Both the position numbers and the translations under genes were made by a program. A stretch of DNA of 64,000 nt, taken from an uncultured Chloroflexia bacterium (GTDB taxonomy: Bacteria > Chloroflexota > Limnocylindria > Limnocylindrales > CSP1-4). Below, piece after piece: positions 1 to 64,000 of this stretch (position 1 is its first letter; each line of letters begins with the position of its first letter). The DNA is taken from contig CAVYXU010000004.1 in NCBI GenBank assembly GCA_963772565.1, positions 3,886-67,885 of the forward strand, read 5' to 3'. The notes beneath the pieces are model-generated. The model saw only the letters and a program-made list of their open reading frames with translations, had not been told where the DNA came from and made no database searches.

Positions 1-38
1 CACCTACAACACGCTCAGCCGCGCGGGGGTTGCATGCC

Positions 39-767
39 TCATCTCGCGACGGGCCGCTCGCCGCCCAGCGTCCGTGCGACCACGGTGACCTCGCCGGTCG
101 GCCGGATGAGAATGATCCACAGGTCCCACGCAACGTGGCTGACGACGAGCGCACCCAGGGGTACGCCGGCCGCGTACAGGGCGCACCAGTGCGCCCCGGC
201 CACGCCGGCGGCGCCCACGAGCGTGAGGTTGCCGGACACGACGTGTGCCGCCGCGTAGGTCGTGGCGGCCAGGGCGGCACCGGTCCAGCGCCCGTAGCGC
301 GCCATCAGTACCTCCTGGATCAGCCCGCGCCAGAACAGCTCCTCGGCCGGCGCGATGACGGCGGCCAGGCGGATCGCGATCTCCGGCTGCGGCCGCAGGG
401 TCCGCAGCGCATAGAGCTCGCGAATCTGCGCATCGCCGCCCGGAACGAACCGCCGGGCGAACCTGTCGCCCGCCCGGAACGCGACGTACAGCACGGCAGC
501 GGACGCGAGGCCGAGGACGATGCTCCGCGAGCCGATCCGCGTCCGTCGGGCCGCGCCACTCCGCGTGAGCGCCATCGCACCAAGGCCTGCACCGGTCCGG
601 GTCATCCGGGTCCAGAAGCGGTCGCGCGGTCCGCGGAACGTCGTCGCGATCGCCGCCTCGGCGATGATCACTGCGATCAGGAGCGACAGGGGCGTCCGCC
701 CGGCCACCGGTTCACCAGGGGTGTCGGCGCCGGGGTCGCGGGCGCGGGTGAGCATGCGCGTGAGCAT
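39..767 (-). CDS. CPBP family intramembrane glutamic endopeptidase (CAAX/Abi type)
   Basis: C-terminal 243 codons of the 39..2522 ORF starting at MLTRMLTRARD. Multi-TM protein with EELFWRG, YAAAH and SHVAWD motifs typical of CPBP proteases. Confidence 0.8.
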   Translation of the reverse strand: MLTRMLTRARDPGADTPGEPVAGRTPLSLLIAVIIAEAAIATTFRGPRDRFWTRMTRTGAGLGAMALTRSGAARRTRIGSRSIVLGLASAAVLYVAFRAGDRFARRFVPGGDAQIRELYALRTLRPQPEIAIRLAAVIAPAEELFWRGLIQEVLMARYGRWTGAALAATTYAAAHVVSGNLTLVGAAGVAGAHWCALYAAGVPLGALVVSHVAWDLWIILIRPTGEVTVVARTLGGERPVAR

Positions 768-782
768 GTCACAATCGCCGGC

Positions 783-1793
783 ATGAGCCTCGACGACCGC
801 TTCGATGACATGGTCGCCAGCCTCGGCGGCTTCTACAAGACGTGGTACGTGTTCGTCGGGCTGGAGCTCGGGTTGCTCGCGCGCCTCCGGGAGGCCGGGG
901 CATCGGGACTCACGGTCGACGACCTGGCCATGGCAACGGGTACGACGGCCGACCTGGTCGGTCGCTGGGCGTGGGGTGCCGACGCGCACGACCTGGTCGA
1001 GATCGCGGATGGCCGGCTGCGTCTCCCCGACGACGTCGCGGCCATCCTGCTGGAACCCAATCGGTCCGAGTACCTGGGCGGTCAGTTCCTCCACGCGGCG
1101 ACCGGGAGCCTCGACTACGCCGCGCTGCTCGACGTGTTCCGTTCCGGCCGGCCGGTCGCGAACCGGCCCGAGCGGTACCGCGTCGCGATCGAGCGGCTGA
1201 CGGTCCAGGACATCGCGGTGTTCTTCCAGGAGGTTCTCGCCGCGCTGCCGCAGCTGGTCGTGGACCTCCGGGGCGGCGCCAGGATCCTCGACATCCACTG
1301 CGGCGGCGGCCGCTGGCTGATCGACATGGCGCGCCGCTTCCCGGACGTCTCGCTGATCGGCGTCGAGTTCGAGCCGGACTCGGTCGCCCGGGCGCGTGCG
1401 AATGTCGAAGCGGCCGGGATGTCCGACCGGATCTCGATCGAGCAGGACGAGGTCACCTCGATCGACCACGTTGGCGAGGTCCAGCTCGCCTACTACCAGT
1501 ACGCGCTGCACCAGCTGGCGGATCCGGCCGCCGCGCTGCGCGCCGCGTGGGCCGCGGTCCGGCCCGGCGGCTGGCTGATCGCGCTGGACTGGTACCTGCC
1601 TTCCGATCCCGACGAGCTGCGCACCCGCCACGGCGAGCTGATCGCCGGCGTGCAGCTCGACGAGCTGCTCCAGGGCACGCGGCTGGTGACGCGATCCGAG
1701 GCGCTCGGCTGGTTCGCCGCCGCCGGCCTGCCGACGCCAGAGCTGCTGGACCTGCCCTCGGGCGCATCCGCGATCGTCCTCCAGCGCGACTGA
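783..1793 (+). CDS. class I SAM-dependent methyltransferase with N-terminal winged-helix dimerisation-like domain
   Basis: Starts at MSLDDRFDDM inside the 30..1793 ORF. Has an ILDIHCGGGRW glycine-rich SAM motif and high GC3. Confidence 0.8.
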   Translation: MSLDDRFDDMVASLGGFYKTWYVFVGLELGLLARLREAGASGLTVDDLAMATGTTADLVGRWAWGADAHDLVEIADGRLRLPDDVAAILLEPNRSEYLGGQFLHAATGSLDYAALLDVFRSGRPVANRPERYRVAIERLTVQDIAVFFQEVLAALPQLVVDLRGGARILDIHCGGGRWLIDMARRFPDVSLIGVEFEPDSVARARANVEAAGMSDRISIEQDEVTSIDHVGEVQLAYYQYALHQLADPAAALRAAWAAVRPGGWLIALDWYLPSDPDELRTRHGELIAGVQLDELLQGTRLVTRSEALGWFAAAGLPTPELLDLPSGASAIVLQRD

Positions 1794-1881
1794 CGCGCGC
1801 CCGATCCGCCTCGCCTCGCGAGGGGCGAATGCCGCTGCCGGACCAGCGGTCGTTGCGCGTGGTGCGGCATCCGAGCAGGCG

Positions 1882-2730
1882 TTGGCTATCGTGGACGAGG
1901 TGACCAATACACTGCGCCTCGACGACGCCACGATCCGCCGCATCGAGCGGCACGAGACCGATGCCCACGCCATCCCGTCACGGGAGGTGCGCGACCTCGG
2001 TGATGCGCTGTTGCTGCTCGATCCACGCGACGTGGACCCGTTCTGGAACCGCATGGTGAGCATCCGCTGGCCCGACGACCCGGCCGCCTTCGACCGGCGC
2101 CTGACGGAGGCCTTGGCGCTGTTCGGGCTGCTCGCGCGGCGACCCCACATCTGGCCGCCGCCGGACCACGCGCAACCATTCGATCTCGTCCAGCGGCTCC
2201 AGGCAAACGGGTTCCAGGACGTGGGCGGGGGACACGTGATGGTGCTCCAGGAACCCGCGGCATGCGGGCCGATCGCCCAGGGGGAGCTCGACCCGGGCGT
2301 GTCGATCCAGGCGATATCGCGACCGGCCGACGCGACCACGGACGATGTCGTCGAGGCGGCAGGCGTGCTGGTCGATGCCTTCGGGGCTCCGCCCCAGCGC
2401 ACCGACGAGCTGGCGGGCGATCTCCGGACCACGCTCGATGACCCGCGGATCGCGCTTGCGCTCGCACGCGTCGACGGCGTTCCGGCCGCCGTGGCCAAGG
2501 CGACCACGTTCGACGGCTGCACCTACCTCTCGTCGATCGGCACCCGCCCGGGGTTCCGCGGCCGCGGGCTCGCGAGCCTGGTCACCCGGCAGGCGGTTGC
2601 GAGCTCCGCGCGACCCGACCTGCGGCTGACGTACCTGGGCGTGTTCAGTGGCAACGTCGCGGCCAGGCGGATGTACGAGCGGCTCGGCTTCGCCTCGATC
2701 GGCGAGGCGCCGGACCTCCTGCTCGAATGA
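1882..2730 (+). CDS. GNAT family N-acetyltransferase
   Basis: 282-aa ORF with a C-terminal RGRGLASLVTRQ...MYERLGF acetyl-CoA binding signature. The start is uncertain (TTG 1882 or GTG 1900). Confidence 0.75.
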   Translation: MAIVDEVTNTLRLDDATIRRIERHETDAHAIPSREVRDLGDALLLLDPRDVDPFWNRMVSIRWPDDPAAFDRRLTEALALFGLLARRPHIWPPPDHAQPFDLVQRLQANGFQDVGGGHVMVLQEPAACGPIAQGELDPGVSIQAISRPADATTDDVVEAAGVLVDAFGAPPQRTDELAGDLRTTLDDPRIALALARVDGVPAAVAKATTFDGCTYLSSIGTRPGFRGRGLASLVTRQAVASSARPDLRLTYLGVFSGNVAARRMYERLGFASIGEAPDLLLE

Positions 2731-3494
2731 CGTTCTGGGCGCGCCTGACCTGGCAGGTCCCCGACCCGGCAGCGCTGGGCGAGGATCTCGCCCGGCGTCT
2801 GGGATTGTCCGTCACTCCCGGCGGGCTGGTCCCGGAGGCGCTGACCGTGTCCCTGGGCAGCGCCGTGATCGAGCTCCGGCCGTGGCGGGCCGAGTCGGCT
2901 GGCGAGCGGCCGCTGCCATCGGGACGGCTGGTGTTCGAGCCGGTCCCGGGCGGCGAGGAGGCGCCGGCGCCGGGCGGGGACGAGGCGACCGGACCGGGCA
3001 ACCCCGGCATGCCGGCCACGCGGGAGCTGCCATTGACGCTGGCCGGCGTGGGTTGGGCGACCGTCGAGCTCGACCGCGCGGAGGAGGAGCTCGATCCGTG
3101 GCTCGCGCCGCGCGCGACGGCCGTCGGTGGGGACGAGGAAACAGGCGACGGAACGGAGCCGCACCTGGGCGGGCGGTCGCGCCGGCGTGGAGCCGGCGGC
3201 CTGCCCGCGGGCAGCATCGTGCTCCTCGAGCCGTCAACCGAGGGCAGGCTCGTGGTGTCGCTCGCGCGCAACGGAGAGGGCCCGTGCGCCCTGTACCTCG
3301 CCCCGCACGAGCGGCTCCGTGCCTGGCTCCGCGCCGCCCGTGACCGCGGCGTGCGGACCTCGGCCATCCGCCCGGGACCACTCGGGCCATCGGCGCTGGT
3401 GCTCGGCGGCGCCACCTCGGGACCGCATCTCATCCTGGTCGACCCGTCGTGGCCTTCCTCCAACAGGTCGCCGGCGGGTACCATCAGCGCATGA
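2727..3494 (+). CDS. hypothetical protein (possible glyoxalase/VOC-like fold)
   Basis: Its ATG overlaps the upstream stop (ATGA) and its stop overlaps the next start. I recognise no diagnostic motif. Confidence 0.55.
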   Translation: MTFWARLTWQVPDPAALGEDLARRLGLSVTPGGLVPEALTVSLGSAVIELRPWRAESAGERPLPSGRLVFEPVPGGEEAPAPGGDEATGPGNPGMPATRELPLTLAGVGWATVELDRAEEELDPWLAPRATAVGGDEETGDGTEPHLGGRSRRRGAGGLPAGSIVLLEPSTEGRLVVSLARNGEGPCALYLAPHERLRAWLRAARDRGVRTSAIRPGPLGPSALVLGGATSGPHLILVDPSWPSSNRSPAGTISA

Positions 3495-3931
3495 ACGACG
3501 CCGCCCAGATCCTGCTCCGCGACGCCCGGGAAGGGGACGCCGAGCGCCTCGCGACCCTGCTCACCGACGAGGGGTACCCGGCCGGTGAGACCGACCTCGC
3601 CGGCCGGATCGAGCGTTTCTCCGTACCCGGGTCACGCGTCGTCGTCGCCGAGGCCGGTGGTGAGGTGGCCGGGTTCATCGCGTTCCACGTCATCCCGCGC
3701 TTCGAGACGGACGATCGCTTCGTCCGGATCGTCACCCTGGTCGTGGGCCCGGGCTTCCGGGAGCGAGGGGTCGGCCGCCTGCTGATGACCGAGGCGGAGC
3801 GCGTTGCCGGCGAGGCGGGCGCGGTCTACCTCGAGATCACGGCCGGGCATCATCGCCCCGAGGCGCGCCAGATGTACGAGTCGCTGGGCTACGACGCCGG
3901 CGTCACGACCTACCTGCGGAAACGGACCTGA
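3491..3931 (+). CDS. GNAT family N-acetyltransferase
   Basis: Start MNDAAQ overlaps the upstream stop (ATGA). Has an RERGVGRLLM...MYESLGY motif. Confidence 0.8.
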   Translation: MNDAAQILLRDAREGDAERLATLLTDEGYPAGETDLAGRIERFSVPGSRVVVAEAGGEVAGFIAFHVIPRFETDDRFVRIVTLVVGPGFRERGVGRLLMTEAERVAGEAGAVYLEITAGHHRPEARQMYESLGYDAGVTTYLRKRT

Positions 3932-3974
3932 GCAGGCCCGACCTCCTGCGCGTCCCACCGCCGGTGGCCGGCTG

Positions 3975-5246
3975 ATGTTTCCCCGCCTCCGCCTCCGTGA
4001 CGAGGTCGCCGGCCTGCTCGACCTGCCCTGGGAACGTCCGCTCAGCCAATGGACGGCCGACACGCACCGGTTCCGCGAGCTGCCCGTCGGCCCCTCGCGG
4101 CACCTGGTCCGGTTCCTGGTCTCGGAGGGGATCATCTACGCGCTCAAGGAAGAGCCGGTGGGTGTGGCCGAGAAGGAGTTCGCGGTCCTGCGGCACCTCG
4201 AGGACGCCGGGCTGCCGGGCGTGCGAGCGGTCGGGCTGGCGGGTCGGCCGGATCGGGGCGACGCCATCCTCGTCACCGAGTACCTCAAGCATTCAATGCA
4301 GTACCGCCGTCTCCTGATGCGGTTCCGGGTCGTGGGCCGCGCCGACCGGGATCGCCTGCTCGACGCGATGGCGCTGCTCCTCGTCGACCTTCACCGGGGC
4401 GGCGTCTACTGGGGCGACTGCTCGCTGGCGAACACACTGTTCCGGCGTGACGGTGACCGGATCCAGGCCTACCTCGTCGACGCCGAGACGAGCGAGATCC
4501 ATCCGTCGCTGTCCGACGGCCAACGCGGGTTCGACCTCGACATCCTGGTCGAGAACGTCGCCTTCGGCCTGGCGGACCTCGCCGCCTACCAGGAGCGTGC
4601 CGAGGACATCGACGACGCGATCGATGCCGCGCAATCCGTCCGCGACCGTTACGACGCCGTGTGGAAGGAGCTTCACGACAACGAGGAGCTGATCCCGGGC
4701 GACCGCCAGGCGATCCGTTCCCGCCTGCGTCGGCTCAACGACCTCGGCTTCTCGGTCGATGTCGAGGTCGATCCGGTCGGAACGCTGGGCGCGGTGCGGC
4801 TCAGGACCTCGGTCACGACGCGCCGCTATCACGCGAACGAGCTGGAGCGCCGGACGCGTCTCCGGACCCTCGAGGGGCAGGCACGGATCCTGCTCAACGA
4901 CCTCAACGAGTACGGCGCGTGGCTGGAGTTCAACGAGCAGCGCGCGGTCACCCCGGAAGAGGCGGCCGAGCGCTGGCTTCGCGGCGTGTATCGACCGACG
5001 CAGGCCCGGATCGCCGGTGCAGTCGGGACACAGCGGGACCTCGTCCAGGCGTACTGCGACGTGCTCGAGCACAAGTGGCTGCTGTCCGAGCTGGCCGGCA
5101 AGGACGTGGGCCTGGAGGCCGCGATCGAGTCGTACCTCGCGGAGGGGGCTCCGGCGCCCGAGCCTGCGGTCACCTCGGCGGACGGGATCCTGGCGACGCT
5201 CGACGTCGAGGCGGACGATCCCGGCTACGACGGGGCGACGAGCTAG
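3975..5246 (+). CDS. DUF4032-like protein with Kdo/RIO-like kinase N-terminal region
   Basis: Starts at MFPRLRLRDE. The N-terminal part resembles lipopolysaccharide-kinase-like folds (LHRGGVYWGDCSLANTLF, YLVDAET). The family call is from memory. Confidence 0.65.
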   Translation: MFPRLRLRDEVAGLLDLPWERPLSQWTADTHRFRELPVGPSRHLVRFLVSEGIIYALKEEPVGVAEKEFAVLRHLEDAGLPGVRAVGLAGRPDRGDAILVTEYLKHSMQYRRLLMRFRVVGRADRDRLLDAMALLLVDLHRGGVYWGDCSLANTLFRRDGDRIQAYLVDAETSEIHPSLSDGQRGFDLDILVENVAFGLADLAAYQERAEDIDDAIDAAQSVRDRYDAVWKELHDNEELIPGDRQAIRSRLRRLNDLGFSVDVEVDPVGTLGAVRLRTSVTTRRYHANELERRTRLRTLEGQARILLNDLNEYGAWLEFNEQRAVTPEEAAERWLRGVYRPTQARIAGAVGTQRDLVQAYCDVLEHKWLLSELAGKDVGLEAAIESYLAEGAPAPEPAVTSADGILATLDVEADDPGYDGATS

Positions 5247-5307
5247 CCTCCCGAAGCGGTCGTGCCGGCTCCCCGTGGCGACCGCTGCTCACCACGCCGC
5301 AGTCCGG

Positions 5308-5853
5308 TTACGTGCCGCCCGGTTCGTCCCGCCAGTGATCCTCGTGGACGAGCCCCGCCGCCGGCCGCCGGCCACCCGGCCGGTTGGGTCGGGTCATGAC
5401 CGACGGGTCGCGCGGGTACCCGAACGACAGGATGTATTCGCAGTGCATCCCGGCCGGGTAGCCGAGCAGGTCCCGGGCACGCTCCGCCTCGTACACCGTC
5501 GCGGGACAGCTGCCGATGCCGAGCTCCCAGGCGACCAGCATCATCTGCGCCGCGGCGCCGCCGATGTCCCAGACCACGCTGAGCGGTGCGTCCGGACCGC
5601 GGGGATCGGGCGTGACCAGCGCAACGGCGACCGCGGCACCGGCCAGGTGTCCGGCGAATGGGCCGAGCTCCGACAGCTCGCGCAGGCGCTCACGATCGCG
5701 CACCACGATGAACGCCCAGCGCTGCTGGTTCTTGGAGCTGTGGGCCCGCCGGCCGGCGCCCAGGATCCGCTGCAGGCGGTCCGGCTCCAGTGGACGGTCG
5801 TCCGCAAACTCGCGCACGGCCCGCTTGGCGTGGACGGCCTCCCAGACGGTCAT
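5308..5853 (-). CDS. nitroreductase family protein
   Basis: 181 aa with RRAHSSKNQQRW near the N-terminus and a typical nitroreductase layout. Confidence 0.8.
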   Translation of the reverse strand: MTVWEAVHAKRAVREFADDRPLEPDRLQRILGAGRRAHSSKNQQRWAFIVVRDRERLRELSELGPFAGHLAGAAVAVALVTPDPRGPDAPLSVVWDIGGAAAQMMLVAWELGIGSCPATVYEAERARDLLGYPAGMHCEYILSFGYPRDPSVMTRPNRPGGRRPAAGLVHEDHWRDEPGGT

Positions 5854-6983
5854 GCGGCCGGCGCCCCCGGATCAGCCGGCGATGTTGTATCTGCCGGCGG
5901 CACGCGCAGCGCACCGGGTGGCCGGAGGTCGCGGTGGCGGATGATCCGGGCGAGGGACCGGAACCCGCCCGGCTCCTCGTCGAGCGTCGTGAGGCGCTCC
6001 GGATCGGGCAGCCGTTCGGCCGGGACCGCCTCCGCGAGCGCTGCAGCGACGTCGGGGGCCACCGGGCCGCCCAGGGTCGTGGCGAGGAACCGGGCGATGG
6101 CCGCTCGATAGGCGGGATATTCGTACAGCCAGGAATGATGGCCGCCCTCGACGACCATGACCTCGGTCACGGCGTCGGGCAGGGCAGCGCGGCGAGCCTC
6201 GGCCAGTCGGGCGACGTCTCCCACCGGGACGACGCCGTCCTCGCTGCCATGGGCCAGCATCACGGGCACCGCGATCTCGCGGATCGCGCGGCTGGCACTG
6301 ATCGACGACACGGTGTGGCCGCGCGGCTTGAGGTACACGCGGGTCGTCAGCCAGGCGAGCGGCCAGGCGATCGGGCCGGGGATCGGCAGGCGGGCGAGAC
6401 GGAACGTCTGGCGGGTGAGCCGGTACGGGTCCGCGGGTGCGGCGACCGCGATCACCGACGCGATGTTTGGGTCGGTTGCTGCGGCGACCAGCGATCCCGC
6501 CGCTCCCATCGAGTGGCCGAGCAGGGCAGCGCGCGAGACCTCGGGCCGGCGGAGGATCGCCGCGACGCCGGCGCGCGCATCGGCGGCGTACTCGGCGACC
6601 GACATCGGCAGCGCCTCGGGGCCGTTCGCACCGTGGCCGCGTACGTCGAACGTGAGCACGTGGAAGCCCGCGGCATTGAGAACCTGCGCATGCGGGAGCG
6701 TCCGGTCACGCGCCGACTCCCAGCCGTGGACGAGCACAACTCCGGGTGCCCGCTCCGTTCCCGCGGGGATGAACCAGCCCGGCAGGAGGAGGTCGTCATC
6801 GGTCGGGACGTCGACGTCCTCGAACGGCAGGCCGAGCGCCGCAGGCGTGCAGGTGGGTGGGTGGCGGCGCGGGTACCCCGCGCGGACGCGGTAGACGAGC
6901 GCGAAGCGGTACGCGGCAGCCAGCGGCAGAGTGGCGAGCGCCGCCACGAGACCGGCCCGGCGCGAACGGAGAAGCGGGAGCAT
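5850..6983 (-). CDS. alpha/beta hydrolase
   Basis: GHSMG nucleophile elbow and VLVHGW oxyanion region. Its stop overlaps the downstream nitroreductase start. Confidence 0.85.
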   Translation of the reverse strand: MLPLLRSRRAGLVAALATLPLAAAYRFALVYRVRAGYPRRHPPTCTPAALGLPFEDVDVPTDDDLLLPGWFIPAGTERAPGVVLVHGWESARDRTLPHAQVLNAAGFHVLTFDVRGHGANGPEALPMSVAEYAADARAGVAAILRRPEVSRAALLGHSMGAAGSLVAAATDPNIASVIAVAAPADPYRLTRQTFRLARLPIPGPIAWPLAWLTTRVYLKPRGHTVSSISASRAIREIAVPVMLAHGSEDGVVPVGDVARLAEARRAALPDAVTEVMVVEGGHHSWLYEYPAYRAAIARFLATTLGGPVAPDVAAALAEAVPAERLPDPERLTTLDEEPGGFRSLARIIRHRDLRPPGALRVPPADTTSPADPGAPAA

Positions 6984-7030
6984 GAGCCAAGGGGACCCCG
7001 AGCCGTGCCGGTTGTCAAGCGAGCCGGGGC

Positions 7031-7036
7031 TACACT
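7031..7036 (+). promoter_or_regulatory. -10-like hexamer TACACT 6 nt upstream of a GTG start (leaderless-type arrangement)
   Basis: TACACT-ctggac-GTG, with no Shine-Dalgarno between them. Confidence 0.4.
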
Positions 7037-7042
7037 CTGGAC

Positions 7043-7780
7043 GTGGCCCCCAAGAACCCGCACGCGGTGCTCGGCGTGGAGCACGGCGCGACCCCCGACG
7101 ACATCAAGGCCGCATGGCGCGCGCTCGCCCGCCAGCATCACCCGGACCTGACCGGCGACGATCCCGAGGCGGTCAGGCGCGCGACGCGGCGGATGGCCGA
7201 GATCAACGCCGCGTATGCCGCCCTCACCCGCGCCGGCGAGACCGCCGAGGGTCAGCGAGACCGCGGCGCGCGGCGTCGAGCGGGTGACGCGACACCCGGC
7301 AAGCGCAACGGCCGGGCCGCCGGGCCGCCGCCCCCGAGGAAGACCCGACCGGTCACCGGCCGCCTCGACATGAGCGATGTCGTTCGGCCGCGCAACCAGA
7401 CGACCACACCGCCCGGCATGCGCATCCCGCTGACGGGCCAGCCGCCGCTGCGCTGGGACCGATCCGCGCCGGAGCTGCGCGCGTCGCAGCCGTCGGGACC
7501 GATGGAGCGGGGTCACCTGGCCGGCCATCAGGCGCCCACGCCGCCGTCGCTTGACGACGCGCTCGAGATCGAGGTCGAGTTCGGCAAGTTCCACGGGCAC
7601 ACGCTGGGCGAGATCGCCGCGTTCGAGCCCTCGTACATCGACTGGCTGGCGACGACGGTCACCCGCGAGCCCGAGATCGCGATGGCATCCAGGGTGATCC
7701 GCGACGACCTGGATCGACGCGGGATCCGCCGCGTGCACCGGCCGTCCCGACCGGGCTGGCACTCGAACCCGTTCGGATAG
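7043..7780 (+). CDS. J-domain protein with C-terminal DUF3820-like domain
   Basis: N-terminal NPHAVLGV...HHPD J-domain signature. C-terminal FGKFHGHTLGEIA...YIDWL motif. Confidence 0.8.
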   Translation: MAPKNPHAVLGVEHGATPDDIKAAWRALARQHHPDLTGDDPEAVRRATRRMAEINAAYAALTRAGETAEGQRDRGARRRAGDATPGKRNGRAAGPPPPRKTRPVTGRLDMSDVVRPRNQTTTPPGMRIPLTGQPPLRWDRSAPELRASQPSGPMERGHLAGHQAPTPPSLDDALEIEVEFGKFHGHTLGEIAAFEPSYIDWLATTVTREPEIAMASRVIRDDLDRRGIRRVHRPSRPGWHSNPFG

Positions 7781-8331
7781 GGAAACGGCCGAGATCCTGG
7801 TTGTCGGCCCGGCGTGATCGTCGCCGCCACGGTTCCGATCGGGGCTACCGCCGCCGCCCAAACCGCCGACATGACTGCGCCCCCGGCAAGAGTGCCGAGG
7901 GCGCCGATGAAGGACCGATCAGTGCTGCCGCCCCACGACCGGGCCTGCTGGCCGGTCGATCCTTGGTTACTCGGCTCGTGATCGCGGACCCGGAACCCTC
8001 GTGCCGTCGAGCGTCCCCGACGATCGAGTTGTCCGGCCCTCGATCCGTGGCCGACGCCCCAGGTGTTCCCCCGGTGGTTCGTGGGGTCGGCGCGTATCGA
8101 ACGCGAACGTCAACGTACGACCGTCCTGCGCGATGGGCAATGGGCGTCAGGTCATGGGGTGCCCATGCGCGATCGTCAGGCGCACGCTGGCACCGCCCGG
8201 ACCATCAACCCAGCATGTCCGAGACCATCGGCGGCGAACGGGGCGCGATCTCGGCGCCGCCTGGTGCGGGTCACGGCCAGCGGTCATGCGTCGGAGCGGC
8301 GCACCAGCCCCATCGCCGGTAGGCTCTGCGC

Positions 8332-8940
8332 ATGCCCCGACACTCCCGCCGATCGTCGGTCGCGGCCGGCTCATTCCTCGTGCTCGTGGTCGCCACGCTG
8401 TTCGCCGCCTGCGGCGGCTCGAAGATCCCCGTCTCGACCTTCGACCCGACAACGCCGTGCACCACGGATGGCCGCCAGCCCGGTGCGTATCCGGACCTCG
8501 AGGCCGCACTGCCGAAGACATATGAGGGCCAGTCGCCGGTCAGCGTGGACTCGGGCCGCAACTGCACGACGGGTGCGCTGGGGACCCTCGCCGACGAGGG
8601 GATCTCGGGCGTGCACTTCGCCGGTGCAACGTGGGATCTCGGCGGAACGACGGCGCTGACCGTCGCGCTGTTCGAGGCGGACGGGCTCGACGCGTCCGCG
8701 ATGTTCCGCTTCTACCGGGATGGAGCGACCCAGAACAGCAAGACCGAGAAGCTGGCCACGAGCGAGCTCACGGTCGGCGGCGCGAAGGCCTACCGGCTGG
8801 ACGTCCTCCAGAGCGATGGCACTGGCCAGACCGTGGTCGCATGGCCCGCCACGGAGCCGGGTCGCGTGCACGTGCTGCTCGCCGCGGACCTTGGCGATGC
8901 AAAGGTCCTCGAGGCGCTGGCGATGTTCGGCGCCTCCTGA
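8332..8940 (+). CDS. hypothetical lipoprotein
   Basis: Signal peptide with lipobox LFAAC. Confidence 0.75.
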   Translation: MPRHSRRSSVAAGSFLVLVVATLFAACGGSKIPVSTFDPTTPCTTDGRQPGAYPDLEAALPKTYEGQSPVSVDSGRNCTTGALGTLADEGISGVHFAGATWDLGGTTALTVALFEADGLDASAMFRFYRDGATQNSKTEKLATSELTVGGAKAYRLDVLQSDGTGQTVVAWPATEPGRVHVLLAADLGDAKVLEALAMFGAS

Positions 8941-8958
8941 TCGATCACCGGCGCGTCT

Positions 8959-8973
8959 CGGCACGCATTGCGA
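8959..8973 (+). repeat. degenerate half-copy of the 24-bp intergenic motif
   Basis: cggcacGcattgcga matches 14/15 positions of the 3-prime half of the motif at 12090/12626. Confidence 0.4.
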
Positions 8974-9163
8974 TGCCAACCGGACGTGATCACAATTCCG
9001 CTCCATGTGCGTCTCGATCGTCACCACGACGTCCATCACCAGGCCAGAGGGAGCGGAGCCGTGCGGCGTTCGATAGCGATCCTGCTCGATCTCGATCGCT
9101 GCGACCGGCTGCAGTCTCGCTGGGGCGTCCCCAGAGGTACCGACAGCCGAGTCGCCCTCTTCG

Positions 9164-9727
9164 TTGAGGACGCCGGCGACTACCTTCGCTCCAGCCACCT
9201 CAGCGCCGGCGACCGCCGCGGTCGGTTCGGAGGTGCCAGTCCCGTCCATGCCGCCATTCACCGGCAACCCGACATTGCACATCGGGAGCGGTCCCGCAGT
9301 TGAGCGGACCGGGGATGGCGGCTGCACCGACGTGTTCTACCTCGCCGCCGAGGTCGGCGGATCGAGCTGCGGTCCGGGCGCCTTCGTCCTCGACGCACCG
9401 GCGCAGCCAGTCCAGCGTGGTCAGATGCTCACGATCACCGCACCACCCGGCTGGCTGTTTTCCGGGGCGGCCGTCGGTGTCCCAGAGGCGTGGTCGATGA
9501 CGATCGCCCCAGTCAGCGCGCTGGCGAACCTCGGCGCGAACGACCAGGCCGAGATCCCCGCTGAATTCGGGACGGTCCTGGGTAGCGGCCACGGACCGGA
9601 CGAGGTAGCAACCGCGGCCGCGCCGACATCACCTGGCGAGTATCTGCTCCAGTTCCGGGACGAGTTGACCCAGGACGGCTGGACGCTCGATGGCGCCACC
9701 TACTTCTGGCGGCTCTCGATCAAGTAG
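9164..9727 (+). CDS. hypothetical protein (start uncertain)
   Basis: 187-aa ORF with a TTG start and acceptable GC3, but no signal peptide. The upstream 220 bp has competing frames. Confidence 0.5.
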   Translation: MRTPATTFAPATSAPATAAVGSEVPVPSMPPFTGNPTLHIGSGPAVERTGDGGCTDVFYLAAEVGGSSCGPGAFVLDAPAQPVQRGQMLTITAPPGWLFSGAAVGVPEAWSMTIAPVSALANLGANDQAEIPAEFGTVLGSGHGPDEVATAAAPTSPGEYLLQFRDELTQDGWTLDGATYFWRLSIK

Positions 9728-9748
9728 GAATCCGGACTCGGCAGCGGG

Positions 9749-9772
9749 TGACATTCTCGACACACATTGCGA
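9749..9772 (+). repeat. 24-bp intergenic motif copy 1 (tgacattctcgacacacattgcga)
   Basis: 21/24 identical to the copies at 12090 and 12626, in the same orientation. Confidence 0.8.
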
Positions 9773-10054
9773 GAACATGGCGACCGTACGCAGGATCTTG
9801 TCCGTGATTCGCCGTCGAGTCACCATCCAGCCGATCCCGGGCTTCACCCCGGGCTGATCCCTGCAGTCCAGGGCGGGATGCCCGCTCGCGGGTCCGTTCT
9901 GGGCCGCGAGACCGGCGCACGAGTTCGTACAGCGGATCTACGGGGTGCCGTTCGCGGTGCATGGCGTCGGTCTGTCCCCGATCCCCGCTTCGTCCTCGCC
10001 CTGTCCGTCTGGCTGCGCGGCAACCCGACGATCATCGAGCAGCCGGGCGCCTGA

Positions 10055-11872
10055 TCAGGGCGTGACGTACATCACGCCGTAGGGCCAGGAGCTGTACGGC
10101 GGCCAGCGATAGATCGGGCCGACCCTGCTTCCGGCGAGGCTCTGGCTGAGGTTGAAGAAGGTCGGGATCACCCAGGCATTCTCGACCGCCTGCTTGTCGA
10201 GGGCCTGCCACTTCCGCGCCTGCTCCGCCCGGTCGAGCGTGGAGACTGCGACCTGAAGCGCGGCCTCGAATGCCGGATCGTCGACCTGCGAGAGGTCCCA
10301 GCCACCCTGTTGCATGAACAGTGCGGGGATGACGGTCGAGGCGTTTGGCCAGTCGGCCCCCCAGCCAGACATCCCGAAGTCGCCCGGGTCCTGGAACGCC
10401 GTGCAATAGGAACCAGCTGGACAGGGCACCCATCGCTCGACTGTGATCCCGGCCTTGCCGAGCGAGTCGATCACGATCGCTGCGGTCTGCTCGTTGGCCG
10501 GCGTGTCGGCGTAGCCGAACCTGACGGTGGGGTTGGGCTGACCGGAGTCGGCGAGCAGCTTCTTGGCGAGGTCCGGATCCCCTTGGGGCGGGATCGCCTC
10601 GCCGAAGAACGTGTCCCAGACGCCCGTCGGCGCGTAGTCGACGCCGATGTTCGGCTTTAGCACGCCGTCTGAGAAATCAGCCCACGAATCGCCGCCGAGG
10701 TTGACTCGGATCGCCTCGCGATCGAGAGCCACCAGCATCGCCTGGCGGACCTTGAGGTTCGCAACCTTTGTCACATCGATCCAGAGGTACCGCGTCCATG
10801 GGTCGAAGTCGCTTATGGCCCGACCGACGAACCGCACAGTTGGCGTGTGCGCGTCCCCGAAGACGGTAGGCAGGTTCTCCGGCTGAATTGGGCTGTACCC
10901 GATCGCGGTTGCGTCGTTGCCAGACGATGCCATCAGGCGCTGGTCGACAACCTTGGGATCGATACCGAAGTCGACTTCCCACTTGTCGGGGTACGCCGCC
11001 CGGATCGGGTCGCTCGTCTCGTTCCAGCTCGAGTTCCGGACGAGCACCATCTTGCCGCCCTGGCCGGTGGTGTAGCTCTGGATCCGATAGGGGCCCGACG
11101 AGATCGGCGGGTGACCGGGCTGGCCATACGTCGCGCCGGAGTCGACCCCTGGGTGATCCTTCGGGTTGGGGACCGGCGAGAAGCCCAGGGTGGTCGTGTA
11201 GTTGAAGTCGCCGTGTGGCGAGTTCAGGCGGAAGGTGATGGTCTTGTGGTCCGGCGAACACACCACGGCCTTGTCAAAGAGGGCCTGCTGGTTCGCGGTC
11301 GCCTTGTACGGCCCCGGGTACTGCGAGGTTTGGCCGTCCGGCTCGTAGGGGATATCGAGGTACGAGATGGCGTACGTCGGGCCATCGTTGATGACGTCGG
11401 TCGCGAACGTGCGCGAGGCACCGTACTTGATGTCCTCGCATTGGATCGGCGAGCCGTCCTGAAAGGTCACCCCGTCGCGCAGCGTGAAGGTCCACGTCCT
11501 GCCGCCGTCGCTCGCGGTACCAAGGTCGGTCGCGAGGTCGGGAACCAAGCGGGTGCCGGCGACCGGGTCCGGCGAGTATGCGAAGGACTCGAGCGACCGG
11601 TAGAGGGTCGCCCCGAAGAACGCGAGGTCCTGGTAGTTGTAGACGCGCTGCGGGTCGACCTGGTCCCAGCTGGCCTGCGTCAGGAGATAGATCGTGCCGC
11701 CCTTCTGGGCGACCGGCGAGGGCGAGGGGGAGGGCTCGACACTCGGGGCGGCGGAATTGCCCGGATCACTCGGCTTTGGGCTGGGGCTGGGACTCGGGCC
11801 GCACGCCGCCACGATCAGGACGATCGTTGCGACGAGCGCCATGGCCCGATGAGCCGCCGCGACGCTCGCCAT
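10055..11872 (-). CDS. ABC transporter substrate-binding lipoprotein, family 5 (peptide/nickel type)
   Basis: Start at MASVAAAHRAMALV. Has lipobox IVAAC followed by a PS-rich linker, and the length and sequence are typical of a family-5 SBP. No permease or ATPase genes are adjacent. Confidence 0.85.
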   Translation of the reverse strand: MASVAAAHRAMALVATIVLIVAACGPSPSPSPKPSDPGNSAAPSVEPSPSPSPVAQKGGTIYLLTQASWDQVDPQRVYNYQDLAFFGATLYRSLESFAYSPDPVAGTRLVPDLATDLGTASDGGRTWTFTLRDGVTFQDGSPIQCEDIKYGASRTFATDVINDGPTYAISYLDIPYEPDGQTSQYPGPYKATANQQALFDKAVVCSPDHKTITFRLNSPHGDFNYTTTLGFSPVPNPKDHPGVDSGATYGQPGHPPISSGPYRIQSYTTGQGGKMVLVRNSSWNETSDPIRAAYPDKWEVDFGIDPKVVDQRLMASSGNDATAIGYSPIQPENLPTVFGDAHTPTVRFVGRAISDFDPWTRYLWIDVTKVANLKVRQAMLVALDREAIRVNLGGDSWADFSDGVLKPNIGVDYAPTGVWDTFFGEAIPPQGDPDLAKKLLADSGQPNPTVRFGYADTPANEQTAAIVIDSLGKAGITVERWVPCPAGSYCTAFQDPGDFGMSGWGADWPNASTVIPALFMQQGGWDLSQVDDPAFEAALQVAVSTLDRAEQARKWQALDKQAVENAWVIPTFFNLSQSLAGSRVGPIYRWPPYSSWPYGVMYVTP

Positions 11873-12089
11873 TCGCGACCCTCCCGCGGGTGAATCACAG
11901 GCTGCCTCATCGACTGCGAGGCGAGCGCATGATCTCGAGCGGATGATACGCGTGCCCCTCGAGAAGGCGCTGATCACTCGTCAGGGCTCGTCGGAAGGCG
12001 CGTCGCGGTGTCGCTTGGCGTTGCGACATCGGCGCACCAGGGTAGGAGCAGCTCCTGCGGGCCGACCACCGCCACAGGGTCTGACCGGA

Positions 12090-12113
12090 TGACATTGCCG
12101 GCACACATTGCGA
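12090..12113 (+). repeat. 24-bp intergenic motif copy 2 (tgacattgccggcacacattgcga)
   Basis: Identical to copy 3. Lies 49 nt upstream of the 12163 start. Confidence 0.85.
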
Positions 12114-12162
12114 CGGCGACCTTCCCTCACCCCGACGGAGCGCTCGGGCCTACCATGGCTGA

Positions 12163-12600
12163 GTGGTTCGCCTCGTCCTAGCCTTGCTGGTAGCGATGAC
12201 CGTCGGCGGCTGCGGCGCCGCGACGGGCAGCCCATGGCCGGCCCGTACACCCTTTCCGCTGCCGGCCGGCGGGAGCACGGTCCCCCTGACTACCGCGCCG
12301 CCGGCTTCGCCGCTCCCACCGAATGAGGGCTGGGCGTGTCCGGCCTCCCTGATCCTGCCCCTGCGGATCATCTGGGATCGAGCAGCAGGGACCATTCGCT
12401 TCATCGGCGTTGATACGGGTGGGGTCGTCGAGCTCACCTGGCCGCGAGGGTTCTCGGCGCGTGTGGTCGCCGATCGGCTGGAGATCGTGGCCCCCGATGG
12501 CACGGTCGTGGGTCGCGACGGCGGGATCCTGTCCGGGCTCGGTGGTTCGACGAGCGACATCTGTGAAGTGGGGGGCACGATCTATCGACCGGCCAGCTAG
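12163..12600 (+). CDS. hypothetical lipoprotein
   Basis: Signal peptide with lipobox TVGGC. Confidence 0.7.
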
Positions 12601-12625
12601 GATTTGCCGATCAGCATGAGTCATG

Positions 12626-12649
12626 TGACATTGCCGGCACACATTGCGA
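12626..12649 (+). repeat. 24-bp intergenic motif copy 3
   Basis: Identical to copy 2. Lies 112 nt upstream of the 12762 start. Confidence 0.85.
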
Positions 12650-12761
12650 GGCAGCCGCGATCTCCGCACGGGTTGGGTCGAGGCGGCCACCGAGCGTACG
12701 CACTCCACGCGGACGGCCCACCCGGCGCGTCTATGATTTTGATGTCACAGAAGGACGTTCG

Positions 12762-13382
12762 ATGAGCGAGTCTCGGCCCGGATCCATGGCCTCACGCCCA
12801 AGCCGTATCCGTCCCGATTTCTACCAGCGGCCCAGGGTGTTGCTCATTGCCGATCTCAGCCTGATCGCGCTGTTCGTGGTCCTGCTGCGCTGGCTGGTGG
12901 GTGGCCTGTTGTCCGCGGACTTCCTGACCAACCTGGGTGGCGTCCCGCCCCTTATCGCCGACGCTCACCTGGACGGCCTCCATGCCCTGCTGGCGTTCGC
13001 CCCGGCGATGGCGCTGGTGGCCCTCACTGCGATCCGCCTGTGGCTGCCCGGTCGGTTGACCTGGCCGTGGTCTCCGCTGATCGCCGCGTGGGTGGTCATT
13101 GCGTTCAGCGAGACCATCATCGCCACGCCGGACGTGACGGCCGCAGCCTTTGGGGCGGGCCTGATCCCGGCCGTGCTCATCGGCACGCATCAGCGCTATC
13201 TCCGCCGGGCCGCCGGCCAATCTCCGAACAACCCGCCCTGGACACGGCTGCATCGCAACCTGACGCTGATCGGCTCGTTCGCGGTCACGATCTGGGTCGT
13301 GGTGTATCTCGTGGCCGGAGTGATCTCCATCATGCACCTCTTCGGCCCCTTCCCATTCGAGGCATTCCCGCACGGGCCGTAG
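12762..13382 (+). CDS. hypothetical integral membrane protein
   Basis: Several hydrophobic helices. Preceded by TATGAT and a GAAGGA Shine-Dalgarno. Confidence 0.7.
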   Translation: MSESRPGSMASRPSRIRPDFYQRPRVLLIADLSLIALFVVLLRWLVGGLLSADFLTNLGGVPPLIADAHLDGLHALLAFAPAMALVALTAIRLWLPGRLTWPWSPLIAAWVVIAFSETIIATPDVTAAAFGAGLIPAVLIGTHQRYLRRAAGQSPNNPPWTRLHRNLTLIGSFAVTIWVVVYLVAGVISIMHLFGPFPFEAFPHGP

Positions 13383-13416
13383 GCCACCGGGACCGGGCGA
13401 CCCAGCGCCCGCGTGC

Positions 13417-13422
13417 TAGAGT
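13417..13422 (+). promoter_or_regulatory. -10-like hexamer TAGAGT 9 nt upstream of ATG
   Basis: TAGAGT-cgcggaacg-ATG, with no SD. Confidence 0.35.
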
Positions 13423-13431
13423 CGCGGAACG

Positions 13432-15210
<1,779 letters not shown>

Positions 15211-15308
15211 GCCTGCAAGGCTGCGCGGCCCTCGGGCCGACGTCGACGCCCCCCGGTGTCTGACGCCCCCGGACGCCGAACCTGCGTCCATCGGAACCCG
15301 GTCGGGTC

Positions 15309-15314
15309 TACGAT
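15309..15314 (+). promoter_or_regulatory. -10-like hexamer TACGAT 6 nt upstream of ATG
   Basis: TACGAT-gcaccc-ATG. Confidence 0.4.
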
Positions 15315-15320
15315 GCACCC

Positions 15321-15803
15321 ATGTATCTCGACGCCCTCTCCTTTCTCGAAGACGAGCGTGACGCGTTCCGTGCCTACGAGGCCCTCGGCGCGCTGACCGA
15401 CGAACAGCTGGATCAACCCGTTGAAGCGGCCGGCGGCTGGTCCGGGCGCGACCTGATGGGCCACATGGTGGTGTGGCAGGAGGCCGCCCTCGCGACTGCC
15501 AAGGAGCTCGCGATGGGGGAGACGAGCGCCACGATGGCGCGGCTCAACGCGCAGTGGGATATCCCGGGCGAGGGCGACCGGATCAACGAGGAGGCGATGG
15601 CCCGCTTCCGGGCGATGTCGATGGCCGAGGTTCGCGAACAGTTCCGCAACGTGTCGGGCGAGCTGCGCGGCTATCTCACCGTGGTCCCCGAGGTCCGCTG
15701 GATCAAGAACGCGGACAACCAGGAGTACTTCTTCGGCGAGACGACCGAGCACTACCAGGAGCACCTGCCGGCGCTGCAGGCGATCCTCGAGGCTGCCTCG
15801 TGA
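15321..15803 (+). CDS. DinB-fold / ClbS-like four-helix-bundle protein
   Basis: 160 aa with WSGRDLMGHM and TTEHYQEH histidine motifs. Confidence 0.7.
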   Translation: MYLDALSFLEDERDAFRAYEALGALTDEQLDQPVEAAGGWSGRDLMGHMVVWQEAALATAKELAMGETSATMARLNAQWDIPGEGDRINEEAMARFRAMSMAEVREQFRNVSGELRGYLTVVPEVRWIKNADNQEYFFGETTEHYQEHLPALQAILEAAS

Positions 15804-16229
15804 CCGACGTGTCCGGCAACGGGCACTTCAACCCGAACGACGACGGCGAAGACGACGACCGTCCGCTCGATGCGTCGGAGGAGGCCGCGGCGGCCGCCGA
15901 GGCCCTGGCGGAGGGCGATGAGACGCTCGACGAGCGGGTCGAGGGCGTGATCGCCGACCTGGACGGGGTGGAGCGGCGGCGCGACGGCGAGTCGGTGACG
16001 TACCTCGTCGGGCGGGACGGCCTTCGCGGTGCTGATGGAGGATGTGCTCGAGGTCTCGCTCGACCCGGTCGTCGCGTCGGCTGCGCTCAAGACCGCCGAC
16101 ACGATGCAGTCGACGCGCGGCGCGGGCTGGGTCGCGTTCACGCCCGAGGCGATCGATCGCTTTGCCCTGGACCGCGCGGAGGCGTGGGTGCGCAGCGCTC
16201 ACCGGCGAGCGGCTGGGCGCACGACGTAG
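15800..16229 (+). CDS. hypothetical protein with acidic N-terminus and TfoX-N/YjbR-like C-terminus, interrupted by a +1 frameshift near 16010-16022
   Basis: The GTGA start overlaps the upstream stop. High GC3 runs in frame 2 to about 16021, then continues in the 16029..16229 frame. Confidence 0.5.
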
Positions 16230-16422
16230 CGCTGGCGCGGGCGCTCCGCGGCCGCCTCCACCACCTTGACTCACGCAGCGCATCACCACGGTCCCGGGAC
16301 ACGGGTTTCGCGGTGATCTCGCGTCCATCTGGCCCGGAGCCGCCACGCTGGGTTCGCCATTGATGCACCCGGTGAGTCAGGGCCTGGTGCGGCGGGCGAG
16401 GCGGCGTGCAGCGCGCACGAAA

Positions 16423-16447
16423 CGACCCCGGTCGATGACCGGGGTCG
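16423..16447. terminator. GC-rich hairpin between convergent genes (11-bp stem, GAT loop)
   Basis: cgaccccggtc-gat-gaccggggtcg, a perfect inverted repeat. Confidence 0.6.
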
Positions 16448-16490
16448 CGTGCCGTTGGAACGACGCCGGGTTGGTCCCCGGCGAGCCCGT

Positions 16491-16841
16491 CTAGGCCGTG
16501 GCCTTGGGGGCCGCCGCGAGGCTGGTGAGCCCGAACGCCGTCTCGAGCTGCTCGAGCGGCCGGAAGCCGACGACGCCCTGGGGCTGCGCGCCCGGCTTGA
16601 AGTACGCGATGGTCGGAATGCTCATGATCCCGAACGCCTGCGACAGGCGCGGATTGGCGTCCACGTCCACCTTGACGACATCGACGACGCCGTCGTACTT
16701 CTCCGCGAGCTTGATCATCTCAGGAGCGACCATCTTGCAGGGTCCACACCAGGTGGCCCAGAAGTCGACCACGACCGGCTTGTCGTTGTTCAGCACCAAC
16801 GCCTCGAAGGTGTCGTCGGTTGCCTGCTTGATCTCCGCCAC
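16491..16841 (-). CDS. trxA: thioredoxin
   Basis: WCGPC active site. GTG start preceded by GGGAGAAAGGAG with 7-nt spacing. Confidence 0.9.
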   Translation of the reverse strand: MAEIKQATDDTFEALVLNNDKPVVVDFWATWCGPCKMVAPEMIKLAEKYDGVVDVVKVDVDANPRLSQAFGIMSIPTIAYFKPGAQPQGVVGFRPLEQLETAFGLTSLAAAPKATA

Positions 16842-16887
16842 GCGGCGGCTCCTTTCTCCCACCTGACGGTGGGACATCCCGACCCGG

Positions 16888-17184
16888 TCAGCGGGCGAGC
16901 GTCTGTAGTAGCTGGTAGGCCTCGACGACCCGAGGGTCGGCAAGGCGGTAGTAGACCGTGTTCCCGTCACGACGAGCCGTGACGAGGCCGGCCGACCGGA
17001 GCACAGCGAGATGCTGGCTCATGTTCGGCACCTGGCAGCTGACCCGCGACGCGAGCTCGCCCACCGAGGCCTCGCCACCGGCAAGGGACTCGAGGACGCA
17101 CAGCCGCTTTGGGTCACCAAGGGCCCTGGCGACGGCGGCGGACCGCTGTCGCTCGGTATCCCGGTCTGCGTCGATGTCGATCAC
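16888..17184 (-). CDS. ArsR/SmtB family transcriptional regulator
   Basis: 98 aa with a winged HTH (ELASRVSCQVPNMSQHLAVLRSAGLV). Confidence 0.9.
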   Translation of the reverse strand: MIDIDADRDTERQRSAAVARALGDPKRLCVLESLAGGEASVGELASRVSCQVPNMSQHLAVLRSAGLVTARRDGNTVYYRLADPRVVEAYQLLQTLAR

Positions 17185-17260
17185 GTGAGAAGTGTGTCAC
17201 TAGTTGCGCAAGAACGCAAGTGCATTCGGGGGATGATCTGACTCGAAAATCGGGAGCGAG

Positions 17261-18307
17261 GTGGCGGCCGGCGGCGGCATACTCCCGATCGTGCGCGACC
17301 ATCCCGTCACCCTCGCCGCCATCCGCGAGACCCGCGTGATGCTGCGTGACCGTGTCCACCACACGCCGATGCTGTCATCGGCGACGGCGGCGAAGTTGGC
17401 GGGCGCGGCCGTCGGGGTTCGCCTGGGCGATGGCCGGCTGTACCTCAAGGCGGAGCACCTCCAGAAGACCGGCTCGTTCAAGCCGCGGGCGGCGCTGGCC
17501 CGGATCCGGTCGCTTACGGCCGCCGAGCGCAAGCGCGGGGCGATCACGATCTCCGCCGGCAACGCCGGGCAGGCGTACGCATGGGCCGGCCGGGAGGCGG
17601 GCGTCCCGGTCACGGTGGTGATGCCGGTGGGCGCCGTCGCGTCCAAGGTCGCGGCCTGCCTCGAGTACGGCGCCGATGTCGTGCTCCGGGGCGCGCACGT
17701 CGGCGAATCGATGGTCCATCTCGAGAAGCTGCGCGAGGAACGGGGGCTGACGCTGGTCCACCCGTACGACGACCCCGAGGTCCTGATCGGCAACGGGTCG
17801 TGCGGGCTGGAGATCCTCGAGGACCTGCCCGAGGTCGACGTCGTGGTCATCGGCGTGGGCGGCGGCGGGTTGCTGGGCGGCGTGACGGTCGCACTCAAGG
17901 AGAGCCGGCCATCCGTGCGGGTCTACGGCTGCGAGCCGGTCGGATCGAATGCGATGCGCAAGGGGCTCGACGCGGGTGAGCCCGTCCGGATCACGCCCGT
18001 CAGCGTCGCCGACGGGCTCGGTGCGCCGACGGCGGGGCGGCTCGCGCTGGCGGTCGCGCAGCACTATGTCGAGGACGTGGTCCTGATCGAGGATGCGACG
18101 ATCCTCGCCGGCATGCGGTTCGCCGTCGAGCGCCTCAAGCAGGTGATCGAGCCCGCCGGGGCTGCCGCGCTCGCCGCGGTGCTCACCGGCGCGGTGCCGA
18201 TCCGCGACGGGGACCGGGTGTGCGTCATCCTGTCGGGCGGGAACGTGGCGGTCGAGGGCCTGGGCGAGCTGCTGGCGGATGCCGGTCCATTGCCGGGCCA
18301 GCGCTGA
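17261..18307 (+). CDS. PLP-dependent threonine/serine dehydratase
   Basis: KTGSFKPRAA PLP-lysine motif and SAGNAGQA. Confidence 0.85.
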   Translation: MAAGGGILPIVRDHPVTLAAIRETRVMLRDRVHHTPMLSSATAAKLAGAAVGVRLGDGRLYLKAEHLQKTGSFKPRAALARIRSLTAAERKRGAITISAGNAGQAYAWAGREAGVPVTVVMPVGAVASKVAACLEYGADVVLRGAHVGESMVHLEKLREERGLTLVHPYDDPEVLIGNGSCGLEILEDLPEVDVVVIGVGGGGLLGGVTVALKESRPSVRVYGCEPVGSNAMRKGLDAGEPVRITPVSVADGLGAPTAGRLALAVAQHYVEDVVLIEDATILAGMRFAVERLKQVIEPAGAAALAAVLTGAVPIRDGDRVCVILSGGNVAVEGLGELLADAGPLPGQR

Positions 18308-19551
18308 TGGACGAGACGCCTGCGGAGATCCCGGCCGGCCCGCCGCCGGCGCACGAGCCACCGGCGAACATCCCGGCCGGCCCGCCTCCGCCGCCACCAC
18401 CACCGGCATCGGCCGCCCGCCCGGAGCTCCGGTTCGACGGCAGCTTCGTGGGGCCGCTCCTTCCACCTGCGCCACCAACTGTCGGCGCGACCTCGGCGCT
18501 CGGGGGTGGGTTGATCGCACTGCCGCCTGTCACCGACGACGTCCTCGCAATCCCGCTGGGAACCCGCAAGCTCGTCTCGATGGCGCTCGACCTGCTGACA
18601 CGCACGGATTCGGGCCTGCGCTCGGCATCGTTCTACATCGGGCTCGTCATGCTCATGACGGTCGGCCCGGCGGTGACCCTGTTCGGCCTCATCTGGCTCA
18701 AGCTCGGCGATGCCGCCTTCTCGTGGTACGTCGAACCCGGGTACTCGTACGGCGATCCCGGTCCATGGACCGGCTGGCTGGTGCTCTCGGCGCTGCCCGC
18801 GATGCTCGGATATCTCGTCGCGAGCGTGGAGGCCACCGCCCTCGCCGCTGCGGTCATCGGGGGACGCGCCGAAGGCCGGCCCCTCCGACTGCGCGAGTCG
18901 ATCGCTGTCGTTCGCCGTCGGTTCTGGCGGGTGCTCGGCGCCGGGATCCTGACCGGTATCGTGACCTCGATCGCATCGTTGATCGTGAGCTCCATCGTCC
19001 ATGCGGCGATCGGGACGGTGGATTCCATCGACTTCGGCGTCTCGCTGGTCGTGGGCCTGGTCGTGGGTGCCCCGTTCGTCTATGTCACGGCCGGGATCGT
19101 GATCGGTGAGGTCGGTGTCGGGACCGCGATCGGGCGCTCGCTCGCCCTCGTGCGCGCGCGCAAGCAGCTGGCGGTCGTCGTCACCCTGTTCGGCGTCGTG
19201 TCCCAGTTCATCGTCGTGTTCGGGCTGAGCGAGGGCCTCGACACCGTCTACCGGCTGGCGGCCGGAACCGGGCTTGCCGACACCTTTCCGCCCGTGCTCG
19301 CCATCCCCGTCATTGCCGCGTTCGTGTTCGCGCTGGGAACGTTGACGTTCATCGTGGAGGCCATCGCCGAGGCGCCAGCCGTCTACGCGTTCGCCGCGCT
19401 GACGCACTACACGCGCGGGCTCGAGCTCGGACGGCGCGCGCCGCTCCGCGTCGACCATGTCTGGGACCCGTACATCACGCCGGGCCTGGCGATCGGCGGG
19501 GCGATCGCGCTGCTGGCGCTGCTCGCGGGGATCGCCTCACTCCCGGGCTGA
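18307..19551 (+). CDS. integral membrane protein with proline-rich N-terminus
   Basis: The ATG overlaps the upstream stop. Multiple TM helices; function unknown. Confidence 0.7.
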   Translation: MDETPAEIPAGPPPAHEPPANIPAGPPPPPPPPASAARPELRFDGSFVGPLLPPAPPTVGATSALGGGLIALPPVTDDVLAIPLGTRKLVSMALDLLTRTDSGLRSASFYIGLVMLMTVGPAVTLFGLIWLKLGDAAFSWYVEPGYSYGDPGPWTGWLVLSALPAMLGYLVASVEATALAAAVIGGRAEGRPLRLRESIAVVRRRFWRVLGAGILTGIVTSIASLIVSSIVHAAIGTVDSIDFGVSLVVGLVVGAPFVYVTAGIVIGEVGVGTAIGRSLALVRARKQLAVVVTLFGVVSQFIVVFGLSEGLDTVYRLAAGTGLADTFPPVLAIPVIAAFVFALGTLTFIVEAIAEAPAVYAFAALTHYTRGLELGRRAPLRVDHVWDPYITPGLAIGGAIALLALLAGIASLPG

Positions 19552-19645
19552 CGTCGCGTGCGCCGATCTCGTCCCGCAGCGCGACGCAGCAAGCGGCCGC
19601 AACCATCCATAGAATCGACGTCCGGCTGTAGGAGCGGGGATCGCG

Positions 19646-20581
19646 TTGACCACTGCCACCGACAATCGCCCCGTCATCGAGGTCGCGGGGCTGCACAAGC
19701 GATATGGCGACGTGCTCGCCGTCGACGACATCAGCTTCGAGGTGCGCCGGGGGGAGATCTTCGGGCTGCTCGGGCCAAATGGCGCCGGCAAGACCACGAC
19801 GGTTGAGATCCTCGAAGGGCTCCGCAAGCCGGATGCCGGCAACGTGCTCGTGCTGGGCATCGATGCCGCCCACCAGCCGGTCGAGATACGGGAACGGATC
19901 GGCGTCCAGCTGCAGACCGCGGCGCTGTACCCGTACCTGACCGTCTCGGAGCTGATCGACCTGTTCCGCAGCTTCTACCCTCGGAGCCGCTCGACCGAGT
20001 GGCTGCTCAAGGCGGTGGATCTCGAGGAGCGGCAGGGCGCGCAGACCCGCCACCTGTCGGGCGGCCAGCGCCAGCGCCTGTCGGTCGCCCTCGCGCTGGT
20101 CAACGAGCCCGAGCTCGTGTTCCTTGACGAGCCGACGACCGGCATGGATCCGCAGGCGCGTCGCTCGCTCTGGGACCTGGTCCTCCGACTCCGAGACCAG
20201 GGTTGCTCGGTGCTGCTCACGACGCACTACATGGAGGAGGCGGCGCAGCTGTGTGACCGGGTCGCGATCATGGACCACGGGCATGTCCTGGAGCTGGGGA
20301 CCGTCACGGAGCTCGTCTCGCGCCGATTCAAGGAACGGGCGGTCCACTTCGACACGCTGCCGGAGCTTGATCTCGCGCAGCTGGCCGCCCTGCCCGCGGT
20401 CACACGGGCCGTCATCGAGGACGACGCGAGCGTGCTCTACACGACCGATGTCGCGGCCACGATCGGCGCCCTGCTCGAGCGCACCGAGCAGCTGGGCCGC
20501 GAACCGGGGAACCTGGGCATCCGCCGGGCCACCCTGGAGGACGTGTTCCTCGACCTCACCGGCCGGGCGCTTCGGGAGTGA
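19646..20581 (+). CDS. ABC transporter ATP-binding protein (ABC-2/DrrA type)
   Basis: Walker A GPNGAGKTT, signature LSGGQRQR and Walker B VFLDEP. Confidence 0.95.
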   Translation: MTTATDNRPVIEVAGLHKRYGDVLAVDDISFEVRRGEIFGLLGPNGAGKTTTVEILEGLRKPDAGNVLVLGIDAAHQPVEIRERIGVQLQTAALYPYLTVSELIDLFRSFYPRSRSTEWLLKAVDLEERQGAQTRHLSGGQRQRLSVALALVNEPELVFLDEPTTGMDPQARRSLWDLVLRLRDQGCSVLLTTHYMEEAAQLCDRVAIMDHGHVLELGTVTELVSRRFKERAVHFDTLPELDLAQLAALPAVTRAVIEDDASVLYTTDVAATIGALLERTEQLGREPGNLGIRRATLEDVFLDLTGRALRE

Positions 20582-21699
20582 CCGGCATGCATTCGCTCGT
20601 CACCCTCACCCGGGCCAACATCCGGAGCTTCGTCCGTGACCGCACGGCGCTGTTCTGGACCCTCGCGTTTCCGGTCATCTTCATCCTGCTGTTCGGGGCG
20701 ATCTTCTCGGGTCCCGGCGGCACGACCTACAAGGTCGGGTGGGTCGACGACGATGGGACGCCTGCCGCCGCCCAGCTCAGGCAGGCGTTCGCGCAGGTCC
20801 CGCTGCTCGAGCTCGCAGACAGCACCCTGGACGATTCGCGGGCCGCGATGCAGAACGGCGATCTGCGCGGGATCATCGTCGTGCCCGACGGCTACGCGGC
20901 GGCGATCGCGGCCGCGGCAGAGGCGAGCGGCGCCCCGACCGCCGGTCCGGCGGTCACCCTGGACCTGTACACGGATCCGAGCCAGCAGACCAGCAGCACG
21001 ACGATCACGCAGGTCGTGAGCCAGGTCACCTCGGCGCTCAACATCGTCCTCACCGGGCGGGCCCCCACGTTGGGCGTGTCGTTGCATTCGATCCAGACGC
21101 AGGACCTGACGAGCGCTGCATTCCTCGTTCCGGGGATCCTCGGCATGGCCCTGATGCAGCTGGGCATCTTCGGGGCGGTGCCGCTGGTGGCCCAGCGGGA
21201 GAAGCTGATCCTCAAGCGCCTGGGCGCAACGCCGCTGCCGCGCTGGACGCTGGTCGGGAGCAACGTCGTCCTCCGCCTGCTGATCGGCCTCGTGCAGGCA
21301 GCGCTGATCGTGGGGATCGGGTTCGCGGTGTTCGGCGTCCAGGTGCTCGGCGCTCTGTGGCTGATGGCGGCGGTGGTCGTCCTCGGCGCCCTCACCTTCA
21401 TCTCGATCGGCTACCTGGTCGCCGCGTTCGTGCGGACTGAGGAGGCGGCGAACGGCGTCGTCCAGGTGATCCAGTTCCCGATGATGTTCCTGTCCGGCGT
21501 GTTCTTCCCGATCGAGATCATGCCCGGCATCCTGCGGCCGGTGGCGGCGTTCCTGCCGCTGACCTACCTCGGCGACGCGCTGCGACAGGTGATGGTCAGC
21601 GGGTCCGCGTTCGCCCCGCTGCCCGTGGACCTGTTGGTCCTCGGCGGCTGGTTCGTCGTCTGCCTGGCGATCTCGGCGCGGTTCTTCCGCTGGGAGTGA
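20578..21699 (+). CDS. ABC-2 type transporter permease
   Basis: 4-nt overlap with the ATPase gene. Multi-TM protein. Confidence 0.9.
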   Translation: MTGMHSLVTLTRANIRSFVRDRTALFWTLAFPVIFILLFGAIFSGPGGTTYKVGWVDDDGTPAAAQLRQAFAQVPLLELADSTLDDSRAAMQNGDLRGIIVVPDGYAAAIAAAAEASGAPTAGPAVTLDLYTDPSQQTSSTTITQVVSQVTSALNIVLTGRAPTLGVSLHSIQTQDLTSAAFLVPGILGMALMQLGIFGAVPLVAQREKLILKRLGATPLPRWTLVGSNVVLRLLIGLVQAALIVGIGFAVFGVQVLGALWLMAAVVVLGALTFISIGYLVAAFVRTEEAANGVVQVIQFPMMFLSGVFFPIEIMPGILRPVAAFLPLTYLGDALRQVMVSGSAFAPLPVDLLVLGGWFVVCLAISARFFRWE

Positions 21700-21808
21700 G
21701 CCGATCGCCGGCTGGTTCGGCGCCAGGCCATCTGCTCCGCGTGATGCGGTGGGGTGACAGCGACGCGCCGTGCGCCCGGCGACGCGGCCGGGTGGCACCG
21801 GTCCGCCC

Positions 21809-22228
21809 TCAGTCGATCCCGAGCTCCTCCAGTCGATCCTCGTCCTCGATCCCGAGGTGGTGCGCAAGCTCGTGGAGGATCGTGATCCGGACCTCGTCCG
21901 CAAGCTCGTCGGGGTCCGGGAAGTCCTCCTCCAGCGGCAGCCGGAAGACCAGGATCCGGTTCGGGAACGGCGCCCAGTCGGCGCCGTACTCGCTCAGCGG
22001 CACGCCTTCGTAGAGCCCGTACAGCGTCTCGTCCGGTCGCAGGCCGTTCTCGCGCAGCTGGTCGGGGGTGGGCTCGTCCGCGATGACCAGCGCGATCTCG
22101 TCGAGCGCGGCCCGGAACGGGGCCGGAATCCCGGCCACGGCGCGATCGACCAGGCGCTCGAAGCGCTGCTGGCGGACGGGATGCGTCCCTCGGGGCGCGG
22201 TTCGGGAGCCGCGGCGGCGCTTGCTCAT
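21809..22228 (-). CDS. metallopeptidase family protein (zinc-binding HELAHH, DUF1025-like)
   Basis: 139 aa with an HELAHH motif. Confidence 0.8.
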   Translation of the reverse strand: MSKRRRGSRTAPRGTHPVRQQRFERLVDRAVAGIPAPFRAALDEIALVIADEPTPDQLRENGLRPDETLYGLYEGVPLSEYGADWAPFPNRILVFRLPLEEDFPDPDELADEVRITILHELAHHLGIEDEDRLEELGID

Positions 22229-22249
22229 CGCACCCGTATCCTAGCCGCG

Positions 22250-23236
22250 ATGACCCACGATCCCGCCACCGATGACGACAGCGTTCACTCCGTCGACCCT
22301 GCCGCTGGCCGGTCCGGCGCGCTTTTCCCATGGTCGCCGGACCCGACTCGTGCGCCCGGCGCCGACCCCGACGCCGCTCCCGAGGGGTTCGTGGTCCTCG
22401 CCGACGGCGATGTCAGGCTGCACTTTCTGGACTGGGGCGGACCGCCCGACGCGGACGGCGTGCTGCTTATCCCCGGGCTGCTCCAGCCGGCCTGGTCGTG
22501 GGCCCCGGTCGCCCGACGCCTGGTCGCCGAGCGCCGCACTGTCGTCGCGGACCTGCGGGGGCAGGGACTCTCCGATGCGCCCCAGACCGGCTACGACCTC
22601 GACACCCTGGCCGACGATACGATCGCCGTGGCGGAGGGCTCTGGGCTCCTTGCGGCGGGCCGGATCACGCTCGCCGGGCACGGGTTCGGGGGGATCGTCG
22701 CGGCGGCGGCTGCGGCCAGGCTGGGCGAGCGCTGTGGGCGGCTGGTCCTGGTCGACGGCGGCTGGGAGCGGCTGGGCATGACGACAGACCTCGATGTCGA
22801 AGAGTTCCTGCGGGGCTTCGACGAGCCTCCGGAGGTGATGCGCTCGATGGAGGCGTATCTCGCGGACCGGCGCGCGTTCGACGCCGCCACCTGGGACGCC
22901 GACCAGGAGCGGGCGGCGCGGGATGCCGTGGTCGAGACCGCTGCCGGCCACGTCGTGCGCGCGGTACGTCCGCATGTGGTCGAGGAGATCGTGCGGACGA
23001 TGTTCGAGTACCAGCCGGGGATCGTGCTGGCCGGGGTTGCGGCACCCGTTGTCGCGCTGGTCGCGCTTGCGTCCGGCGATGCGGACATGCGCCTGGGCGA
23101 GCTGCGTCGCACGGCGGAAATGCGGGTGGCGGCGGGTCCCGGTCCGATCCAGGCCGCGTCGTTTCCGGCCGCGCACAACCTGATGCGCTACCGGCCCGCC
23201 GAGGTCGTAGCCGCGGTCCTCGACGTCGGCGGCTGA
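22250..23236 (+). CDS. alpha/beta hydrolase
   Basis: Start at MTHDPATDD. Has a GHGFGG nucleophile elbow. Confidence 0.8.
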   Translation: MTHDPATDDDSVHSVDPAAGRSGALFPWSPDPTRAPGADPDAAPEGFVVLADGDVRLHFLDWGGPPDADGVLLIPGLLQPAWSWAPVARRLVAERRTVVADLRGQGLSDAPQTGYDLDTLADDTIAVAEGSGLLAAGRITLAGHGFGGIVAAAAAARLGERCGRLVLVDGGWERLGMTTDLDVEEFLRGFDEPPEVMRSMEAYLADRRAFDAATWDADQERAARDAVVETAAGHVVRAVRPHVVEEIVRTMFEYQPGIVLAGVAAPVVALVALASGDADMRLGELRRTAEMRVAAGPGPIQAASFPAAHNLMRYRPAEVVAAVLDVGG

Positions 23237-23332
23237 CGAGCCGCCGCAATCGGGTCGTCTTGGACCGCGCATCGACCACGACCGCGCGTGGTCGTCGAGC
23301 CGCCGTGGGGCGCCGGTGCCGCACGCCGCCGA

Positions 23333-23731
23333 TCAGTTGATGATCTCGCCCCGTTCGTCCGCGCGGATTGCTGCCAGCCGATCCCGCCATTTCTGCAGCG
23401 CGGCAGGGGTTTGCCGAGTCCAGTCGGCCACCTCACCGACGATCCTGAGCGGCTCCCGGCTCCGGTAGGACCGGGTTGGGTTGCCGGGGAATTTCTTGTC
23501 GGTCACATTGGGGTCGTCCTCGAACGCCCCAACCGGCTCAACGACGTAGACGCGGGGAGCACCTTCGCCTGCCGCGAGTTCTGCGGCGAGCCCGGCACCG
23601 TCTCGCAGCGCGGTGAAGTAGATGTGGTTCATCACGACATCGGGCCGATAGTTCGACCGAAAGCCGGCCGTCAGGCGGTCGCCCACGCGCAGGACGGCTT
23701 TCGTGCCATGAAAGAACGGACCTTCGTCCAG
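23333..23731 (-). CDS. arr: NAD+-rifampin ADP-ribosyltransferase (Arr) homolog; apparent CTG start
   Basis: FHGTKA, YFTA and DDPNVTDKKFPGNPTRSYRSREPLRIVGEV motifs. There is no ATG/GTG/TTG upstream of the conserved FHGTKA. A CTG lies 8 nt after AAGGAG. Confidence 0.8.
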   Translation of the reverse strand: MDEGPFFHGTKAVLRVGDRLTAGFRSNYRPDVVMNHIYFTALRDGAGLAAELAAGEGAPRVYVVEPVGAFEDDPNVTDKKFPGNPTRSYRSREPLRIVGEVADWTRQTPAALQKWRDRLAAIRADERGEIIN

Positions 23732-23939
23732 CGGATGCTCTCCTTGCGGAAGCCGGAAACTACCCGACGTCGTTGTGGCGGACCGGGTCTGGCCCGCTAC
23801 GGCTGATCTTGTCGTGGTTGTCCCGTGGCGGCAGGCGACCCGCCCATCGCCCGCGGGCGCGGACGGCCCCCCGATCGTCGCCCGAATTCATTCCAGCGCC
23901 GCTAGCATCGCGGCAACAACCGCCGCCCGGAGGGCCCCG

Positions 23940-25148
23940 ATGCGCGTCGTCTATTCGCCGCTTCACCTCGGTCACGACATCACGCGCCAGACGGTGCTCG
24001 GCGTCCAGGTCCCGGCCAACGAGGTCGCCGATCGGGCGGAGCGGATCCGCGCGACGCTCGACGCGGACGGCGGGTTCGAGCTCGTATCGCCAGTCGAGCA
24101 CGGCGAAGCGCCGATCGCGGCCGTCCACGATCCGGGGCTGGTGGCCTTCCTCCGCGACGCATGGGCCGAGGCGCGAAAGGCCCGGCATCCCTACGACTTC
24201 CTCGCGCCCGAGTCGTTCGCGCCGGCGGCCATGACCGAGGGCATGTCCGATCGGTTCCGGCACGAGACGCCGCGGATCGACGGGCGCGCGGGCTTCTGGG
24301 CGCTGGACACGTCCACGCCGATCGTCGCCGGGACGTACGCCGCGGCCCGTGCCGCCGTCGACGTGGCGCTGACCGCGGCGGACCTCGCGCTGGCGGGCGA
24401 GACAGCGGTCTACGGGCTGTGCCGCCCGCCAGGCCACCACGCGGCGCGCTCGATGTACGGCGGTTTCTGCTACTTCAACAACGCTGCGATCGCGGCCCAG
24501 GCGATCGCCGAGCGGACCGGCGAGCACGTCTCGATCCTCGACGTCGACTACCACCACGGCAACGGTACCGAGCAGATCTTCTGGCGGCGCAGCGACGTGC
24601 TGTACGTCTCGCTGCATGCGCACCCGGATCGCCAGTACCCGTACCTGCTGGGATGGCCCGATGAGGTCGGGGAGGGGCCCGGCGCCGGCGCGAACCTCAA
24701 CCTGCCGCTTCCCGCCGGCCTCTCGAACGAGGGGTATCTCGAGGCGATCGACCGGGCGCTGGAGCGGATCGCGACCGAGCCCGGGTCCGTCGTGGTCGTG
24801 TCGCTCGGCTTCGACACCTATGGCCAGGATCCGATCGGCGACTTCGCGCTCACCACCGAGGTCTACCACGAGGTCGGCCGGCGGACGGCGGCGCTCGGCA
24901 AGCGGCTGGTGATCCTCCAGGAGGGGGGCTACTACCTGCCGGCACTGGGCGACAACGCGCGCGCCTGGCTGCGCGGCGCGGAGGGGCGCCCGTACGACCC
25001 GATGCCGGCCACCGGCTTCGCGCCGGGGGAACGGGCGCGTAGGCCTGGGGGTCACCACGCCGGCGAACCCACCGGGCTCGAGCTTCGGCGCCCGCTCGAC
25101 GTTCGGCGCGTCCAGCGGGGCCGCCGCGCTACCATCGCCCGACCATGA
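23940..25148 (+). CDS. histone deacetylase family protein (acetylpolyamine/acetoin-type amidohydrolase)
   Basis: [17 protein letters not shown] and GFDTY motifs. The stop overlaps the folE start. Confidence 0.9.
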
Positions 25149-25828
25149 CCGACCGCACCGACATCCGCGACCTGCCCGACCACATCCGCCTCATCGTCGA
25201 GGAGATCGAGAGCGAGATCGGCGACGAGGAGCCCGGTCGGCCCACGCCGTCGCCTGGGACCAACGGCGGCATCGAGGCCGCCGTGCGCGAGATTCTGACC
25301 GAGATCGGCGAGGATCCCGACCGCGAGGGGCTGGCCGGCACCCCGAATCGCATGCACCGGATGTATTTCGAGCTCACCGCCGGCTACCACGTCGACCCAG
25401 ACCGGCTGGTCAACGGCGCGATCTTCGAGGTCGACTACTCGGAGATGGTGGTCGTCAAGGACATCCCGTTCTACTCGCTGTGCGAGCACCACCTGCTGCC
25501 GTTCTTCGGCACCGCGCACGTCGCGTACATCCCCGACGGCCGGGTGATCGGCCTGTCGAAGATCCCGCGCATCGTCGAGATGTACGCGCGTCGCCTCCAG
25601 GTCCAGGAGCGGATGACCCAGCAGGTCGCCGACTTCCTGATGAACGCCGTCGAGCCGAAGGGCGTTGGCGTCGTCCTCGAGGCCACCCACCTGTGCGCGG
25701 CGATGCGGGGCGTCCGCAAGCCCGGGACCGTGATGACGACCGCCGCCGTCCTGGGCCTGTTCCGGCGCAACGAGAAGACCCGCGCAGAGTTCTACTCGCA
25801 CCTCGCCCGGCCGACCACCGGAGCCTGA
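25145..25828 (+). CDS. folE: GTP cyclohydrolase I
   Basis: [10 protein letters not shown] and HLCAAMRGV motifs. Confidence 0.95.
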
Positions 25829-26378
25829 GCCGGGTCGACCGACGCGTCGCGGGGACCGGCCGCCTGCCGTTGGCCGCCGCGCCCGAACCTCCGCGCCTTC
25901 GACCTCTCGACCCCCGGCCGGCGGCGACCGTCCGCGGCGCCCGCCAGCCCGACTTCTTCGTGCGCCGCTATTCGTGCGCCGCGGGAGCTGGGCCGGGTCA
26001 CCAAACCGCCTGCCGCCGACCATGTACATGCAGCCGCATACCTCCCAGGCGTACGAGACGTCTTTCGAGGCTCCGACGGCGCCACCCAGGTAGTTCCGCG
26101 TTCAGATTCGGGCCGCGCCGGGGTTTCCATGAACCGGGATATGCGTGGGAGGCGTGTTGCGACTGATTAGGGTCGGTTGAGGAGCAGCGCGCACAGCCCG
26201 GGCCGCTGTTTGCCCGCCCGCTAAACGTGACAGGTATGCGGCGGCAGGTGATCGCGCGTGGTTGCCCGTGCCTGGCCGTGGCCGGCGCCGCGGTCGCCCT
26301 CGCTCGGCCCCGGGCGGCGGCAGGCGGAGGGAGTGCGCTGCGCCGCGGCCCCACCGTCGCGCGACCGGATCGACGCCC

Positions 26379-26384
26379 TACAAT
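26379..26384 (+). promoter_or_regulatory. -10 hexamer TACAAT 6 nt upstream of ATG (leaderless-type)
   Basis: TACAAT-cggcac-ATG. Confidence 0.5.
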
Positions 26385-26390
26385 CGGCAC

Positions 26391-26795
26391 ATGACCGATC
26401 GACCGCTCAAGGTGCTGATCGCGAAGCCCGGGCTTGACGGCCACGACCGAGGCGCCAAGGTCCTCGCGCGGGGCCTGCGTGACGAGGGTTTCGAGGTCGT
26501 CTACACGGGCCTCCGCCAGACGCCCGACATGATCGTGACCGCCGCGCTCCAGGAGGACGTGGACGTCGTGGGCCTGTCGATCCTTTCGGGCGCGCACATG
26601 ACGCTCGTACCGAAGGTCTGCGCGCAGCTCAAGGACCGCGGCCTCGACGACGTGATGGTGACGGTGGGCGGGATCATTCCCGACGAGGACGTGCCGGCGC
26701 TTCGCGAGGCCGGTGTCGCCGCGGTGTTCGGACCCGGGACCACGATCCGCGAGGTGGCCGACTTCATCCGCGCGAACGCGAAGCCGCGCGAGTAG
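26391..26795 (+). CDS. acyl-CoA mutase small subunit (cobalamin-binding domain)
   Basis: [11 protein letters not shown] (DxHxxG B12 motif). 134 aa. Confidence 0.9.
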
Positions 26796-27811
26796 TGGCC
26801 GACGCACCCGAGGACCGCGCGAAGGTCGCCGAGGACCGCGCGAAGGTCCTCGCCGATGCCGCCCGAGCCGGCGACCGACGGGCGCTCGCCCGGTTGCTGA
26901 CGGCGGTCGAGAACCGCACCCCGATCGCGGAGCACGCGATGCGTCGCCTATACCCGCTTGCCGGAGCCGCTCACCTGGTCGGGATCACGGGGCCGCCCGG
27001 CGCGGGAAAATCGACGCTCGTCGCAGCGCTGATCGCGGAGCTCCGACGCGCGGGCCGATCGGCCGCCGTGGTGGCGGTCGACCCTTCATCGCCGATCACC
27101 GGCGGCGCGCTGCTCGGCGATCGCGTCCGGATGCAGGCGTACGCCGCGGACGACGGCGTGTTCATCCGGTCGATGGCCTCGCGGGGGCATGCCGGCGGGC
27201 TCGCCTCGACGTCGACGGCGGCCGCGGCGGTGCTTGACGCGGCCGGGTTCGAGGTCGTCCTGCTCGAGACGGTAGGCACGGGCCAGAGCGAGGTCGAGGT
27301 GGCGGCCGCGGCGGACACGACGGTGGTGCTCGAGTCGCCCGAGATGGGGGACGAGGTCCAGGCGATCAAGGCCGGGCTGCTCGAGGTCGCGGACCTGGTC
27401 GTCGTCAACAAGGGCGACCGGCCGGGTGCCCAGCGGACCGCGGCACAGCTGCGCGCGATGCTGGTCCCGGCCGGTGCGCGCTCCGACGCGGACCCCGCGC
27501 GCCCAGAACCCAAGCACCCCGATGTCCTGATCACGACGGCCTCGACCGGCGACGGCATCCCGGAGCTGCTGGTCGCCCTCGATCGCCATCGTGCGGCCGG
27601 TGGGAGCGGTTCGACCTCGGAGGCGAGGCGAGCCCGTGCGGTCGCGCAGGTCCGCGCGGTGCTCGTCGAGCGCCTGTGGGAGCGGCTCGGCACGCCGGGC
27701 CTGGCCCCGGTCACCGAGGCGCTGGTCGCCGCGGTCGCGGGGCACGAGCTGGATCCATATGCGGCGGCCGATCGCCTCCTGGCCGCCCTCGGAAGCGAGG
27801 ATCGACCATGA
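26795..27811 (+). CDS. meaB: mutase-associated G3E GTPase MeaB/ArgK
   Basis: P-loop GPPGAGKST, and VLLETVGTGQSE. Confidence 0.9.
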   Translation: MADAPEDRAKVAEDRAKVLADAARAGDRRALARLLTAVENRTPIAEHAMRRLYPLAGAAHLVGITGPPGAGKSTLVAALIAELRRAGRSAAVVAVDPSSPITGGALLGDRVRMQAYAADDGVFIRSMASRGHAGGLASTSTAAAAVLDAAGFEVVLLETVGTGQSEVEVAAAADTTVVLESPEMGDEVQAIKAGLLEVADLVVVNKGDRPGAQRTAAQLRAMLVPAGARSDADPARPEPKHPDVLITTASTGDGIPELLVALDRHRAAGGSGSTSEARRARAVAQVRAVLVERLWERLGTPGLAPVTEALVAAVAGHELDPYAAADRLLAALGSEDRP

Positions 27812-28668
27812 GCATCGAACGCGTCTTCGTCGCCGGTGCCGGCCTGATGGGGCACGGCATCGCGCAGGTCCACGCAGCGGTGGGCAAGCAGGTGACCCTG
27901 TACGAGCCGGACCTCGCCCGTGCGGACGCCGGCCGGGCGCGGATCGCCGGCAACCTCGATCGAGCGGTCGCAAAGAGCAAGATCGATGTCGACGAGCGCG
28001 ATGCGATCCTGGCGCGGATCACGTCGACCGATGACCTCGCCGCGGCGGCCGGCGCCGATCTCGTGGTCGAGGCGGTGTTCGAGGACATCGACGTCAAGAC
28101 CACGCTGTGGGCCGCGCTGGACGCGATCGCGCCCCCCGGTGCCGTGTTCGCCTCGAACACCTCGTCCATCTCCATCGACCGCCTGGCGGCCGCGGTGGGG
28201 GAGTCGCGCCCGGCGAGCTTCGTCGGGATGCATTTCTTCAGCCCGGTCCCGGTCATGCCCCTGATCGAGCTCATCCGGGGCTCCGCCACGGGCGATGCGG
28301 CGGAGGCCACGGTGCGAGAGCTGGCGGGCGAGCTCGGCAAGCAGGTCATCGTGTCCGCGGATCGCCCCGGGTTCATCGTCAACCGGATCCTGATGCCGCT
28401 CCTCGCGGAGGCGATGCGCGCGTACGAGGAGGGTCTGGGCACGGCCGAGGACATCGACACCGGGGCGCGGGTCGGGCTCAACCACCCGATGGGTCCGCTC
28501 CAGCTGGCCGACTTCATCGGCCTCGACGTGTGCCTGGGCGTGATGCGCGTGCTCGAGGAGGGGATCGGCGGCCAGCAGTTCGCGCCGCCGAAGGTGCTGG
28601 TCGAGCTGGTCGAGGCGGGGCACCTTGGCCAGAAGACCGGTCGCGGGTTCCACGTCTACCCGCGCTGA
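27808..28668 (+). CDS. 3-hydroxybutyryl-CoA / 3-hydroxyacyl-CoA dehydrogenase
   Basis: GAGLMGHGIA Rossmann motif. The start overlaps the meaB stop. Confidence 0.9.
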   Translation: MSIERVFVAGAGLMGHGIAQVHAAVGKQVTLYEPDLARADAGRARIAGNLDRAVAKSKIDVDERDAILARITSTDDLAAAAGADLVVEAVFEDIDVKTTLWAALDAIAPPGAVFASNTSSISIDRLAAAVGESRPASFVGMHFFSPVPVMPLIELIRGSATGDAAEATVRELAGELGKQVIVSADRPGFIVNRILMPLLAEAMRAYEEGLGTAEDIDTGARVGLNHPMGPLQLADFIGLDVCLGVMRVLEEGIGGQQFAPPKVLVELVEAGHLGQKTGRGFHVYPR

Positions 28669-28799
28669 GGCCGTGCGACTCACCACCGGGCGCGGGCCTG
28701 TCCGGCTGCCCCTTGACCCCGGGCGAGCGGCCGGACCATGCTCTTGTCCGCGGTGGCCGGCTGAAGCGTACGCGAAGCGGCCGCGCGGACGTTGAGGCG

Positions 28800-28937
28800 A
28801 TGGCCATGTTTCTCAATCAGGTCAATCTCCTCTGGCGAGAGCTCGGTCACGCTCGCGGAGGCGTCGCGCTGCTACTGGTGCTTGCGCCGCTGGTCATCTT
28901 CGGGTTGCTGGCGCTGCTCCTGCAGAACGCCGGGTAG
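28800..28937 (+). CDS. possible 45-aa single-TM small protein
   Basis: MAMFLNQVNLLWRELGHARGGVALLLVLAPLVIFGLLALLLQNAG. Weak support only. Confidence 0.3.
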   Translation: MAMFLNQVNLLWRELGHARGGVALLLVLAPLVIFGLLALLLQNAG

Positions 28938-29061
28938 CATCAGGCCCTCTCGCGGTTGCTCGGCGCGCCCGGCTGCGCCGGCCGCGCCGCGCCGGCCGCG
29001 CCGGGGCCGTGCCGCGGCGGGGTCGCGCCACGCCCTGCGCTCGCTGGCTGACGGCCCGGTG

Positions 29062-29067
29062 TAGATT
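29062..29067 (+). promoter_or_regulatory. -10-like hexamer TAGATT 6 nt upstream of ATG (leaderless-type)
   Basis: TAGATT-gcgggc-ATG. Confidence 0.45.
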
Positions 29068-29073
29068 GCGGGC

Positions 29074-30309
29074 ATGGAACACTCAACCGGGCCCAACGGC
29101 CACGTCTACCTCGTCAGCGCCGCGCGTACCCCGATCGGCAAGTTCGGCGGCGCGCTCGCCGGCGTCCCCGCCACCGAGCTCGGTGCCACCGCGATCCGTG
29201 CCGCCGTCGACCGATCGGGCCTGCCCGGCGACGCGCCCATCGACGAGGTCATCATGGGCCAGGTGCTCCAGGCCGGCGCCGGCCAGGCACCCGCGCGGCA
29301 GGCGCTGCTGCGGGCCGGTCTCGCCGACACCACGCCCGCGACCACGATCAACCGCGTCTGCGGGTCGGGACTCAAGGCGATCATGCTCGCCACCGCCGGC
29401 ATCCGCGCGGGCGATGGCGACGTGTACGTCGCCGGCGGCATGGAGTCCATGAACCAGGCGCCGTTCCTGCTGCGCAAGGCGCGCTTCGGGTATCGGTTGG
29501 GCAACGGCACGCTCGAGGATGCGACCCAGCTCGACGGCCTGTGGTGCGCGGTGGAGGACTGCCACATGGGCACCCATGCGGAGCGCGTGGCGATCTCCAA
29601 CAAGGTCAGCCGCGAGGACCAGGACACGTTTGCCCTCGAGAGCCACCTGCGGGCGGTCGCCGCAATCGACGCCGGCCGTTTCGACGACGAGATGGCGCCC
29701 GTCACGATCCGCGACGCGAAGGGCCGCGAGACGGTCGTTGCCGTTGACGAGAGCCCGCGCCGGGACACCACCGCCGAGGCGCTGGCGAGGCTCAAGCCCG
29801 TGTTCCCGCTCCCGGACGGAGAGGATCGCGGTGATGCGACCACCGGAACCGTGACCGCAGGCAACGCGCCCGGGATCACGGACGGGGCGGCGGCCACCGT
29901 CGTCGCGTCGGAGCGCGCGGTCGAGCAGCATGGCCTCAAACCCCTCGCCCGGATCGTCGGATACGCCCAGGCCGAGGTCACGCCCAAGTGGCTGTTCCTC
30001 GCGCCGATTCAGGGGGTGCGCGGCCTCGAGGCGAAGACCGGGCTCTCGCCGGCCGATTTTGACCTGATCGAGATCAACGAGGCGTTCGCCGCTCAGACGC
30101 TCGCCGACGGGCGGGAGCTGGGCTTCGACTGGTCGAAGGTCAACGTCAACGGCGGCGCCATCGCGCTGGGGCACCCGGTCGGGGCGTCCGGTGCGCGCAT
30201 CGTCGCCACGCTGCTCCACGAGCTGCGGCGTCGCGAGGGCCGCTACGGGATGGCGACGTTGTGCCTCGGCGGCGGAGGCTCGGTCGCGATGGCGTTCGAG
30301 CGCGTCTGA
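29074..30309 (+). CDS. acetyl-CoA C-acetyltransferase (thiolase)
   Basis: NRVCGSGLKA active-site Cys and a C-terminal CLGGGGS motif. Confidence 0.95.
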   Translation: MEHSTGPNGHVYLVSAARTPIGKFGGALAGVPATELGATAIRAAVDRSGLPGDAPIDEVIMGQVLQAGAGQAPARQALLRAGLADTTPATTINRVCGSGLKAIMLATAGIRAGDGDVYVAGGMESMNQAPFLLRKARFGYRLGNGTLEDATQLDGLWCAVEDCHMGTHAERVAISNKVSREDQDTFALESHLRAVAAIDAGRFDDEMAPVTIRDAKGRETVVAVDESPRRDTTAEALARLKPVFPLPDGEDRGDATTGTVTAGNAPGITDGAAATVVASERAVEQHGLKPLARIVGYAQAEVTPKWLFLAPIQGVRGLEAKTGLSPADFDLIEINEAFAAQTLADGRELGFDWSKVNVNGGAIALGHPVGASGARIVATLLHELRRREGRYGMATLCLGGGGSVAMAFERV

Positions 30310-30356
30310 CGCGACGGTCTGTCGTCAGCCGCGCCGTGCGACGAAGCACGGGTGGC

Positions 30357-30443
30357 GATTGCCGGCCCCGCGGCGACGGCGCCATGCAGCCTCGACAACG
30401 CCCCGCGGCGACGGCGCCATTGCCGGCCCCGCGGCGACGGCGT
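30357..30443. repeat. intergenic short direct repeats (ccccgcggcgacggcg x3; attgccggcccc x2)
   Basis: Copies start at 30366, 30401 and 30427. Confidence 0.7.
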
Positions 30444-30453
30444 AGAACGAAGG

Positions 30454-30690
30454 TCACGGACCGCGGTCGCGCAGCTTCGGATGATGGGGCAGCAGGTTGT
30501 GCGTCCCGCATGCCGGACACCCGACCCAGCTCAGCCGTGACCCGAAGAACAGCTCGAGGACCCAGCGGCTGAAGCGGGTCCGGCAGAAGGCGCAGGTCGC
30601 CTCCCAGCGCACGAACACGTAAAGCAGGTTCGGAGGGAAAGCGCCGATGCGGATGGGATTGATCGCCTCGATTTCCAGGGCCACGCGCAT
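30454..30690 (-). CDS. small hypothetical protein with CxxC...CxxC (zinc-ribbon-like)
   Basis: High-GC3 ORF containing CAFC and CPAC pairs. Start is ATG 30690 or GTG 30717. Confidence 0.5.
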   Translation of the reverse strand: MRVALEIEAINPIRIGAFPPNLLYVFVRWEATCAFCRTRFSRWVLELFFGSRLSWVGCPACGTHNLLPHHPKLRDRGP

Positions 30691-30894
30691 GTCCTCCTCG
30701 TCGCGATTCTTGACCACGGAGGCGACGCTGTCGAACCGTCTTCCGGGCTATCGCACTGCCTGCGACGGCACGGTCGAACAGGCGGGCTCAACGCCCGACC
30801 CCGTCGACCCGCCCCGCGCAACACCGTCATTGACGTAGCAGGCCCGCACGGCTGACGATCAACCAGCCTTCCGACCACCAGCCCGAGGACCCCG

Positions 30895-32403
30895 ATGCCC
30901 GAGGCAGCCACCACCACCGAGACCTTCCGCCTGTTCATCGCCGGCCGCTGGGTCAGTGGCGTGTCCGGCGAGACGTTCGACAGCGTCAACCCCGCCGACA
31001 CGCGAGATGTCGTCGGGCGGTTCCAGGCGGGCTCCCCGGCCGATGTTGCGATGGCGATCCGCGCCGCCGACACGGCGCTGCCCGAGTGGAAGGCGACCCC
31101 GGCGCCCAAGCGGGGCGAGCTCCTGTACCGCTTCGGGGCGCTGATGGCCGAGCACAAGGAACGGCTCGCCCGGGCGATGACCCGGGAGATGGGGAAGGTG
31201 CTGGCCGAAGCGCGGGGCGACGTCCAGGAGGGGATCGACATCGCGTTCCTGATGGCCGGCGAGGGCCGCCGGATGTTCGGCGACACGGTTCCGTCGGAGC
31301 TGCCGGACAAATGGGCGATGAGCATCCGCCAGCCGATCGGGATCGCCGGGATCATCACGCCCTGGAACTTTCCGATCGCGATCCCGTGCTGGAAGATGAT
31401 GCCCGCGCTCGTGGCCGGCAACACGGTGGTGTTCAAGCCCTCGAGCGACGCGCCCCATTGCGCCACCCTGCTGGTCGAGCTGATGGCGGAGGCGGGGTTC
31501 CCGCCGGGCGTCGTCAACCTGGTCACGGGGTCCGGCGCGGCCGTCGGTGATCCGATCGTGGACAACCCGGAGATCGGCGTGATCTCGTTCACCGGCTCGT
31601 CGTCGACGGGGCGCACGATCGCGGAGCGCGCGGGACGGCGGCTCAAGCGGCTCAGCCTTGAGCTGGGTGGCAAGAACGCCGTCGTCGTCCTTCGTGACGC
31701 GGACCTCGACCTCGCGGTCGACGGGATCCTGTGGTCGGCGTTCGGGACCACCGGCCAGCGGTGCACCGCTTGCTCACGGGTGATCGCGGACCGGGCGATC
31801 GCCGATGACCTGGTCGCGCGGCTGGAGGCGCGCACGAAGGCGCTCCGCCTCGGGTCCGGGCTGGACGAGACCGTCGACGTGGGTCCCCTGGTCAACGCCA
31901 GCGCCACCGACAAGGTCGAGCGGTACGTTGCCATCGGCCGGCGGGAAGCCGACCTCGTGACCGGTGGTGAGCGGGCGACGGGCGGCGCCCTTGACCACGG
32001 CCATTTCTTCCAGCCGACGATCTTCCACGGCGTGGCCCCCATGGCGACCATCGCCCAGGAGGAGATCTTCGGCCCGGTCCTCTCGGTCGTGCCGGTCGAC
32101 GGCTACGACGAGGCGATGATGGCCGCCAACCAGGTGAAGTACGGGCTGTCGGCGTCCGTGTACACGCGTGACGTGAACATGGCCTTCCGTGCGATGCGCG
32201 ACTTCGAGACCGGGATCGTGTACGTCAACGCCGGTACCACCGGCGCCGAGACACACCTTCCATTCGGCGGCTGGAAGAACACCGGCAACGGCCATCGCGA
32301 GGCGGGCCACGTGGCGCTCGACACGTTCACGGAATGGAAGGCTGTGTACGTGGACTTCAGCGGCCACCTGCAGCGAGCCCAGATCGACAACCAGCCGGCC
32401 TGA
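30895..32403 (+). CDS. NAD(P)-dependent aldehyde dehydrogenase
   Basis: ELGGKNA and GQRCTA catalytic motifs. Confidence 0.95.
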   Translation: MPEAATTTETFRLFIAGRWVSGVSGETFDSVNPADTRDVVGRFQAGSPADVAMAIRAADTALPEWKATPAPKRGELLYRFGALMAEHKERLARAMTREMGKVLAEARGDVQEGIDIAFLMAGEGRRMFGDTVPSELPDKWAMSIRQPIGIAGIITPWNFPIAIPCWKMMPALVAGNTVVFKPSSDAPHCATLLVELMAEAGFPPGVVNLVTGSGAAVGDPIVDNPEIGVISFTGSSSTGRTIAERAGRRLKRLSLELGGKNAVVVLRDADLDLAVDGILWSAFGTTGQRCTACSRVIADRAIADDLVARLEARTKALRLGSGLDETVDVGPLVNASATDKVERYVAIGRREADLVTGGERATGGALDHGHFFQPTIFHGVAPMATIAQEEIFGPVLSVVPVDGYDEAMMAANQVKYGLSASVYTRDVNMAFRAMRDFETGIVYVNAGTTGAETHLPFGGWKNTGNGHREAGHVALDTFTEWKAVYVDFSGHLQRAQIDNQPA

Positions 32404-32507
32404 CGAGCGAGAGAGCGGACGCCACGATCGGGTGGGCCGGCGCGATCCTGTGCGCCGAAGTCGCCAGCGCGCCGCGCGCGTGACTTGCGCTATCCTTCCG
32501 CCGGTCC

Positions 32508-32582
32508 GGGCGCGTAGCTCAACGGTAGAGCAAGTGACTCTTAATCACTAGGTTCAGGGTTCGAATCCCTGCGCGCTCACCA
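32508..32582 (+). tRNA. tRNA-Lys (anticodon CTT), CCA encoded
   Basis: Hand-folded cloverleaf: 7-bp acceptor stem with one G-U pair, D arm gctc/gagc, anticodon loop cTCTTAa, T arm caggg-ttcgaat-ccctg. Confidence 0.9.
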
Positions 32583-32600
32583 CTCTCCCACGCACGAAAC

Positions 32601-32640
32601 AGCCCCTCCAGGCGGACCCGGAGGGGCTTTCGATTATTGG
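32601..32640 (+). terminator. rho-independent-type terminator after the tRNA
   Basis: 9-bp stem agcccctcc/ggaggggct followed by the T-rich ttcgattatt. Confidence 0.6.
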
Positions 32641-32740
32641 GTCCTGCCGGACCCCTCGGCCGAGTGAAGACGGGTCGCCCAGCCCTTGATCGCCGGTTCG
32701 CCTGGCCCCTCGTTCCATCGACCCCCGGGCGTACTCTTGG

Positions 32741-33031
32741 GTGGTGACCCTGAGACACGAGCGCTTCGCCCTCCATGACGTGACCTTCGCGGGGGTTCCG
32801 TTGCCCAGCGCGACGATGGACTGCTGGGATGACACCCGCGGTCAGCCGCAGTGGCTTGCGCGCGTATCGACACGGACATGCCCGGTCGTGACCGCCGGAG
32901 AGCTGTCCGGCCGGACCGCCAGTGGACGCACGTTGTCCGGTCACGCCGTGGTCGCCGATCAACAGGTCGGTTCCGGCAGCCGGCGAGAGACGATCGTCGT
33001 GTTCCACGGCGCCGGGGCGCTGCACGGCTAG
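32741..33031 (+). CDS. hypothetical protein
   Basis: 96-aa ORF with moderate GC3 and no recognisable motif. Confidence 0.35.
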   Translation: MVTLRHERFALHDVTFAGVPLPSATMDCWDDTRGQPQWLARVSTRTCPVVTAGELSGRTASGRTLSGHAVVADQQVGSGSRRETIVVFHGAGALHG

Positions 33032-33060
33032 AGCCCCGATCGATCCGCCGCGGGCAGCGG

Positions 33061-33087
33061 AAGGGCCCCGGCGATGCCGGGGCCCTT
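33061..33087. terminator. GC-rich hairpin between convergent genes (12-bp stem, GAT loop)
   Basis: aagggccccggc-gat-gccggggccctt, a perfect inverted repeat. Confidence 0.6.
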
Positions 33088-33115
33088 GCTCGATTGGCCG
33101 TCGTGAGACGATCCG

Positions 33116-36100
33116 CTACTTCTGGAAGTCGAACAGCACCTCGTGTGATGTCCCATCCACGAGTGTGAAGCTCAGCTGCTGGCAGGTCCCGGCCAACGCC
33201 TTGTCGGTCTTCCAGGTGTAGACGTACTGGTCGGCGATCGGGTCATACCGGAGGCTGCCCGTTGCGGCCACGGCGGGGCCGGTCGGGGTCCCATCCGTGC
33301 ACGAGATCGGCGTCGCCGTCGGTCCGCTGGCGAAGATGTCCGAGCCGCGATCGCCGCCGAGGCTGAACTTGACGGGCACGGTCCGGCCAGCCTTGGCGGC
33401 GTTGAATCCCGGCGCCGGGTCGACCGGAGGCCGGAACCCGCTGAACGGGAACGGGATCACGAACGTGGCGACGCCCGGATCGTGATCGCTGGTGCCGCGC
33501 GCGACGTCGCCGGGGTAGTCCGCCGGGAAGTCGCTGTTGATGTGCGCAATCCTGAACTGGTCGAGGTTCGCGAGCATCGAGGGCGTCACGAACATCTGGT
33601 CGAGCGTCTGCGCCATGCCCTGGTACACGTAGGAGTAGGCGGACGCAGGCGCCTGGCCGAGCAGGACCTCCCACAGGTTCTTCAGCCCGAGGGACGGATC
33701 GTAGAGCGCGCCGAGCTGGTCGCTCGAGCCGGCCTGCCCGATCGGCGCGAACGGGTCATCCGGTCGCGGATAGACGTTGAGGTCGCCGCCGACGACGACC
33801 CGGGCATCCGGGTTGGCCTGCTCGAGATAGGCCACCAGCGCGGCGTTGTAGTTGGCCTGCTCGGTGCGGTGGTCGACGCACGCGTCAGGGCCGCTCTTGA
33901 AGTGGTTGTTGACCACGTACACGTCCTGCTGGAGATCGGCGTCGATCCCGGTGCCGTGGATCCGGAACAGGGCGACGCCGGGCGCGCGCGGGAAGACCCA
34001 CGCGGTCTCGCACGCGGAGACGCCGGCCGGCAGCTCGGCGTTGAGGGTCTTGGGGTTGGACACGTCGGCGTCGTACGGGACAGGCGTGTAGCCACCGATC
34101 GCGGGATCGCCGCCCAGGACCGGGTCACCCGCCGGTGGCAGGAGCTCGACCCGGTCGGTGCGGTAGAGGAAGGCCGGGGCGATGCCCCGCAGGTCCGAGC
34201 TGTCGCGGTCGAACGCGGCGTCGTAGGCGGGACCGCCCAGGGCGCTGATCCGAAGCGCGAGCTCCTGGAGCACGTCGGGCTTGCCGTCCGCGTTGTTGGT
34301 CGTGCCGCAGGCGAGGGCTCCGGCCGACACGGTACAGATGTCCTGGTTCTCGACCTCCTGGACCATCAGGATGTCCGGGCTGTGGAGGTCGGTGATGACC
34401 TGGTGCGCGATGTCGCCGAGTCGCGCCTGGTAGGCGGCGTCGCTCGCCGGCACGTAGTCGAACGGCGAGGACACGGCCGCCAGGAACGGGGCGACCCTGG
34501 GACACCCGCTGTCACCGGTGAAGTCGCAGCCGGAGAATGGGTCGTCGCGGTAGTCGTACAGGTTCTCGAGGTTGTAGTCGGCGATGCTGTAGCGCAGGCT
34601 GCGATCGAAGGCCTGCGGCGGGTTGTCGGCCGAAGGGTCGACGCCCTCGTTGAACACCGGCTGCCCGGTGATCTCGATCCGGTACTTGCCGAAGGTGTAG
34701 TTGAGCCCGCCCGATGGGGCGTTGGTGAGCGTATCGAACGTCCGCGCCGGATCGATCAGCGCCTGGCCGTCGGCCTCGGTCGCCTTGATGCCGAGGCTGC
34801 CCAGCAGGATCCGGTATCCGTTGCCATCCCAGCTGGTCGGGTCGTAGTTGTCATCGAGCAGGTGGGCATCGCGGAAGGCACGACGCCAGAACGGGTTCGC
34901 GCGCTGCGCGATCGTGCTGTCGGAACGCGCAACCCAGATCTCGGCATCGGCCGGGTTGAACACGTTTCGACCACCGAGGACGACGCTGCCCGCGGGGGCC
35001 TCCACGCGGCTGCCCTGGAGGCGCTCCCAGTAGCGGTTGGCATCGTCGAGCGCGACCGGCGGGTCCGCGACGGCGGCCGGGACCTCGGCGTCGACGTCGA
35101 CGCCGGTGCGCACGACCTTGAGCAGCCGCAGGCTGCCCAGCTCGGTCATGTTGTAGTACTCGCTGACCCGCCCCGACATGACGACCTCGTCGCCGACCTG
35201 TGGCACGTAGTAGCCGCCACCCGAGACGAGGATGTCGCCGTAGGCACCCATGAACGCGAACAGCCCGTCGGACGTCGTCGCGTCGCCGTCAGCCGTGGCG
35301 GCCGTGTTCTGGAGGAAGAGGCCCTTGTACGTGTTCGCGGAGTTGCTGATCGCCTGCAGGGTGTTCTCGTAGATCACGCCCTGGACGGTCACCGTCTGGC
35401 CGACGTACGGGGACAGGTGCGCGGTCCCGCTGTCCGTGTCGAGGACGGGACCGTTGACCGTCCCGATCGGAAGGATCTCCAGCACGGTGAGCGCGATCGT
35501 CGCGCTTCCGGTGCGCGCCTGGGCGTCGTCGAGCGTGCAAGCGAGGCTCGTCTCCCCGCCGGCCGTGCCGTCGGCGATCGAGGCCTGGAACGAGAACGTG
35601 AGATCGCCGGCGACATCGTCACCGTTGGTGCCGTCGTCGAACAGCGCCTGCGTCGCGGAGCCGCCGATCGCGGTCAGGTCACATGTCACGGCAAGGCCGG
35701 TGCTTGTCGGGGACGACCCCGGCGTCACGGCGACGGTCAGCAGTGTGGTGTCGCCGGCGAACAGGCTGTTCGGGGTTGCGGCGCCGACGCCGTTCGGGTC
35801 CGTGGGACCGGTGCAGCTGTGGAGCGGCGAGGCCGAGTTGCGGGGCGCCGGGGCGTCCGCCGCGAAGTCCGCGCTGTTGTCATCGGTGTCCGTGCAGCCG
35901 CCATTCGCGCGGAGGTCGGCCGTCGTGTTCGACGTCGCCGGTGCCGCGGCCCCGCCCTCGAAGAAGTTCGCGCTGCCCCAGCCGATCAGGTCGACGATCT
36001 GGGCGAGCTGCGACGGAGAGCAGGGGTTGTTGCTGCCGTTACAGCCGAGCGAGTCGGCCGTGTTGGCGAGCGCGACCTTGCCGGCCGTCCCCGACATCGC

Positions 36101-36502
36101 GATCGGGGACGTGTCGGTGATGTCCGGCGTCGGGAGGGCCGTCGTGCCTCCGGATCCCTGCGCTTCCTCGACGAGGATGTACTGGCCGGGCCCGATCGAG
36201 CCGGCGAGCGGCGTGAGCTGGGTGCTGCTCGAACCGAGGTTGCCGGTGCCCGTCGCCGACGCGTACTGGACGGACCAGCCGCTCAATGAGACCGTGGAGG
36301 TCCCGCGGTTGAACAGCTCGATGAAGTCGTTGGTGTACGTCGCACCGCTGTTGCCGCCACCGCCATACACCTGGCTGATCACGACATCGGGTGATGCGGC
36401 AGCGGCCGGGGCGGGTAGTGCCGCCCCTGCCGATCCCGCTATCAGGGCTGCTGCGACGGCGAGAATTCCCGCACGCCTGTAGGCAAGCCGCGCATTCGGC
36501 AT
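33116..36502 (-). CDS. ExeM/NucH-type extracellular nuclease (lamin-tail domain plus endonuclease/exonuclease/phosphatase domain)
   Basis: Signal peptide, then an N-terminal VISQVYGGGGNSGATYTNDFIELFN LTD signature, and a C-terminal EEP region (ILMVQEVEN, GTSDHDP). Confidence 0.85.
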   Translation of the reverse strand: MPNARLAYRRAGILAVAAALIAGSAGAALPAPAAAASPDVVISQVYGGGGNSGATYTNDFIELFNRGTSTVSLSGWSVQYASATGTGNLGSSSTQLTPLAGSIGPGQYILVEEAQGSGGTTALPTPDITDTSPIAMSGTAGKVALANTADSLGCNGSNNPCSPSQLAQIVDLIGWGSANFFEGGAAAPATSNTTADLRANGGCTDTDDNSADFAADAPAPRNSASPLHSCTGPTDPNGVGAATPNSLFAGDTTLLTVAVTPGSSPTSTGLAVTCDLTAIGGSATQALFDDGTNGDDVAGDLTFSFQASIADGTAGGETSLACTLDDAQARTGSATIALTVLEILPIGTVNGPVLDTDSGTAHLSPYVGQTVTVQGVIYENTLQAISNSANTYKGLFLQNTAATADGDATTSDGLFAFMGAYGDILVSGGGYYVPQVGDEVVMSGRVSEYYNMTELGSLRLLKVVRTGVDVDAEVPAAVADPPVALDDANRYWERLQGSRVEAPAGSVVLGGRNVFNPADAEIWVARSDSTIAQRANPFWRRAFRDAHLLDDNYDPTSWDGNGYRILLGSLGIKATEADGQALIDPARTFDTLTNAPSGGLNYTFGKYRIEITGQPVFNEGVDPSADNPPQAFDRSLRYSIADYNLENLYDYRDDPFSGCDFTGDSGCPRVAPFLAAVSSPFDYVPASDAAYQARLGDIAHQVITDLHSPDILMVQEVENQDICTVSAGALACGTTNNADGKPDVLQELALRISALGGPAYDAAFDRDSSDLRGIAPAFLYRTDRVELLPPAGDPVLGGDPAIGGYTPVPYDADVSNPKTLNAELPAGVSACETAWVFPRAPGVALFRIHGTGIDADLQQDVYVVNNHFKSGPDACVDHRTEQANYNAALVAYLEQANPDARVVVGGDLNVYPRPDDPFAPIGQAGSSDQLGALYDPSLGLKNLWEVLLGQAPASAYSYVYQGMAQTLDQMFVTPSMLANLDQFRIAHINSDFPADYPGDVARGTSDHDPGVATFVIPFPFSGFRPPVDPAPGFNAAKAGRTVPVKFSLGGDRGSDIFASGPTATPISCTDGTPTGPAVAATGSLRYDPIADQYVYTWKTDKALAGTCQQLSFTLVDGTSHEVLFDFQK

Positions 36503-36908
36503 GAGTGCCCTCCTCCATTCGCCGATGGTCGGTCGGCCGCAGGGGACGCGGTCGATACCCCGATCCTAGCCCTCAGCGACAACCCTGGCGATCTCGCGAC
36601 GTTGCACCTACGCGGCAAGTGCACGGCCCTGTGTTGCGCTTCCCTGCTGTCGCCCCCGCGCCGGCTCCCCTTGCGTCGATCTCCTCGCATCGCCACCGAC
36701 CCACGTCGGGCCCGACCCTGCCGTCCGACCCGCCTCTCGTAGCCATCCGGGCCCCTGAACCATGCCCTTGGCAGGGCCGGACGGCGACCAGTGGCACGCC
36801 CACCAGGTCCACGCGTCGCCCATAGTCGACACCGGCGTCCCTTGATCACGCTGTGGCCGATGTGGGGCCCCCGGCACCCGCCCGCCGCGGCGAACGAGCG
36901 AGTTTGAC

Positions 36909-38330
36909 GTGATGGCTGACGACGGGCTCTACGCTGCGCTGGTCCGGCGCGGGATGACCCGGCGCTCATTCCTCCAGTTCTCGACCGCCATGGCGGCCGC
37001 CCTTGCGCTGCCAGCCGCATACGCCCCCCGGATCGCGGAGGCCGTGGCCAAGGCGCCCCGGCTGCCGGTGATCTGGCTCCGCGGCCAGGCCTGTGGTGGC
37101 GAGACTGAGGCGTTCCTCCGCGCGTCGGACCCGACGGCCGGATCGCTGCTGCTCGACCTGTTGTCGGTCGAGTACCACGAGACGTTGATGGCCCCGACCG
37201 GCGCCGCCGCCGACCTTGCGAGGACCAGCGCGATGGAGCGCTACCCGAACGGGTACCTGGCGGTGGTCGAGGGTTCGATCCCGACCGGAGCCGGTGGCGC
37301 CTACTGCATGGTGGGCGGTCGCGCGATCGCCGACATCGTGCGCGAGGTGAGCGACGGTGCGCTGGCCACGATCGCGGTCGGCGCGTGCGCGTTCGATGGC
37401 GGCGCCCCTGGCGCCGGCGGCGGCGTGACCGACGCCCGCAGCGTGAGCGAGATCATGTCAGGCGGTGGTCCGCTGATCGCGCTGCCGGGCAGCCCGCTCA
37501 ACGTGGACAACCTTGTCGCGACGATCGTCCACTACCTGACGTTCAACGACTGGCCTGCGACCGACGGCCGGGGCCGCCCCCTGTTCGCCTACGGCCCGTT
37601 GATCCACAACGAATGCGAACGTCGGCCGCATTTCGAGTTCGGGGAGTTCGTGCAGGCATGGGGCGACGAGGGCGCCCAGAAGGGCTGGTGCCTGTACAAG
37701 ATGGGCTGCAAGGGTCCGGAGTCGTTCGGAAACTGCGCGACCCAGCGGTTTGCTGAGGGCACGAGCTGGCCGATCCAGGCCGGGCACGGCTGCATCGGCT
37801 GCACGATGCCGGACTTCTGGGACGCGATGAGCCCGTTCTACCGGAGGCTCCCGTCGCCGGTGCCGTTCTTCCCCAACGTGACTGCGGACGGCGTCGGAAC
37901 TGCCCTGGTGGGCGGGATCGGGGCTGTCGCGGCAGTCCACGGCGCCGGCATGTACCTGCGGACGCGCCGCAACCGTCGTGCTGAGCGGCGAGCCGCCGCA
38001 ACAGCCGCAGCAACAGCCGCCACCGCAACAGCCGATGGGACGCCGGTGGCCGTGTCGGTCCCGGTCGACACAACAGCCGCCCGGGTTCGCGCGGTCTCGC
38101 CTGCACCGGCGACGCCCGAGCCGGTTGCCCCCACCGAGCTGGTCCCAGCCCCGCCGGCCCCGGCCACGCCGGATTCCAGTGATCGCCCCGAGCCGGCAAC
38201 GGTCGAGCCGGCAACGGTCGAGCCGGCAACGGTCGAGCCGGTCCTGGCCACGCCGGAATCCGGCGATCGTCCTGATCCCGCGACGCCCGAGCCGGCCCCG
38301 GCCACCGGCGACGATCCCGAGGCGCGCTGA
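36909..38330 (+). CDS. [NiFe]-hydrogenase small subunit, Tat-exported, membrane-anchored (HyaA-like) with long disordered C-terminal tail
   Basis: RRSFLQF twin-arginine signal. Medial and distal cluster ligands are present (HNEC, WCLY, GCKGP, GNCAT, HGCIGC). C-terminal TM helix followed by about 115 aa of A/T/P/E-rich tail. Confidence 0.95.
   Translation: MMADDGLYAALVRRGMTRRSFLQFSTAMAAALALPAAYAPRIAEAVAKAPRLPVIWLRGQACGGETEAFLRASDPTAGSLLLDLLSVEYHETLMAPTGAAADLARTSAMERYPNGYLAVVEGSIPTGAGGAYCMVGGRAIADIVREVSDGALATIAVGACAFDGGAPGAGGGVTDARSVSEIMSGGGPLIALPGSPLNVDNLVATIVHYLTFNDWPATDGRGRPLFAYGPLIHNECERRPHFEFGEFVQAWGDEGAQKGWCLYKMGCKGPESFGNCATQRFAEGTSWPIQAGHGCIGCTMPDFWDAMSPFYRRLPSPVPFFPNVTADGVGTALVGGIGAVAAVHGAGMYLRTRRNRRAERRAAATAAATAATATADGTPVAVSVPVDTTAARVRAVSPAPATPEPVAPTELVPAPPAPATPDSSDRPEPATVEPATVEPATVEPVLATPESGDRPDPATPEPAPATGDDPEAR
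38190..38243 (+). repeat. 15-bp tandem repeat x3.6 (gagccggcaacggtc) encoding EPATV repeats
   Basis: Perfect tandem copies inside the small-subunit tail. Confidence 0.9.
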
Positions 38331-38331
38331 C

Positions 38332-40107
38332 ATGGCCCGGATCGCCATCGACCCTGTCACCCGCGTAGGCGGCCACCTCCGGATCGAGGCGGACGTCGCC
38401 GCCGGCGAGGTCCGGGATGCGTGGAGCGCCGGGACCATGTTCCGGGGCCTGGAGCTGGTCCTCCGCGGCCGCGATCCCCGCGATGCGTGGATGATCGCCG
38501 ACCGCGTCTGCGGCACCTGCACGGGCGTGCATGCTCTGGCGTCCGTGAGGGCCGTGGAGGACGCGCTGGGCATCACGATCCCGGACAACGCCCGGCTCGT
38601 CCGCAACATCCTCGCGGCCACGCTCGCGGTCCGCGACCACATCGTGCAGTTCTACCTCGCCCAGCTTCCGGACTGGGTCGATGCGACGGTCGCGCTGGGC
38701 GCGGACTCCACCGCTGCCTCGACCCTCGCGCGCTCGATGAGCGACTGGCCGCAGTCCAGCCCGGACTACTTCAGCGGCGTCCGCGACCGGCTGGCCACGG
38801 CAACCTCGTCCGGGCAGGCGGGCCCGTTTGCGCCATCGTTCGCCGGTCATCCGGGCTACCAGCTGTCGCCGGAGCTGAGCCTGGTTCTGCTCGCACACGC
38901 GATCGAGGCGCTCGACTGGCAGCGCGACTTCATGCGGATCCACACGCTGCTGGGCGGCCGCGACCCGCACCCGCAGTCGTACCTCGTCGGCGGCGTCTCG
39001 CTGACGCCGCCCTGGGGCGGCCCGCCTGCACGGCGCGCCGGCGAGCATCCGCAGCTGCCGGACCGCAACACGCCGTCGGCGTTGAGCGATGCGGGCCTCA
39101 CCCTGATCGACAACCTGATCAGCAAGGCCCAGACGTTCATCTCGTGGGTCCTGATGCCCGACGCTCTCCAGCTGGCGCAGGCGTACCCGGACTGGGGCAA
39201 GGTCGGCCGGGGGACGGGCAGCTACCTGGCCTTCGGCGACTACCCGGGCGCGGCCGTCGAGGCCGGCAAGCTGTTCCTGCCGCGAGGTCGGATCCTCGGT
39301 GGCAACCTCGCGTCCCTGTCCGAGATGAACGCGACCTCGGTTGCCGAATCGGTGGCTGCCTCCTGGTATGCCCAGGACGACAGCGATGCCGGCCCGCGCC
39401 AACCCGTCAACGGGCGCACCGACCCGGTGTACTCCGGGCCCCCGCTCCCGCTGGTCTCGCTCGAGGGATCCACCCGGTACAGCTGGCTCAAGGCTCCGCG
39501 CTACAACGACCAGCCGATGGAGGTTGGCCCGCTGGCGCGGATGGCGGTTGCCTACGGCGACGGGCAGGTCGATGTCCGGGCAGCCATGAACACGGCGCTC
39601 ACCACGTTGGGGCTCGAGCCGGCCGCGCTGTTCAGCACCCTGGGCCGGATGGTCGCCAGGGCGGTCGAGACGCGGGTCCTCGCCAGCCAGGCAGGCGACT
39701 GGCTGATCGAGCTGCAGGGGAACCTCGCCGCAGGCGACCTCGCGCTGGTCGATGGCGGCCACTGGGATCCCGGCACCTGGCCCGCGTCGGCAGAAGGCTC
39801 GTCGCTGGGTGAGGGGCCGCGGGGTGCCGTGGGCCACTGGGTGTCGATCCGCGACGGCGTCATCGGCGACTACCAGATCGTCGACGCGACCACGTGGAAC
39901 GCTTCTCCGCGTGATGCCACGGGAACGCGCGGCCCGCTCGAGCAGGCGCTGATCGGCACGCGCGTATCCGACCCGGGCCAGCCGCTGGAGATCCTGCGGA
40001 CCGTCCACTCGTTCGATCCGTGCATGGCCTGTGCCGTCCACGTCTTCGATCCGCGCGCCGGCGGCCCGATCCAGATCCGCGTCAACCGCACGGAGACCGC
40101 CCGATGA
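38332..40107 (+). CDS. [NiFe]-hydrogenase large subunit (group 1, HyaB-like)
   Basis: RVCGTCTGVH and DPCMACAVH Ni-Fe ligand motifs, with a C-terminal extension for protease cleavage. Confidence 0.95.
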   Translation: MARIAIDPVTRVGGHLRIEADVAAGEVRDAWSAGTMFRGLELVLRGRDPRDAWMIADRVCGTCTGVHALASVRAVEDALGITIPDNARLVRNILAATLAVRDHIVQFYLAQLPDWVDATVALGADSTAASTLARSMSDWPQSSPDYFSGVRDRLATATSSGQAGPFAPSFAGHPGYQLSPELSLVLLAHAIEALDWQRDFMRIHTLLGGRDPHPQSYLVGGVSLTPPWGGPPARRAGEHPQLPDRNTPSALSDAGLTLIDNLISKAQTFISWVLMPDALQLAQAYPDWGKVGRGTGSYLAFGDYPGAAVEAGKLFLPRGRILGGNLASLSEMNATSVAESVAASWYAQDDSDAGPRQPVNGRTDPVYSGPPLPLVSLEGSTRYSWLKAPRYNDQPMEVGPLARMAVAYGDGQVDVRAAMNTALTTLGLEPAALFSTLGRMVARAVETRVLASQAGDWLIELQGNLAAGDLALVDGGHWDPGTWPASAEGSSLGEGPRGAVGHWVSIRDGVIGDYQIVDATTWNASPRDATGTRGPLEQALIGTRVSDPGQPLEILRTVHSFDPCMACAVHVFDPRAGGPIQIRVNRTETAR

Positions 40108-40940
40108 CGACCGTCCAGAAGCCGTTGCCGGGCCGTGTCGAGGCGGGGCCGACGCCGCCCGTCCTGCCGGTTCCGTCACCCGCGAGCGGGCTCGACCCTG
40201 TGAAGACACCGCCGCCGGTCGCCGAGGCCGCCCGCCCTGTCGACCGGCCCCACGAGCGCGTTCAGCTGTACGTGTGGCAGATCCCCGTGCGCTTCACCCA
40301 CTGGCTGACCGCCGGCTGCATCGTGGTCCTCAGCGTGACCGGCGGCTATATCGCCGATCCGTTCCTCATCGCGCCCGGCGGCGGCGTGATGACGACGATC
40401 CGGTTGATCCACATCCTCACGGCATTCACCTTCCTCATGTCGGGACTGCTCCGGACCTACTGGCTGCTGGCGGGAAACCGCTTCGCTCGCTGGTCTGCAT
40501 TCATTCCGACCTCGCGCTACCAGGCGATGGAGCTGTTCCGCCAGGCCGGGTTCTACGGCTTCATCCGCAAGGAGATCCCGAAGGTCCTGGGCCACAACCA
40601 GCTGGCCGCGACGGCGTACCTCGCGCTGTTCGCGCTCCTGCTCGTCGAGACCGTCACCGGGTTTGCCCTCGACGGCCTGATGGGGTCGGAGCCCGGTGCG
40701 ACGCTGTTCGGCTGGCTGCGCGAGCTGATGGGTCCGCAGCTGCTCCGCCTGATCCACCACCTCGCGATGTGGGCGATCCTCGCGATCGCGCTGTTCCACG
40801 TGTATAGCTGCGTGCTCGTCGATCACATCGAGAAGAACGGGCTGATGTCGAGCATCTTCAGCGGCTTCAAGTTCCCCACCAGGGAAGAGGTCGTCGAGTC
40901 GCGCGACGGCGGTGCGGACCTCCTGGAGCGCATCGAATGA
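40104..40940 (+). CDS. Ni/Fe-hydrogenase b-type cytochrome subunit (HyaC-like)
   Basis: The start overlaps the upstream stop (ATGA). Four TM helices and an RFTHW motif. Confidence 0.85.
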   Translation: MTTVQKPLPGRVEAGPTPPVLPVPSPASGLDPVKTPPPVAEAARPVDRPHERVQLYVWQIPVRFTHWLTAGCIVVLSVTGGYIADPFLIAPGGGVMTTIRLIHILTAFTFLMSGLLRTYWLLAGNRFARWSAFIPTSRYQAMELFRQAGFYGFIRKEIPKVLGHNQLAATAYLALFALLLVETVTGFALDGLMGSEPGATLFGWLRELMGPQLLRLIHHLAMWAILAIALFHVYSCVLVDHIEKNGLMSSIFSGFKFPTREEVVESRDGGADLLERIE

Positions 40941-41476
40941 CCCGCGGCGACCGCCCGATCGTGGTCATCGGTATCGGCAACGTCCTGCTCGGCGACGACG
41001 GCGTCGGCGTCCGCGCGGTCGAGGCACTGGGCCGGATGGCCGAGGCCGACCCCGGGGTGCTGCCTCGCGGCACTCGACTCCTCGACGGTGGGACGCTCGG
41101 GCTCAATCTTCTGAACGACCTCGACGACGCACGGGCGCTCATCCTGGTCGACGCCGTCGACCTTGGACGTGCGCCGGGAACGGTGAGCGTGATGCGGGGC
41201 GATGAGCTCGCTGTCGCGGACGGTTTCCGGACCCCGTCGCGCCAGGGTGGGGTGGGGGAGCTGCTGGCGACCGCGCGGCTGCTCGCGATCCTGCCGCCTG
41301 ACGTGCTCCTGGTCGGTGTCCAGGCGGGCGCGATCAATGTTGGCCAGGCATTGTCGCGCGAGGTCGCGGCGGCGATGCCTGCGGTGGCCGAGGCCATTCG
41401 GCGCGAAGCCCATGCGCTGGCGGGCTCGAGTCCGTCGTCATCCCGGACCCCGGAGCTGGCAGGAGCGGTCTCATGA
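40937..41476 (+). CDS. hydrogenase maturation endopeptidase (HyaD/HybD family)
   Basis: VIGIGNVLLGDDGVG and LVDAV motifs. The start overlaps the upstream stop. Confidence 0.9.
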   Translation: MTRGDRPIVVIGIGNVLLGDDGVGVRAVEALGRMAEADPGVLPRGTRLLDGGTLGLNLLNDLDDARALILVDAVDLGRAPGTVSVMRGDELAVADGFRTPSRQGGVGELLATARLLAILPPDVLLVGVQAGAINVGQALSREVAAAMPAVAEAIRREAHALAGSSPSSSRTPELAGAVS

Positions 41477-42219
41477 GCACCAGGCTCGACCGGGGGCTGC
41501 GCGCCCTCATCGTTGCGAACTTCGTGGTCGTTGCCGCGCTCGCGGGCCTGATGGTCGGCGGGTGGCTCCAGATCCTCCCGGACCTCGATGCACAGCCCAG
41601 CCCGAGCGCGTCCGCGGCGCCATCGATCGAACTGATGCAGATGGGGCTGGCCCACATCCCGACCTCGAACGACTGCCTCCTGTGCCACGACCAGGGCGGG
41701 GAGGGGGGTCTCAAGCCGATCCCTGCGCTCGGGCATCCGCTCGACGGCTGGGGCGCCTGCCTCGTGTGCCACACCAACGAGGACCTGGGTCGCGCGGCAC
41801 CGGGCCATGAGGACATCGCCCAGTCCGAGTGCCTCAACTGCCACACGGTGGCGCAGCCCGGGCCAGCGATCACGCAGGCGCACTCGGAGCTCAACCAGCC
41901 CTGCCTCGACTGCCACGGCAGCGTTGCCCACCTTCCGTCGAGCATGGTCGGGCGCAACCAGGACGATTGCTGGCTGTGCCACAAGCCGGCGGCGGAGAAG
42001 CCACCCCAGGAGCCGCACCCGAACAACCCGAACCTCACCTGCCGGTCGTGCCACCAGGCGTCGAATGTCGGCGGCCTGCCGATCGACCACGCGCTCCGCG
42101 CCGACGACACGTGCGTCCTGTGCCACGACATGGACCGCCTCGGCGCGACGCCGACGCTGCCCGGCACGAGGCCGACCCTGCCCGCAACGACGCCTGTACC
42201 GCCCGCCGACGGAACCTAG
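41473..42219 (+). CDS. membrane-anchored heptaheme c-type cytochrome
   Basis: N-terminal TM helix then seven CxxCH motifs (CLLCH, CLVCH, CLNCH, CLDCH, CWLCH, CRSCH, CVLCH). Each of motifs 2-7 is preceded by a His 8-18 residues upstream. ATGA overlap with the protease gene. Confidence 0.9.
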   Translation: MSTRLDRGLRALIVANFVVVAALAGLMVGGWLQILPDLDAQPSPSASAAPSIELMQMGLAHIPTSNDCLLCHDQGGEGGLKPIPALGHPLDGWGACLVCHTNEDLGRAAPGHEDIAQSECLNCHTVAQPGPAITQAHSELNQPCLDCHGSVAHLPSSMVGRNQDDCWLCHKPAAEKPPQEPHPNNPNLTCRSCHQASNVGGLPIDHALRADDTCVLCHDMDRLGATPTLPGTRPTLPATTPVPPADGT

Positions 42220-42276
42220 GCAGGCTGCGGTCCATACCACTGTTCAGAGTGCACGTGCGCGCACTAATATCTGGGG

Positions 42277-42705
42277 ATGAACGGATCCTCGGGCAACCTC
42301 ATCCGGGTCGGGCAGGCAGCCGAGATGCTCGGCGTGACCGTCGAGACGCTGCGTCGATGGGAGGCCGAGGGCCGTCTCCGGGTTGAGCGCTCGCCGGGTG
42401 GCCAGCGGCTGGTGCCGGTCGCCGAGGTGACGCGCCTGCTCGCCGAGCGTCGCAACGAGACGGCCGACCGGCCCATCGTCGCGCAGTCGGCGCGCAACCG
42501 GTTCGAGGGCATCATCACCCGCGTCGAGAAGGACCGGGTCGCGGCCGTGGTCGAGGTGCTGGCGGGACCGCACCGCGTGGTCAGCCTGATGACGGCCGAG
42601 GCGGTCGACGAGCTCGGTCTCAAGGTTGGCGACGAGGCCGTGTGCGTCGTCAAGGCGACGAACGTGGTCGTGGAGATCCCGTCGAGGCGCGAGACCCGCG
42701 GATGA
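42277..42705 (+). CDS. MerR/excisionase-type HTH plus TOBE (Mop) domain molybdate-responsive regulator
   Basis: N-terminal IRVGQAAEMLGVTVETLRRW HTH and a C-terminal SARNRFEGIIT...VCVVKATNVVV TOBE domain. Confidence 0.85.
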   Translation: MNGSSGNLIRVGQAAEMLGVTVETLRRWEAEGRLRVERSPGGQRLVPVAEVTRLLAERRNETADRPIVAQSARNRFEGIITRVEKDRVAAVVEVLAGPHRVVSLMTAEAVDELGLKVGDEAVCVVKATNVVVEIPSRRETRG

Positions 42706-43530
42706 TGCCGCCTGCCAACCGGGCCGCGCGCGCGGCCCGGGTTGCCCTCGTGTCGCTCCTCGCCCTCGGTGTCGTGGCGGGGTGCACGCTGGCGACCGGT
42801 GGAGACGGCCCCGGGCGGCCGGGCGCCGGTCGAGCTCCGGGTCGCCGCCGCCGCGTCGCTCCGGACCGCCATCGTTGCCCTCCGGGACGCCTACCTGACC
42901 TCGCACCCCGGGACCACGATCACGATCGCAACGGACTCGTCGGCCGCGCTCCGCACCCAGATCGAGCAGGGCGCCCCGTTCGACGTGTTCCTGTCGGCTG
43001 ACGAGGAGAACCCGCAGGCCCTCGCCGACGAGCACCTGGCGGCCGGCGACCCGATCGCGTTCGCGGGCAACTCGGTGGCGCTCGTCGTCCCGGCCGACAA
43101 CCCGGGCAGGATCGCGACGCCCGCCGATCTCGCCCGTCCCGGGATCCGCCTGGTCGCCGCCGGGGCGCGCGTCCCGATCACGACCTACGCCGATCGGGTG
43201 ATCGCCAATCTCGGCTCCATCGCCGGGTACCCACCGGGCTACGCGGCGGCGCTCGGGGCGAACACGGTGAGCCGCGAGGACAACGTGGCGGCCGTGCTGG
43301 CGAAGGTCGAGCTGGGCGAGGGCGATGCCGGGTTCGTGTACGCCACCGATGCCGCGGGCAGCACCAGTGTGCTGACCATCGAGCTCCCCGAGGGAGCCGA
43401 CGTCCCGGCGCGATACGCGGGCGTCGTGATCGCGAACGGCCACGTGGACGCTGCTGCCGGCTTTCTCGGATGGGTGGCCGGTCCGGCCGGCCAGGCGATC
43501 CTGCACCCGCTGGGGTTCCTCGCGCCATGA
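42702..43530 (+). CDS. modA: molybdate ABC transporter substrate-binding lipoprotein, interrupted by a +1 frameshift at about 42807-42828
   Basis: The signal peptide and lipobox (VVAGC) are in frame 0 from ATG 42702. The mature ModA (VAAAASL..., FLSADE, GFVYATD) is in the 42742..43530 frame. Confidence 0.8.
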
Positions 43531-44369
43531 CCGCCGTCCCGGCACCTGGTGGGTCGGCGGCACGAGGTTCGCGCCGGGCCGGCAGATCGTCGCTCGCCGT
43601 GGCGTGGATCCTCGGGTTGGTGCTCGCGCTGCCCGTGGTCGTGCTGGTCGCGAGGGCGGTCGCGGGCGGATCGTTCGCGGCGATGCTCGGCTCCGCTGCC
43701 GTCGTCGACGCGCTGGCGCTCAGCCTGGTCACCACGACGTGCAGCCTCGCGGTGACGATCGTGATCGGAATGCCGCTGGCGTTCGTCCTCGCACGGCGTC
43801 GCTTCCGCGGCTCCGCGCTGCTGGAGACCGTGGTCGATCTGCCGATCGTGCTGCCCCCGGCGGTCGCCGGGCTTGCGCTCCTGCTCGTGCTCGGGCGGCG
43901 CGGGCTGCTCGGCGGACCACTCGACCTGCTCGGCCTCACCATCCCGTTCACCACCCTCGCGGTCGTGATCGCCCAGGTGTTCGTGGCCTCTCCGTTCTTC
44001 ATCCGATCCGCGCGTGCCGGCCTGGCGGCGGTGGACCGCGACGTCGAGGATGCTGCGCGGGTGGACGGCGCGACGGAGGCCGACCTCATCCGCTGGATCA
44101 CGGTTCCGCTCGCGGCGCCGGCGCTCGCGGCCGGGCTGGTGATGGCGTGGGCCCGGGCGCTGGGCGAGTTCGGCGCCACGATCATGTTCGCGGGCAACGT
44201 CGAGGGGCGGACCCAGACGCTGCCGCTGCTCGTGTACGGAGAGTTCCAGGGCGGCGACCTCGATGCGTCGATCGCCGCGGCCGCCGTGCTGGTCCTCGCC
44301 GCGGCCGGCGTGCTGCTGGCGGTCCGGGCGCTCCACTGGGGCCGCGCGCTCGATACGGCGTTCGGCTGA
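43527..44369 (+). CDS. modB: molybdate ABC transporter permease
   Basis: EAA-loop region (DAARVDGATE...PLAAPAL). The start overlaps the modA stop. Confidence 0.9.
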   Translation: MTAVPAPGGSAARGSRRAGRSSLAVAWILGLVLALPVVVLVARAVAGGSFAAMLGSAAVVDALALSLVTTTCSLAVTIVIGMPLAFVLARRRFRGSALLETVVDLPIVLPPAVAGLALLLVLGRRGLLGGPLDLLGLTIPFTTLAVVIAQVFVASPFFIRSARAGLAAVDRDVEDAARVDGATEADLIRWITVPLAAPALAAGLVMAWARALGEFGATIMFAGNVEGRTQTLPLLVYGEFQGGDLDASIAAAAVLVLAAAGVLLAVRALHWGRALDTAFG

Positions 44370-44490
44370 GCTCGCGCCCGCGCTTGTGCGCGACCGGTCT
44401 GCGCCCGTTGCGACCGCCCCACCAGCTGCGACCGGCTGAGCTCGCGCCCGGGATTGCGCGCGGCGGCGCCGGGTAGGCGATGATCTGGCC

Positions 44491-44946
44491 ATGCCGGAGA
44501 CGCTCGTGGTCAGCTGGGAGGCGCTCGATGCCCTGGTCGGGCGCCTTGCCGAGGGCGTCGGTCACGACCACGACCTGGTCCTTGCGATCACCCGCGGCGG
44601 CCTCGTCCCGGCCGGGATGCTGGCGTACCGTCTCGGCTTGCGCGAGATCCTCGTTGCCGGCGCGGAGTTCTACCTCGCCGACGGGCGGACCCACGAGGCA
44701 CCGCGGATCGGCCATTTCCCCGATGCACAGCTGCTCGCCGGGCAACGAGTCCTGGTGGTCGACGAGGTCTGGGAGACCGGCGAGACGATGACCGAGGTGC
44801 TGGCCCGGGTTCGCATCGCCGGAGGCGTGCCGGTGTCGGCCGTCGTCCACTACAAGCCCGGCCGGTCGCGGGTGGACGGGAGCCCGGATCACTACGCTGC
44901 AACCGTTGAGGAGTGGGTGACGTACCCGTACAAGGCTGGCGGCTGA
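44491..44946 (+). CDS. phosphoribosyltransferase (purine PRT-like)
   Basis: VLVVDEVWETGETM PRPP-binding motif. Confidence 0.8.
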   Translation: MPETLVVSWEALDALVGRLAEGVGHDHDLVLAITRGGLVPAGMLAYRLGLREILVAGAEFYLADGRTHEAPRIGHFPDAQLLAGQRVLVVDEVWETGETMTEVLARVRIAGGVPVSAVVHYKPGRSRVDGSPDHYAATVEEWVTYPYKAGG

Positions 44947-45015
44947 ACGAGGCCACCGACCGCTCGGTCCGGCATGCTGCCGGAGCGTCTCGCAGCGTCG
45001 TCCCAGGAGCGTCCA

Positions 45016-45768
45016 ATGCAGCACCATCGATTGCGCACACGCTGGCCCCGGCTGGCTGCGATCCTCGCCCTGGTCGCGCTCATCGCCGCCGGCGCGGGCG
45101 TCTGGTACCTGTTCTTCCGGCCGGCCGGGCCTGCGCCGGTCTCGCTGGCGAGCCTGCCACCGATCGGATCGCCGGCTGCGGGATCGCCCGCCGGGTCGGG
45201 TGGTCCGGCTGTCGGGATCACCGGGACCTGGCGGGTGGATCCCTCGATCGGCTCCGTGGCCGACGGGTCTGGTTCGTTCGTGGGCTACCGGGTGCGCGAG
45301 GTGCTGGCGACGATCGGCGCCGCCGAGGCGGTTGGCCGGACGCCCGACGTGACCGGGACGGTCACCATCGAGGGCACGACGATCACGGCGGCGGAGCTCA
45401 CGGCGGACCTGACGACGCTTCGGAGCGACGAGTCGAAGCGCGACCGCCAGCTCTCGCGCCAGGCCATCGAGACCTCGCGGTTCCCGACCGCCACGTTCAC
45501 CCTGACCGCCCCGATCGAGCTCGGTTCCATCCCCGCAGAGGCGCAGATCGTCGACGCCACCGCGACCGGGGGCCTGACGCTCCACGGAGTGACCAGGTCG
45601 GTCGACATCGCGCTGCAGGCGCGCCTCCAGAACGGCGTGATCACGGTCGCGGGCTCGCTCCCGATCGTGTTCGCCGATTTCGGGATCGAGCGGCCGCAGG
45701 CGGGGGCCGTGCTGTCGGTCGAGGACCAGGGCACGATGGAGCTCCAGCTCCAGCTCACCCGGGGCTGA
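45016..45768 (+). CDS. YceI family protein with N-terminal TM anchor
   Basis: Start MQHHRL preceded by AGGAG. YceI-like beta-barrel region (TFTLTAP...LTLHGVT). Confidence 0.8.
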   Translation: MQHHRLRTRWPRLAAILALVALIAAGAGVWYLFFRPAGPAPVSLASLPPIGSPAAGSPAGSGGPAVGITGTWRVDPSIGSVADGSGSFVGYRVREVLATIGAAEAVGRTPDVTGTVTIEGTTITAAELTADLTTLRSDESKRDRQLSRQAIETSRFPTATFTLTAPIELGSIPAEAQIVDATATGGLTLHGVTRSVDIALQARLQNGVITVAGSLPIVFADFGIERPQAGAVLSVEDQGTMELQLQLTRG

Positions 45769-45771
45769 CGG

Positions 45772-45790
45772 CTCTCAGCGACTTCTCAGG
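45772..45790 (+). promoter_or_regulatory. MprA-box-like 19-bp direct repeat, copy A (ctctcagc-gac-ttctcagg), followed 9 nt later by TTGACT
   Basis: 8+3+8 architecture shared with copies B and C. Confidence 0.6.
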
Positions 45791-46240
45791 CTCCAGCGCT
45801 TGACTATGGGCAACCGCGGCGCTCTGGGTGGTCTCCTCCCCACCGAGAGGGCCGCGGACGTATGACCGGGACGGCGGGCCGACTCCGGCAGGTTGCCCGG
45901 CATCGCTCTCGGTCACCCACCTCGCTCGCGCCTGCCACGGTTTCGCCCAGCTCGCTCGCGCTGACTCACGCGGCGAGTCAGATTCGCCCTTCGCCTTGGG
46001 CGCCGACGCCCGATGGGCTCCAAATCGCCGTGGGCCGCCAGCCGGGATGCGCCGATGATGCGCCCGGTGAGTCGCGGCGAGTCACGGCACCCGACGAGGC
46101 CCGGACAGGCGGGCGGCCGCACAGTCGGGCCAGATCAGCCGGTTCGTCGAGCCGAACCGCGTGGTGTGGACGCCGATGGCCATGGCGCTGCGGGCGCGCA
46201 CGAGCGGCGGCTGATCGTGGGCTCGGGCGGGGTCCGGCAG

Positions 46241-46259
46241 CTCTCACGTCGCTCTCAGG
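46241..46259 (+). promoter_or_regulatory. MprA-box-like 19-bp direct repeat, copy B (ctctcacg-tcg-ctctcagg), followed 9 nt later by TTGACT
   Basis: 57 nt upstream of the protease start. Confidence 0.65.
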
Positions 46260-46315
46260 TGGCGGGCGTTGACTGGGGACCAAGACAACGACCTCCTCGT
46301 CAGGAGCCCCGACCG

Positions 46316-47323
46316 ATGATCCCTCCGTTCACTCCCGCCGACCCCGAGCCGGATCCGTTCGGCCCTTCCGTCCCGCCGCCGCCGATCGCCGCCGGCATCG
46401 CCCCCGACGCGGACCCGCGGGCCCCGGCTGGCCCGGCGTTCCCGCCGACCCCGGTGCCACCGGCAGACCCGATGCCCACGCCGCATCCGGCGCAGCACGG
46501 ACCCGGCCGCCGTGGAGCCGGCCGCCGGCTCGGCCCCATCCTCGCCGCGTCGTTGCTCAGCGCGACGCTGGCTTCGGGCGGCACGGCCCTCGTCGTGCAG
46601 CAGCTTGTCCCGCCGGTCACGGCCTCGCCCGCGGCAACCATCGCGACCGGTACCGCGACCAGCACGACGACGCTCCAGACCGCTGACCTCACCGCGATCG
46701 TCGCCGCCGCACAGCAGTCGGTCGTGACGATCACGGCGGACGGCCTGTCGGTCAGCCGGTTCTCGCCATTCGGCCAGCCCACCTCCGGCGTCGGCTCGGG
46801 GATCATCCTCACCGGCAACGGCTACATCCTGACCAACCGCCACGTGGTGCAGAACAGCACGAGCCTGAGCGTCGAGCTCTCGGATGGGCGAACCTTCCCG
46901 GCCACGATCGTCAAGCAGTTGACCAACAACGACCTCGCCCTGATCAAGATCGACGCGACCGGCCTGACCGCGGCCCACGTCGGCGACTCGGGCGCGATCC
47001 AGGTGGGCGAGACGGCACTCGCCATCGGCAGCCCCCTGGGAACCTATACCGAGACGGTGACGCGCGGGATCGTGTCCGGTCTGGGCCGCCAGATCACCGT
47101 CGCCGACGAGACCACGCGACAACCCACGACGCTCACCGGCCTGATCCAGACCGACGCCGCCATCAACCCCGGCAACAGCGGCGGACCGCTGCTGGACGGA
47201 ACCGGTGCGGTGATCGGGATCAACACGGCGATCGACGCCAGCGCCCAGGGCCTGGGCTTCGCGATCCCGATCAACGCCGCCTCCGACCTCATCTCCATCG
47301 CCACCGCCGGCCAGGGCGCCTGA
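46316..47323 (+). CDS. S1C (HtrA/PepD-like) trypsin-type serine protease without PDZ domain
   Basis: TNRHV, NDLALIK and NPGNSGGPL catalytic triad motifs. Pro-rich N-terminus and TM segment. AGGAG SD upstream. Confidence 0.9.
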   Translation: MIPPFTPADPEPDPFGPSVPPPPIAAGIAPDADPRAPAGPAFPPTPVPPADPMPTPHPAQHGPGRRGAGRRLGPILAASLLSATLASGGTALVVQQLVPPVTASPAATIATGTATSTTTLQTADLTAIVAAAQQSVVTITADGLSVSRFSPFGQPTSGVGSGIILTGNGYILTNRHVVQNSTSLSVELSDGRTFPATIVKQLTNNDLALIKIDATGLTAAHVGDSGAIQVGETALAIGSPLGTYTETVTRGIVSGLGRQITVADETTRQPTTLTGLIQTDAAINPGNSGGPLLDGTGAVIGINTAIDASAQGLGFAIPINAASDLISIATAGQGA

Positions 47324-47425
47324 CGGCGGGATCCGGGGGCGACGCTCCTCGTGACGACGCCCCTCGGATGGAACCGCCACTCCCGCCACGTTCGGGAGCG
47401 GAGGCCGCCATTTCCGGCAGAATGC

Positions 47426-47444
47426 CTCTCAGCGCGCTCTCAGG
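47426..47444 (+). promoter_or_regulatory. MprA-box-like 19-bp direct repeat, copy C (ctctcagc-gcg-ctctcagg)
   Basis: 26 nt upstream of the response-regulator ATG. A GACGCT hexamer follows 9 nt later. Confidence 0.65.
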
Positions 47445-47469
47445 AACGCGATCGACGCTGGGGAACGCC

Positions 47470-48147
47470 ATGCACCTGCTTCTGGTCGAGGATGACGAAC
47501 GCCTCGCCCGCGCTCTGACCCGTTTGCTCGAGGAGGACCGGCACGTCGTCGAGCACGCTCCTGACGGGCGAACGGGGCTCGAGCTGGCAACCGCCATCGA
47601 CGGACTCGACGTGGTGATCCTCGATATCGGCCTGCCGGACATGTCCGGCCTCGACGTCGCGCGACGGTTGCGCCGCGACCGGGTGGACGTCAACATCCTG
47701 ATGCTCACTGCTCGCGACACGGTCAACGATCGGGTCACGGGCCTCGATGCGGGCGCCGACGACTACGTGGTCAAGCCGTTTGCGTACCAGGAGGTCGCGG
47801 CCCGGCTTCGGGCGCTCGCCCGGCGCGCCGAGCCCGGCCCCCGGCGCGCGGCCCCGAGGCTCGAGTGCGGTGCGATCGCGCTCGACGAGACCGCCCGCCG
47901 CGTGACGGTCGAGGGTCGCACGGTGGACCTCAGCCCGCGCGAGTTCTCGCTCCTGGAGGCCCTGCTTCGCCATCCGGGCCAGACGCTGACTCGCGACCAG
48001 CTTCTCGATCACGCTTGGCCGTTCAGCGTGGCCGTGACACCCAACGCGGTCGACGCGTACGTGCACTACCTCCGGACCAAGCTGGGCGATGCCGGGTCGC
48101 AGATCGAGACCGTCCGCGGTGTCGGCTATCGCCTGTCGGATGCCTGA
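47470..48147 (+). CDS. OmpR/PhoB-family response regulator (MprA-like)
   Basis: Receiver domain (LLVEDD, ILDIGLPDMSG, LTARD, KPF) and a winged-helix C-terminus (VRGVGYRL). Confidence 0.95.
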   Translation: MHLLLVEDDERLARALTRLLEEDRHVVEHAPDGRTGLELATAIDGLDVVILDIGLPDMSGLDVARRLRRDRVDVNILMLTARDTVNDRVTGLDAGADDYVVKPFAYQEVAARLRALARRAEPGPRRAAPRLECGAIALDETARRVTVEGRTVDLSPREFSLLEALLRHPGQTLTRDQLLDHAWPFSVAVTPNAVDAYVHYLRTKLGDAGSQIETVRGVGYRLSDA

Positions 48148-49534
48148 CGGCACCCGCGTCGATCCGCTCGACGACGGCGCCGAGCAGGTTGCGCTGGCAG
48201 GTGAGGCGCGGCTCATCCGGCGCGTCCGCTGGCGCCTCGTGGCGTGGAGTGGGGCGTCGACGCTCGTCGTCCTCGTCCTGCTCGGCGCCGTCCTCTACGC
48301 GGCCGTGGCCAACACCCTGGCAGGCGCGTCGGTCCAGCAGCTGTCCGACCGCGCCCGCCCGCTCGTCGACGCCCTCGAGGGTCCATCCGCCGGCGAGCAG
48401 GACCGGCCGACGCTCGGGTTCGTGTTCGGTGGCGGGAACACGCTGCTGTTTGCGTTCGACGACCAGGGCGCGCCGGTCCAGGTGGGGCGCGGCCCCGTGG
48501 TCGTGCCCGCGGGCCTGCCCGAGGACGGCGGCATGGCCGCCGCGCGGATCGCGACCGACGGCCGCGACGTGCGCACCGCGACCCTGGACCTCAGCACGGC
48601 CGTCGGGCAGTCGACGTCGGTGCCGATCCGGGTCCTGACCTGGAAGGTCGTCGCGCAGCAGGACGGCAACACCTACTTCCTCCAGGTGCTCCAGGACCGC
48701 ACGACCGAGGTCCAGACGCTCAACGCGCTGCTCGCGGTCCTGCTCGTCGGCGGCGTCCTGGTGGTCGTTGTCGCGTTTGGCTTCGGGACGGTGTACGCGC
48801 GGCGGGCGCTGGTCCCGATCCGCGACTCGCTGGTCGCCCAGCGCGATGCGCTGCGTCGCCAGCGCGAGTTCGCGGCCGACGCGAGCCACGAGCTGCGCAC
48901 TCCGCTGACGGTCATCCGGTCGTCGGTGGAGCACCTGTCGCGTCATCGCGACCGACCGATCGGCGAGTCGAGCGAGGCGCTGGATGACATCGATGCCGAG
49001 GTGAGCCATCTGGCGTCACTGGTCGAGGACCTGCTGCTCCTCGCCCGATCCGACTCGGGCGCCGTCTCGCTGGCGTCGGCGCCACTGGACCTCGGGGACA
49101 TCGCGTTCGATGCGGCGTCGACGCTCGGCCGCGCGGCCGACGCGCGCGGCGTCAGGGTGACGGTGGACCCGGAGCCGGCGATGGTCGACGGTGACCCGGA
49201 GCGCCTCCGCCAGCTGGTGATGATCCTGGTCGACAACGCGGTTCGTCACAGCCCGCGCGGAGGCGAGGTCGGCGTGACTGTCCGCGCCGCCGGCCCGATC
49301 GTGTCGGTCGAGGTCGCCGACCAGGGGCCGGGCGTCCGCCCCGAGGACATGCCCCACGTGTTCGATCGGTTCTGGCGCGCACCCGGTGCGCCATCCGGTG
49401 GGACCGGTCTCGGGCTCGCGATCGGGAAGTGGGTCGTGGATCGTCACGGCGGGCGGATCGGGGTCGCCAACGCCGAAGCTGGCGGGGCCGTGTTCCGTGT
49501 CGAGCTGCCGGCGTCGGGGGTCGTCGCGCCGTAG
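48140..49534 (+). CDS. sensor histidine kinase (MprB-like)
   Basis: H-box FAADASHELRTPLT and an HATPase region (GTGLGLAI). 8-nt overlap with the regulator gene. Confidence 0.95.
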   Translation: MPDGTRVDPLDDGAEQVALAGEARLIRRVRWRLVAWSGASTLVVLVLLGAVLYAAVANTLAGASVQQLSDRARPLVDALEGPSAGEQDRPTLGFVFGGGNTLLFAFDDQGAPVQVGRGPVVVPAGLPEDGGMAAARIATDGRDVRTATLDLSTAVGQSTSVPIRVLTWKVVAQQDGNTYFLQVLQDRTTEVQTLNALLAVLLVGGVLVVVVAFGFGTVYARRALVPIRDSLVAQRDALRRQREFAADASHELRTPLTVIRSSVEHLSRHRDRPIGESSEALDDIDAEVSHLASLVEDLLLLARSDSGAVSLASAPLDLGDIAFDAASTLGRAADARGVRVTVDPEPAMVDGDPERLRQLVMILVDNAVRHSPRGGEVGVTVRAAGPIVSVEVADQGPGVRPEDMPHVFDRFWRAPGAPSGGTGLGLAIGKWVVDRHGGRIGVANAEAGGAVFRVELPASGVVAP

Positions 49535-49663
49535 GGGATCCGGGCCCTGCGCCGGGGAGATCAGGCTCCGCGCCCCGGCGAGATCCGGCCCCGCGGCCGC
49601 GATGTCGATCCGGCCCGCGTGCTATCGTCAGGGCCATCCTGAGGGCCGGTCCTGTGAGGCCGG

Positions 49664-49695
49664 TGTACCGGTCCAGAGAGGCCGGCGAGGAGGCC
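49664..49695 (+). promoter_or_regulatory. PyrR-binding-loop-like RNA element followed by a GAGGAGG Shine-Dalgarno
   Basis: GGTCCAGAGAGGCC core at 49670-49683 matches the conserved UCCAGAGAGG PyrR site. Confidence 0.7.
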
Positions 49696-49703
49696 AGATA
49701 CTC

Positions 49704-49757
49704 GTGCGCATGCCCGCCTGCGGCGCTCGCTCGCCGCGGCCCGCCGGGATCCCGTGA
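49704..49757 (+). CDS. possible 17-codon upstream ORF whose stop overlaps the carA start (GTGA)
   Basis: The GTG lies 8 nt after GAGGAGG. The peptide would be VRMPACGARSPRPAGIP. Confidence 0.3.
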   Translation: MRMPACGARSPRPAGIP

Positions 49758-50917
49758 TCGCCCCACTGTCCGCCGGCCATCCGCCGTTGCCGCGTGCCGA
49801 CGCGCTCGTCGACCCGCGGGTCGGTGATTCCGGGCCAGCGCTCCTCGTGCTCGAGGACGGCGCGATGTTCCCCGGGATCGCGTTCGGGGCGCCCGTTGCC
49901 TCGGGCGGCGACCTGGTCGTCAACACGTCCCAGACCGGGTACCAGGAGATCGCCACCGATCCGTCGTACGCGGGCCAGGTCGTCGTGATGACGTACCCGC
50001 TGATCGGCAACTACGGCCGCCTCCTCGACGAGGACCAGTCCGAGCGTCCCTGGCTGCGAGGGCTGGTGGTCGCGCACGCGACGGCCGCCGTCCTCGACGA
50101 TGCGCGCCAGCTGGCCACGATGCTGCGCCGCGCGTCGATCCCCGCGATCGCCGGCGTGGACACGCGCGCGCTCGCGCGACACCTGCGCGACAACGGCTGC
50201 CTGCGCGGGATCATCACCGAGCCGGGAGTCATGGACGCCGCCATGGCGGTGGAGCGTGCCCGTGCCGTGCCGCGCTGGGAGGACCAGGACTTCGTCGCCC
50301 AGGTCTCGCCGGCGGCCGTGCGCGAGGTTGGCGACGACCCGTCGATGCCGCTGGTCGCGATCGTCGACTTCGGTCTCAAGACCAACATCGTGGCCTCGCT
50401 GCGACGGCGGGGCGTCAGGGTTCGCGTCCTGCCCCACACCGCCGATCCGGCGGCCGTCCTCGCACCCGACATCGCAGGCGTCGTCCTGTCGCCCGGGCCG
50501 GGAGATCCCGCGCGCCTCGCCGGTCCGGTCGCGCTCGCCCAGGCGATCATCGATGATGGGCGTCCGCTGCTGGGCATCTGCCTCGGACACCAGATCGTGG
50601 GGCGGGCGGCCGGCGCCGAGACCCGGCGGCTCCGGTTCGGGCATCACGGCGCGAACCACCCGGTCCAGGACCTGGACACCGGGTATGTGCAGGTGACCGC
50701 CCAGAACCACGAGGTCCAGGTGGTCGGCGACACGCTGCCGGCCAGCTCCGGCTTTCGCGTCAGCCAGATCAACCTCAACGACCGCTCGGTCGAGGGTCTG
50801 CGGCACGCCGACAAGCCCATCGAGACGGTGCAGTACCACCCCGAAGGCGCACCCGGACCGCTCGACGCCCTGGCGGTGTTCGACCAATTCGTCGACGCGT
50901 GCCGGCGCGGCGCGTGA
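49754..50917 (+). CDS. carA: carbamoyl-phosphate synthase small (glutaminase) subunit
   Basis: LVLEDG, GICLGHQ and YHPE motifs. The start is uncertain because the N-terminal extension before LVLEDG is unusually long. Confidence 0.9.
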   Translation: MIAPLSAGHPPLPRADALVDPRVGDSGPALLVLEDGAMFPGIAFGAPVASGGDLVVNTSQTGYQEIATDPSYAGQVVVMTYPLIGNYGRLLDEDQSERPWLRGLVVAHATAAVLDDARQLATMLRRASIPAIAGVDTRALARHLRDNGCLRGIITEPGVMDAAMAVERARAVPRWEDQDFVAQVSPAAVREVGDDPSMPLVAIVDFGLKTNIVASLRRRGVRVRVLPHTADPAAVLAPDIAGVVLSPGPGDPARLAGPVALAQAIIDDGRPLLGICLGHQIVGRAAGAETRRLRFGHHGANHPVQDLDTGYVQVTAQNHEVQVVGDTLPASSGFRVSQINLNDRSVEGLRHADKPIETVQYHPEGAPGPLDALAVFDQFVDACRRGA

Positions 50918-50954
50918 TGCCGGCATCGCCCGCGGACGCCCGGCCGGAGCGCGC

Positions 50955-53900
50955 ATGACGGCGCCCCTCCCGCAGCCGCCGGTCCACGCCCACCGGCCCA
51001 AGCCGACGTCGGTGCTGATCCTTGGCTCGGGGCCGGTCGTCATCGGCCAGGCCGCGGAGTTCGACTACGCAGGGACCCAGGCGTGCCGCGCGCTGCGCGC
51101 CGAGGGGGTCAGGACCGTGCTCGTCAACTCCAACCCGGCGACGATCATGACCGATCCCACGGTCGCGGACGTCGTGTACCTCGAGCCGCTGACGGTCGAC
51201 GCGATCGAGGCGGTCATCGCCCGTGAGCGACCCGAGGGCCTGCTCGCGGGCCTCGGCGGGCAGACGGCGCTCAACCTGGCCATGGCGCTGTCCGAGGCGG
51301 GCGTGCTCGAACGCCACGGCGTCCGGCTGCTGGGGACGCCGCTCGAGGCGATCCGGATGGCCGAGGATCGCGAGGCGTTCCGCGACCTGCTCGACCGCAT
51401 CGGCCAGCCGTACGCGCCGTCGGCCATCGTGGAGGGCGCCGACGAGGCAGCCCGCCTCGCCTCGGCGGACGCGGCCCTGGCCGAGATCGGGCTGCCCGCG
51501 ATCATCCGGCCGGCGTTCACGCTGGGCGGCACGGGCGGCGGGATCGTCGGGACCGAGGTGGCCTACCGCGAGCGCGTTCGATCGGGGCTGCGGGCCAGCC
51601 CCATCCACCAGGTGATGGTCGAACAATGCCTGGTCGGGTGGCAGGAGGTCGAATACGAGGTGATGCGCGATGCCGACGACACGTGCATCGCCGTGTGCTC
51701 GATGGAGAACGTCGATCCGCTGGGCGTCCATACCGGCGACTCGATCGTGGTGGCGCCCGTCCAGACGCTGACCGACTCGGTCCACCAGCGGCTGCGCAGC
51801 GCGGCGCTCGCGATCATCCGGGCGCTGGGCGTCGAGGGCGGCTGCAACGTCCAGTTCGCGCTGTCGCCGGACTCCACGGAGTACGCGGTGATCGAGGTGA
51901 ACCCGCGAGTCTCGCGATCGAGCGCGCTCGCGTCGAAGGCGACGGGCTACCCGATCGCGCGGGTTGCGGCCCAGATCGCCGCTGGGCGGACACTGGCCGA
52001 GATTCCCAACGTGGTCACCGGGACGACCGTCGCGGCGTTCGAGCCGGCGCTCGACTACGTCGTGGTCAAGCTGCCACGCTTCCCGTTCGACAAGTTTCCG
52101 GCGGCCGACCGGCGGCTCGGGTCGCAGATGAAGGCGACCGGCGAGGTCATGGCGATCGACCGGACGTTCGGGGCCGCGCTCAACAAGGCGCTCCGCGGGC
52201 TCGAGCAGGCGGGTGCCGGGCCGCTCGGCGAGGACGCGTCGTGGCAGCCGACCTTCGACTACCTGTCGGCGGTCTATGCCGGCGTTCCGGCTGCCGATCC
52301 GGCCGACACCCTCGACGTCGTGGAGGACGGCGTGATCCGCTGGATCGACGAACGCGGCCAATCCTGCGAGAGCACCCGGTTCGCGCAGCGGTCGGCGGCG
52401 CCGATCGTCATCCGGCAGTTCCTCGAGCCGTCCGACTCACGGCTGTGGCGGGTGCTCGGGCTGCTGCGCCGGGGCGTGCCGCAGGAGGTGGTCCGCGCTG
52501 CCACCGGGATCTCGCCCTGGTTCCTCGCAGAGATGGGGCGCAACATCATCCTCGAGCACGACGTGCGGGCGATGGGCCCGCGGCTCGCCGATGCGACCGA
52601 CGCGCAGGCGGCCACGCTGCTGGCGACCGCCAAGCGCGCGGCGTTCGCGGACCGGGACCTGGCGGGTCTCGCCGGGGTGGACGAGGCGGAGCTGCGGGCT
52701 GCGCGGCGCGCGCTGGGGCTGGCGCCCGGCTACGCGATGGTGGACACCTGCGCCGCCGAATTCGCCGCCGAGACCCCGTACTTCTACTCGACCTACGCGT
52801 CCGCCGGATCCCCGCCCGAGGCGCCGCCCGTGCCGCGGCCGGGCGCCCTGGTCATCGGCAGCGGGCCGGTCCGGATCGGGCAGGGGATCGAGTTCGACTA
52901 CTGCGCCGTCCAGGCGGCCGACGTGCTCCGCCGCGAAGGCTGGAGCGCGGTGATGGTCAACTCCAACCCCGAGACCGTGTCCACCGACTTCGATGCGTCG
53001 ACCCGGCTGTACTTCGAGCCGCTCGATGTGGAGAGCGTCGAGGGCATCCTCGAGTTCGAGGGTGGGCTGCTGCCCGCCGTGGTCGCGTTCGGGGGACAGA
53101 CGCCGCTCAACCTCGCAGGCCCCCTGGTGGCCCTCGGCGTGCCGTTGCTCGGCTCGAACATGGAGGCGATCAACCAGGCCGAGGAGCGGACGCGCTTCTC
53201 CGCTCTGCTGGACCGCCTGGGCATCCCGCAGCCGGAGGGTGGGATGGCCGAATCCGTGGAGGAGTCGCTGACGCTCGCCGAGCGGATCGGCTACCCGGTC
53301 ATCGTGCGGCCGAGCTTCGTCATCGGCGGCCTCGCGATCGACTTCGCGTACTCGGCGGAAGACCTCGTCCGCCACCTTGCGGCCGCGGCGGTGGTCGACC
53401 CGGATCGCCCGGTCAGGATCGATCGCTTCCTGGAGGGGATCGAGGTGGACATCGACGCGGTCAGCGACGGCGAGCGGGTCCTCATTCCGGGTCTCCTGGA
53501 GCACGTAGAGCGCGCCGGCGTCCACTCCGGCGACTCGATCGCGGTGTTTCCGCCGCAGCACGTCTCCGAGGGCGACCAGGCCCTCATCGTCGGCACGATG
53601 GAACGCATCTGCCTCGCCCTTGGCGCCCGCGGCCTGGTCAATGCCCAGTTCATCGTGCGCGAGGATGGCGTGTACCTGATCGAGGTCAACCCTCGCGCCA
53701 GCCGCACGGTGCCGTTCCTGTCCAAGGTCACCGGCGTGCCGATGGTCGAGCTGGCGGTCCGGATCTCGCTGGGCGCCACGCTCGGCGAGCTCGGCTGGCC
53801 GGACGGGCTGCTCCCGGAGCCCGCGTTCGTGGCGGTCAAGGCGCCGGCGTTCTCGACCGCGAAGCTCAAGGGCGTGGACCCGTCCGTCGGCCCGTTCATG

Positions 53901-54453
53901 CAGTCGACCGGCGAGGTGATCGGGATCGCCGAGGATCCGCGCGTCGCGATGGCCAAGGCGCTCACGGGGGCATCGCTCATCCCGCCGCGCGCGGGCGATG
54001 GCGAGCCGCCGGTGGCCCTGCTGTCGATCGCCGACCGCGACAAGTGGGGGCCTGCTCGACCTCGCGACCGCGCTGGTCCGCGCGGGCTACCGGCTGGCGG
54101 CGACCGCCGGCACGCGCGCCGCCCTTGAGGCCGCGGGCCTCGCCGCAGAGCCGGTGGCAAAGCTCGGCGCGGCGCCTGTGGACGACGAAGCGGGGATCCT
54201 GGACCTGATCGCCGGTGGCCGCGTGCGCCTGGTCGTCAACACCCCCACACCTCGGTCCGGCGCCGTCCGCGACGCGGCCGAGATCCGGCACGCAACGATT
54301 GCCGAGGGCATCCTGTGCCTGACGGCGATCGAGACGGGGGTCGCGGCGGCCGAGGCGCTGGACCCGGCGCTCGCTCCCGGGATCTCGGCGGTGCGGCCGA
54401 TCACGGACTGGGTGCCTCCGCACTCGGGGCGGGGCTGGGCAGGCCGGGACTGA
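50955..54453 (+). CDS. carB: carbamoyl-phosphate synthase large subunit, interrupted by a +1 frameshift in a G5 run at 54046-54050
   Basis: The 50955..54128 ORF carries both ATP-grasp halves. The MGS-like C-terminal domain (LLDLATALVRAGYRLAATAGT...) continues in the 53998..54453 frame. Confidence 0.9.
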
Positions 54454-54481
54454 CGGCTGAGCCGGCCGGGACTGACGGCTG
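54442..54481 (+). repeat. 22-bp tandem duplication (ggccgggactgacggctg repeated) spanning the carB stop
   Basis: 18-nt identical cores at 54442-54459 and 54464-54481. Confidence 0.8.
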
Positions 54482-54487
54482 CGGCGG

Positions 54488-56068
54488 CTACAGCGGGCGG
54501 GTGAGCGCCGGGACGACGCCCGAGGGCGCCTGCACCTGGACGATCGCCTGGCCGAGCGACCAGAGCGTCAGCGTGGTCAACGCGATCATGACCAGCGCCA
54601 GCGGGACCTCCCGCACCCGCATGTTCCTGTCCCGGAGCGACCGGACCCCCGGCAGCTTTCGATGGCGCATGTCGCGTGGCTCGCGCGCGTTGGCCTGGGC
54701 CTCGACGTCACGGGCCGCGGTCACGTGCCCCGACCACGCCCCCAGCATGTGCCCGCCGACCACGGCGGCCAGCTGCACGGTCCACACGAGGCCGGCCGGC
54801 AGCAGGCCCGTGTTCACCTGGTAGAACGCGGTCCCGAACAGGTCATCCCCGCGCTGGAGGGGATCGGAGACGGCGATGATGATCCGCTGCCCGTCGATCA
54901 CGAGATAGGTCAGGTAGTGGGCGACGAGGTACCCCACCGATATCGGCAGCAGCCCGGCCCCGATCGCTCCCGGGCTCACGGTCCGCGAGACGGTCAACGC
55001 CGCAATGACGATGAGGCCCAGGAACGCGATCAGGATGAGCGTCTTGGGCAGGATGGCCGGGGCGCCGAATATCGACGCGAACGCGACGGTCTGAGACAGG
55101 CCGTCGAACAGGATCGACCCGGCCCCGATGGCGACCAGCGCGATCCGCGGTGCCGTCCACGACGACTCGAGCAGCGCACTCGCGAACGGACGCCGCACGA
55201 CGACGCGCGTGTCGACAGCATCGGGATCGATGTCCCCATCGCCGTCCTCGCCGCTGTTCTCGCCGCTGTTCTCGCCGCCGGCCGCGGTTTCCTCGAGGTG
55301 GACGATCCCCGCCGGTGCGAGCCGGTTCAGCGTCCGGAACCAGACCGTGAACGCCTCGCCCTGGGCGCGCCATTGGTCGCGCCCGAACTGGGCCATCAGC
55401 GCGAGGGTCACCAGCGTGTACCCGGCAAGCACGACGGAGAGCGTGGCGTTGCCGGCGATGGCCACCAGCTCGAGCCACACGAAGAAGGTGAGCCCGGCGA
55501 CGGCCGGCCAGACGCCGACCCAGCCCGGCAGCTCGCTGGGCACCCAGCCGCGCAGGCCGACGCGCCGGAGGATCCAGGCAAGGATGTCGTGGATCGTCGC
55601 GAACGGATCCAGCCACTCCCACACCGGTCCGACGAATGCCGACAGGGCGGCGACGCCGACCCAGCCGTAGACCCACAGGAACAGGGTGGCAACTGCGGCG
55701 TCCGACGACCCGCCGGCGATCCCCTGGGCCATGATCCAGATCCAGCCGGCCAGGCCGATCACCCGGAGCCCGACCCTCACAGCGCCCGGGACGGCCGCGA
55801 TCCGGGTCTCGGGCGGCGGCCCTGCGCGCATGTCGCGTGCGAGGACGAACACGAACGAGAGGGCCACCGTGGCCGCGGCACCTACCAGGTAGACGGCAAG
55901 CGGCAGCGGGCTCTCGTAGACGGGCGACAGACCATGGGCCGCGACCACGGCCGGCGCGCCCGCGACGAGCAGGAAACCGGCCAGGGCGCCGAGCGAGCGC
56001 GTGGAGACGAGCGGGTTGGGGACCCTCACGCCGTCAGCCTCGTCGGCTGCGTCGGAGGACGTAGACAC
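54488..56068 (-). CDS. large polytopic membrane protein of unknown function, downstream of copC
   Basis: More than 10 TM helices. An alternative GTG start at 56029 lies 4 nt after the copC stop. Confidence 0.75.
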   Translation of the reverse strand: MSTSSDAADEADGVRVPNPLVSTRSLGALAGFLLVAGAPAVVAAHGLSPVYESPLPLAVYLVGAAATVALSFVFVLARDMRAGPPPETRIAAVPGAVRVGLRVIGLAGWIWIMAQGIAGGSSDAAVATLFLWVYGWVGVAALSAFVGPVWEWLDPFATIHDILAWILRRVGLRGWVPSELPGWVGVWPAVAGLTFFVWLELVAIAGNATLSVVLAGYTLVTLALMAQFGRDQWRAQGEAFTVWFRTLNRLAPAGIVHLEETAAGGENSGENSGEDGDGDIDPDAVDTRVVVRRPFASALLESSWTAPRIALVAIGAGSILFDGLSQTVAFASIFGAPAILPKTLILIAFLGLIVIAALTVSRTVSPGAIGAGLLPISVGYLVAHYLTYLVIDGQRIIIAVSDPLQRGDDLFGTAFYQVNTGLLPAGLVWTVQLAAVVGGHMLGAWSGHVTAARDVEAQANAREPRDMRHRKLPGVRSLRDRNMRVREVPLALVMIALTTLTLWSLGQAIVQVQAPSGVVPALTRPL

Positions 56069-56648
56069 CCACGCCCGCGACGAGGACGAGAGCGATCACG
56101 ATCGGGAGCACGACGTCGCCCGGGCTGGCGGCCGGCTCGGCCGGTACCGGCGCGGGCGACGACGTCGGGAGGGCCGACGCGGCAGCCGACGGCTCGGCCG
56201 ACGCGGCAGCCGACGGCGCAGCGCTGGGCGCCACAGGCGTTGGCGCCGGCGCGGACACCGTGAACGTCAGCGTGCCGCGGAGGATGTCCCCGTCGAGCGC
56301 CGCGGATGTCCACTGGATCTCATAGCTGCCGGGGTCGAGCGCGAGGCCCTCGAGCGTCATCACGAGCGGGTCGGCAGACACGGCGCCGTCGCCGACCGTG
56401 CCGGCCGGCCCGACGAGCTTGAACGAGCTCTTGCCGGGATCGAGATCCTCGGAGAAGGTGAGCGTGATCGTCGTCGGTGGCGTGGCCAGGACGGCCTTGT
56501 CGGCGGGATCCGACGACACGAGCTCGGAATGGGCAAGGGCCGAGCCGGCGACGGCCAGCAGGATGAGCAGCGCGAGGGCACTCGCGGCGAGCGTTCGTCG
56601 GCCGGTGCGGGTCGGCATGCGCCGTGGTCGCTGGGGAAACGTGTTCAC
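56034..56648 (-). CDS. copC: CopC-domain copper-binding protein with C-terminal TM anchor
   Basis: Signal peptide, then a mature N-terminus HSELVSSDPA, a CopC beta-sandwich region, an A/P/S linker and a TM helix. Confidence 0.85.
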   Translation of the reverse strand: MNTFPQRPRRMPTRTGRRTLAASALALLILLAVAGSALAHSELVSSDPADKAVLATPPTTITLTFSEDLDPGKSSFKLVGPAGTVGDGAVSADPLVMTLEGLALDPGSYEIQWTSAALDGDILRGTLTFTVSAPAPTPVAPSAAPSAAASAEPSAAASALPTSSPAPVPAEPAASPGDVVLPIVIALVLVAGVGVYVLRRSRRG

Positions 56649-56766
56649 GGGTCGGCAGTCTACCCGCGGGTGCTCAAACGCGCCGCGAACCGGAATCGGC
56701 GATCATCCGAACACCACCATGAACGGGGTGGACGAGCCGCACCCACCCCGGAAACCCGGAGGACAG

Positions 56767-57192
56767 ATGTCAGGTCTCTTGCACGGTGCTCCCGGCGCAC
56801 CGGCATCCGCGGGTGGCGGGTACGTTCCCGGCGTCTGCAACATCGGGCCGTGGGAGATCCGCCGGCGCCGCGCGTTTGCGATCGTCGGCCTGGCCGTCGC
56901 GGTGTTGCTGCTCGTTGCGCTGGTCGCCGCTCACGCACCCGCCGCCGCTCGACTGCTCCTCGTGCTTCCCCTGTGGGGCGGCATGTTCTCGTGGCTCCAG
57001 GCCCGCCGCAGGTTCTGCGGCGCATTCGCGCTCGCCGGCATCGCCAACTTCGGTGATGGGACGGGGTCTCGAAGCGCCGTCATGGACCCGGCCGACCATC
57101 GCGCCGACATGCAGGCGTTGTGGTGGATGACGCGCGATTCGTTCCTGCTCGCACTCGTGCTCACCATCATCGCGGTGCTGCTGCCCGTGTAG
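56767..57192 (+). CDS. hypothetical membrane protein
   Basis: 141 aa with three hydrophobic segments. Confidence 0.55.
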   Translation: MSGLLHGAPGAPASAGGGYVPGVCNIGPWEIRRRRAFAIVGLAVAVLLLVALVAAHAPAAARLLLVLPLWGGMFSWLQARRRFCGAFALAGIANFGDGTGSRSAVMDPADHRADMQALWWMTRDSFLLALVLTIIAVLLPV

Positions 57193-57286
57193 CCGGATCG
57201 TCGCGCCGGCCGCCGGCGCCACCGATCGCGCCCGCCCCCCTACAATCGAGCCAACCCACCCACCCCTGTCCGAGGACTCGTTCCGC

Positions 57287-58591
57287 ATGCCCGTTCCTGT
57301 TGTCGAGTTCAGCGATGAGCGCCTGGCCAACGGGCTGCGCCTCGTGGTCGCCGAGGACCATCTCGCCCCCGTCGTCGCGGTCAACCTCTGGTACAACGTC
57401 GGCTCCAAGCACGAGGTGAAGGGCAAGACGGGATTTGCCCACCTGTTCGAGCATGTGATGTTCCAGGGATCCGCCAACGTGGCCAAGGCGGAGCACATGG
57501 CGCTGGTCCAGGCGGCCGGCGGCACCCTCAACGGCAGCACCTGGCTCGACCGCACGAACTATTTCGAGACGATGCCGTCGCACGAGCTCGAGCTCGCCCT
57601 GTGGCTCGAGGCCGACCGGATGGGGACGCTGCCGGTCGCGCTGAGCCAGGAGAACCTCGACAACCAGCGCGAGGTCGTCAAGAACGAGAAGCGCTGGAGC
57701 TACGACAACCGCCCGTACGGGAGCTGGAACGAGAAGCTGCAGGGCCACCTGTTTCCGCCGGAGCACCCGTACCACCACTCGACGATCGGGTCGATGGACG
57801 ACCTCGACGCGGCGTCGCTCGAGGACGTGACCGCGTTCTTCCGTACCTACTACGCGCCCAACAATGCCGTGCTGTCGGTCGTCGGCGATTGCGAGCGCGG
57901 CCGGGTCCGTGCATGGGCGGAGCGCTACTTCGGCCCGATCCCGCCCAACCCGTCGATTCCGCCGCTGCCCGACATGTCGCTTCCGGCGGTGATCGGCAGC
58001 GAGCATCGCGAGATCGTGGAGGACAACGTCCCGCTGGCGCGCGTATACATCGGCTTCCGCGCCCCGGTCTTCGGAGACCGCCGCCTGGACGCGCTCGACC
58101 TCGCCTCGCAGCTGCTGGCCGGGGGCAAGGGCAGCCGGCTCCATCGGCGGCTCGTCCGCGAGGACCGGATCGCCCAGGACGTGGCCGCGTTCACGCTGCC
58201 GTTCATCGGCGGCGGCTCGGTCTCGGTCGGCTGGGCCACCGCTCGTCCCGGGGTGGACGTGGCGACGGTCGAGGCGGCCTATCTCGAGGAGCTCGAGCGA
58301 CTGGCGACGGAAGCCCCCAGCGACGACGAGCTCGCGCGCGCCAAGGCGCTCACCGAGGCCGACGAGCTGGGCGCGCTCGCGCGGGTCGAAGAGCGTGCGG
58401 ACCGGCTGTCGATGTACGCGACCCTGTTCGACGACCCGGGCGTCATCAACACCCTCCTGCCGCGATACCTGAGCGTGACCCCCGAGCAGATCCGCGACGC
58501 CGCGCGCGACGTGTTCCGGTCTGACAACCGGGTCGTGCTCACCTACGTCCCCTCGGCGACGGGCGAGCAGACTGGCGAGGCGGCGGCATGA
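57287..58591 (+). CDS. M16 family zinc peptidase (active subunit)
   Basis: HLFEH inverted zinc motif (HxxEH). Confidence 0.9.
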   Translation: MPVPVVEFSDERLANGLRLVVAEDHLAPVVAVNLWYNVGSKHEVKGKTGFAHLFEHVMFQGSANVAKAEHMALVQAAGGTLNGSTWLDRTNYFETMPSHELELALWLEADRMGTLPVALSQENLDNQREVVKNEKRWSYDNRPYGSWNEKLQGHLFPPEHPYHHSTIGSMDDLDAASLEDVTAFFRTYYAPNNAVLSVVGDCERGRVRAWAERYFGPIPPNPSIPPLPDMSLPAVIGSEHREIVEDNVPLARVYIGFRAPVFGDRRLDALDLASQLLAGGKGSRLHRRLVREDRIAQDVAAFTLPFIGGGSVSVGWATARPGVDVATVEAAYLEELERLATEAPSDDELARAKALTEADELGALARVEERADRLSMYATLFDDPGVINTLLPRYLSVTPEQIRDAARDVFRSDNRVVLTYVPSATGEQTGEAAA

Positions 58592-60009
58592 GCAAGCACG
58601 CACGCACGACCGGGACCGCGCCGGCCCTTCCGCAGATGGTGACCACCCGACCGGTGCCGGGCGCACCCAGGCCGTACGAGTTCCCCGATACGCACCGCAC
58701 GACCCTGGCCAACGGGCTGCGCGTCATGGTCACCCCGATGCCCGGCCGCGAGCTCGTATCCGCATCGCTCGCGCTGCGGGCCGGCGCGTCGGACGAGCCG
58801 GATGCGGTGGGCGGGGCAACCGTGCTCCAGGCGCGCGCGCTGACCGAGGGCACCGAGGTTCGCGACGCGATCGAGCTCACCGAGGCCGCCGAGCGGCTCG
58901 GCGCGTCGCTGCATGCCGAGGCCGGCTGGGATGCGACCACGGTCGGGCTGGACGTCCCGGCGACACGGCTGGGAGCCGCACTCGAGCTCATGGTCGAAGT
59001 CATCCGCCGGCCGGCCTTCCCGGACTCCGAGGTCGGACGGCTTCGCGACGAGCGGCTGACGGACCTGCTCCAGGCGAAGGCCGATCCGCGCCGGCGTGCC
59101 GACGTGGCCTACATCGAGACGATCTACGCGCCCTCCAGCCCGTATCACCGCCCCGCCGGCGGGACGGCTGACACGGTGGCCACGCTGACGGCCGATGAGC
59201 TTCGCGGGATCCATCACACCTCGTTCTCGCCCGATCGAGCGGCGCTGGTCGTCGCCGGCGACGTCGACCCGGACGAGGTCGTGCGCACCGTCGAGGCGCA
59301 GCTCGGCGACTGGACCCCGGGTCCCGGTGCCGTGCGCCGCTCGATCGATGACACCGCGGCCGGAACCGGCCGTATCGTGCGCGTCGTCCACCGGCCGGGA
59401 TCGGTGCAGACCGAGATCCGGATCGGGCATCCCGGGCTGCCGCGGCGGCACCCCGACTACCACGCGCTCTCGGTGATGAGCACCATCCTGGGCGGGCTGT
59501 TCAACTCGCGCCTCAACATGAACCTGCGCGAGGACAAGGGCTACACCTACGGCGCCGGTGCCGGCTTCGACCTCCGTCGCGGCCGCGGCCCGTTCACCGC
59601 CCGGGCCGCCGTGAACACCGAGGCAACCGTGCCTGCCATCCGCGAGTTCCTGGTCGAGCTCAATCGCATCCGCGACGAAGCCGTGACCGACGCCGAGCTC
59701 AGGGCCGGCCGCGAGTTCCTGATCGGCGTGTTCCCGCTCCGGTTCGAGACGCCGGGTCCCGTTGCCGGTTCGCTGGCCGGCCTGTTCGTCCACGAGCTGC
59801 CCGACGACGAGCTCACCCGGTACCGCCGCGCGATCGAGGCCGTCACCGGCGCCGACGTGCTGCGGGTCGCGCGCGAGCACATCCGGCCCGAGGCGGCCGC
59901 CATCGTGCTGGTCGGCGACCATGAGCAGTTCGGCACCGACCTCGACGCGGCCGCGTTCGGCCCGCTCGACGTGGAGCGGGAGCTGCCGCCGGGCGCCGCG
60001 GTCGCATAG
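58588..60009 (+). CDS. M16 family peptidase-like protein (non-catalytic partner, no HxxEH)
   Basis: 4-nt overlap with the upstream M16 gene. M16 fold without the zinc motif. Confidence 0.85.
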   Translation: MSKHARTTGTAPALPQMVTTRPVPGAPRPYEFPDTHRTTLANGLRVMVTPMPGRELVSASLALRAGASDEPDAVGGATVLQARALTEGTEVRDAIELTEAAERLGASLHAEAGWDATTVGLDVPATRLGAALELMVEVIRRPAFPDSEVGRLRDERLTDLLQAKADPRRRADVAYIETIYAPSSPYHRPAGGTADTVATLTADELRGIHHTSFSPDRAALVVAGDVDPDEVVRTVEAQLGDWTPGPGAVRRSIDDTAAGTGRIVRVVHRPGSVQTEIRIGHPGLPRRHPDYHALSVMSTILGGLFNSRLNMNLREDKGYTYGAGAGFDLRRGRGPFTARAAVNTEATVPAIREFLVELNRIRDEAVTDAELRAGREFLIGVFPLRFETPGPVAGSLAGLFVHELPDDELTRYRRAIEAVTGADVLRVAREHIRPEAAAIVLVGDHEQFGTDLDAAAFGPLDVERELPPGAAVA

Positions 60010-60163
60010 CGCGCGGCAAGTTTCGCGGGGGTCTCGCAGGGCCATCCGGCAGCACGTCGCCGGCGCGGCCCGCCGGTCGCTGAAACCTTTGCGTCGTCAA
60101 TCGCCTCGGGAGGGGTGAAGCGGGCCCAGCGAGGGGGCCGCACCCCACCGGAGAGACCACTAC

Positions 60164-60652
60164 ATGAAGCTCAACTCCAGGATGATCCGCCCGATCGGCA
60201 CCTCGTTCGTGGCAGTGTTCCTCGTCGCGGGCGCCGCGTTTGCCACCAGCACCTTCGTCGACGGCAGTCGGCACGCGGACACCAGCACCGTCGGGCTCGA
60301 CGCCTCGGCCAGCGACGACGCATCGGCCGGCCTCGAGACCGAGTCGGCCGAGCCGAGCGAGAGCACCAAAGCCGCGTCGCAGGACGCGTCGGCAAGCTTC
60401 GAGACCGAGTCCGCAGAGCCCAGCGAGACCCCCGAGGCAAGCGAGACGCCCGAGGCCAGCGACGACCACAGCAGCAAGAACGACAGCCAGCAGGCTGCCG
60501 CGACCGACAACCACGGCGACGATGCCGACGAGACCTCCGAGGCCGGCGACGACCATGACGGTCCGAACGCGAGCGCGGAGGCGAGCTCCAGCCCCGAGGA
60601 CCACGACGGCTCGGGCGGGGAAGACCACAGTGGAGGTGGCTCGGACGACTGA
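60164..60652 (+). CDS. secreted acidic low-complexity protein rich in D/E/S and DH dipeptides
   Basis: N-terminal signal/TM segment, ETESAEPSE repeats, and DDHS, DNHGDD, DDHDG and EDHSGGGSDD motifs. Confidence 0.65.
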   Translation: MKLNSRMIRPIGTSFVAVFLVAGAAFATSTFVDGSRHADTSTVGLDASASDDASAGLETESAEPSESTKAASQDASASFETESAEPSETPEASETPEASDDHSSKNDSQQAAATDNHGDDADETSEAGDDHDGPNASAEASSSPEDHDGSGGEDHSGGGSDD

Positions 60653-60678
60653 TCCAGTCATCGGTCCCAGCGGGGCAC

Positions 60679-61416
60679 ATGACATCCGTCACGAGATGGG
60701 AGCCGGTCAGGCAGGCGATGATGTCGCCGGGCGCCGGACCGGCACCCACCGGGTCGCCCGATCGGGCGCCGGACCCGGGAGACGCAACGGAGGCCGCCGT
60801 AACGGACCGGACCTGGACCGCCGAGCTACACGACAGGACGACGACCGATGACCGCAGCATCGTCGATGCCGTGCTGGGTGGCGACCGGGATGCCTTTCGC
60901 AAGCTCGTGGAGCGCGAAGGGCCCTCGGTCGTCGCGGCATGCACGCGCGTGCTCGGTGATCGCAGCGAGGCCGAGGACGTCGCCCAGGAGGCCTTCGTGA
61001 TCGCGTACCGCTCGCTGGGGTCCTGGCGCGCCGAAGGCGCGTTCGGCGCCTGGCTGTCGCGGATCGCGGTCCGGCTGGCTGTCCGGCGTGCCGCGCAGCG
61101 CAAGCAGGTCGCCTGGCTCGATCCGATCGCGGCCGATTCCGATCAGCCCGGCCGCGAGCGATTCCGGACCACGAACCCTTCGCAAGCCGCCGACCCGGCG
61201 CACACCGTGCTTCGATCGGAGCGCGACGCGCGACTCCGGATGGCCGTCGCCTCGCTCGACGAGCCGTACCGCGAGGTCGTGGCCCTGCGCTTCTTCGCCG
61301 AGCGGTCGCTGATCGAGATCGCCGAGGCGACCGGCCGGCCGGTGGGCACCGTCAAGACGCACCTGCACCGTGGGCTCGCCCGCCTCCGCGGATCCGTCGA
61401 GGCGGACGACCGATGA
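60679..61416 (+). CDS. ECF-type RNA polymerase sigma-70 factor
   Basis: Region 2 (DVAQEAFVIAYRSL, GAWLSRIA) and region 4 (SLIEIAEATGRPVGTVKTHLHRG). The N-terminal extension makes the start uncertain. Confidence 0.9.
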   Translation: MTSVTRWEPVRQAMMSPGAGPAPTGSPDRAPDPGDATEAAVTDRTWTAELHDRTTTDDRSIVDAVLGGDRDAFRKLVEREGPSVVAACTRVLGDRSEAEDVAQEAFVIAYRSLGSWRAEGAFGAWLSRIAVRLAVRRAAQRKQVAWLDPIAADSDQPGRERFRTTNPSQAADPAHTVLRSERDARLRMAVASLDEPYREVVALRFFAERSLIEIAEATGRPVGTVKTHLHRGLARLRGSVEADDR

Positions 61417-62198
61417 CCGAGATGCGCCCGGGCGGCCAGCCGCGCCCGTTCACCCCTGCCGAGCTCGACGGAGCCTCCGGTCTGCACGCCGACGAGGTTG
61501 CGAGCAACGTGCCCGTGGCGCGCGAGCTCGAGCGGCTCGCCGCCGGCACGACGATGGCGCCGTCCCCGGGCTTCGCGGATCGCGTGATGCAGGCCGTCGC
61601 CGCCGAGCCTGCCCCGTCGCCGGCGCGGCTGGCCGGGCTCGCCCTTCGACGCCTTTCGGTCAGCGCGTTCCTGCTGTCGCTCCGCGACGCATGGCGGGTG
61701 ACCACGAGCGCAGGGTTCCCCGTTGCGGCGCGAGCCCAGGCCATGGCGCTGGTGCTCGTCGTCGCGGCCATGGCGACCGGATCGGGCATGGTCACGGCCG
61801 GTGCCCTCGGCCTGCTCGATGGCGACCATTCGAGCCCCAGCCCTTCGATCGAGCAGCCGGCCGAATCCGCCGAGCCGTCCGCGGACGCGTCCGATACAGC
61901 CGAGCCCAGCGAGGATGCTTCGACCAGCCCCGACGCGTCGCCTGATCCGTCGGAGAGCGCCGGCGATGAGTCGGCCGAGCCGGACGCTTCGACCGAGCCG
62001 TCGGAGACCCCCGACGACCACAGCGGCTCGGGCTCAGGCTCGGACTCGGGCTCCACGCCGAAGCCAACCTCGACGCCATCCCCATCCAGCTCGGATCACG
62101 AGGACCACACCGAGTCGCCCTCGGCCACGCCCAGGCCCAGCCAGACGCCGGGACCGTCCGAGACCCCGCGTCCATCCGAGTCGCCCGGCGACCACTGA
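61413..62198 (+). CDS. putative anti-sigma factor: cytoplasmic N-domain, one TM helix, acidic DH-rich extracytoplasmic tail
   Basis: 4-nt overlap with the sigma gene. TM helix ALVLVVAAMATG. The tail contains DGDHS, DDHSGSGSGS, DHEDH and PGDH. Confidence 0.7.
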   Translation: MTEMRPGGQPRPFTPAELDGASGLHADEVASNVPVARELERLAAGTTMAPSPGFADRVMQAVAAEPAPSPARLAGLALRRLSVSAFLLSLRDAWRVTTSAGFPVAARAQAMALVLVVAAMATGSGMVTAGALGLLDGDHSSPSPSIEQPAESAEPSADASDTAEPSEDASTSPDASPDPSESAGDESAEPDASTEPSETPDDHSGSGSGSDSGSTPKPTSTPSPSSSDHEDHTESPSATPRPSQTPGPSETPRPSESPGDH

Positions 62199-62266
62199 GC
62201 TCCACCGCCACTGACCGTCACCGCCACGACCACCCGCCGGGCGCAGCCGGGGGGTAGGCTGATCCC

Positions 62267-62959
62267 GTGATCGTGGTCGTCGGAAACCCTGCCTGGCGTG
62301 CCGCTGACCCGGCTGGTCCGGCGGGTCGCGCCTGCGACATCGCGCTCGAGACGGCGCAACGAGGATCGAAGGTCGAGCTGGTGGGCCGCACCGGCGATGA
62401 CCTGGCCGGGGATGCGCTCCTCCTCGCGCTCGGGAAGGCCGGCGTCGGGCACGTCGCGATGCTGCGCGATCCGGTGCGTGGCACCCCGGTCATCCCACCG
62501 GAGCCCGACGATTCGGACGACGCTGGCCCGGCCGACGTCAACGATGACCCAACCGTCTCGTCAGCCGCAGATCCGCCCGGCGGCGACGGACCGGGGATCA
62601 GCGCCATGGCGCCCCGCCTCGAGGCTGGCGACGTCTCGCTCGGGCTCGGCTACCTGACCGCGTTCAACGTGCTGGTGGTCGTCGACGGGGTCCCCGAACC
62701 GGTGCTGCCGGTGGCGGTCGAGGCTGCTGCCTACACTGATGCCCATCTCGTGCTGCTGATCGCCGCCGGGACGCTGGAGCCGGTCGGGTTGCCCGCCGCG
62801 GCGACCGTCATCGTCGCCCCGGCGGAGACGGACGACGGCGCGTTCGCGACGTTGGTGGGCGCCTATGCCGCCGCGCTGGACGGGGGCGCCGCACCCGGCC
62901 CCGCCTTTGCCGCCGCGACGCAAAGTGCCGGCTGGGAGGCGCTCGAGCCTTCGGCCTGA
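62267..62959 (+). CDS. PfkB/ribokinase-like protein, short with degenerate motifs
   Basis: N-terminal VVVGNP...GRTGDDLAG resembles the PfkB N-terminus. The C-terminal ETDDGAF is a degenerate DTxGAGD motif. Confidence 0.55.
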   Translation: MIVVVGNPAWRAADPAGPAGRACDIALETAQRGSKVELVGRTGDDLAGDALLLALGKAGVGHVAMLRDPVRGTPVIPPEPDDSDDAGPADVNDDPTVSSAADPPGGDGPGISAMAPRLEAGDVSLGLGYLTAFNVLVVVDGVPEPVLPVAVEAAAYTDAHLVLLIAAGTLEPVGLPAAATVIVAPAETDDGAFATLVGAYAAALDGGAAPGPAFAAATQSAGWEALEPSA

Positions 62960-63004
62960 GCCCGGACCGGCGGACCCGCCCCAGCCTGGCCCCGCTAGCC
63001 GAGC

Positions 63005-63712
63005 CTACGCGAGCCCGAGCCCGTCGGTCGCCGGCCCCTCGAGCTCGACCCGATCGACCAGCGCCGCGCCGTCGTTGCGCACGTTGTTGACCAGCGTCGC
63101 GACCGGGTACGCATCGAGTGTCAGGTCGTCGTTGGGTTCGAGCAGGGCGCGCAGCTCGGCCGGGTCGCGGAGCTCGGGATCGAGCCAGATCGCCCAGGCG
63201 TCGGGCGGGACGACGACGGGCATCCGGTTGTGGATCGCGGCCATGAATGCGTTGGGTCGTGACGTCACGATCGTGAACGTCCGGTGCCACTCGCCGCTCT
63301 CCGGGTCCTGGCGCCCCGTCCACAGCCCGGCCAGTGCCAGCGGCTGGTCCGCCGGGTCCCGGATCAGCATCGGCTGGCGCTTCGATCCCCGTCGGAGCCA
63401 CTCGTAGAAGCCGTCCACCGGAACCAGGCACCGTCGCGTTCGGAAGGCGCCCCGGAACAGCGGGCTGGTCGCAAGCGTCTCGGCGCGCGCGTTGAAGGTG
63501 CGGGCGGCGATCCGCGGGTCGTCCGACCAGGCGGGGATCAGGCCCCAGCCGTAGCGCCGCACCGCGCGGCGGTCCTCGCGCTGGACGACCACCGACGCCT
63601 CGGTCGTGGGCGCCACGTTGTAGTGCTCGCCGGGATCGCCCGCCAGGTCCTCCGCCTCGAAGATCCGGGCGATCTCTGAGGTCGGCCGCTGCTGCGTGAA
63701 CCGTCCGCACAT
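63005..63712 (-). CDS. SOS response-associated peptidase (SRAP/YedK family)
   Basis: N-terminal MCGRF catalytic Cys2, plus NARAET and VPVDGFYEW motifs. Confidence 0.95.
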   Translation of the reverse strand: MCGRFTQQRPTSEIARIFEAEDLAGDPGEHYNVAPTTEASVVVQREDRRAVRRYGWGLIPAWSDDPRIAARTFNARAETLATSPLFRGAFRTRRCLVPVDGFYEWLRRGSKRQPMLIRDPADQPLALAGLWTGRQDPESGEWHRTFTIVTSRPNAFMAAIHNRMPVVVPPDAWAIWLDPELRDPAELRALLEPNDDLTLDAYPVATLVNNVRNDGAALVDRVELEGPATDGLGLA

Positions 63713-63721
63713 CGTGGCGCG

Positions 63722-63727
63722 AGTCTA
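63722..63727 (-). promoter_or_regulatory. -10-like hexamer TAGACT 9 nt upstream of the SRAP ATG
   Basis: The minus strand reads TAGACT-cgcgccaca-ATG, with no SD. Confidence 0.35.
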
Positions 63728-63775
63728 CGTGACGTGGTCGCTGTGCTCCCGCACCACCCCGAGCCGTCCGGCCTC

Positions 63776-64000
63776 ATGTACGCTCGCGCCGTGACAGAAC
63801 ACCCCGACATCGACCTCCAGTCCGTCCTGTCCCACGACGGGCCACTGCCGCGCGATGCGGCACTGGCTGCGCTCGATCATGCGGCGGAGCTGCTCCAGAG
63901 CTCGGACTTCGTCGACGCCGCCCGCCTGTACCAGCGTGTGATCGGGTTCAACGATCCGGCGGTCACGGCCGCAGCCCTGCTGGGCCTCGGAGAGGCATGG
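63776..64000 (+). CDS. partial CDS running off the window end (TPR-like helical N-terminus?)
   Basis: Open frame MYARAVTEHPDIDLQSVLSHDG...LLGLGEAW with high GC3 and no stop before the window end. Confidence 0.4.
   Translation, partial: MYARAVTEHPDIDLQSVLSHDGPLPRDAALAALDHAAELLQSSDFVDAARLYQRVIGFNDPAVTAAALLGLGEAW

Follow-up and report, generated by a model that had tools for sequence, protein, structure and literature searches.

The last gene of a [NiFe] hydrogenase operon in Limnocylindria (Chloroflexota) encodes a membrane-anchored protein with seven CxxCH haem-binding motifs, here called Cyt7. The protein is probably a dedicated haem-wire subunit or partner of a group-1 [NiFe] hydrogenase that is anchored by cytochrome b, and would lead H2-derived electrons off the outer face of this enzyme. 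The gene was analysed in a 64-kb stretch of DNA from this lineage, referred to as the window, and in related genome and metagenome loci. Descriptions of uptake hydrogenases normally give the enzyme a single outlet: a quinone-reducing membrane subunit, which may be a cytochrome b or an NrfD protein, or else soluble cytochrome c3. Limnocylindria are a whole lineage where the cytochrome-b-anchored hydrogenase also always carries a membrane-tethered seven-haem cytochrome. A hydrogenase with its own c3 gene, the 'HynABC3' arrangement, was reportedly described by Pereira et al. in 2011. A literature search, with most subscription journals outside its reach, found no published description of the hydrogenase-Cyt7 cassette. 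The named members of the Cyt7 family are all labelled 'hypothetical protein', and the present analysis gives the family a name and a context.

The hydrogenase operon

The four genes that precede cyt7 in the window are as follows.

36909..38330, + strand: HydS, [NiFe] hydrogenase small subunit (PF14720, 109 bits; PF01058, 61 bits; TIGR00391, 387 bits)
38332..40107, + strand: HydL, [NiFe] hydrogenase large subunit (PF00374, 587 bits)
40104..40940, + strand: CytB, HyaC-type dihaem cytochrome b (PF01292, 92.6 bits; TIGR02125, 132.9 bits, cut-off 121.5)
40937..41476, + strand: HyaD/HybD-type maturation endopeptidase (PF01750, 64.2 bits; TIGR00072, 119.4 bits)

The host enzyme is of the group-1 type, with a Tat signal on HydS, a C-terminally extended HydL, a CytB and a specific endopeptidase. 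The Tat signal of HydS is TRRSFLQF (TIGR01409, 22.1 bits; cut-off 16.7). The protein also has a C-terminal membrane helix (residues 330-350, positions 37896-37958), followed by a Pro/Thr/Ala-rich tail of about 120 residues. The signal and the helix together indicate that the hydrogenase faces outward. The C-terminus of HydL contains the motif DPCMACAVH and a cleavable extension. The best sequence matches of HydL in the Protein Data Bank are 3myr_B (513.6 bits), 4c3o_A (511.9 bits) and E. coli Hyd-1 (about 494 bits), so that the representatives of subgroups 1e (3myr) and 1d (4c3o, Hyd-1) score nearly equally. The operon layout and the Tat signal argue against subgroups 1h and 1l.

CytB is the most conserved protein of the cassette (70-92% identity). 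All four haem-b His ligands are retained when it is aligned to E. coli HyaC (4gd3_A), and thus the ordinary route from H2 to quinone is probably intact and should work without Cyt7. The genes are tightly packed: hydS and hydL are separated by one base, and the last three junctions of the cassette overlap by 4 nt. A consensus scan for promoters and terminators in positions 36300-42800 returned nothing, and is uninformative at 71% GC.

The proximal FeS site of HydS is non-canonical. The equivalent of Cys20 is Glu65 in the window and is Asn, Asp or Glu in 44 of 44 orthologues. The equivalent of Cys149/150 is Ser195 in the window and in locus L001, and Cys in 47 of 48 orthologues. Atypical proximal FeS clusters are linked to O2 tolerance in other hydrogenase groups. 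The site lends itself to a different reading of the cytochrome as a redox buffer or protector, which would store electrons, reactivate an O2-attacked hydrogenase, or detoxify O2 or peroxide, and would not be a productive outlet. The lineage is reported to be mostly aerobic (bioRxiv 10.1101/2021.08.23.457424), and the seemingly intact quinone route means that Cyt7 is not obviously required as an outlet. Nevertheless, this reading is unlikely, because Cyt7 has no peroxidase-type or open-coordination signature and has a conserved candidate sixth ligand for every haem, and because its paralogues (see below) sit in electron-transfer modules of the NrfD/FeS kind, where there is no hydrogenase in need of protection.

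The seven-haem cytochrome

The features of the cytochrome gene and its product are as follows.

41461..41465, + strand: ribosome-binding site AGGAG, 7 nt 5' of the ATG, read from the sequence
41473..42219, + strand: Cyt7, heptahaem c-type cytochrome, last gene of the cassette (248 residues and stop)
41503..41577, + strand: signal-anchor membrane helix, residues 11-35 (hydropathy, conservation, AlphaFold2 helix)
41578..41640, + strand: variable Pro/Ser/Ala-rich linker, residues 36-56 (column identity; pLDDT below 50)
41641..42132, + strand: haem domain, residues 57-220 (CxxCH motifs and candidate ligands; AlphaFold2 pLDDT mostly 70-86)
41674-41688, 41758-41772, 41830-41844 and 41902-41916, + strand: CxxCH motifs 1-4
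41968-41982, 42040-42054 and 42112-42126, + strand: CxxCH motifs 5-7
42133..42216, + strand: Pro/Thr-rich low-complexity tail, residues 221-248 (7 Pro and 7 Thr in 28 residues)

An earlier note on this DNA had described an open reading frame of 248 residues with one N-terminal transmembrane helix, seven CxxCH motifs and a Pro/Thr tail, all of which was confirmed. It had also stated that the start of the cytochrome overlaps the stop of the hydrogenase protease. The overlap is the sequence ATGA, in which the ATG at 41473 runs into the TGA at 41474-41476. The motifs start at residues 68, 96, 120, 144, 166, 190 and 214, a spacing of 22-28 residues, and the haem repeat (H-x7-CxxCH) has about 24 residues per unit. 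All 14 Cys residues of the protein lie inside the motifs. There are exactly 14 His residues, seven within the motifs and seven outside (H61, 88, 112, 137, 153, 182 and 206), and six of the seven motifs fit the pattern H-x(6,7)-CxxCH. The note had placed a histidine 8-18 residues upstream of motifs 2-7. The histidines are indeed there, but the real distances are 7-8 residues for five of these motifs and 13 for motif 5; motif 1 is also preceded by a His, 7 residues upstream. When the residues of Cyt7 were shuffled 200,000 times, CxxCH occurred 0.04 times on average and three times at most, compared to the seven observed. The cyt7 frame has a GC3 of 91% in a window of 71% GC, and CxxCH occurs in no other plausible coding frame of the window.

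The sole strongly hydrophobic stretch of Cyt7 is at residues 11-35, where the Kyte-Doolittle value over 19 residues reaches 2.44; beyond residue 60 it does not exceed 0.67. Three Arg residues precede this helix, and Asp37 and Asp39 follow it. By the positive-inside rule, the N-terminus is predicted to be inside and the C-terminus outside, which would place the haem domain outside the membrane. Asn16, Trp31 and Pro36 are conserved around the helix.

Linkage of the cytochrome to the hydrogenase

The cassette has the gene order hydS-hydL-cytB-(protease)-cyt7. Among the Limnocylindria genome loci that were found through the cytochrome, 41 of 42 contain the cassette in the available upstream DNA, with gene order and strand unchanged. 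A further 80 metagenome loci were found independently through the cytochrome b. Fifty-nine of these have enough downstream DNA to be informative, and Cyt7 is the last gene in every one of them (0 lacking). By both counts, the tie between cytochrome and hydrogenase that the earlier note had drawn is tight. The earlier note had asked whether relatives that retain the hydrogenase lack the reading frame or have it in decayed form. They carry it intact, as 70 of the 71 complete copies in the retrieved loci have exactly seven CxxCH motifs.

The protease gene is missing between cytB and cyt7 in about a quarter of the loci, and cyt7 directly follows cytB there; at one such junction, in L130, the two genes overlap by 4 nt. 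No informative locus has more than one gene between cytB and cyt7. The linkage to the hydrogenase is obligate, and cytochrome b is the constant neighbour of Cyt7. The genes 3' of the cassette vary, with ModE/ModAB present only in close relatives and Pribosyltran/YceI elsewhere. Locus L040 contains an intact Cyt7 orthologue that is preceded solely by a 52-codon remnant of hydS. If this assembly is correct, Cyt7 can persist without the hydrogenase.

High-GC DNA yields many spurious open reading frames and Cyt7 has no specific family annotation, both of which would suit a reading frame that is an unrelated passenger, spurious or decaying. That explanation is effectively refuted by the synteny, which breaks in just one of about 100 informative loci that span 52-93% identity, and by the start/stop overlaps, the high GC3, the invariant Cys and His residues and the intact state of nearly all complete copies.

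A search of the protein database with CytB as the query listed only orthologues. Three proteins, P0122, P0147 and P0161, appeared to be fusions of cytochrome b or protease to cytochrome c, and were rejected as frameshifted gene calls on high-GC contigs.

Conservation and haem ligation

The Cyt7 family is confined to Limnocylindria, and is well conserved but unannotated. Seven CxxCH motifs are present in 119 of 120 homologues, and the 14 Cys and 14 His residues are invariant across 43 orthologues that share 58-85% identity. The mean column identity is 0.84 in the haem domain, 0.70 in the membrane helix, 0.50 in the linker and 0.31 in the tail. The haem-site pattern is under strong purifying selection. 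A conserved helix with an invariant Asn16 beside a variable linker fits a specific intramembrane contact and not a plain anchor.

These figures bear on whether Cyt7 could be a structural or assembly factor, for instance a tether to the cell envelope through its Pro/Thr tail, with the haems off the main electron path. The conserved membrane helix would be in keeping with such a function, as would the variable Pro/Thr/Ser tails of Cyt7 and the similarly low-complexity tail of HydS. However, the haem sites and their ligands are the best conserved part of the protein and the tail is the least conserved, and seven invariant haem sites would make an implausibly costly scaffold. A purely structural role is thus very unlikely.

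The candidate distal ligands are H61, H88, H112, H137, H153 or M158, H182 and H206. Only H88, H112, H137, H182 and H206 are invariant family-wide, that is, in orthologues and paralogues. H61 and H153 occur in the orthologues alone. The paralogues have Met or His at the position of M158, so that one or two haems may be His/Met-ligated. The earlier note had proposed bis-His ligation. Seven non-motif histidines are invariant in the orthologues, but two of them are not family-wide, and such ligation may not extend to all seven haems. Where the paralogues have an eighth haem unit, Cyt7 has its tail. Matches to giant cytochromes, which contain 65-131 CxxCH motifs, were set aside, because they reflect the common repeat of about 24 residues and nothing specific to function.

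Family assignment and structure prediction

Three Pfam families match Cyt7 by small margins: PF14537, Cytochrom_c3_2 (29.4 bits; gathering threshold 25), PF14522, Cytochrome_C7 (28.8; 24.8) and PF09699, Paired_CXXCH_1 (27.9; 20.6). Cytochrom_CIII (PF02085) is below its threshold (18.5; 22.9). Pfam thus places the protein only in the generic c3/c7/doubled-CxxCH superfamily. The earlier description of a membrane-anchored multihaem cytochrome c made of repeated H-x(n)-CxxCH units is supported, and the c3/c7 scores just pass. The decision to withhold an assignment to NapC/NirT was also sound, as PF03264 does not match and the NrfH model TIGR03153 scores 19.6 bits against a cut-off of 134.2. The best NCBIfam match is TIGR03508 (MtrA/DmsE) with 31.1 bits. 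This is far below the cut-off of 192.2, and Cyt7 has seven haems, not ten, so membership in MtrA/DmsE was rejected.

Among solved structures, the Cyt7 profile matches chain A of PDB entry 6r2q best (6r2q_A, E=2e-8, 37 bits), which we take to be MtrA although the depositor's label differs. The similarity is weak, as it is for the other profile matches, which are to MtrC, Hmc, NrfB and ActA of alternative complex III, ACIII (6btm_A, E=0.007). The likeness to MtrA and the other haem wires is driven largely by the shared motif, with a high composition bias.

An AlphaFold2 prediction with 43 close orthologues had a pLDDT of 51.5 and was unusable. With 127 orthologues and paralogues, the haem-free model reached a moderate quality (pLDDT 72, pTM 0.35). 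It contains a helix at residues 2-34 with a pLDDT of 88-98. A Foldseek search of the Protein Data Bank with this model gave no matches at E<=10; the method is weak on haem-rich, structure-poor proteins.

Comparison with known systems

The tetrahaem cytochrome c3 takes electrons from the periplasmic [NiFe] hydrogenases of Desulfovibrio. Cyt7 resembles the class III cytochromes c3 and c7 in having about 24 residues and a conserved extra His per haem, and resembles c3 in being the probable multihaem partner of an outer-side [NiFe] hydrogenase. Unlike these proteins, it has seven haems, is membrane-anchored and operon-encoded, and coexists with a cytochrome b. The host of Cyt7 is also no sulfate reducer, but belongs to a reportedly monoderm, mostly aerobic lineage of the Chloroflexota.

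The tetrahaem proteins NapC, NirT, NrfH and CymA are electron hubs at the membrane surface. Like Cyt7 in its predicted topology, they have an N-terminal membrane helix and a haem domain outside. However, they have four haems and bind quinol themselves, whereas Cyt7 has seven haems and a separate cytochrome b. The dense and evenly spaced CxxCH motifs with upstream His residues are shared with MtrA/DmsE and suggest an elongated wire. Those proteins have ten haems, are soluble or porin-inserted and have an MtrB-like partner, whereas Cyt7 has seven, is membrane-anchored and has no such partner. No MtrB-type porin is found among the cassette genes or in their flanks, where all neighbours were assigned to other families.

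ActA of ACIII also combines an N-terminal membrane helix with a haem chain beside a quinone-interacting subunit, but is pentahaem. The paralogues of Cyt7, which are found in clusters of cytochrome, FeS protein and NrfD, recall the Qrc, Nhc and NrfBCD modules. Unlike ACIII and Qrc, Cyt7 pairs with cytochrome b and not NrfD, there is no ActB/QrcB and no ActE, and the similarity is marginal.

Two precedents combine a cytochrome b with a multihaem cytochrome c. In CbcL of Geobacter, a proposed quinol:cytochrome c oxidoreductase, a dihaem b of the HydC/FdnI type and a 9-haem c form one protein (PMC6295460). Mco of ANME archaea comprises a VhtC-related cytochrome b and a cytochrome of 7-11 haems, and was proposed to be a methanophenazine:cytochrome c oxidoreductase (PMC9012536). 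As in these systems, the gene for a PF01292 cytochrome b is linked to one for a multihaem c, and the haem numbers are similar. CbcL and Mco are without hydrogenase catalytic subunits (Mco is described as replacing them), whereas the Cyt7 operon keeps both hydS and hydL and usually the protease gene. CbcL is a b-c fusion, but CytB and Cyt7 are separate proteins, and the likeness is one of gene arrangement.

The sequence of Cyt7 does not fix the direction of electron flow. Cyt7 might be an electron inlet that passes electrons from an outside donor, such as Fe(II), reduced humics or a reduced cytochrome c pool, through CytB to quinone, or to the hydrogenase for H2 formation. Reports of multihaem wires and of b-c modules of the CbcL/MtoC type come from Fe(III) reducers as well as from Fe(II) oxidisers (PMC6295460). 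Flow in this direction is nonetheless quite unlikely here. The enzyme is built as an uptake hydrogenase, being of the group-1 type, exported by Tat and equipped with a cytochrome b of the HyaC type. By established thermodynamics, raising electrons from these donors to the level of the H+/H2 couple is unfavourable in energy, and donor oxidation leaves the obligate linkage to hydSL unexplained.

MmcA, a heptahaem cytochrome encoded in the Rnf operon of Methanosarcina, reduces a membrane carrier and extracellular Fe(III)/AQDS (PMC10153276). Like MmcA, Cyt7 is an operon-encoded seven-haem add-on to a respiratory complex, but this is a functional analogy. MmcA has about 500 residues, is related to octahaem tetrathionate reductase, and has a cleaved signal, no membrane helix and non-canonical haem motifs. 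No sequence relationship between the two cytochromes was found, and Rnf is an unrelated complex.

Proposed role of Cyt7

We propose the following path for electrons from H2. Cyt7 is encoded by the last of five genes in a translationally coupled operon for a Tat-exported, membrane-bound uptake hydrogenase. It would carry seven covalently attached haems and be held in the cytoplasmic membrane by its N-terminal helix, with the haem domain outside. The conserved helix would be in contact with both the dihaem cytochrome b and the membrane anchor of HydS. A chain of closely spaced haems would receive the electrons on the outer side, with the distal FeS cluster or the outer haem b as the donor. From there the electrons would travel over the membrane surface to an acceptor reached without the quinone pool. 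Candidate acceptors are a cytochrome-c-dependent terminal oxidase or reductase, or extracellular Fe(III) or humics. Alternatively, the pair of cytochrome b and Cyt7 might oxidise menaquinol, as in CbcL of Geobacter or Mco of ANME. Limnocylindria are reported to be monoderm, without genes for outer-membrane synthesis.

Should Cyt7 be a second outlet, these widespread bacteria could reduce iron or humics at the expense of H2, or their H2 oxidation could reach oxidases without the quinone pool. Either would change the assignment of H2 sinks and of extracellular electron transfer in metagenomes. A bolder and doubtful extension is that the cassette defines a further subclass among the group-1 [NiFe] hydrogenases. 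Its enzyme would be an H2:multihaem-cytochrome c oxidoreductase that combines a CytB-bound seven-haem wire with the unusual proximal FeS site. Were this true, the abundant uncultured Limnocylindria of soil, wetland and freshwater would couple H2 directly to outside acceptors. These could be Fe(III) minerals, humics, partner cells or a terminal oxidase, again bypassing the quinone pool.

Maturation and acceptor genes

Attachment of seven c-type haems would call for a cytochrome c maturation system. A CcsA-type assembly gene (PF01578, 145 bits) is located about 640 bp downstream of the Cyt7 orthologue in locus L035. A scan for the WWD motif over 847 kb (the window and 47 loci) found CcsA only in L034 and L035 and none in the window, and Pfam scans detected no Ccs, Res or Hyp proteins among 27 proteins of the window. 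The maturation genes that the earlier note had asked for are thus represented in the lineage by a CcsA-type gene, but not within the 64 kb. No acceptor gene is linked to the cassette, either among its neighbours in the window or in the flanks of related loci. The extracytoplasmic acceptor suggested in the earlier note remains an inference, and the ordinary quinone route, for which CytB has all four haem-b ligands, is probably intact.

Paralogues

The paralogues of Cyt7 have 5 or 8 haems, share 26-40% identity with it and have the same anchor. They occur in clusters with the layout cytochrome, DsrO/NrfC-like FeS protein, NrfD, cytochrome. The start of the paralogue overlaps the stop of the NrfD gene in all five examples examined, and two proteins, P0133 and P0144, are NrfD::cytochrome fusions that look genuine. 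With paralogues that adjoin or are fused to NrfD, the family regularly accompanies the membrane subunit that interacts with quinone in redox modules facing outward. Their clusters mark a second uncharacterised module, beside the one formed with the hydrogenase.

Cyt7 and the hydrogenase genes

Cyt7 is a conserved, membrane-anchored cytochrome c with seven CxxCH sites, and its gene is obligately coupled to the genes of an outward-facing, cytochrome-b-anchored uptake hydrogenase. In the window cyt7 is the fifth gene of a head-to-tail set, in which one base separates hydS from hydL and each of the last three junctions has a 4-nt overlap:

36909-38330, + strand: hydS, [NiFe] hydrogenase small subunit, with Tat signal, FeS core and C-terminal membrane helix
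38332-40107, + strand: hydL, large subunit (PF00374, 587 bits)
40104-40940, + strand: cytB, cytochrome b (PF01292; TIGR02125 at 132.9 bits, above the cut-off)
40937-41476, + strand: HyaD/HybD-type protease gene
41473-42219, + strand: cyt7

The translated ORF has 248 residues. Its CxxCH motifs start at residues 68, 96, 120, 144, 166, 190 and 214 and contain all 14 cysteines of the protein. Its histidines also number exactly 14: each motif supplies one, and the other seven are H61, H88, H112, H137, H153, H182 and H206. Six of the seven motifs match the pattern H-x(6,7)-CxxCH. When Cyt7's own residues were shuffled 200,000 times, CxxCH occurred 0.04 times on average and three times at most. No other plausible coding frame of the 64-kb window contains the motif. 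The sole strongly hydrophobic segment, residues 11-35, has three arginines on its N-terminal side and acidic residues on its C-terminal side, and AlphaFold2 predicts a helix at residues 2-34 (pLDDT 88-98). The C-terminal 28 residues include seven prolines and seven threonines. The ATG and the TGA that ends the preceding protease gene share bases (ATGA), an AGGAG sits 7 nt upstream of it, and the GC3 of the frame is 91%. Thus every element described in the earlier note (the ORF, helix, seven motifs, Pro/Thr tail and start/stop overlap) was borne out on re-reading the sequence.

HydL is about equally similar to the solved group-1e and group-1d enzymes (3myr, 513.6 bits; 4c3o, 511.9 bits; E. coli Hyd-1, ~494 bits). 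In an alignment with E. coli HyaC (4gd3), the cytochrome b retains the four haem-ligand histidines.

Linkage in other genomes

The linkage was checked in two independent ways, from the cytochrome in species genomes and from cytochrome b in metagenomes. The cytochrome-led scan of 185,579 species genomes yielded 42 loci from Limnocylindria or "Chloroflexia" MAGs with 52-93% identity. In 41 of these the available upstream DNA carries hydS-hydL-cytB-(protease), with gene order and strand unchanged. The cytochrome-b-led scan found 80 loci, and Cyt7 is encoded in all 59 that have enough downstream DNA (21 are too short); exactly seven CxxCH motifs are present in 70 of the 71 complete copies from both sets. 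The sole broken copy belongs to locus L038, where hydL is broken on the same contig, which points to assembly frameshifts. At the single exception to the linkage, L040 (9838-10765), the cyt7 orthologue (52% identity) is intact, but upstream of it stands only a hydS remnant of 52 codons, a Tat signal followed by a stop; hydL and cytB are missing, and the locus represents either a deletion of hydrogenase genes or an assembly artefact. That cyt7 is a passenger gene is effectively excluded.

The genes downstream of cyt7 vary between lineages, and Cyt7 therefore closes the conserved unit. The protease gene lies between cytB and cyt7 in about three quarters of the loci. In roughly one quarter cyt7 comes straight after cytB (overlapping it by 4 nt in L130), so that the constant neighbour of cyt7 is cytochrome b. 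This shorter architecture occurs in L039, L093-L096, L100, L103-L105, L130 and others, and no protease gene was detected within their fetched flanks. Within the cassette, conservation is highest for cytochrome b: in loci L001-L127 its identity is 70-92%, compared to 54-68% for Cyt7 and, in most cases, 50-60% for the large subunit. Such an order is unusual for hydrogenase operons, and cytochrome b may have several interaction partners. Its conserved part includes the C-terminal stretch FKFPTREEVVESRDGG.

Classification and paralogues

A search of 5.8 billion proteins with Cyt7 gave 441 matches. The best 120 of these are 226-280 residues long with 59-85% identity, and 119 of the 120 contain seven CxxCH motifs; where named, they bear the label "hypothetical protein" and come from MAGs of Candidatus Limnocylindrales or Chloroflexi. 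Alignment of 43 orthologues showed that the 14 cysteines, the 14 histidines, M57 and M158 are all invariant, as is Asn16 in the N-terminal helix. Column identity falls from the haem domain (0.84) through the helix (0.70) and the linker (0.50) to the tail (0.31).

Cyt7 is just over the Pfam thresholds of the generic Cytochrom_c3_2, Cytochrome_C7 and Paired_CXXCH_1 families. No NCBIfam model came near its cut-off (DmsE-type decahaem, 31 vs 192 bits; NrfH, 20 vs 134). These family tests failed for NapC/NirT/NrfH and for MtrA/DmsE alike, in keeping with the earlier note, which could not assign the protein to NapC/NirT. PDB sequence searches gave only weak, motif-driven matches. Among these, the family profile matched 6r2q chain A best (E=2e-8), which we take to be MtrA despite its differing label, followed by MtrC, cytochrome c 28pb, Hmc, NrfB and ActA of ACIII. 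An AlphaFold2 model reached a pLDDT of 72 only with a 127-sequence alignment, and Foldseek found no match to it in the PDB, so no fold is assigned. Judged by sequence, Cyt7 belongs only to the broad c3/c7/doubled-CxxCH superfamily. Three giant cytochromes outside the window (P0123, P0126 and P0185; 2,700-3,600 residues, 93-131 CxxCH) are composed almost wholly of a ~24-residue H-x(6-8)-CxxCH unit like that of Cyt7.

An exhaustive profile search revealed distant relatives, 26-50% identical, that share the anchor and the seven haem units. Many have an eighth unit in place of the Pro/Thr tail, and 5-haem versions also occur. Each of the five paralogues with readable context closes a cluster of four genes (L045:6767-10897, L046:6775-10942, L047:6795-10786, L131:3346-6801 and L132:4628-6789):

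gene 1: membrane-anchored 5-haem cytochrome of the Cyt7 family
gene 2: DsrO/NrfC-like FeS protein with four [4Fe-4S] clusters (202 bits)
gene 3: NrfD membrane subunit
gene 4: 7- or 8-haem cytochrome, its start overlapping the NrfD stop

Two database proteins, P0133 and P0144, are NrfD::cytochrome fusions. The cluster may represent an ACIII/Qrc-like quinone:cytochrome module in minimal form. With NrfD beside the paralogues and cytochrome b beside the orthologues, the family is regularly attached to a quinone-interacting membrane subunit, the partner in an outward-facing redox module being NrfD for the former and the HyaC-type cytochrome b for the latter.

The bis-His ligation proposed earlier, as in c3/c7 cytochromes, is qualified by the paralogue alignment. 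The seven non-motif histidines are invariant among the orthologues, but across orthologues and paralogues together only H88, H112, H137, H182 and H206 are; H61 and H153 vary, and M158 aligns with Met or His. One or two of the haems may therefore be His/Met-ligated.

Possible function

Three known systems offer analogies. In ANME Mco a VhtC-like cytochrome b is paired with a 7-11-haem cytochrome (PMC9012536), in Geobacter CbcL a HydC/FdnI-type b is fused to a 9-haem c (PMC6295460), and Methanosarcina MmcA is an operon-encoded heptahaem protein serving a membrane carrier and extracellular acceptors (PMC10153276). In its proposed working Cyt7 resembles haem wires of the c3 or MtrA type, and also the c component of b-c modules such as CbcL and Mco. 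The literature searched yielded no description of a complete hydrogenase with cytochrome b and an obligatory operon-encoded multihaem cytochrome.

These analogies make the following mechanism plausible. The haem domain would lie outside the membrane, and the conserved helix would pack on cytochrome b or on the small-subunit anchor. Electrons from H2 would enter the haem chain by way of either the distal cluster or the outer haem b and travel on to an acceptor, bypassing the quinone pool. Alternatively, Cyt7 and cytochrome b might act as a quinol:cytochrome c module. Because cytochrome b looks fully functional, Cyt7 appears to be an addition and not a replacement. This intact-looking cytochrome b, together with the lack of any acceptor gene linked to the cassette, is the main weakness of the wire model. 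Other functions for Cyt7, namely buffering of redox state or protection from O2, electron entry in the reverse direction and a structural role, are less well supported.

Cytochrome c maturation

Maturation genes, which the earlier note had suggested looking for elsewhere in the genome, are absent from the window. A WWD-motif scan over all fetched DNA located a CcsA-type assembly gene (PF01578, 145 bits) in a relative (L035:11303-12253), ~640 bp downstream of the cyt7 orthologue, and another in L034; System II is thus present in the lineage. Cytochrome-c-dependent oxidases are reported in nearly all genomes of this lineage, which is inferred to be monoderm (preprint 10.1101/2021.08.23.457424).

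Flanking genes

Upstream of the cassette are genes for a thiolase, an aldehyde dehydrogenase and a large secreted nuclease-like protein, and downstream are ModE/ModA/ModB, phosphoribosyltransferase, YceI, protease and two-component system genes, all unrelated to the hydrogenase. No hyp genes occur within the window. The nuclease-like protein (33116-36502, - strand; 1128 residues, with lamin-tail and endonuclease/exonuclease/phosphatase domains) is encoded directly upstream of the operon on the opposite strand. The ModE-like (MerR + TOBE), ModA-like and ModB-like genes (42277-44369), between cyt7 and the phosphoribosyltransferase gene, are confined to the window and close relatives. They look like a lineage-specific insertion, since the phosphoribosyltransferase gene directly follows cyt7 in L128 and L129. 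In L128, a 3.6-Mb MAG chromosome, a cluster ~3.5 kb past the cassette (14196-16994) encodes a ferric-reductase-domain/FAD/NAD protein, an FMN_bind protein and an ApbE flavin transferase, reminiscent of flavin-based extracellular electron transfer genes; the window has no such cluster.

The small subunit

The proximal FeS motif of HydS (37092-37103, residues C62-E65) is C-G-G-E, compared to C-T-G-C in standard group-1 enzymes. The second canonical cysteine is Glu in the window and Asn, Asp or Glu in all 44 readable orthologues, which suggests a site of three cysteines and a carboxylate or amide. Such a site is reminiscent of the Asp-ligated cluster in group-1h enzymes, and the altered motif may mark a distinct hydrogenase subgroup. 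The fourth proximal cysteine (GCPxN motif) is replaced by Ser195 (AGC, 37491-37493) both in the window and in L001, the closest relative; Cys is retained by the other 47 of 48 orthologous loci. As this single-base change is common to two assemblies, it is probably real. Beyond the membrane helix HydS has a Pro/Thr/Ala-rich, presumably cytoplasmic tail of ~120 residues (351-473; 37959-38327), which contains a threefold PATVE repeat (38193-38237) and differs widely in length between orthologues.

Follow-up and report, generated by a model that had tools for sequence, protein, structure and literature searches.

TCTCAG-type direct repeats as predicted operators of a two-component system beside an HtrA-type protease in an uncultured soil Chloroflexota

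Genes of the locus

The DNA analysed here is a stretch of 64,000 nucleotides, referred to as the window. On its + strand it encodes a YceI-like secreted or lipid-binding protein (44974..45768; Pfam YceI, E 8.8e-21), the true start of which may be the ATG at 45013. This is followed on the same strand by a membrane-anchored HtrA-type serine protease (46316..47323; Pfam Trypsin_2, E 7e-32), an OmpR/PhoB-family response regulator (47470..48147; Pfam Response_reg and Trans_reg_C), and a sensor histidine kinase (48140..49534; Pfam HisKA and HATPase_c). The Pfam domains bear out the gene calls of a first-pass annotation made from the sequence, including the order protease, regulator, kinase.

The protease has a Pro-rich N-terminal tail, one transmembrane segment (residues 75–94), and a catalytic domain (residues 154–332) with the motifs TNRHVV, NNDLALI, and GNSGGP and the His-Asp-Ser triad of trypsin-like enzymes. 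Its best match in the PDB is HhoA/HtrA, and PepD (1y8t) is matched at E 7.5e-29. No PDZ domain was matched by Pfam and the sequence ends 3 residues past the protease-domain match. The NCBIfam HtrA profiles align with it over positions 6–253 of 357 only, which is the protease part. The protease had been described as HtrA/PepD-like; this holds for the catalytic domain, but not for the C-terminal PDZ domain, of which HtrA/DegP (S1C) proteases have at least one and of which none was detected here.

The regulator consists of a receiver domain (PF00072, E 1.3e-26) and a winged-helix domain (PF00486, E 2.1e-25) with the recognition helix NAVDAYVHYLRTK. Its best PDB match is PhoP of Mycobacterium tuberculosis (E 5e-43). 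Hydropathy places two transmembrane segments in the kinase, either side of an extracytoplasmic domain of about 135 amino acids. The longest open reading frame for the kinase begins at 48089; the start is probably the ATG at 48140, which overlaps the stop codon of the regulator (ATGCCTGA). In NCBIfam, the regulator, kinase, and protease reach no equivalog cut-off, and there is no MprA model in that collection.

Three direct-repeat boxes

The first-pass annotation had reported the motif CTCTCASS-N3-YTCTCAGG at 45772, 46241, and 47426, with a gap of 9 nt from each copy to the hexamers TTGACT, TTGACT, and GACGCT, respectively. Direct reading of the sequence confirms the motif, all three copies being on the + strand, and the gaps. 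Box A (45772..45790; CTCTCAGCGACTTCTCAGG) is comprised of the half-sites TCTCAGC and TCTCAGG in tandem with an 11-bp period. It begins 3 nt past the stop codon of the YceI-like gene, and in relatives a box is likewise placed directly after the YceI stop. Box B (46241..46259; CTCTCACGTCGCTCTCAGG), the predicted operator of the protease promoter, and box C (47426..47444; CTCTCAGCGCGCTCTCAGG), the predicted autoregulatory operator of the regulator-kinase operon, lie where they had been placed, 57 nt ahead of the protease start codon and 26 nt ahead of the regulator start codon.

When two mismatches were permitted, the window contained three matches to the motif, where shuffled sequences are expected to contain 0.24 and none of 100 shuffles reached three. 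No exact match other than boxes A, B, and C exists anywhere in the 2.56-Mb assembly. The bare core TCTCA-N6-TCTCA, which keeps the 11-bp period and is present in all three window copies and in 57 non-self sites, occurs four times in the genome: in boxes A to C and at C78:22775, an intergenic site 5' of an HlyD-ABC-FtsX efflux operon. Random scatter of the motif, or an intragenic position genome-wide, had been named beforehand as grounds for abandoning a regulatory interpretation, and with these four core matches only, neither is seen.

A scoring matrix was made from the 57 sites in other genomes, not from the window copies. With this matrix boxes A to C score 25.6–27.7 bits, box C having the top score of the genome at 27.7, whereas the runner-up in the genome reaches 21.0 and the rest of the window has no site above 6. 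Weaker genome matches at C21:14814, C56:99331, and C46:3969 were inspected and are too weak to claim.

Might the repeats be non-regulatory, arising from chance likeness, as the remnants of local duplication, or as a dispersed repeat or the end of a mobile element? TTGACT is common to boxes A and B, for which local duplication is possible, and the spacer between these two boxes is variable and contains short words that recur at other places in the genome. Set against this are the expectation from shuffling given above, the absence of any match to the reversed pattern in 26 genomes, and the invariance of the box core and of a T located 15 nt downstream while the flanks vary. In addition, the sites precede different, non-homologous genes. 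We consider a non-regulatory origin extremely improbable.

Conservation of the box across relatives

Of the 26 genomes of the genus, 25 carry the box, with 77 matches versus 0 for the reversed control. The sole genome of the genus in which no regulator ortholog was detected is also without the box. At the level of the class, 20 of the 22 genomes with a close regulator ortholog have the box, versus 39 of 129 others (Fisher p = 8e-8); nevertheless, 29–32% of the class genomes without a close ortholog carry at least one box. In other genera, and in one other family of the class, the box lies immediately 5' of the regulator gene.

Every box lies on the strand that is coding for the gene after it, and boxes precede the regulator gene as well as envelope genes. 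The genes headed by a box encode YceI, PMT_2/YkcB glycosyltransferase, ferric-reductase-like flavocytochrome, ApbE, HtrA protease, and MacAB-like efflux proteins. The counterpart of box B is kept 5' of the protease ortholog in relatives. The YceI-like gene has its own box and hexamer in the relatives L046, L064–L066, L070, and L071; none was found for it in the present genome by the matrix scan. Boxes cluster within a few kb of the two-component system in 20 or more genomes and, in relatives, arrays of up to 6 box promoters adjoin the two-component genes. The boxes exist, are rare and conserved, keep a fixed spacing to their hexamers, and are linked to the regulator gene. The content of the predicted regulon is envelope-related, and from this gene content envelope stress may be the signal.

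Are the boxes then operators of the adjacent regulator? Or, are they true response-regulator operators that serve another OmpR-family paralog, with the adjacency being incidental or the result of cross-regulation? The genome encodes 18 OmpR-family (Trans_reg_C) regulators, so the assignment of the boxes to the adjacent one rests on adjacency and co-occurrence. One paralog, on contig C48, has a PhoP-like recognition helix (NVVETYVSYLRRK) and is itself preceded by a hybrid box (CTCACAGCGACCTCTCAGC) followed by TGAACT, 6 nt, and ATG, in which the second half-site is of the TCTCAG type. However, that site opens with TCACAGC, which is the half-site of PhoP (PMC4832192), matching the different helix of the C48 paralog. 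The box placed directly ahead of the start codon of the adjacent regulator, as seen in several genera and another family, the clustering near this two-component system in at least 20 genomes, and the tracking of the box with the ortholog of the adjacent regulator (p = 8e-8) also argue against a paralog, and we regard its involvement as unlikely.

Promoter geometry

The hexamers occupy 45800–45805 (A, TTGACT), 46269–46274 (B, TTGACT), and 47454–47459 (C, GACGCT) on the + strand, each the putative -10 element of its promoter. All 57 non-self sites have T as the last base of the hexamer, position 6, although this position is outside the pattern by which sites were selected, and off-locus sites have TATGAT or TATCAT in the hexamer position. 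The distance from the hexamer to the start codon of a long open reading frame is 6–7 nt at 14 sites, 10 nt at 6 sites, and about 37–45 nt at about 25 sites. These distances fit a transcription start about 7 nt past the hexamer. Because the T is invariant and the start codons are 6–7 or about 40 nt away, the hexamer would be a -10 element and the box would stand in place of the -35, as in PhoB-type promoters. Several target mRNAs of the box promoters appear to be leaderless. No σ70 -35/-10 pair was found within 45600–47600. Less in keeping with a -10, TTGACT has T where position 2 is usually A, and as a word it resembles a -35 perfectly.

Past hexamer B come GGGGA, a conserved CAA some 7 nt on, the Shine-Dalgarno sequence AGGAG, and the ATG at 46316; the CAA is the probable transcription start. 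The ATG of the regulator at 47470 starts 10 nt past hexamer C, which implies a very short leader for a regulator-kinase mRNA made from promoter C. This 10-nt gap is neither cleanly leaderless nor does it have room for GGGGA as a transcribed Shine-Dalgarno sequence.

The TTGACT hexamers could also be read as -35 elements, with the regulator bound upstream as a class I activator or an occluding repressor and with box C inside a protease-regulator-kinase transcript. TTGACT is identical to the σ70 -35 consensus at 5 of 6 positions and is without the A expected at the second position of a -10, and box C leaves no room for a leader with its GGGGA. Yet there is no -10-like hexamer 16–19 nt downstream of the hexamer at any of the three sites. 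At box A the would-be -10 region is an arm of the conserved hairpin described below, and for box B, transcription beginning about 30 nt on would start inside the AGGAG Shine-Dalgarno sequence. Homologous sites have GACGAT, GACCAT, TAGGCT, CAGACT, or TATGAT in place of TTGACT with the start codon of a long open reading frame 6–7 nt on, which makes sense only for a -10. The -35 assignment is therefore very unlikely in our judgement.

The hairpin at promoter A

A GC-rich hairpin (45814..45857, + strand) starts about 9 nt past hexamer A, and is a candidate small RNA or 5' leader. It has a minimum free energy of -37.3 kcal/mol (z -3.2) and a loop, UCUCCUCC, at 45832–45839, in which CTCCTCC is invariant across 15 species. 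Pairing holds in 92% of the alignment cells, and in 4 of the pairs both sides have changed. The hairpin is present at a single locus per genome and in the genus only, and no Rfam family matches 45600–47600. A peptide encoded by the 19-codon open reading frame right past hexamer A was considered and rejected, the loop differing in length between species by 1–4 nt, with differences other than multiples of 3. In relatives, a glycosyltransferase gene comes after the hairpin. No remnant of this gene was matched by tblastn in the spacer between boxes A and B; its homolog sits on contig C30.

We tentatively propose that promoter A makes a hairpin RNA about 50 nt long under control of the regulator, and that the CUCCUCC loop of this RNA would mimic the anti-Shine-Dalgarno sequence of 16S rRNA and pair with AGGAG sites in the mRNAs of envelope proteins. 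It might in this way be a non-coding arm of the system or, as a cis leader, might gate translation of the glycosyltransferase or the protease. Non-coding arms of envelope stress responses include MicA, RybB, and CpxQ of Escherichia coli. If this doubtful proposal is true, the hairpin is the first regulatory RNA proposed for Limnocylindria.

The proposed circuit

It is likely, in our assessment, that the boxes are operators of the adjacent OmpR/PhoB-family regulator, which would activate three promoters in the window from the -35 position. From the sequence features we infer the identity of the box-binding protein, activation, and the signal. A dimer of the phosphorylated regulator would bind head-to-tail on the paired TCTCAG(S) half-sites with their 11-bp period. 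The box would span about -40 to -22 in lieu of a -35, with the hexamer in the -10 position beginning 9 nt on, an arrangement that would be PhoB-type (class II) activation. Promoter A would give rise to the short hairpin RNA or leader, promoter B to the membrane-anchored HtrA-type protease, and promoter C to the regulator-kinase operon through a near-leaderless mRNA, which would be positive autoregulation. The fourth box, on another contig, would direct expression of the HlyD-ABC-FtsX efflux operon. Envelope or secretion stress is the probable signal for the kinase, since the boxes of relatives head further extracytoplasmic genes.

Comparison with known systems

In E. coli the pho box of PhoB has two 7-bp direct repeats with an 11-bp period, replaces the -35, and ends about 10 bp before the -10, and phosphorylated PhoB is an activator. 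The promoters described here differ from those of PhoB in half-site sequence, signal, and regulon, and in that several target mRNAs appear to be leaderless. CpxRA-DegP and BaeSR-MdtABCD/Spy of E. coli and CssRS-HtrA/HtrB of Bacillus subtilis are envelope or secretion stress systems. Like these, the system here is a predicted autoregulated OmpR-family two-component system that would induce an HtrA protease and, as with Bae, efflux too. Unlike these, it has a different operator, and the NCBIfam scores are all under the cut-offs, with no equivalog-level similarity.

PhoP of M. tuberculosis binds TCACAGC-N4-TCACAGC as a tandem dimer with a strict 4-bp spacing (PDB 5ED4, PMC4832192). Among solved structures PhoP is the nearest to the window regulator, the 7+4+7 layout of the site is the same, and the half-site is identical to that of the window box at 6 of 7 positions. 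The recognition helices are also alike, with N-A-V-D-A-Y-V-H-Y-L-R here and N-V-V-E-S-Y-V-S-Y-L-R in PhoP. In contrast, position 3 of the half-site is T here and A for PhoP, three base-contacting residues are changed (V213A, E215D, and S216A), and the regulon is different. The PhoP-like paralog with the TCACAGC-type site is a separate gene in this genome.

The first-pass annotation had likened the boxes to the MprA box of M. tuberculosis, which reportedly has an 8+3+8 layout and lies upstream of mprA and pepD. An 8+3+8 direct-repeat box is found ahead of both the regulator and the protease genes in the window (boxes C and B). The analogy was tested on genomes, namely Jiangella loci with the order regulator, kinase, protease (with PDZ). 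At the Jiangella loci, where relatives of the regulator are named MprA by JGI and NCBI, the boxes CTCTCAGGCGATTCTCACC and CTCTCAGCCTGCTCTCAGA precede the regulator and a PepD-like protease. They have TCTCA-N6-TCTCA, the 9-nt gap, the hexamer, and an ATG 6 nt on. The analogy therefore stands for function, as judged by the Jiangella box and spacing, and fails for gene order and for the protease, which is without PDZ.

The window regulator shares 50% identity with the Jiangella regulator, the relatives of which carry the name MprA. The best Jiangella match of the window regulator is that same protein, though only marginally, and with the search run in reverse three paralogs come out ahead. The reciprocal best hit is thus ambiguous, and the window regulator is no more than a possible ortholog of MprA; for relatives of the window regulator itself the name MprA is not used by the sources.

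As in MprAB-PepD (mprA-mprB-pepD in M. tuberculosis; White et al. 2011, PMC3062566), an OmpR-family regulator and kinase are found beside an HtrA-type protease that is membrane-anchored with a Pro-rich N-terminal tail. The system here differs in its host, a Limnocylindria-type metagenome-assembled genome of the Chloroflexota and not an actinobacterium. It also differs in having the order protease-regulator-kinase rather than regulator-kinase-protease, in the lack of PDZ, and in its extra local regulon members and hairpin RNA. A further trait of the MprAB-PepD module is its reciprocal regulation with the ECF sigma factor SigE. For MprA of Corynebacterium glutamicum a different, loose 10-bp motif, TKTTAAGAAM, has been reported, so actinobacteria differ among themselves in their MprA sites.

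Conclusion

This is a well-known type of circuit in a new lineage, the uncultured soil Chloroflexota, in which the neighbouring two-component regulator most likely switches on the promoters marked by the boxes. The genus-specific hairpin with its invariant CUCCUCC loop is the newest part of the system. Limnocylindria are abundant uncultured Chloroflexota of soil and freshwater, for which, to our knowledge, no transcriptional regulon has been described so far. The analysis supplies for them a sequence-defined operator, a promoter model (box in the place of the -35, T invariant in the -10, mRNAs often leaderless), and a predicted regulon of PDZ-less HtrA protease, MacAB-like efflux, YceI, ArnT/PMT-like glycosyltransferase, flavocytochrome with ApbE, and hairpin RNA. 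Chloroflexota and MprA-annotated loci of Actinomycetes have the TCTCAG-type box and its -10 spacing in common, which suggests that the regulator-operator pair is conserved across phyla. Such a cross-phylum pair aids the transfer of regulon predictions.

The boxes and the genes of the module

The first-pass annotation had described three 19-bp tandem-repeat copies, each followed by a hexamer after exactly 9 nt, and direct reading of the window confirms them on the forward strand: box A at 45772–45790 (CTCTCAGCGACTTCTCAGG, then TTGACT), box B at 46241–46259 (CTCTCACGTCGCTCTCAGG, then TTGACT) and box C at 47426–47444 (CTCTCAGCGCGCTCTCAGG, then GACGCT). Allowing up to two mismatches, the window contains no further match (shuffle expectation 0.24), and a genome-wide search found no other exact match in the assembly (2.56 Mb, 71% G+C, 87 contigs). 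The assembly has four copies of the bare core TCTCA-N6-TCTCA, in boxes A–C and at C78:22775 on another contig. This fourth box (C78:22774–22792, TTCTCACGCTGGTCTCACG), also kept in another genome (G009), is 75 nt upstream of an HlyD-ABC-FtsX (MacAB-like) efflux operon. Relatives have the homologous operon between their protease and regulator genes, behind a box of its own.

All genes of the module were assigned with Pfam and are on the forward strand. A YceI-like gene (44974–45768) stops 3 nt before box A, and the 547 bp gap between it and the protease gene (46316–47323) has box A close to its 5' end and box B close to its 3' end. Box C sits between the protease gene and that of the OmpR-family regulator (47470–48147). 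The histidine kinase gene ends at 49534; its longest open reading frame opens at 48089, inside the regulator gene, yet the start is probably ATG 48140. This start overlaps the stop codon of the regulator gene (ATGCCTGA, 48140–48147), which suggests translational coupling. The kinase has an extracytoplasmic domain of ~135 aa between two transmembrane helices. The description of the protease as PepD/HtrA-like holds for its trypsin/HtrA-type domain, with intact His/Asp/Ser, its Pro-rich N-terminal tail and its single transmembrane helix, but domain searches of the protein found no PDZ domain.

The YceI-like gene may truly start at ATG 45013, just behind a degenerate box-like word (CTCGCAGCGTCGTCCCAGG, 44989–45015). 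Since YceI is preceded by an intact box and TTGACT in several relatives, this word may be a decayed site. In the protease leader (46281–46318), CCUCCU lies 4 nt upstream of the AGGAG Shine-Dalgarno sequence and could form with it a sequestering mini-hairpin, of low predicted stability; several relatives have similar CCUCC...GGAG pairs in their protease leaders.

Promoter architecture

What is the role of the hexamer? TTGACT resembles a -35 element, but this reading was rejected on the distances described below and on the lack of a downstream partner: no sigma-70 -35/-10 pair was found in 45600–47600, nor any -10-like sequence 16–19 nt downstream of the hexamers. The two TCTCA cores were the sole criterion for selecting 57 non-self sites. 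Their hexamers have the consensus T-(T/A)-N-A-(C/A)-T, and position 6, 15 nt after the box, is T in every one. Off-locus sites have TATGAT or TATCAT, and other genera TACCCT, TAGGCT or CAAACT. Distances from the hexamer to the first start codon of a long open reading frame are bimodal. One mode, at 6–7 nt (14 sites, among them those of the flavocytochrome gene in six genomes and of the two Jiangella genes), is a leaderless arrangement; the other, at ~37–45 nt, comprises sites with an AGGAG Shine-Dalgarno sequence. A separate 10-nt group is the regulator gene of the window genus. Both main modes fit a transcription start ~7 nt after the hexamer, which argues that the hexamer is a -10 element. 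The predicted promoter thus has the box at about -40 to -22, standing in for the -35 element, a geometry known for PhoB. The exact 9-nt spacing noted at first pass stands, with the hexamers now read as putative -10 elements.

Conservation and predicted regulon

Within the genus, 25 of the 26 genomes match YTCTCA-N6-TCTCAS, at 77 sites in all, and the reversed pattern matches none. The one genome that lacks a box (G003) is also the only one of the 26 in which no regulator ortholog was found. Among 151 genomes of the class, 22 encode a close regulator ortholog (E < 1e-100), and 20 of these carry the box, against 39 of the remaining 129 (Fisher p = 7.9e-8). In another genus (g4) and another family (f4) of this class, with regulators 66–76% identical, the box is directly 5' of the regulator start codon, so the autoregulatory placement is old.

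Alignment of 20 orthologous loci, then of 8 extended ones, placed the boxes always on the coding strand, just 5' of genes and no more than a few kb from the regulator and kinase genes; in some relatives as many as six boxed promoters form an array. The genes behind them encode, by Pfam, YceI, a PMT_2/YkcB (ArnT-like) glycosyltransferase, a Ferric_reduct/FAD/NAD flavocytochrome, ApbE, the protease, an HlyD-ABC-MacB/FtsX efflux system, followed by the regulator and kinase. Boxes away from this locus are found in front of a NEW3-domain surface protein, accompanied by an ABC transporter, and of an HlyD-type adaptor. The predicted targets all have extracytoplasmic or envelope functions.

When 185,579 species genomes were searched for the box together with TTGAMT, 21 loci emerged, 17 of them in Chloroflexota and one each in Edaphobacter, a Thermoleophilia MAG, a Solirubrobacterales MAG and Streptomyces. 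By this pattern, the TCTCA-type box is predicted to be in use beyond Chloroflexota and Actinomycetes proper.

Two of these loci have further features. The Thermoleophilia MAG (L082:4799–4843) has three consecutive 11-bp CTCTCAGG repeats and TTGAAT, with an ATG 9 nt on and an ABC ATPase gene ~1.7 kb downstream. In the MAG of the acidobacterium Edaphobacter (L081:6579–6612), the same box and TTGAAT are in the divergent region of a regulator-kinase pair that adjoins FtsX-type permeases.

The predicted binding protein

With 18 OmpR-family regulators in the genome, we can only infer that the adjacent regulator binds the boxes; adjacency, conserved autoregulatory placement and co-occurrence point to it. 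M. tuberculosis PhoP, its nearest relative of solved structure (E 5e-43), binds as a tandem dimer to TCACAGC-N4-TCACAGC with strict 4-bp spacing (PMC4832192). The boxes have the same 7+4+7 layout, but the half-site, TCTCAG(C/G), differs by one base, and the recognition helix (NAVDAYVHYLR, versus NVVESYVSYLR in PhoP) differs at three base-contacting positions.

An OmpR-family paralog outside the window (C48:2259, - strand) provides an internal contrast in both helix and upstream site. Its helix is PhoP-like (NVVETYVSYLR, NVVETYVSYLRRK), and upstream of it are CTCACAGC-GAC-CTCTCAGC (CTCACAGCGACCTCTCAGC), 9 nt, TGAACT, 6 nt and the ATG; the first half-site is identical to the PhoP half-site TCACAGC. 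The gene shares the promoter geometry of the boxes and appears leaderless.

Relation to MprA

The boxes had been likened to the mycobacterial MprA box. A C. glutamicum MprA study gives a motif that differs from the TCTCA-type box. The box pattern is present in 139 of 251 Actinomycetes genomes, versus ~50 for the reversed control. Three of these genomes (G294, G271 and G338, at least the first two being Jiangella) have two boxes 2.25 kb apart. The Jiangella order is box CTCTCAGGCGATTCTCACC, 9 nt, CAGACT, 6 nt and the regulator ATG, then the kinase, followed by box CTCTCAGCCTGCTCTCAGA, 9 nt, CACCGT, 6 nt and the ATG of an HtrA protease. Relatives of this regulator are labelled 'response regulator MprA' by JGI and NCBI. 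The protease (473 aa) has a Pro-rich tail, a transmembrane helix and, unlike that of the window, a PDZ domain. In Jiangella mangrovi (L119; G294:C1:5928701–5931000), the ATGs of the MprA-annotated regulator and PepD-like protease each lie 6 nt past the hexamer, which predicts leaderless mRNAs for both genes.

Box, -10 spacing and placement before regulator and protease are therefore common to this module and the actinobacterial mprA-mprB-pepD-type one, and to this extent the analogy holds. It is weaker for the regulator itself. The two regulators are 50% identical, and the Jiangella protein is only marginally the best match in that genome; in the reverse search three paralogs score higher. Membership of the window regulator in the MprA orthologous group is unproven. 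Its close homologs (85–94% identity) are from 'Chloroflexi bacterium RBG_16_72_14', 'Chloroflexota' and 'Candidatus Limnocylindrales' MAGs, which identifies the host as a Limnocylindria-type member of the Chloroflexota and not an actinobacterium; the likeness to the mycobacterial module is supported as an interpretation, in another phylum.

A hairpin behind box A

No gene follows box A directly. Instead, ~9 nt after its hexamer, a GC-rich hairpin of 44 nt begins (45814–45857, forward strand; -37.3 kcal/mol, z -3.2). Across 15 species the two arms and the loop word CTCCTCC are kept and the flanks vary; 92% of cells in the alignment are paired, with both-side changes at 4 pairs. A covariance model finds a single locus per genome, confined to the window genus. 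The hairpin has no match in Rfam and no U-tract. Peptide coding was ruled out, because loop length varies by 1–4 nt between species. The ArnT/PMT_2-like glycosyltransferase gene of some relatives has the hairpin as its 5' leader. The invariant CUCCUCC loop is anti-Shine-Dalgarno-like; its sequence complements the AGGAG ribosome-binding sites found in the regulon. Candidate roles for the hairpin are a small RNA that depends on the regulator and a leader acting in cis.

Between hairpin and box B is a variable, non-coding spacer (45860–46240) of ~380 nt, whose length in close relatives ranges from 60 to 750 nt. Direct and inverted repeats occur in it (e.g. ttcgcccagctcgctcgcgc, ctgactc...gagtcag), and words of 21–28 nt from it recur at C4:70071, C4:71138 and C12:169, possibly as a small dispersed repeat.

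Conclusions

An autoregulated protease-regulator-kinase module, as first proposed, is supported by the conserved box before regulator, protease and envelope genes and by its co-occurrence with the regulator ortholog. The circuit is of a known kind, here in Chloroflexota. Mildly novel are the operator and promoter geometry, conserved across phyla, and a predicted hairpin RNA specific to the genus.
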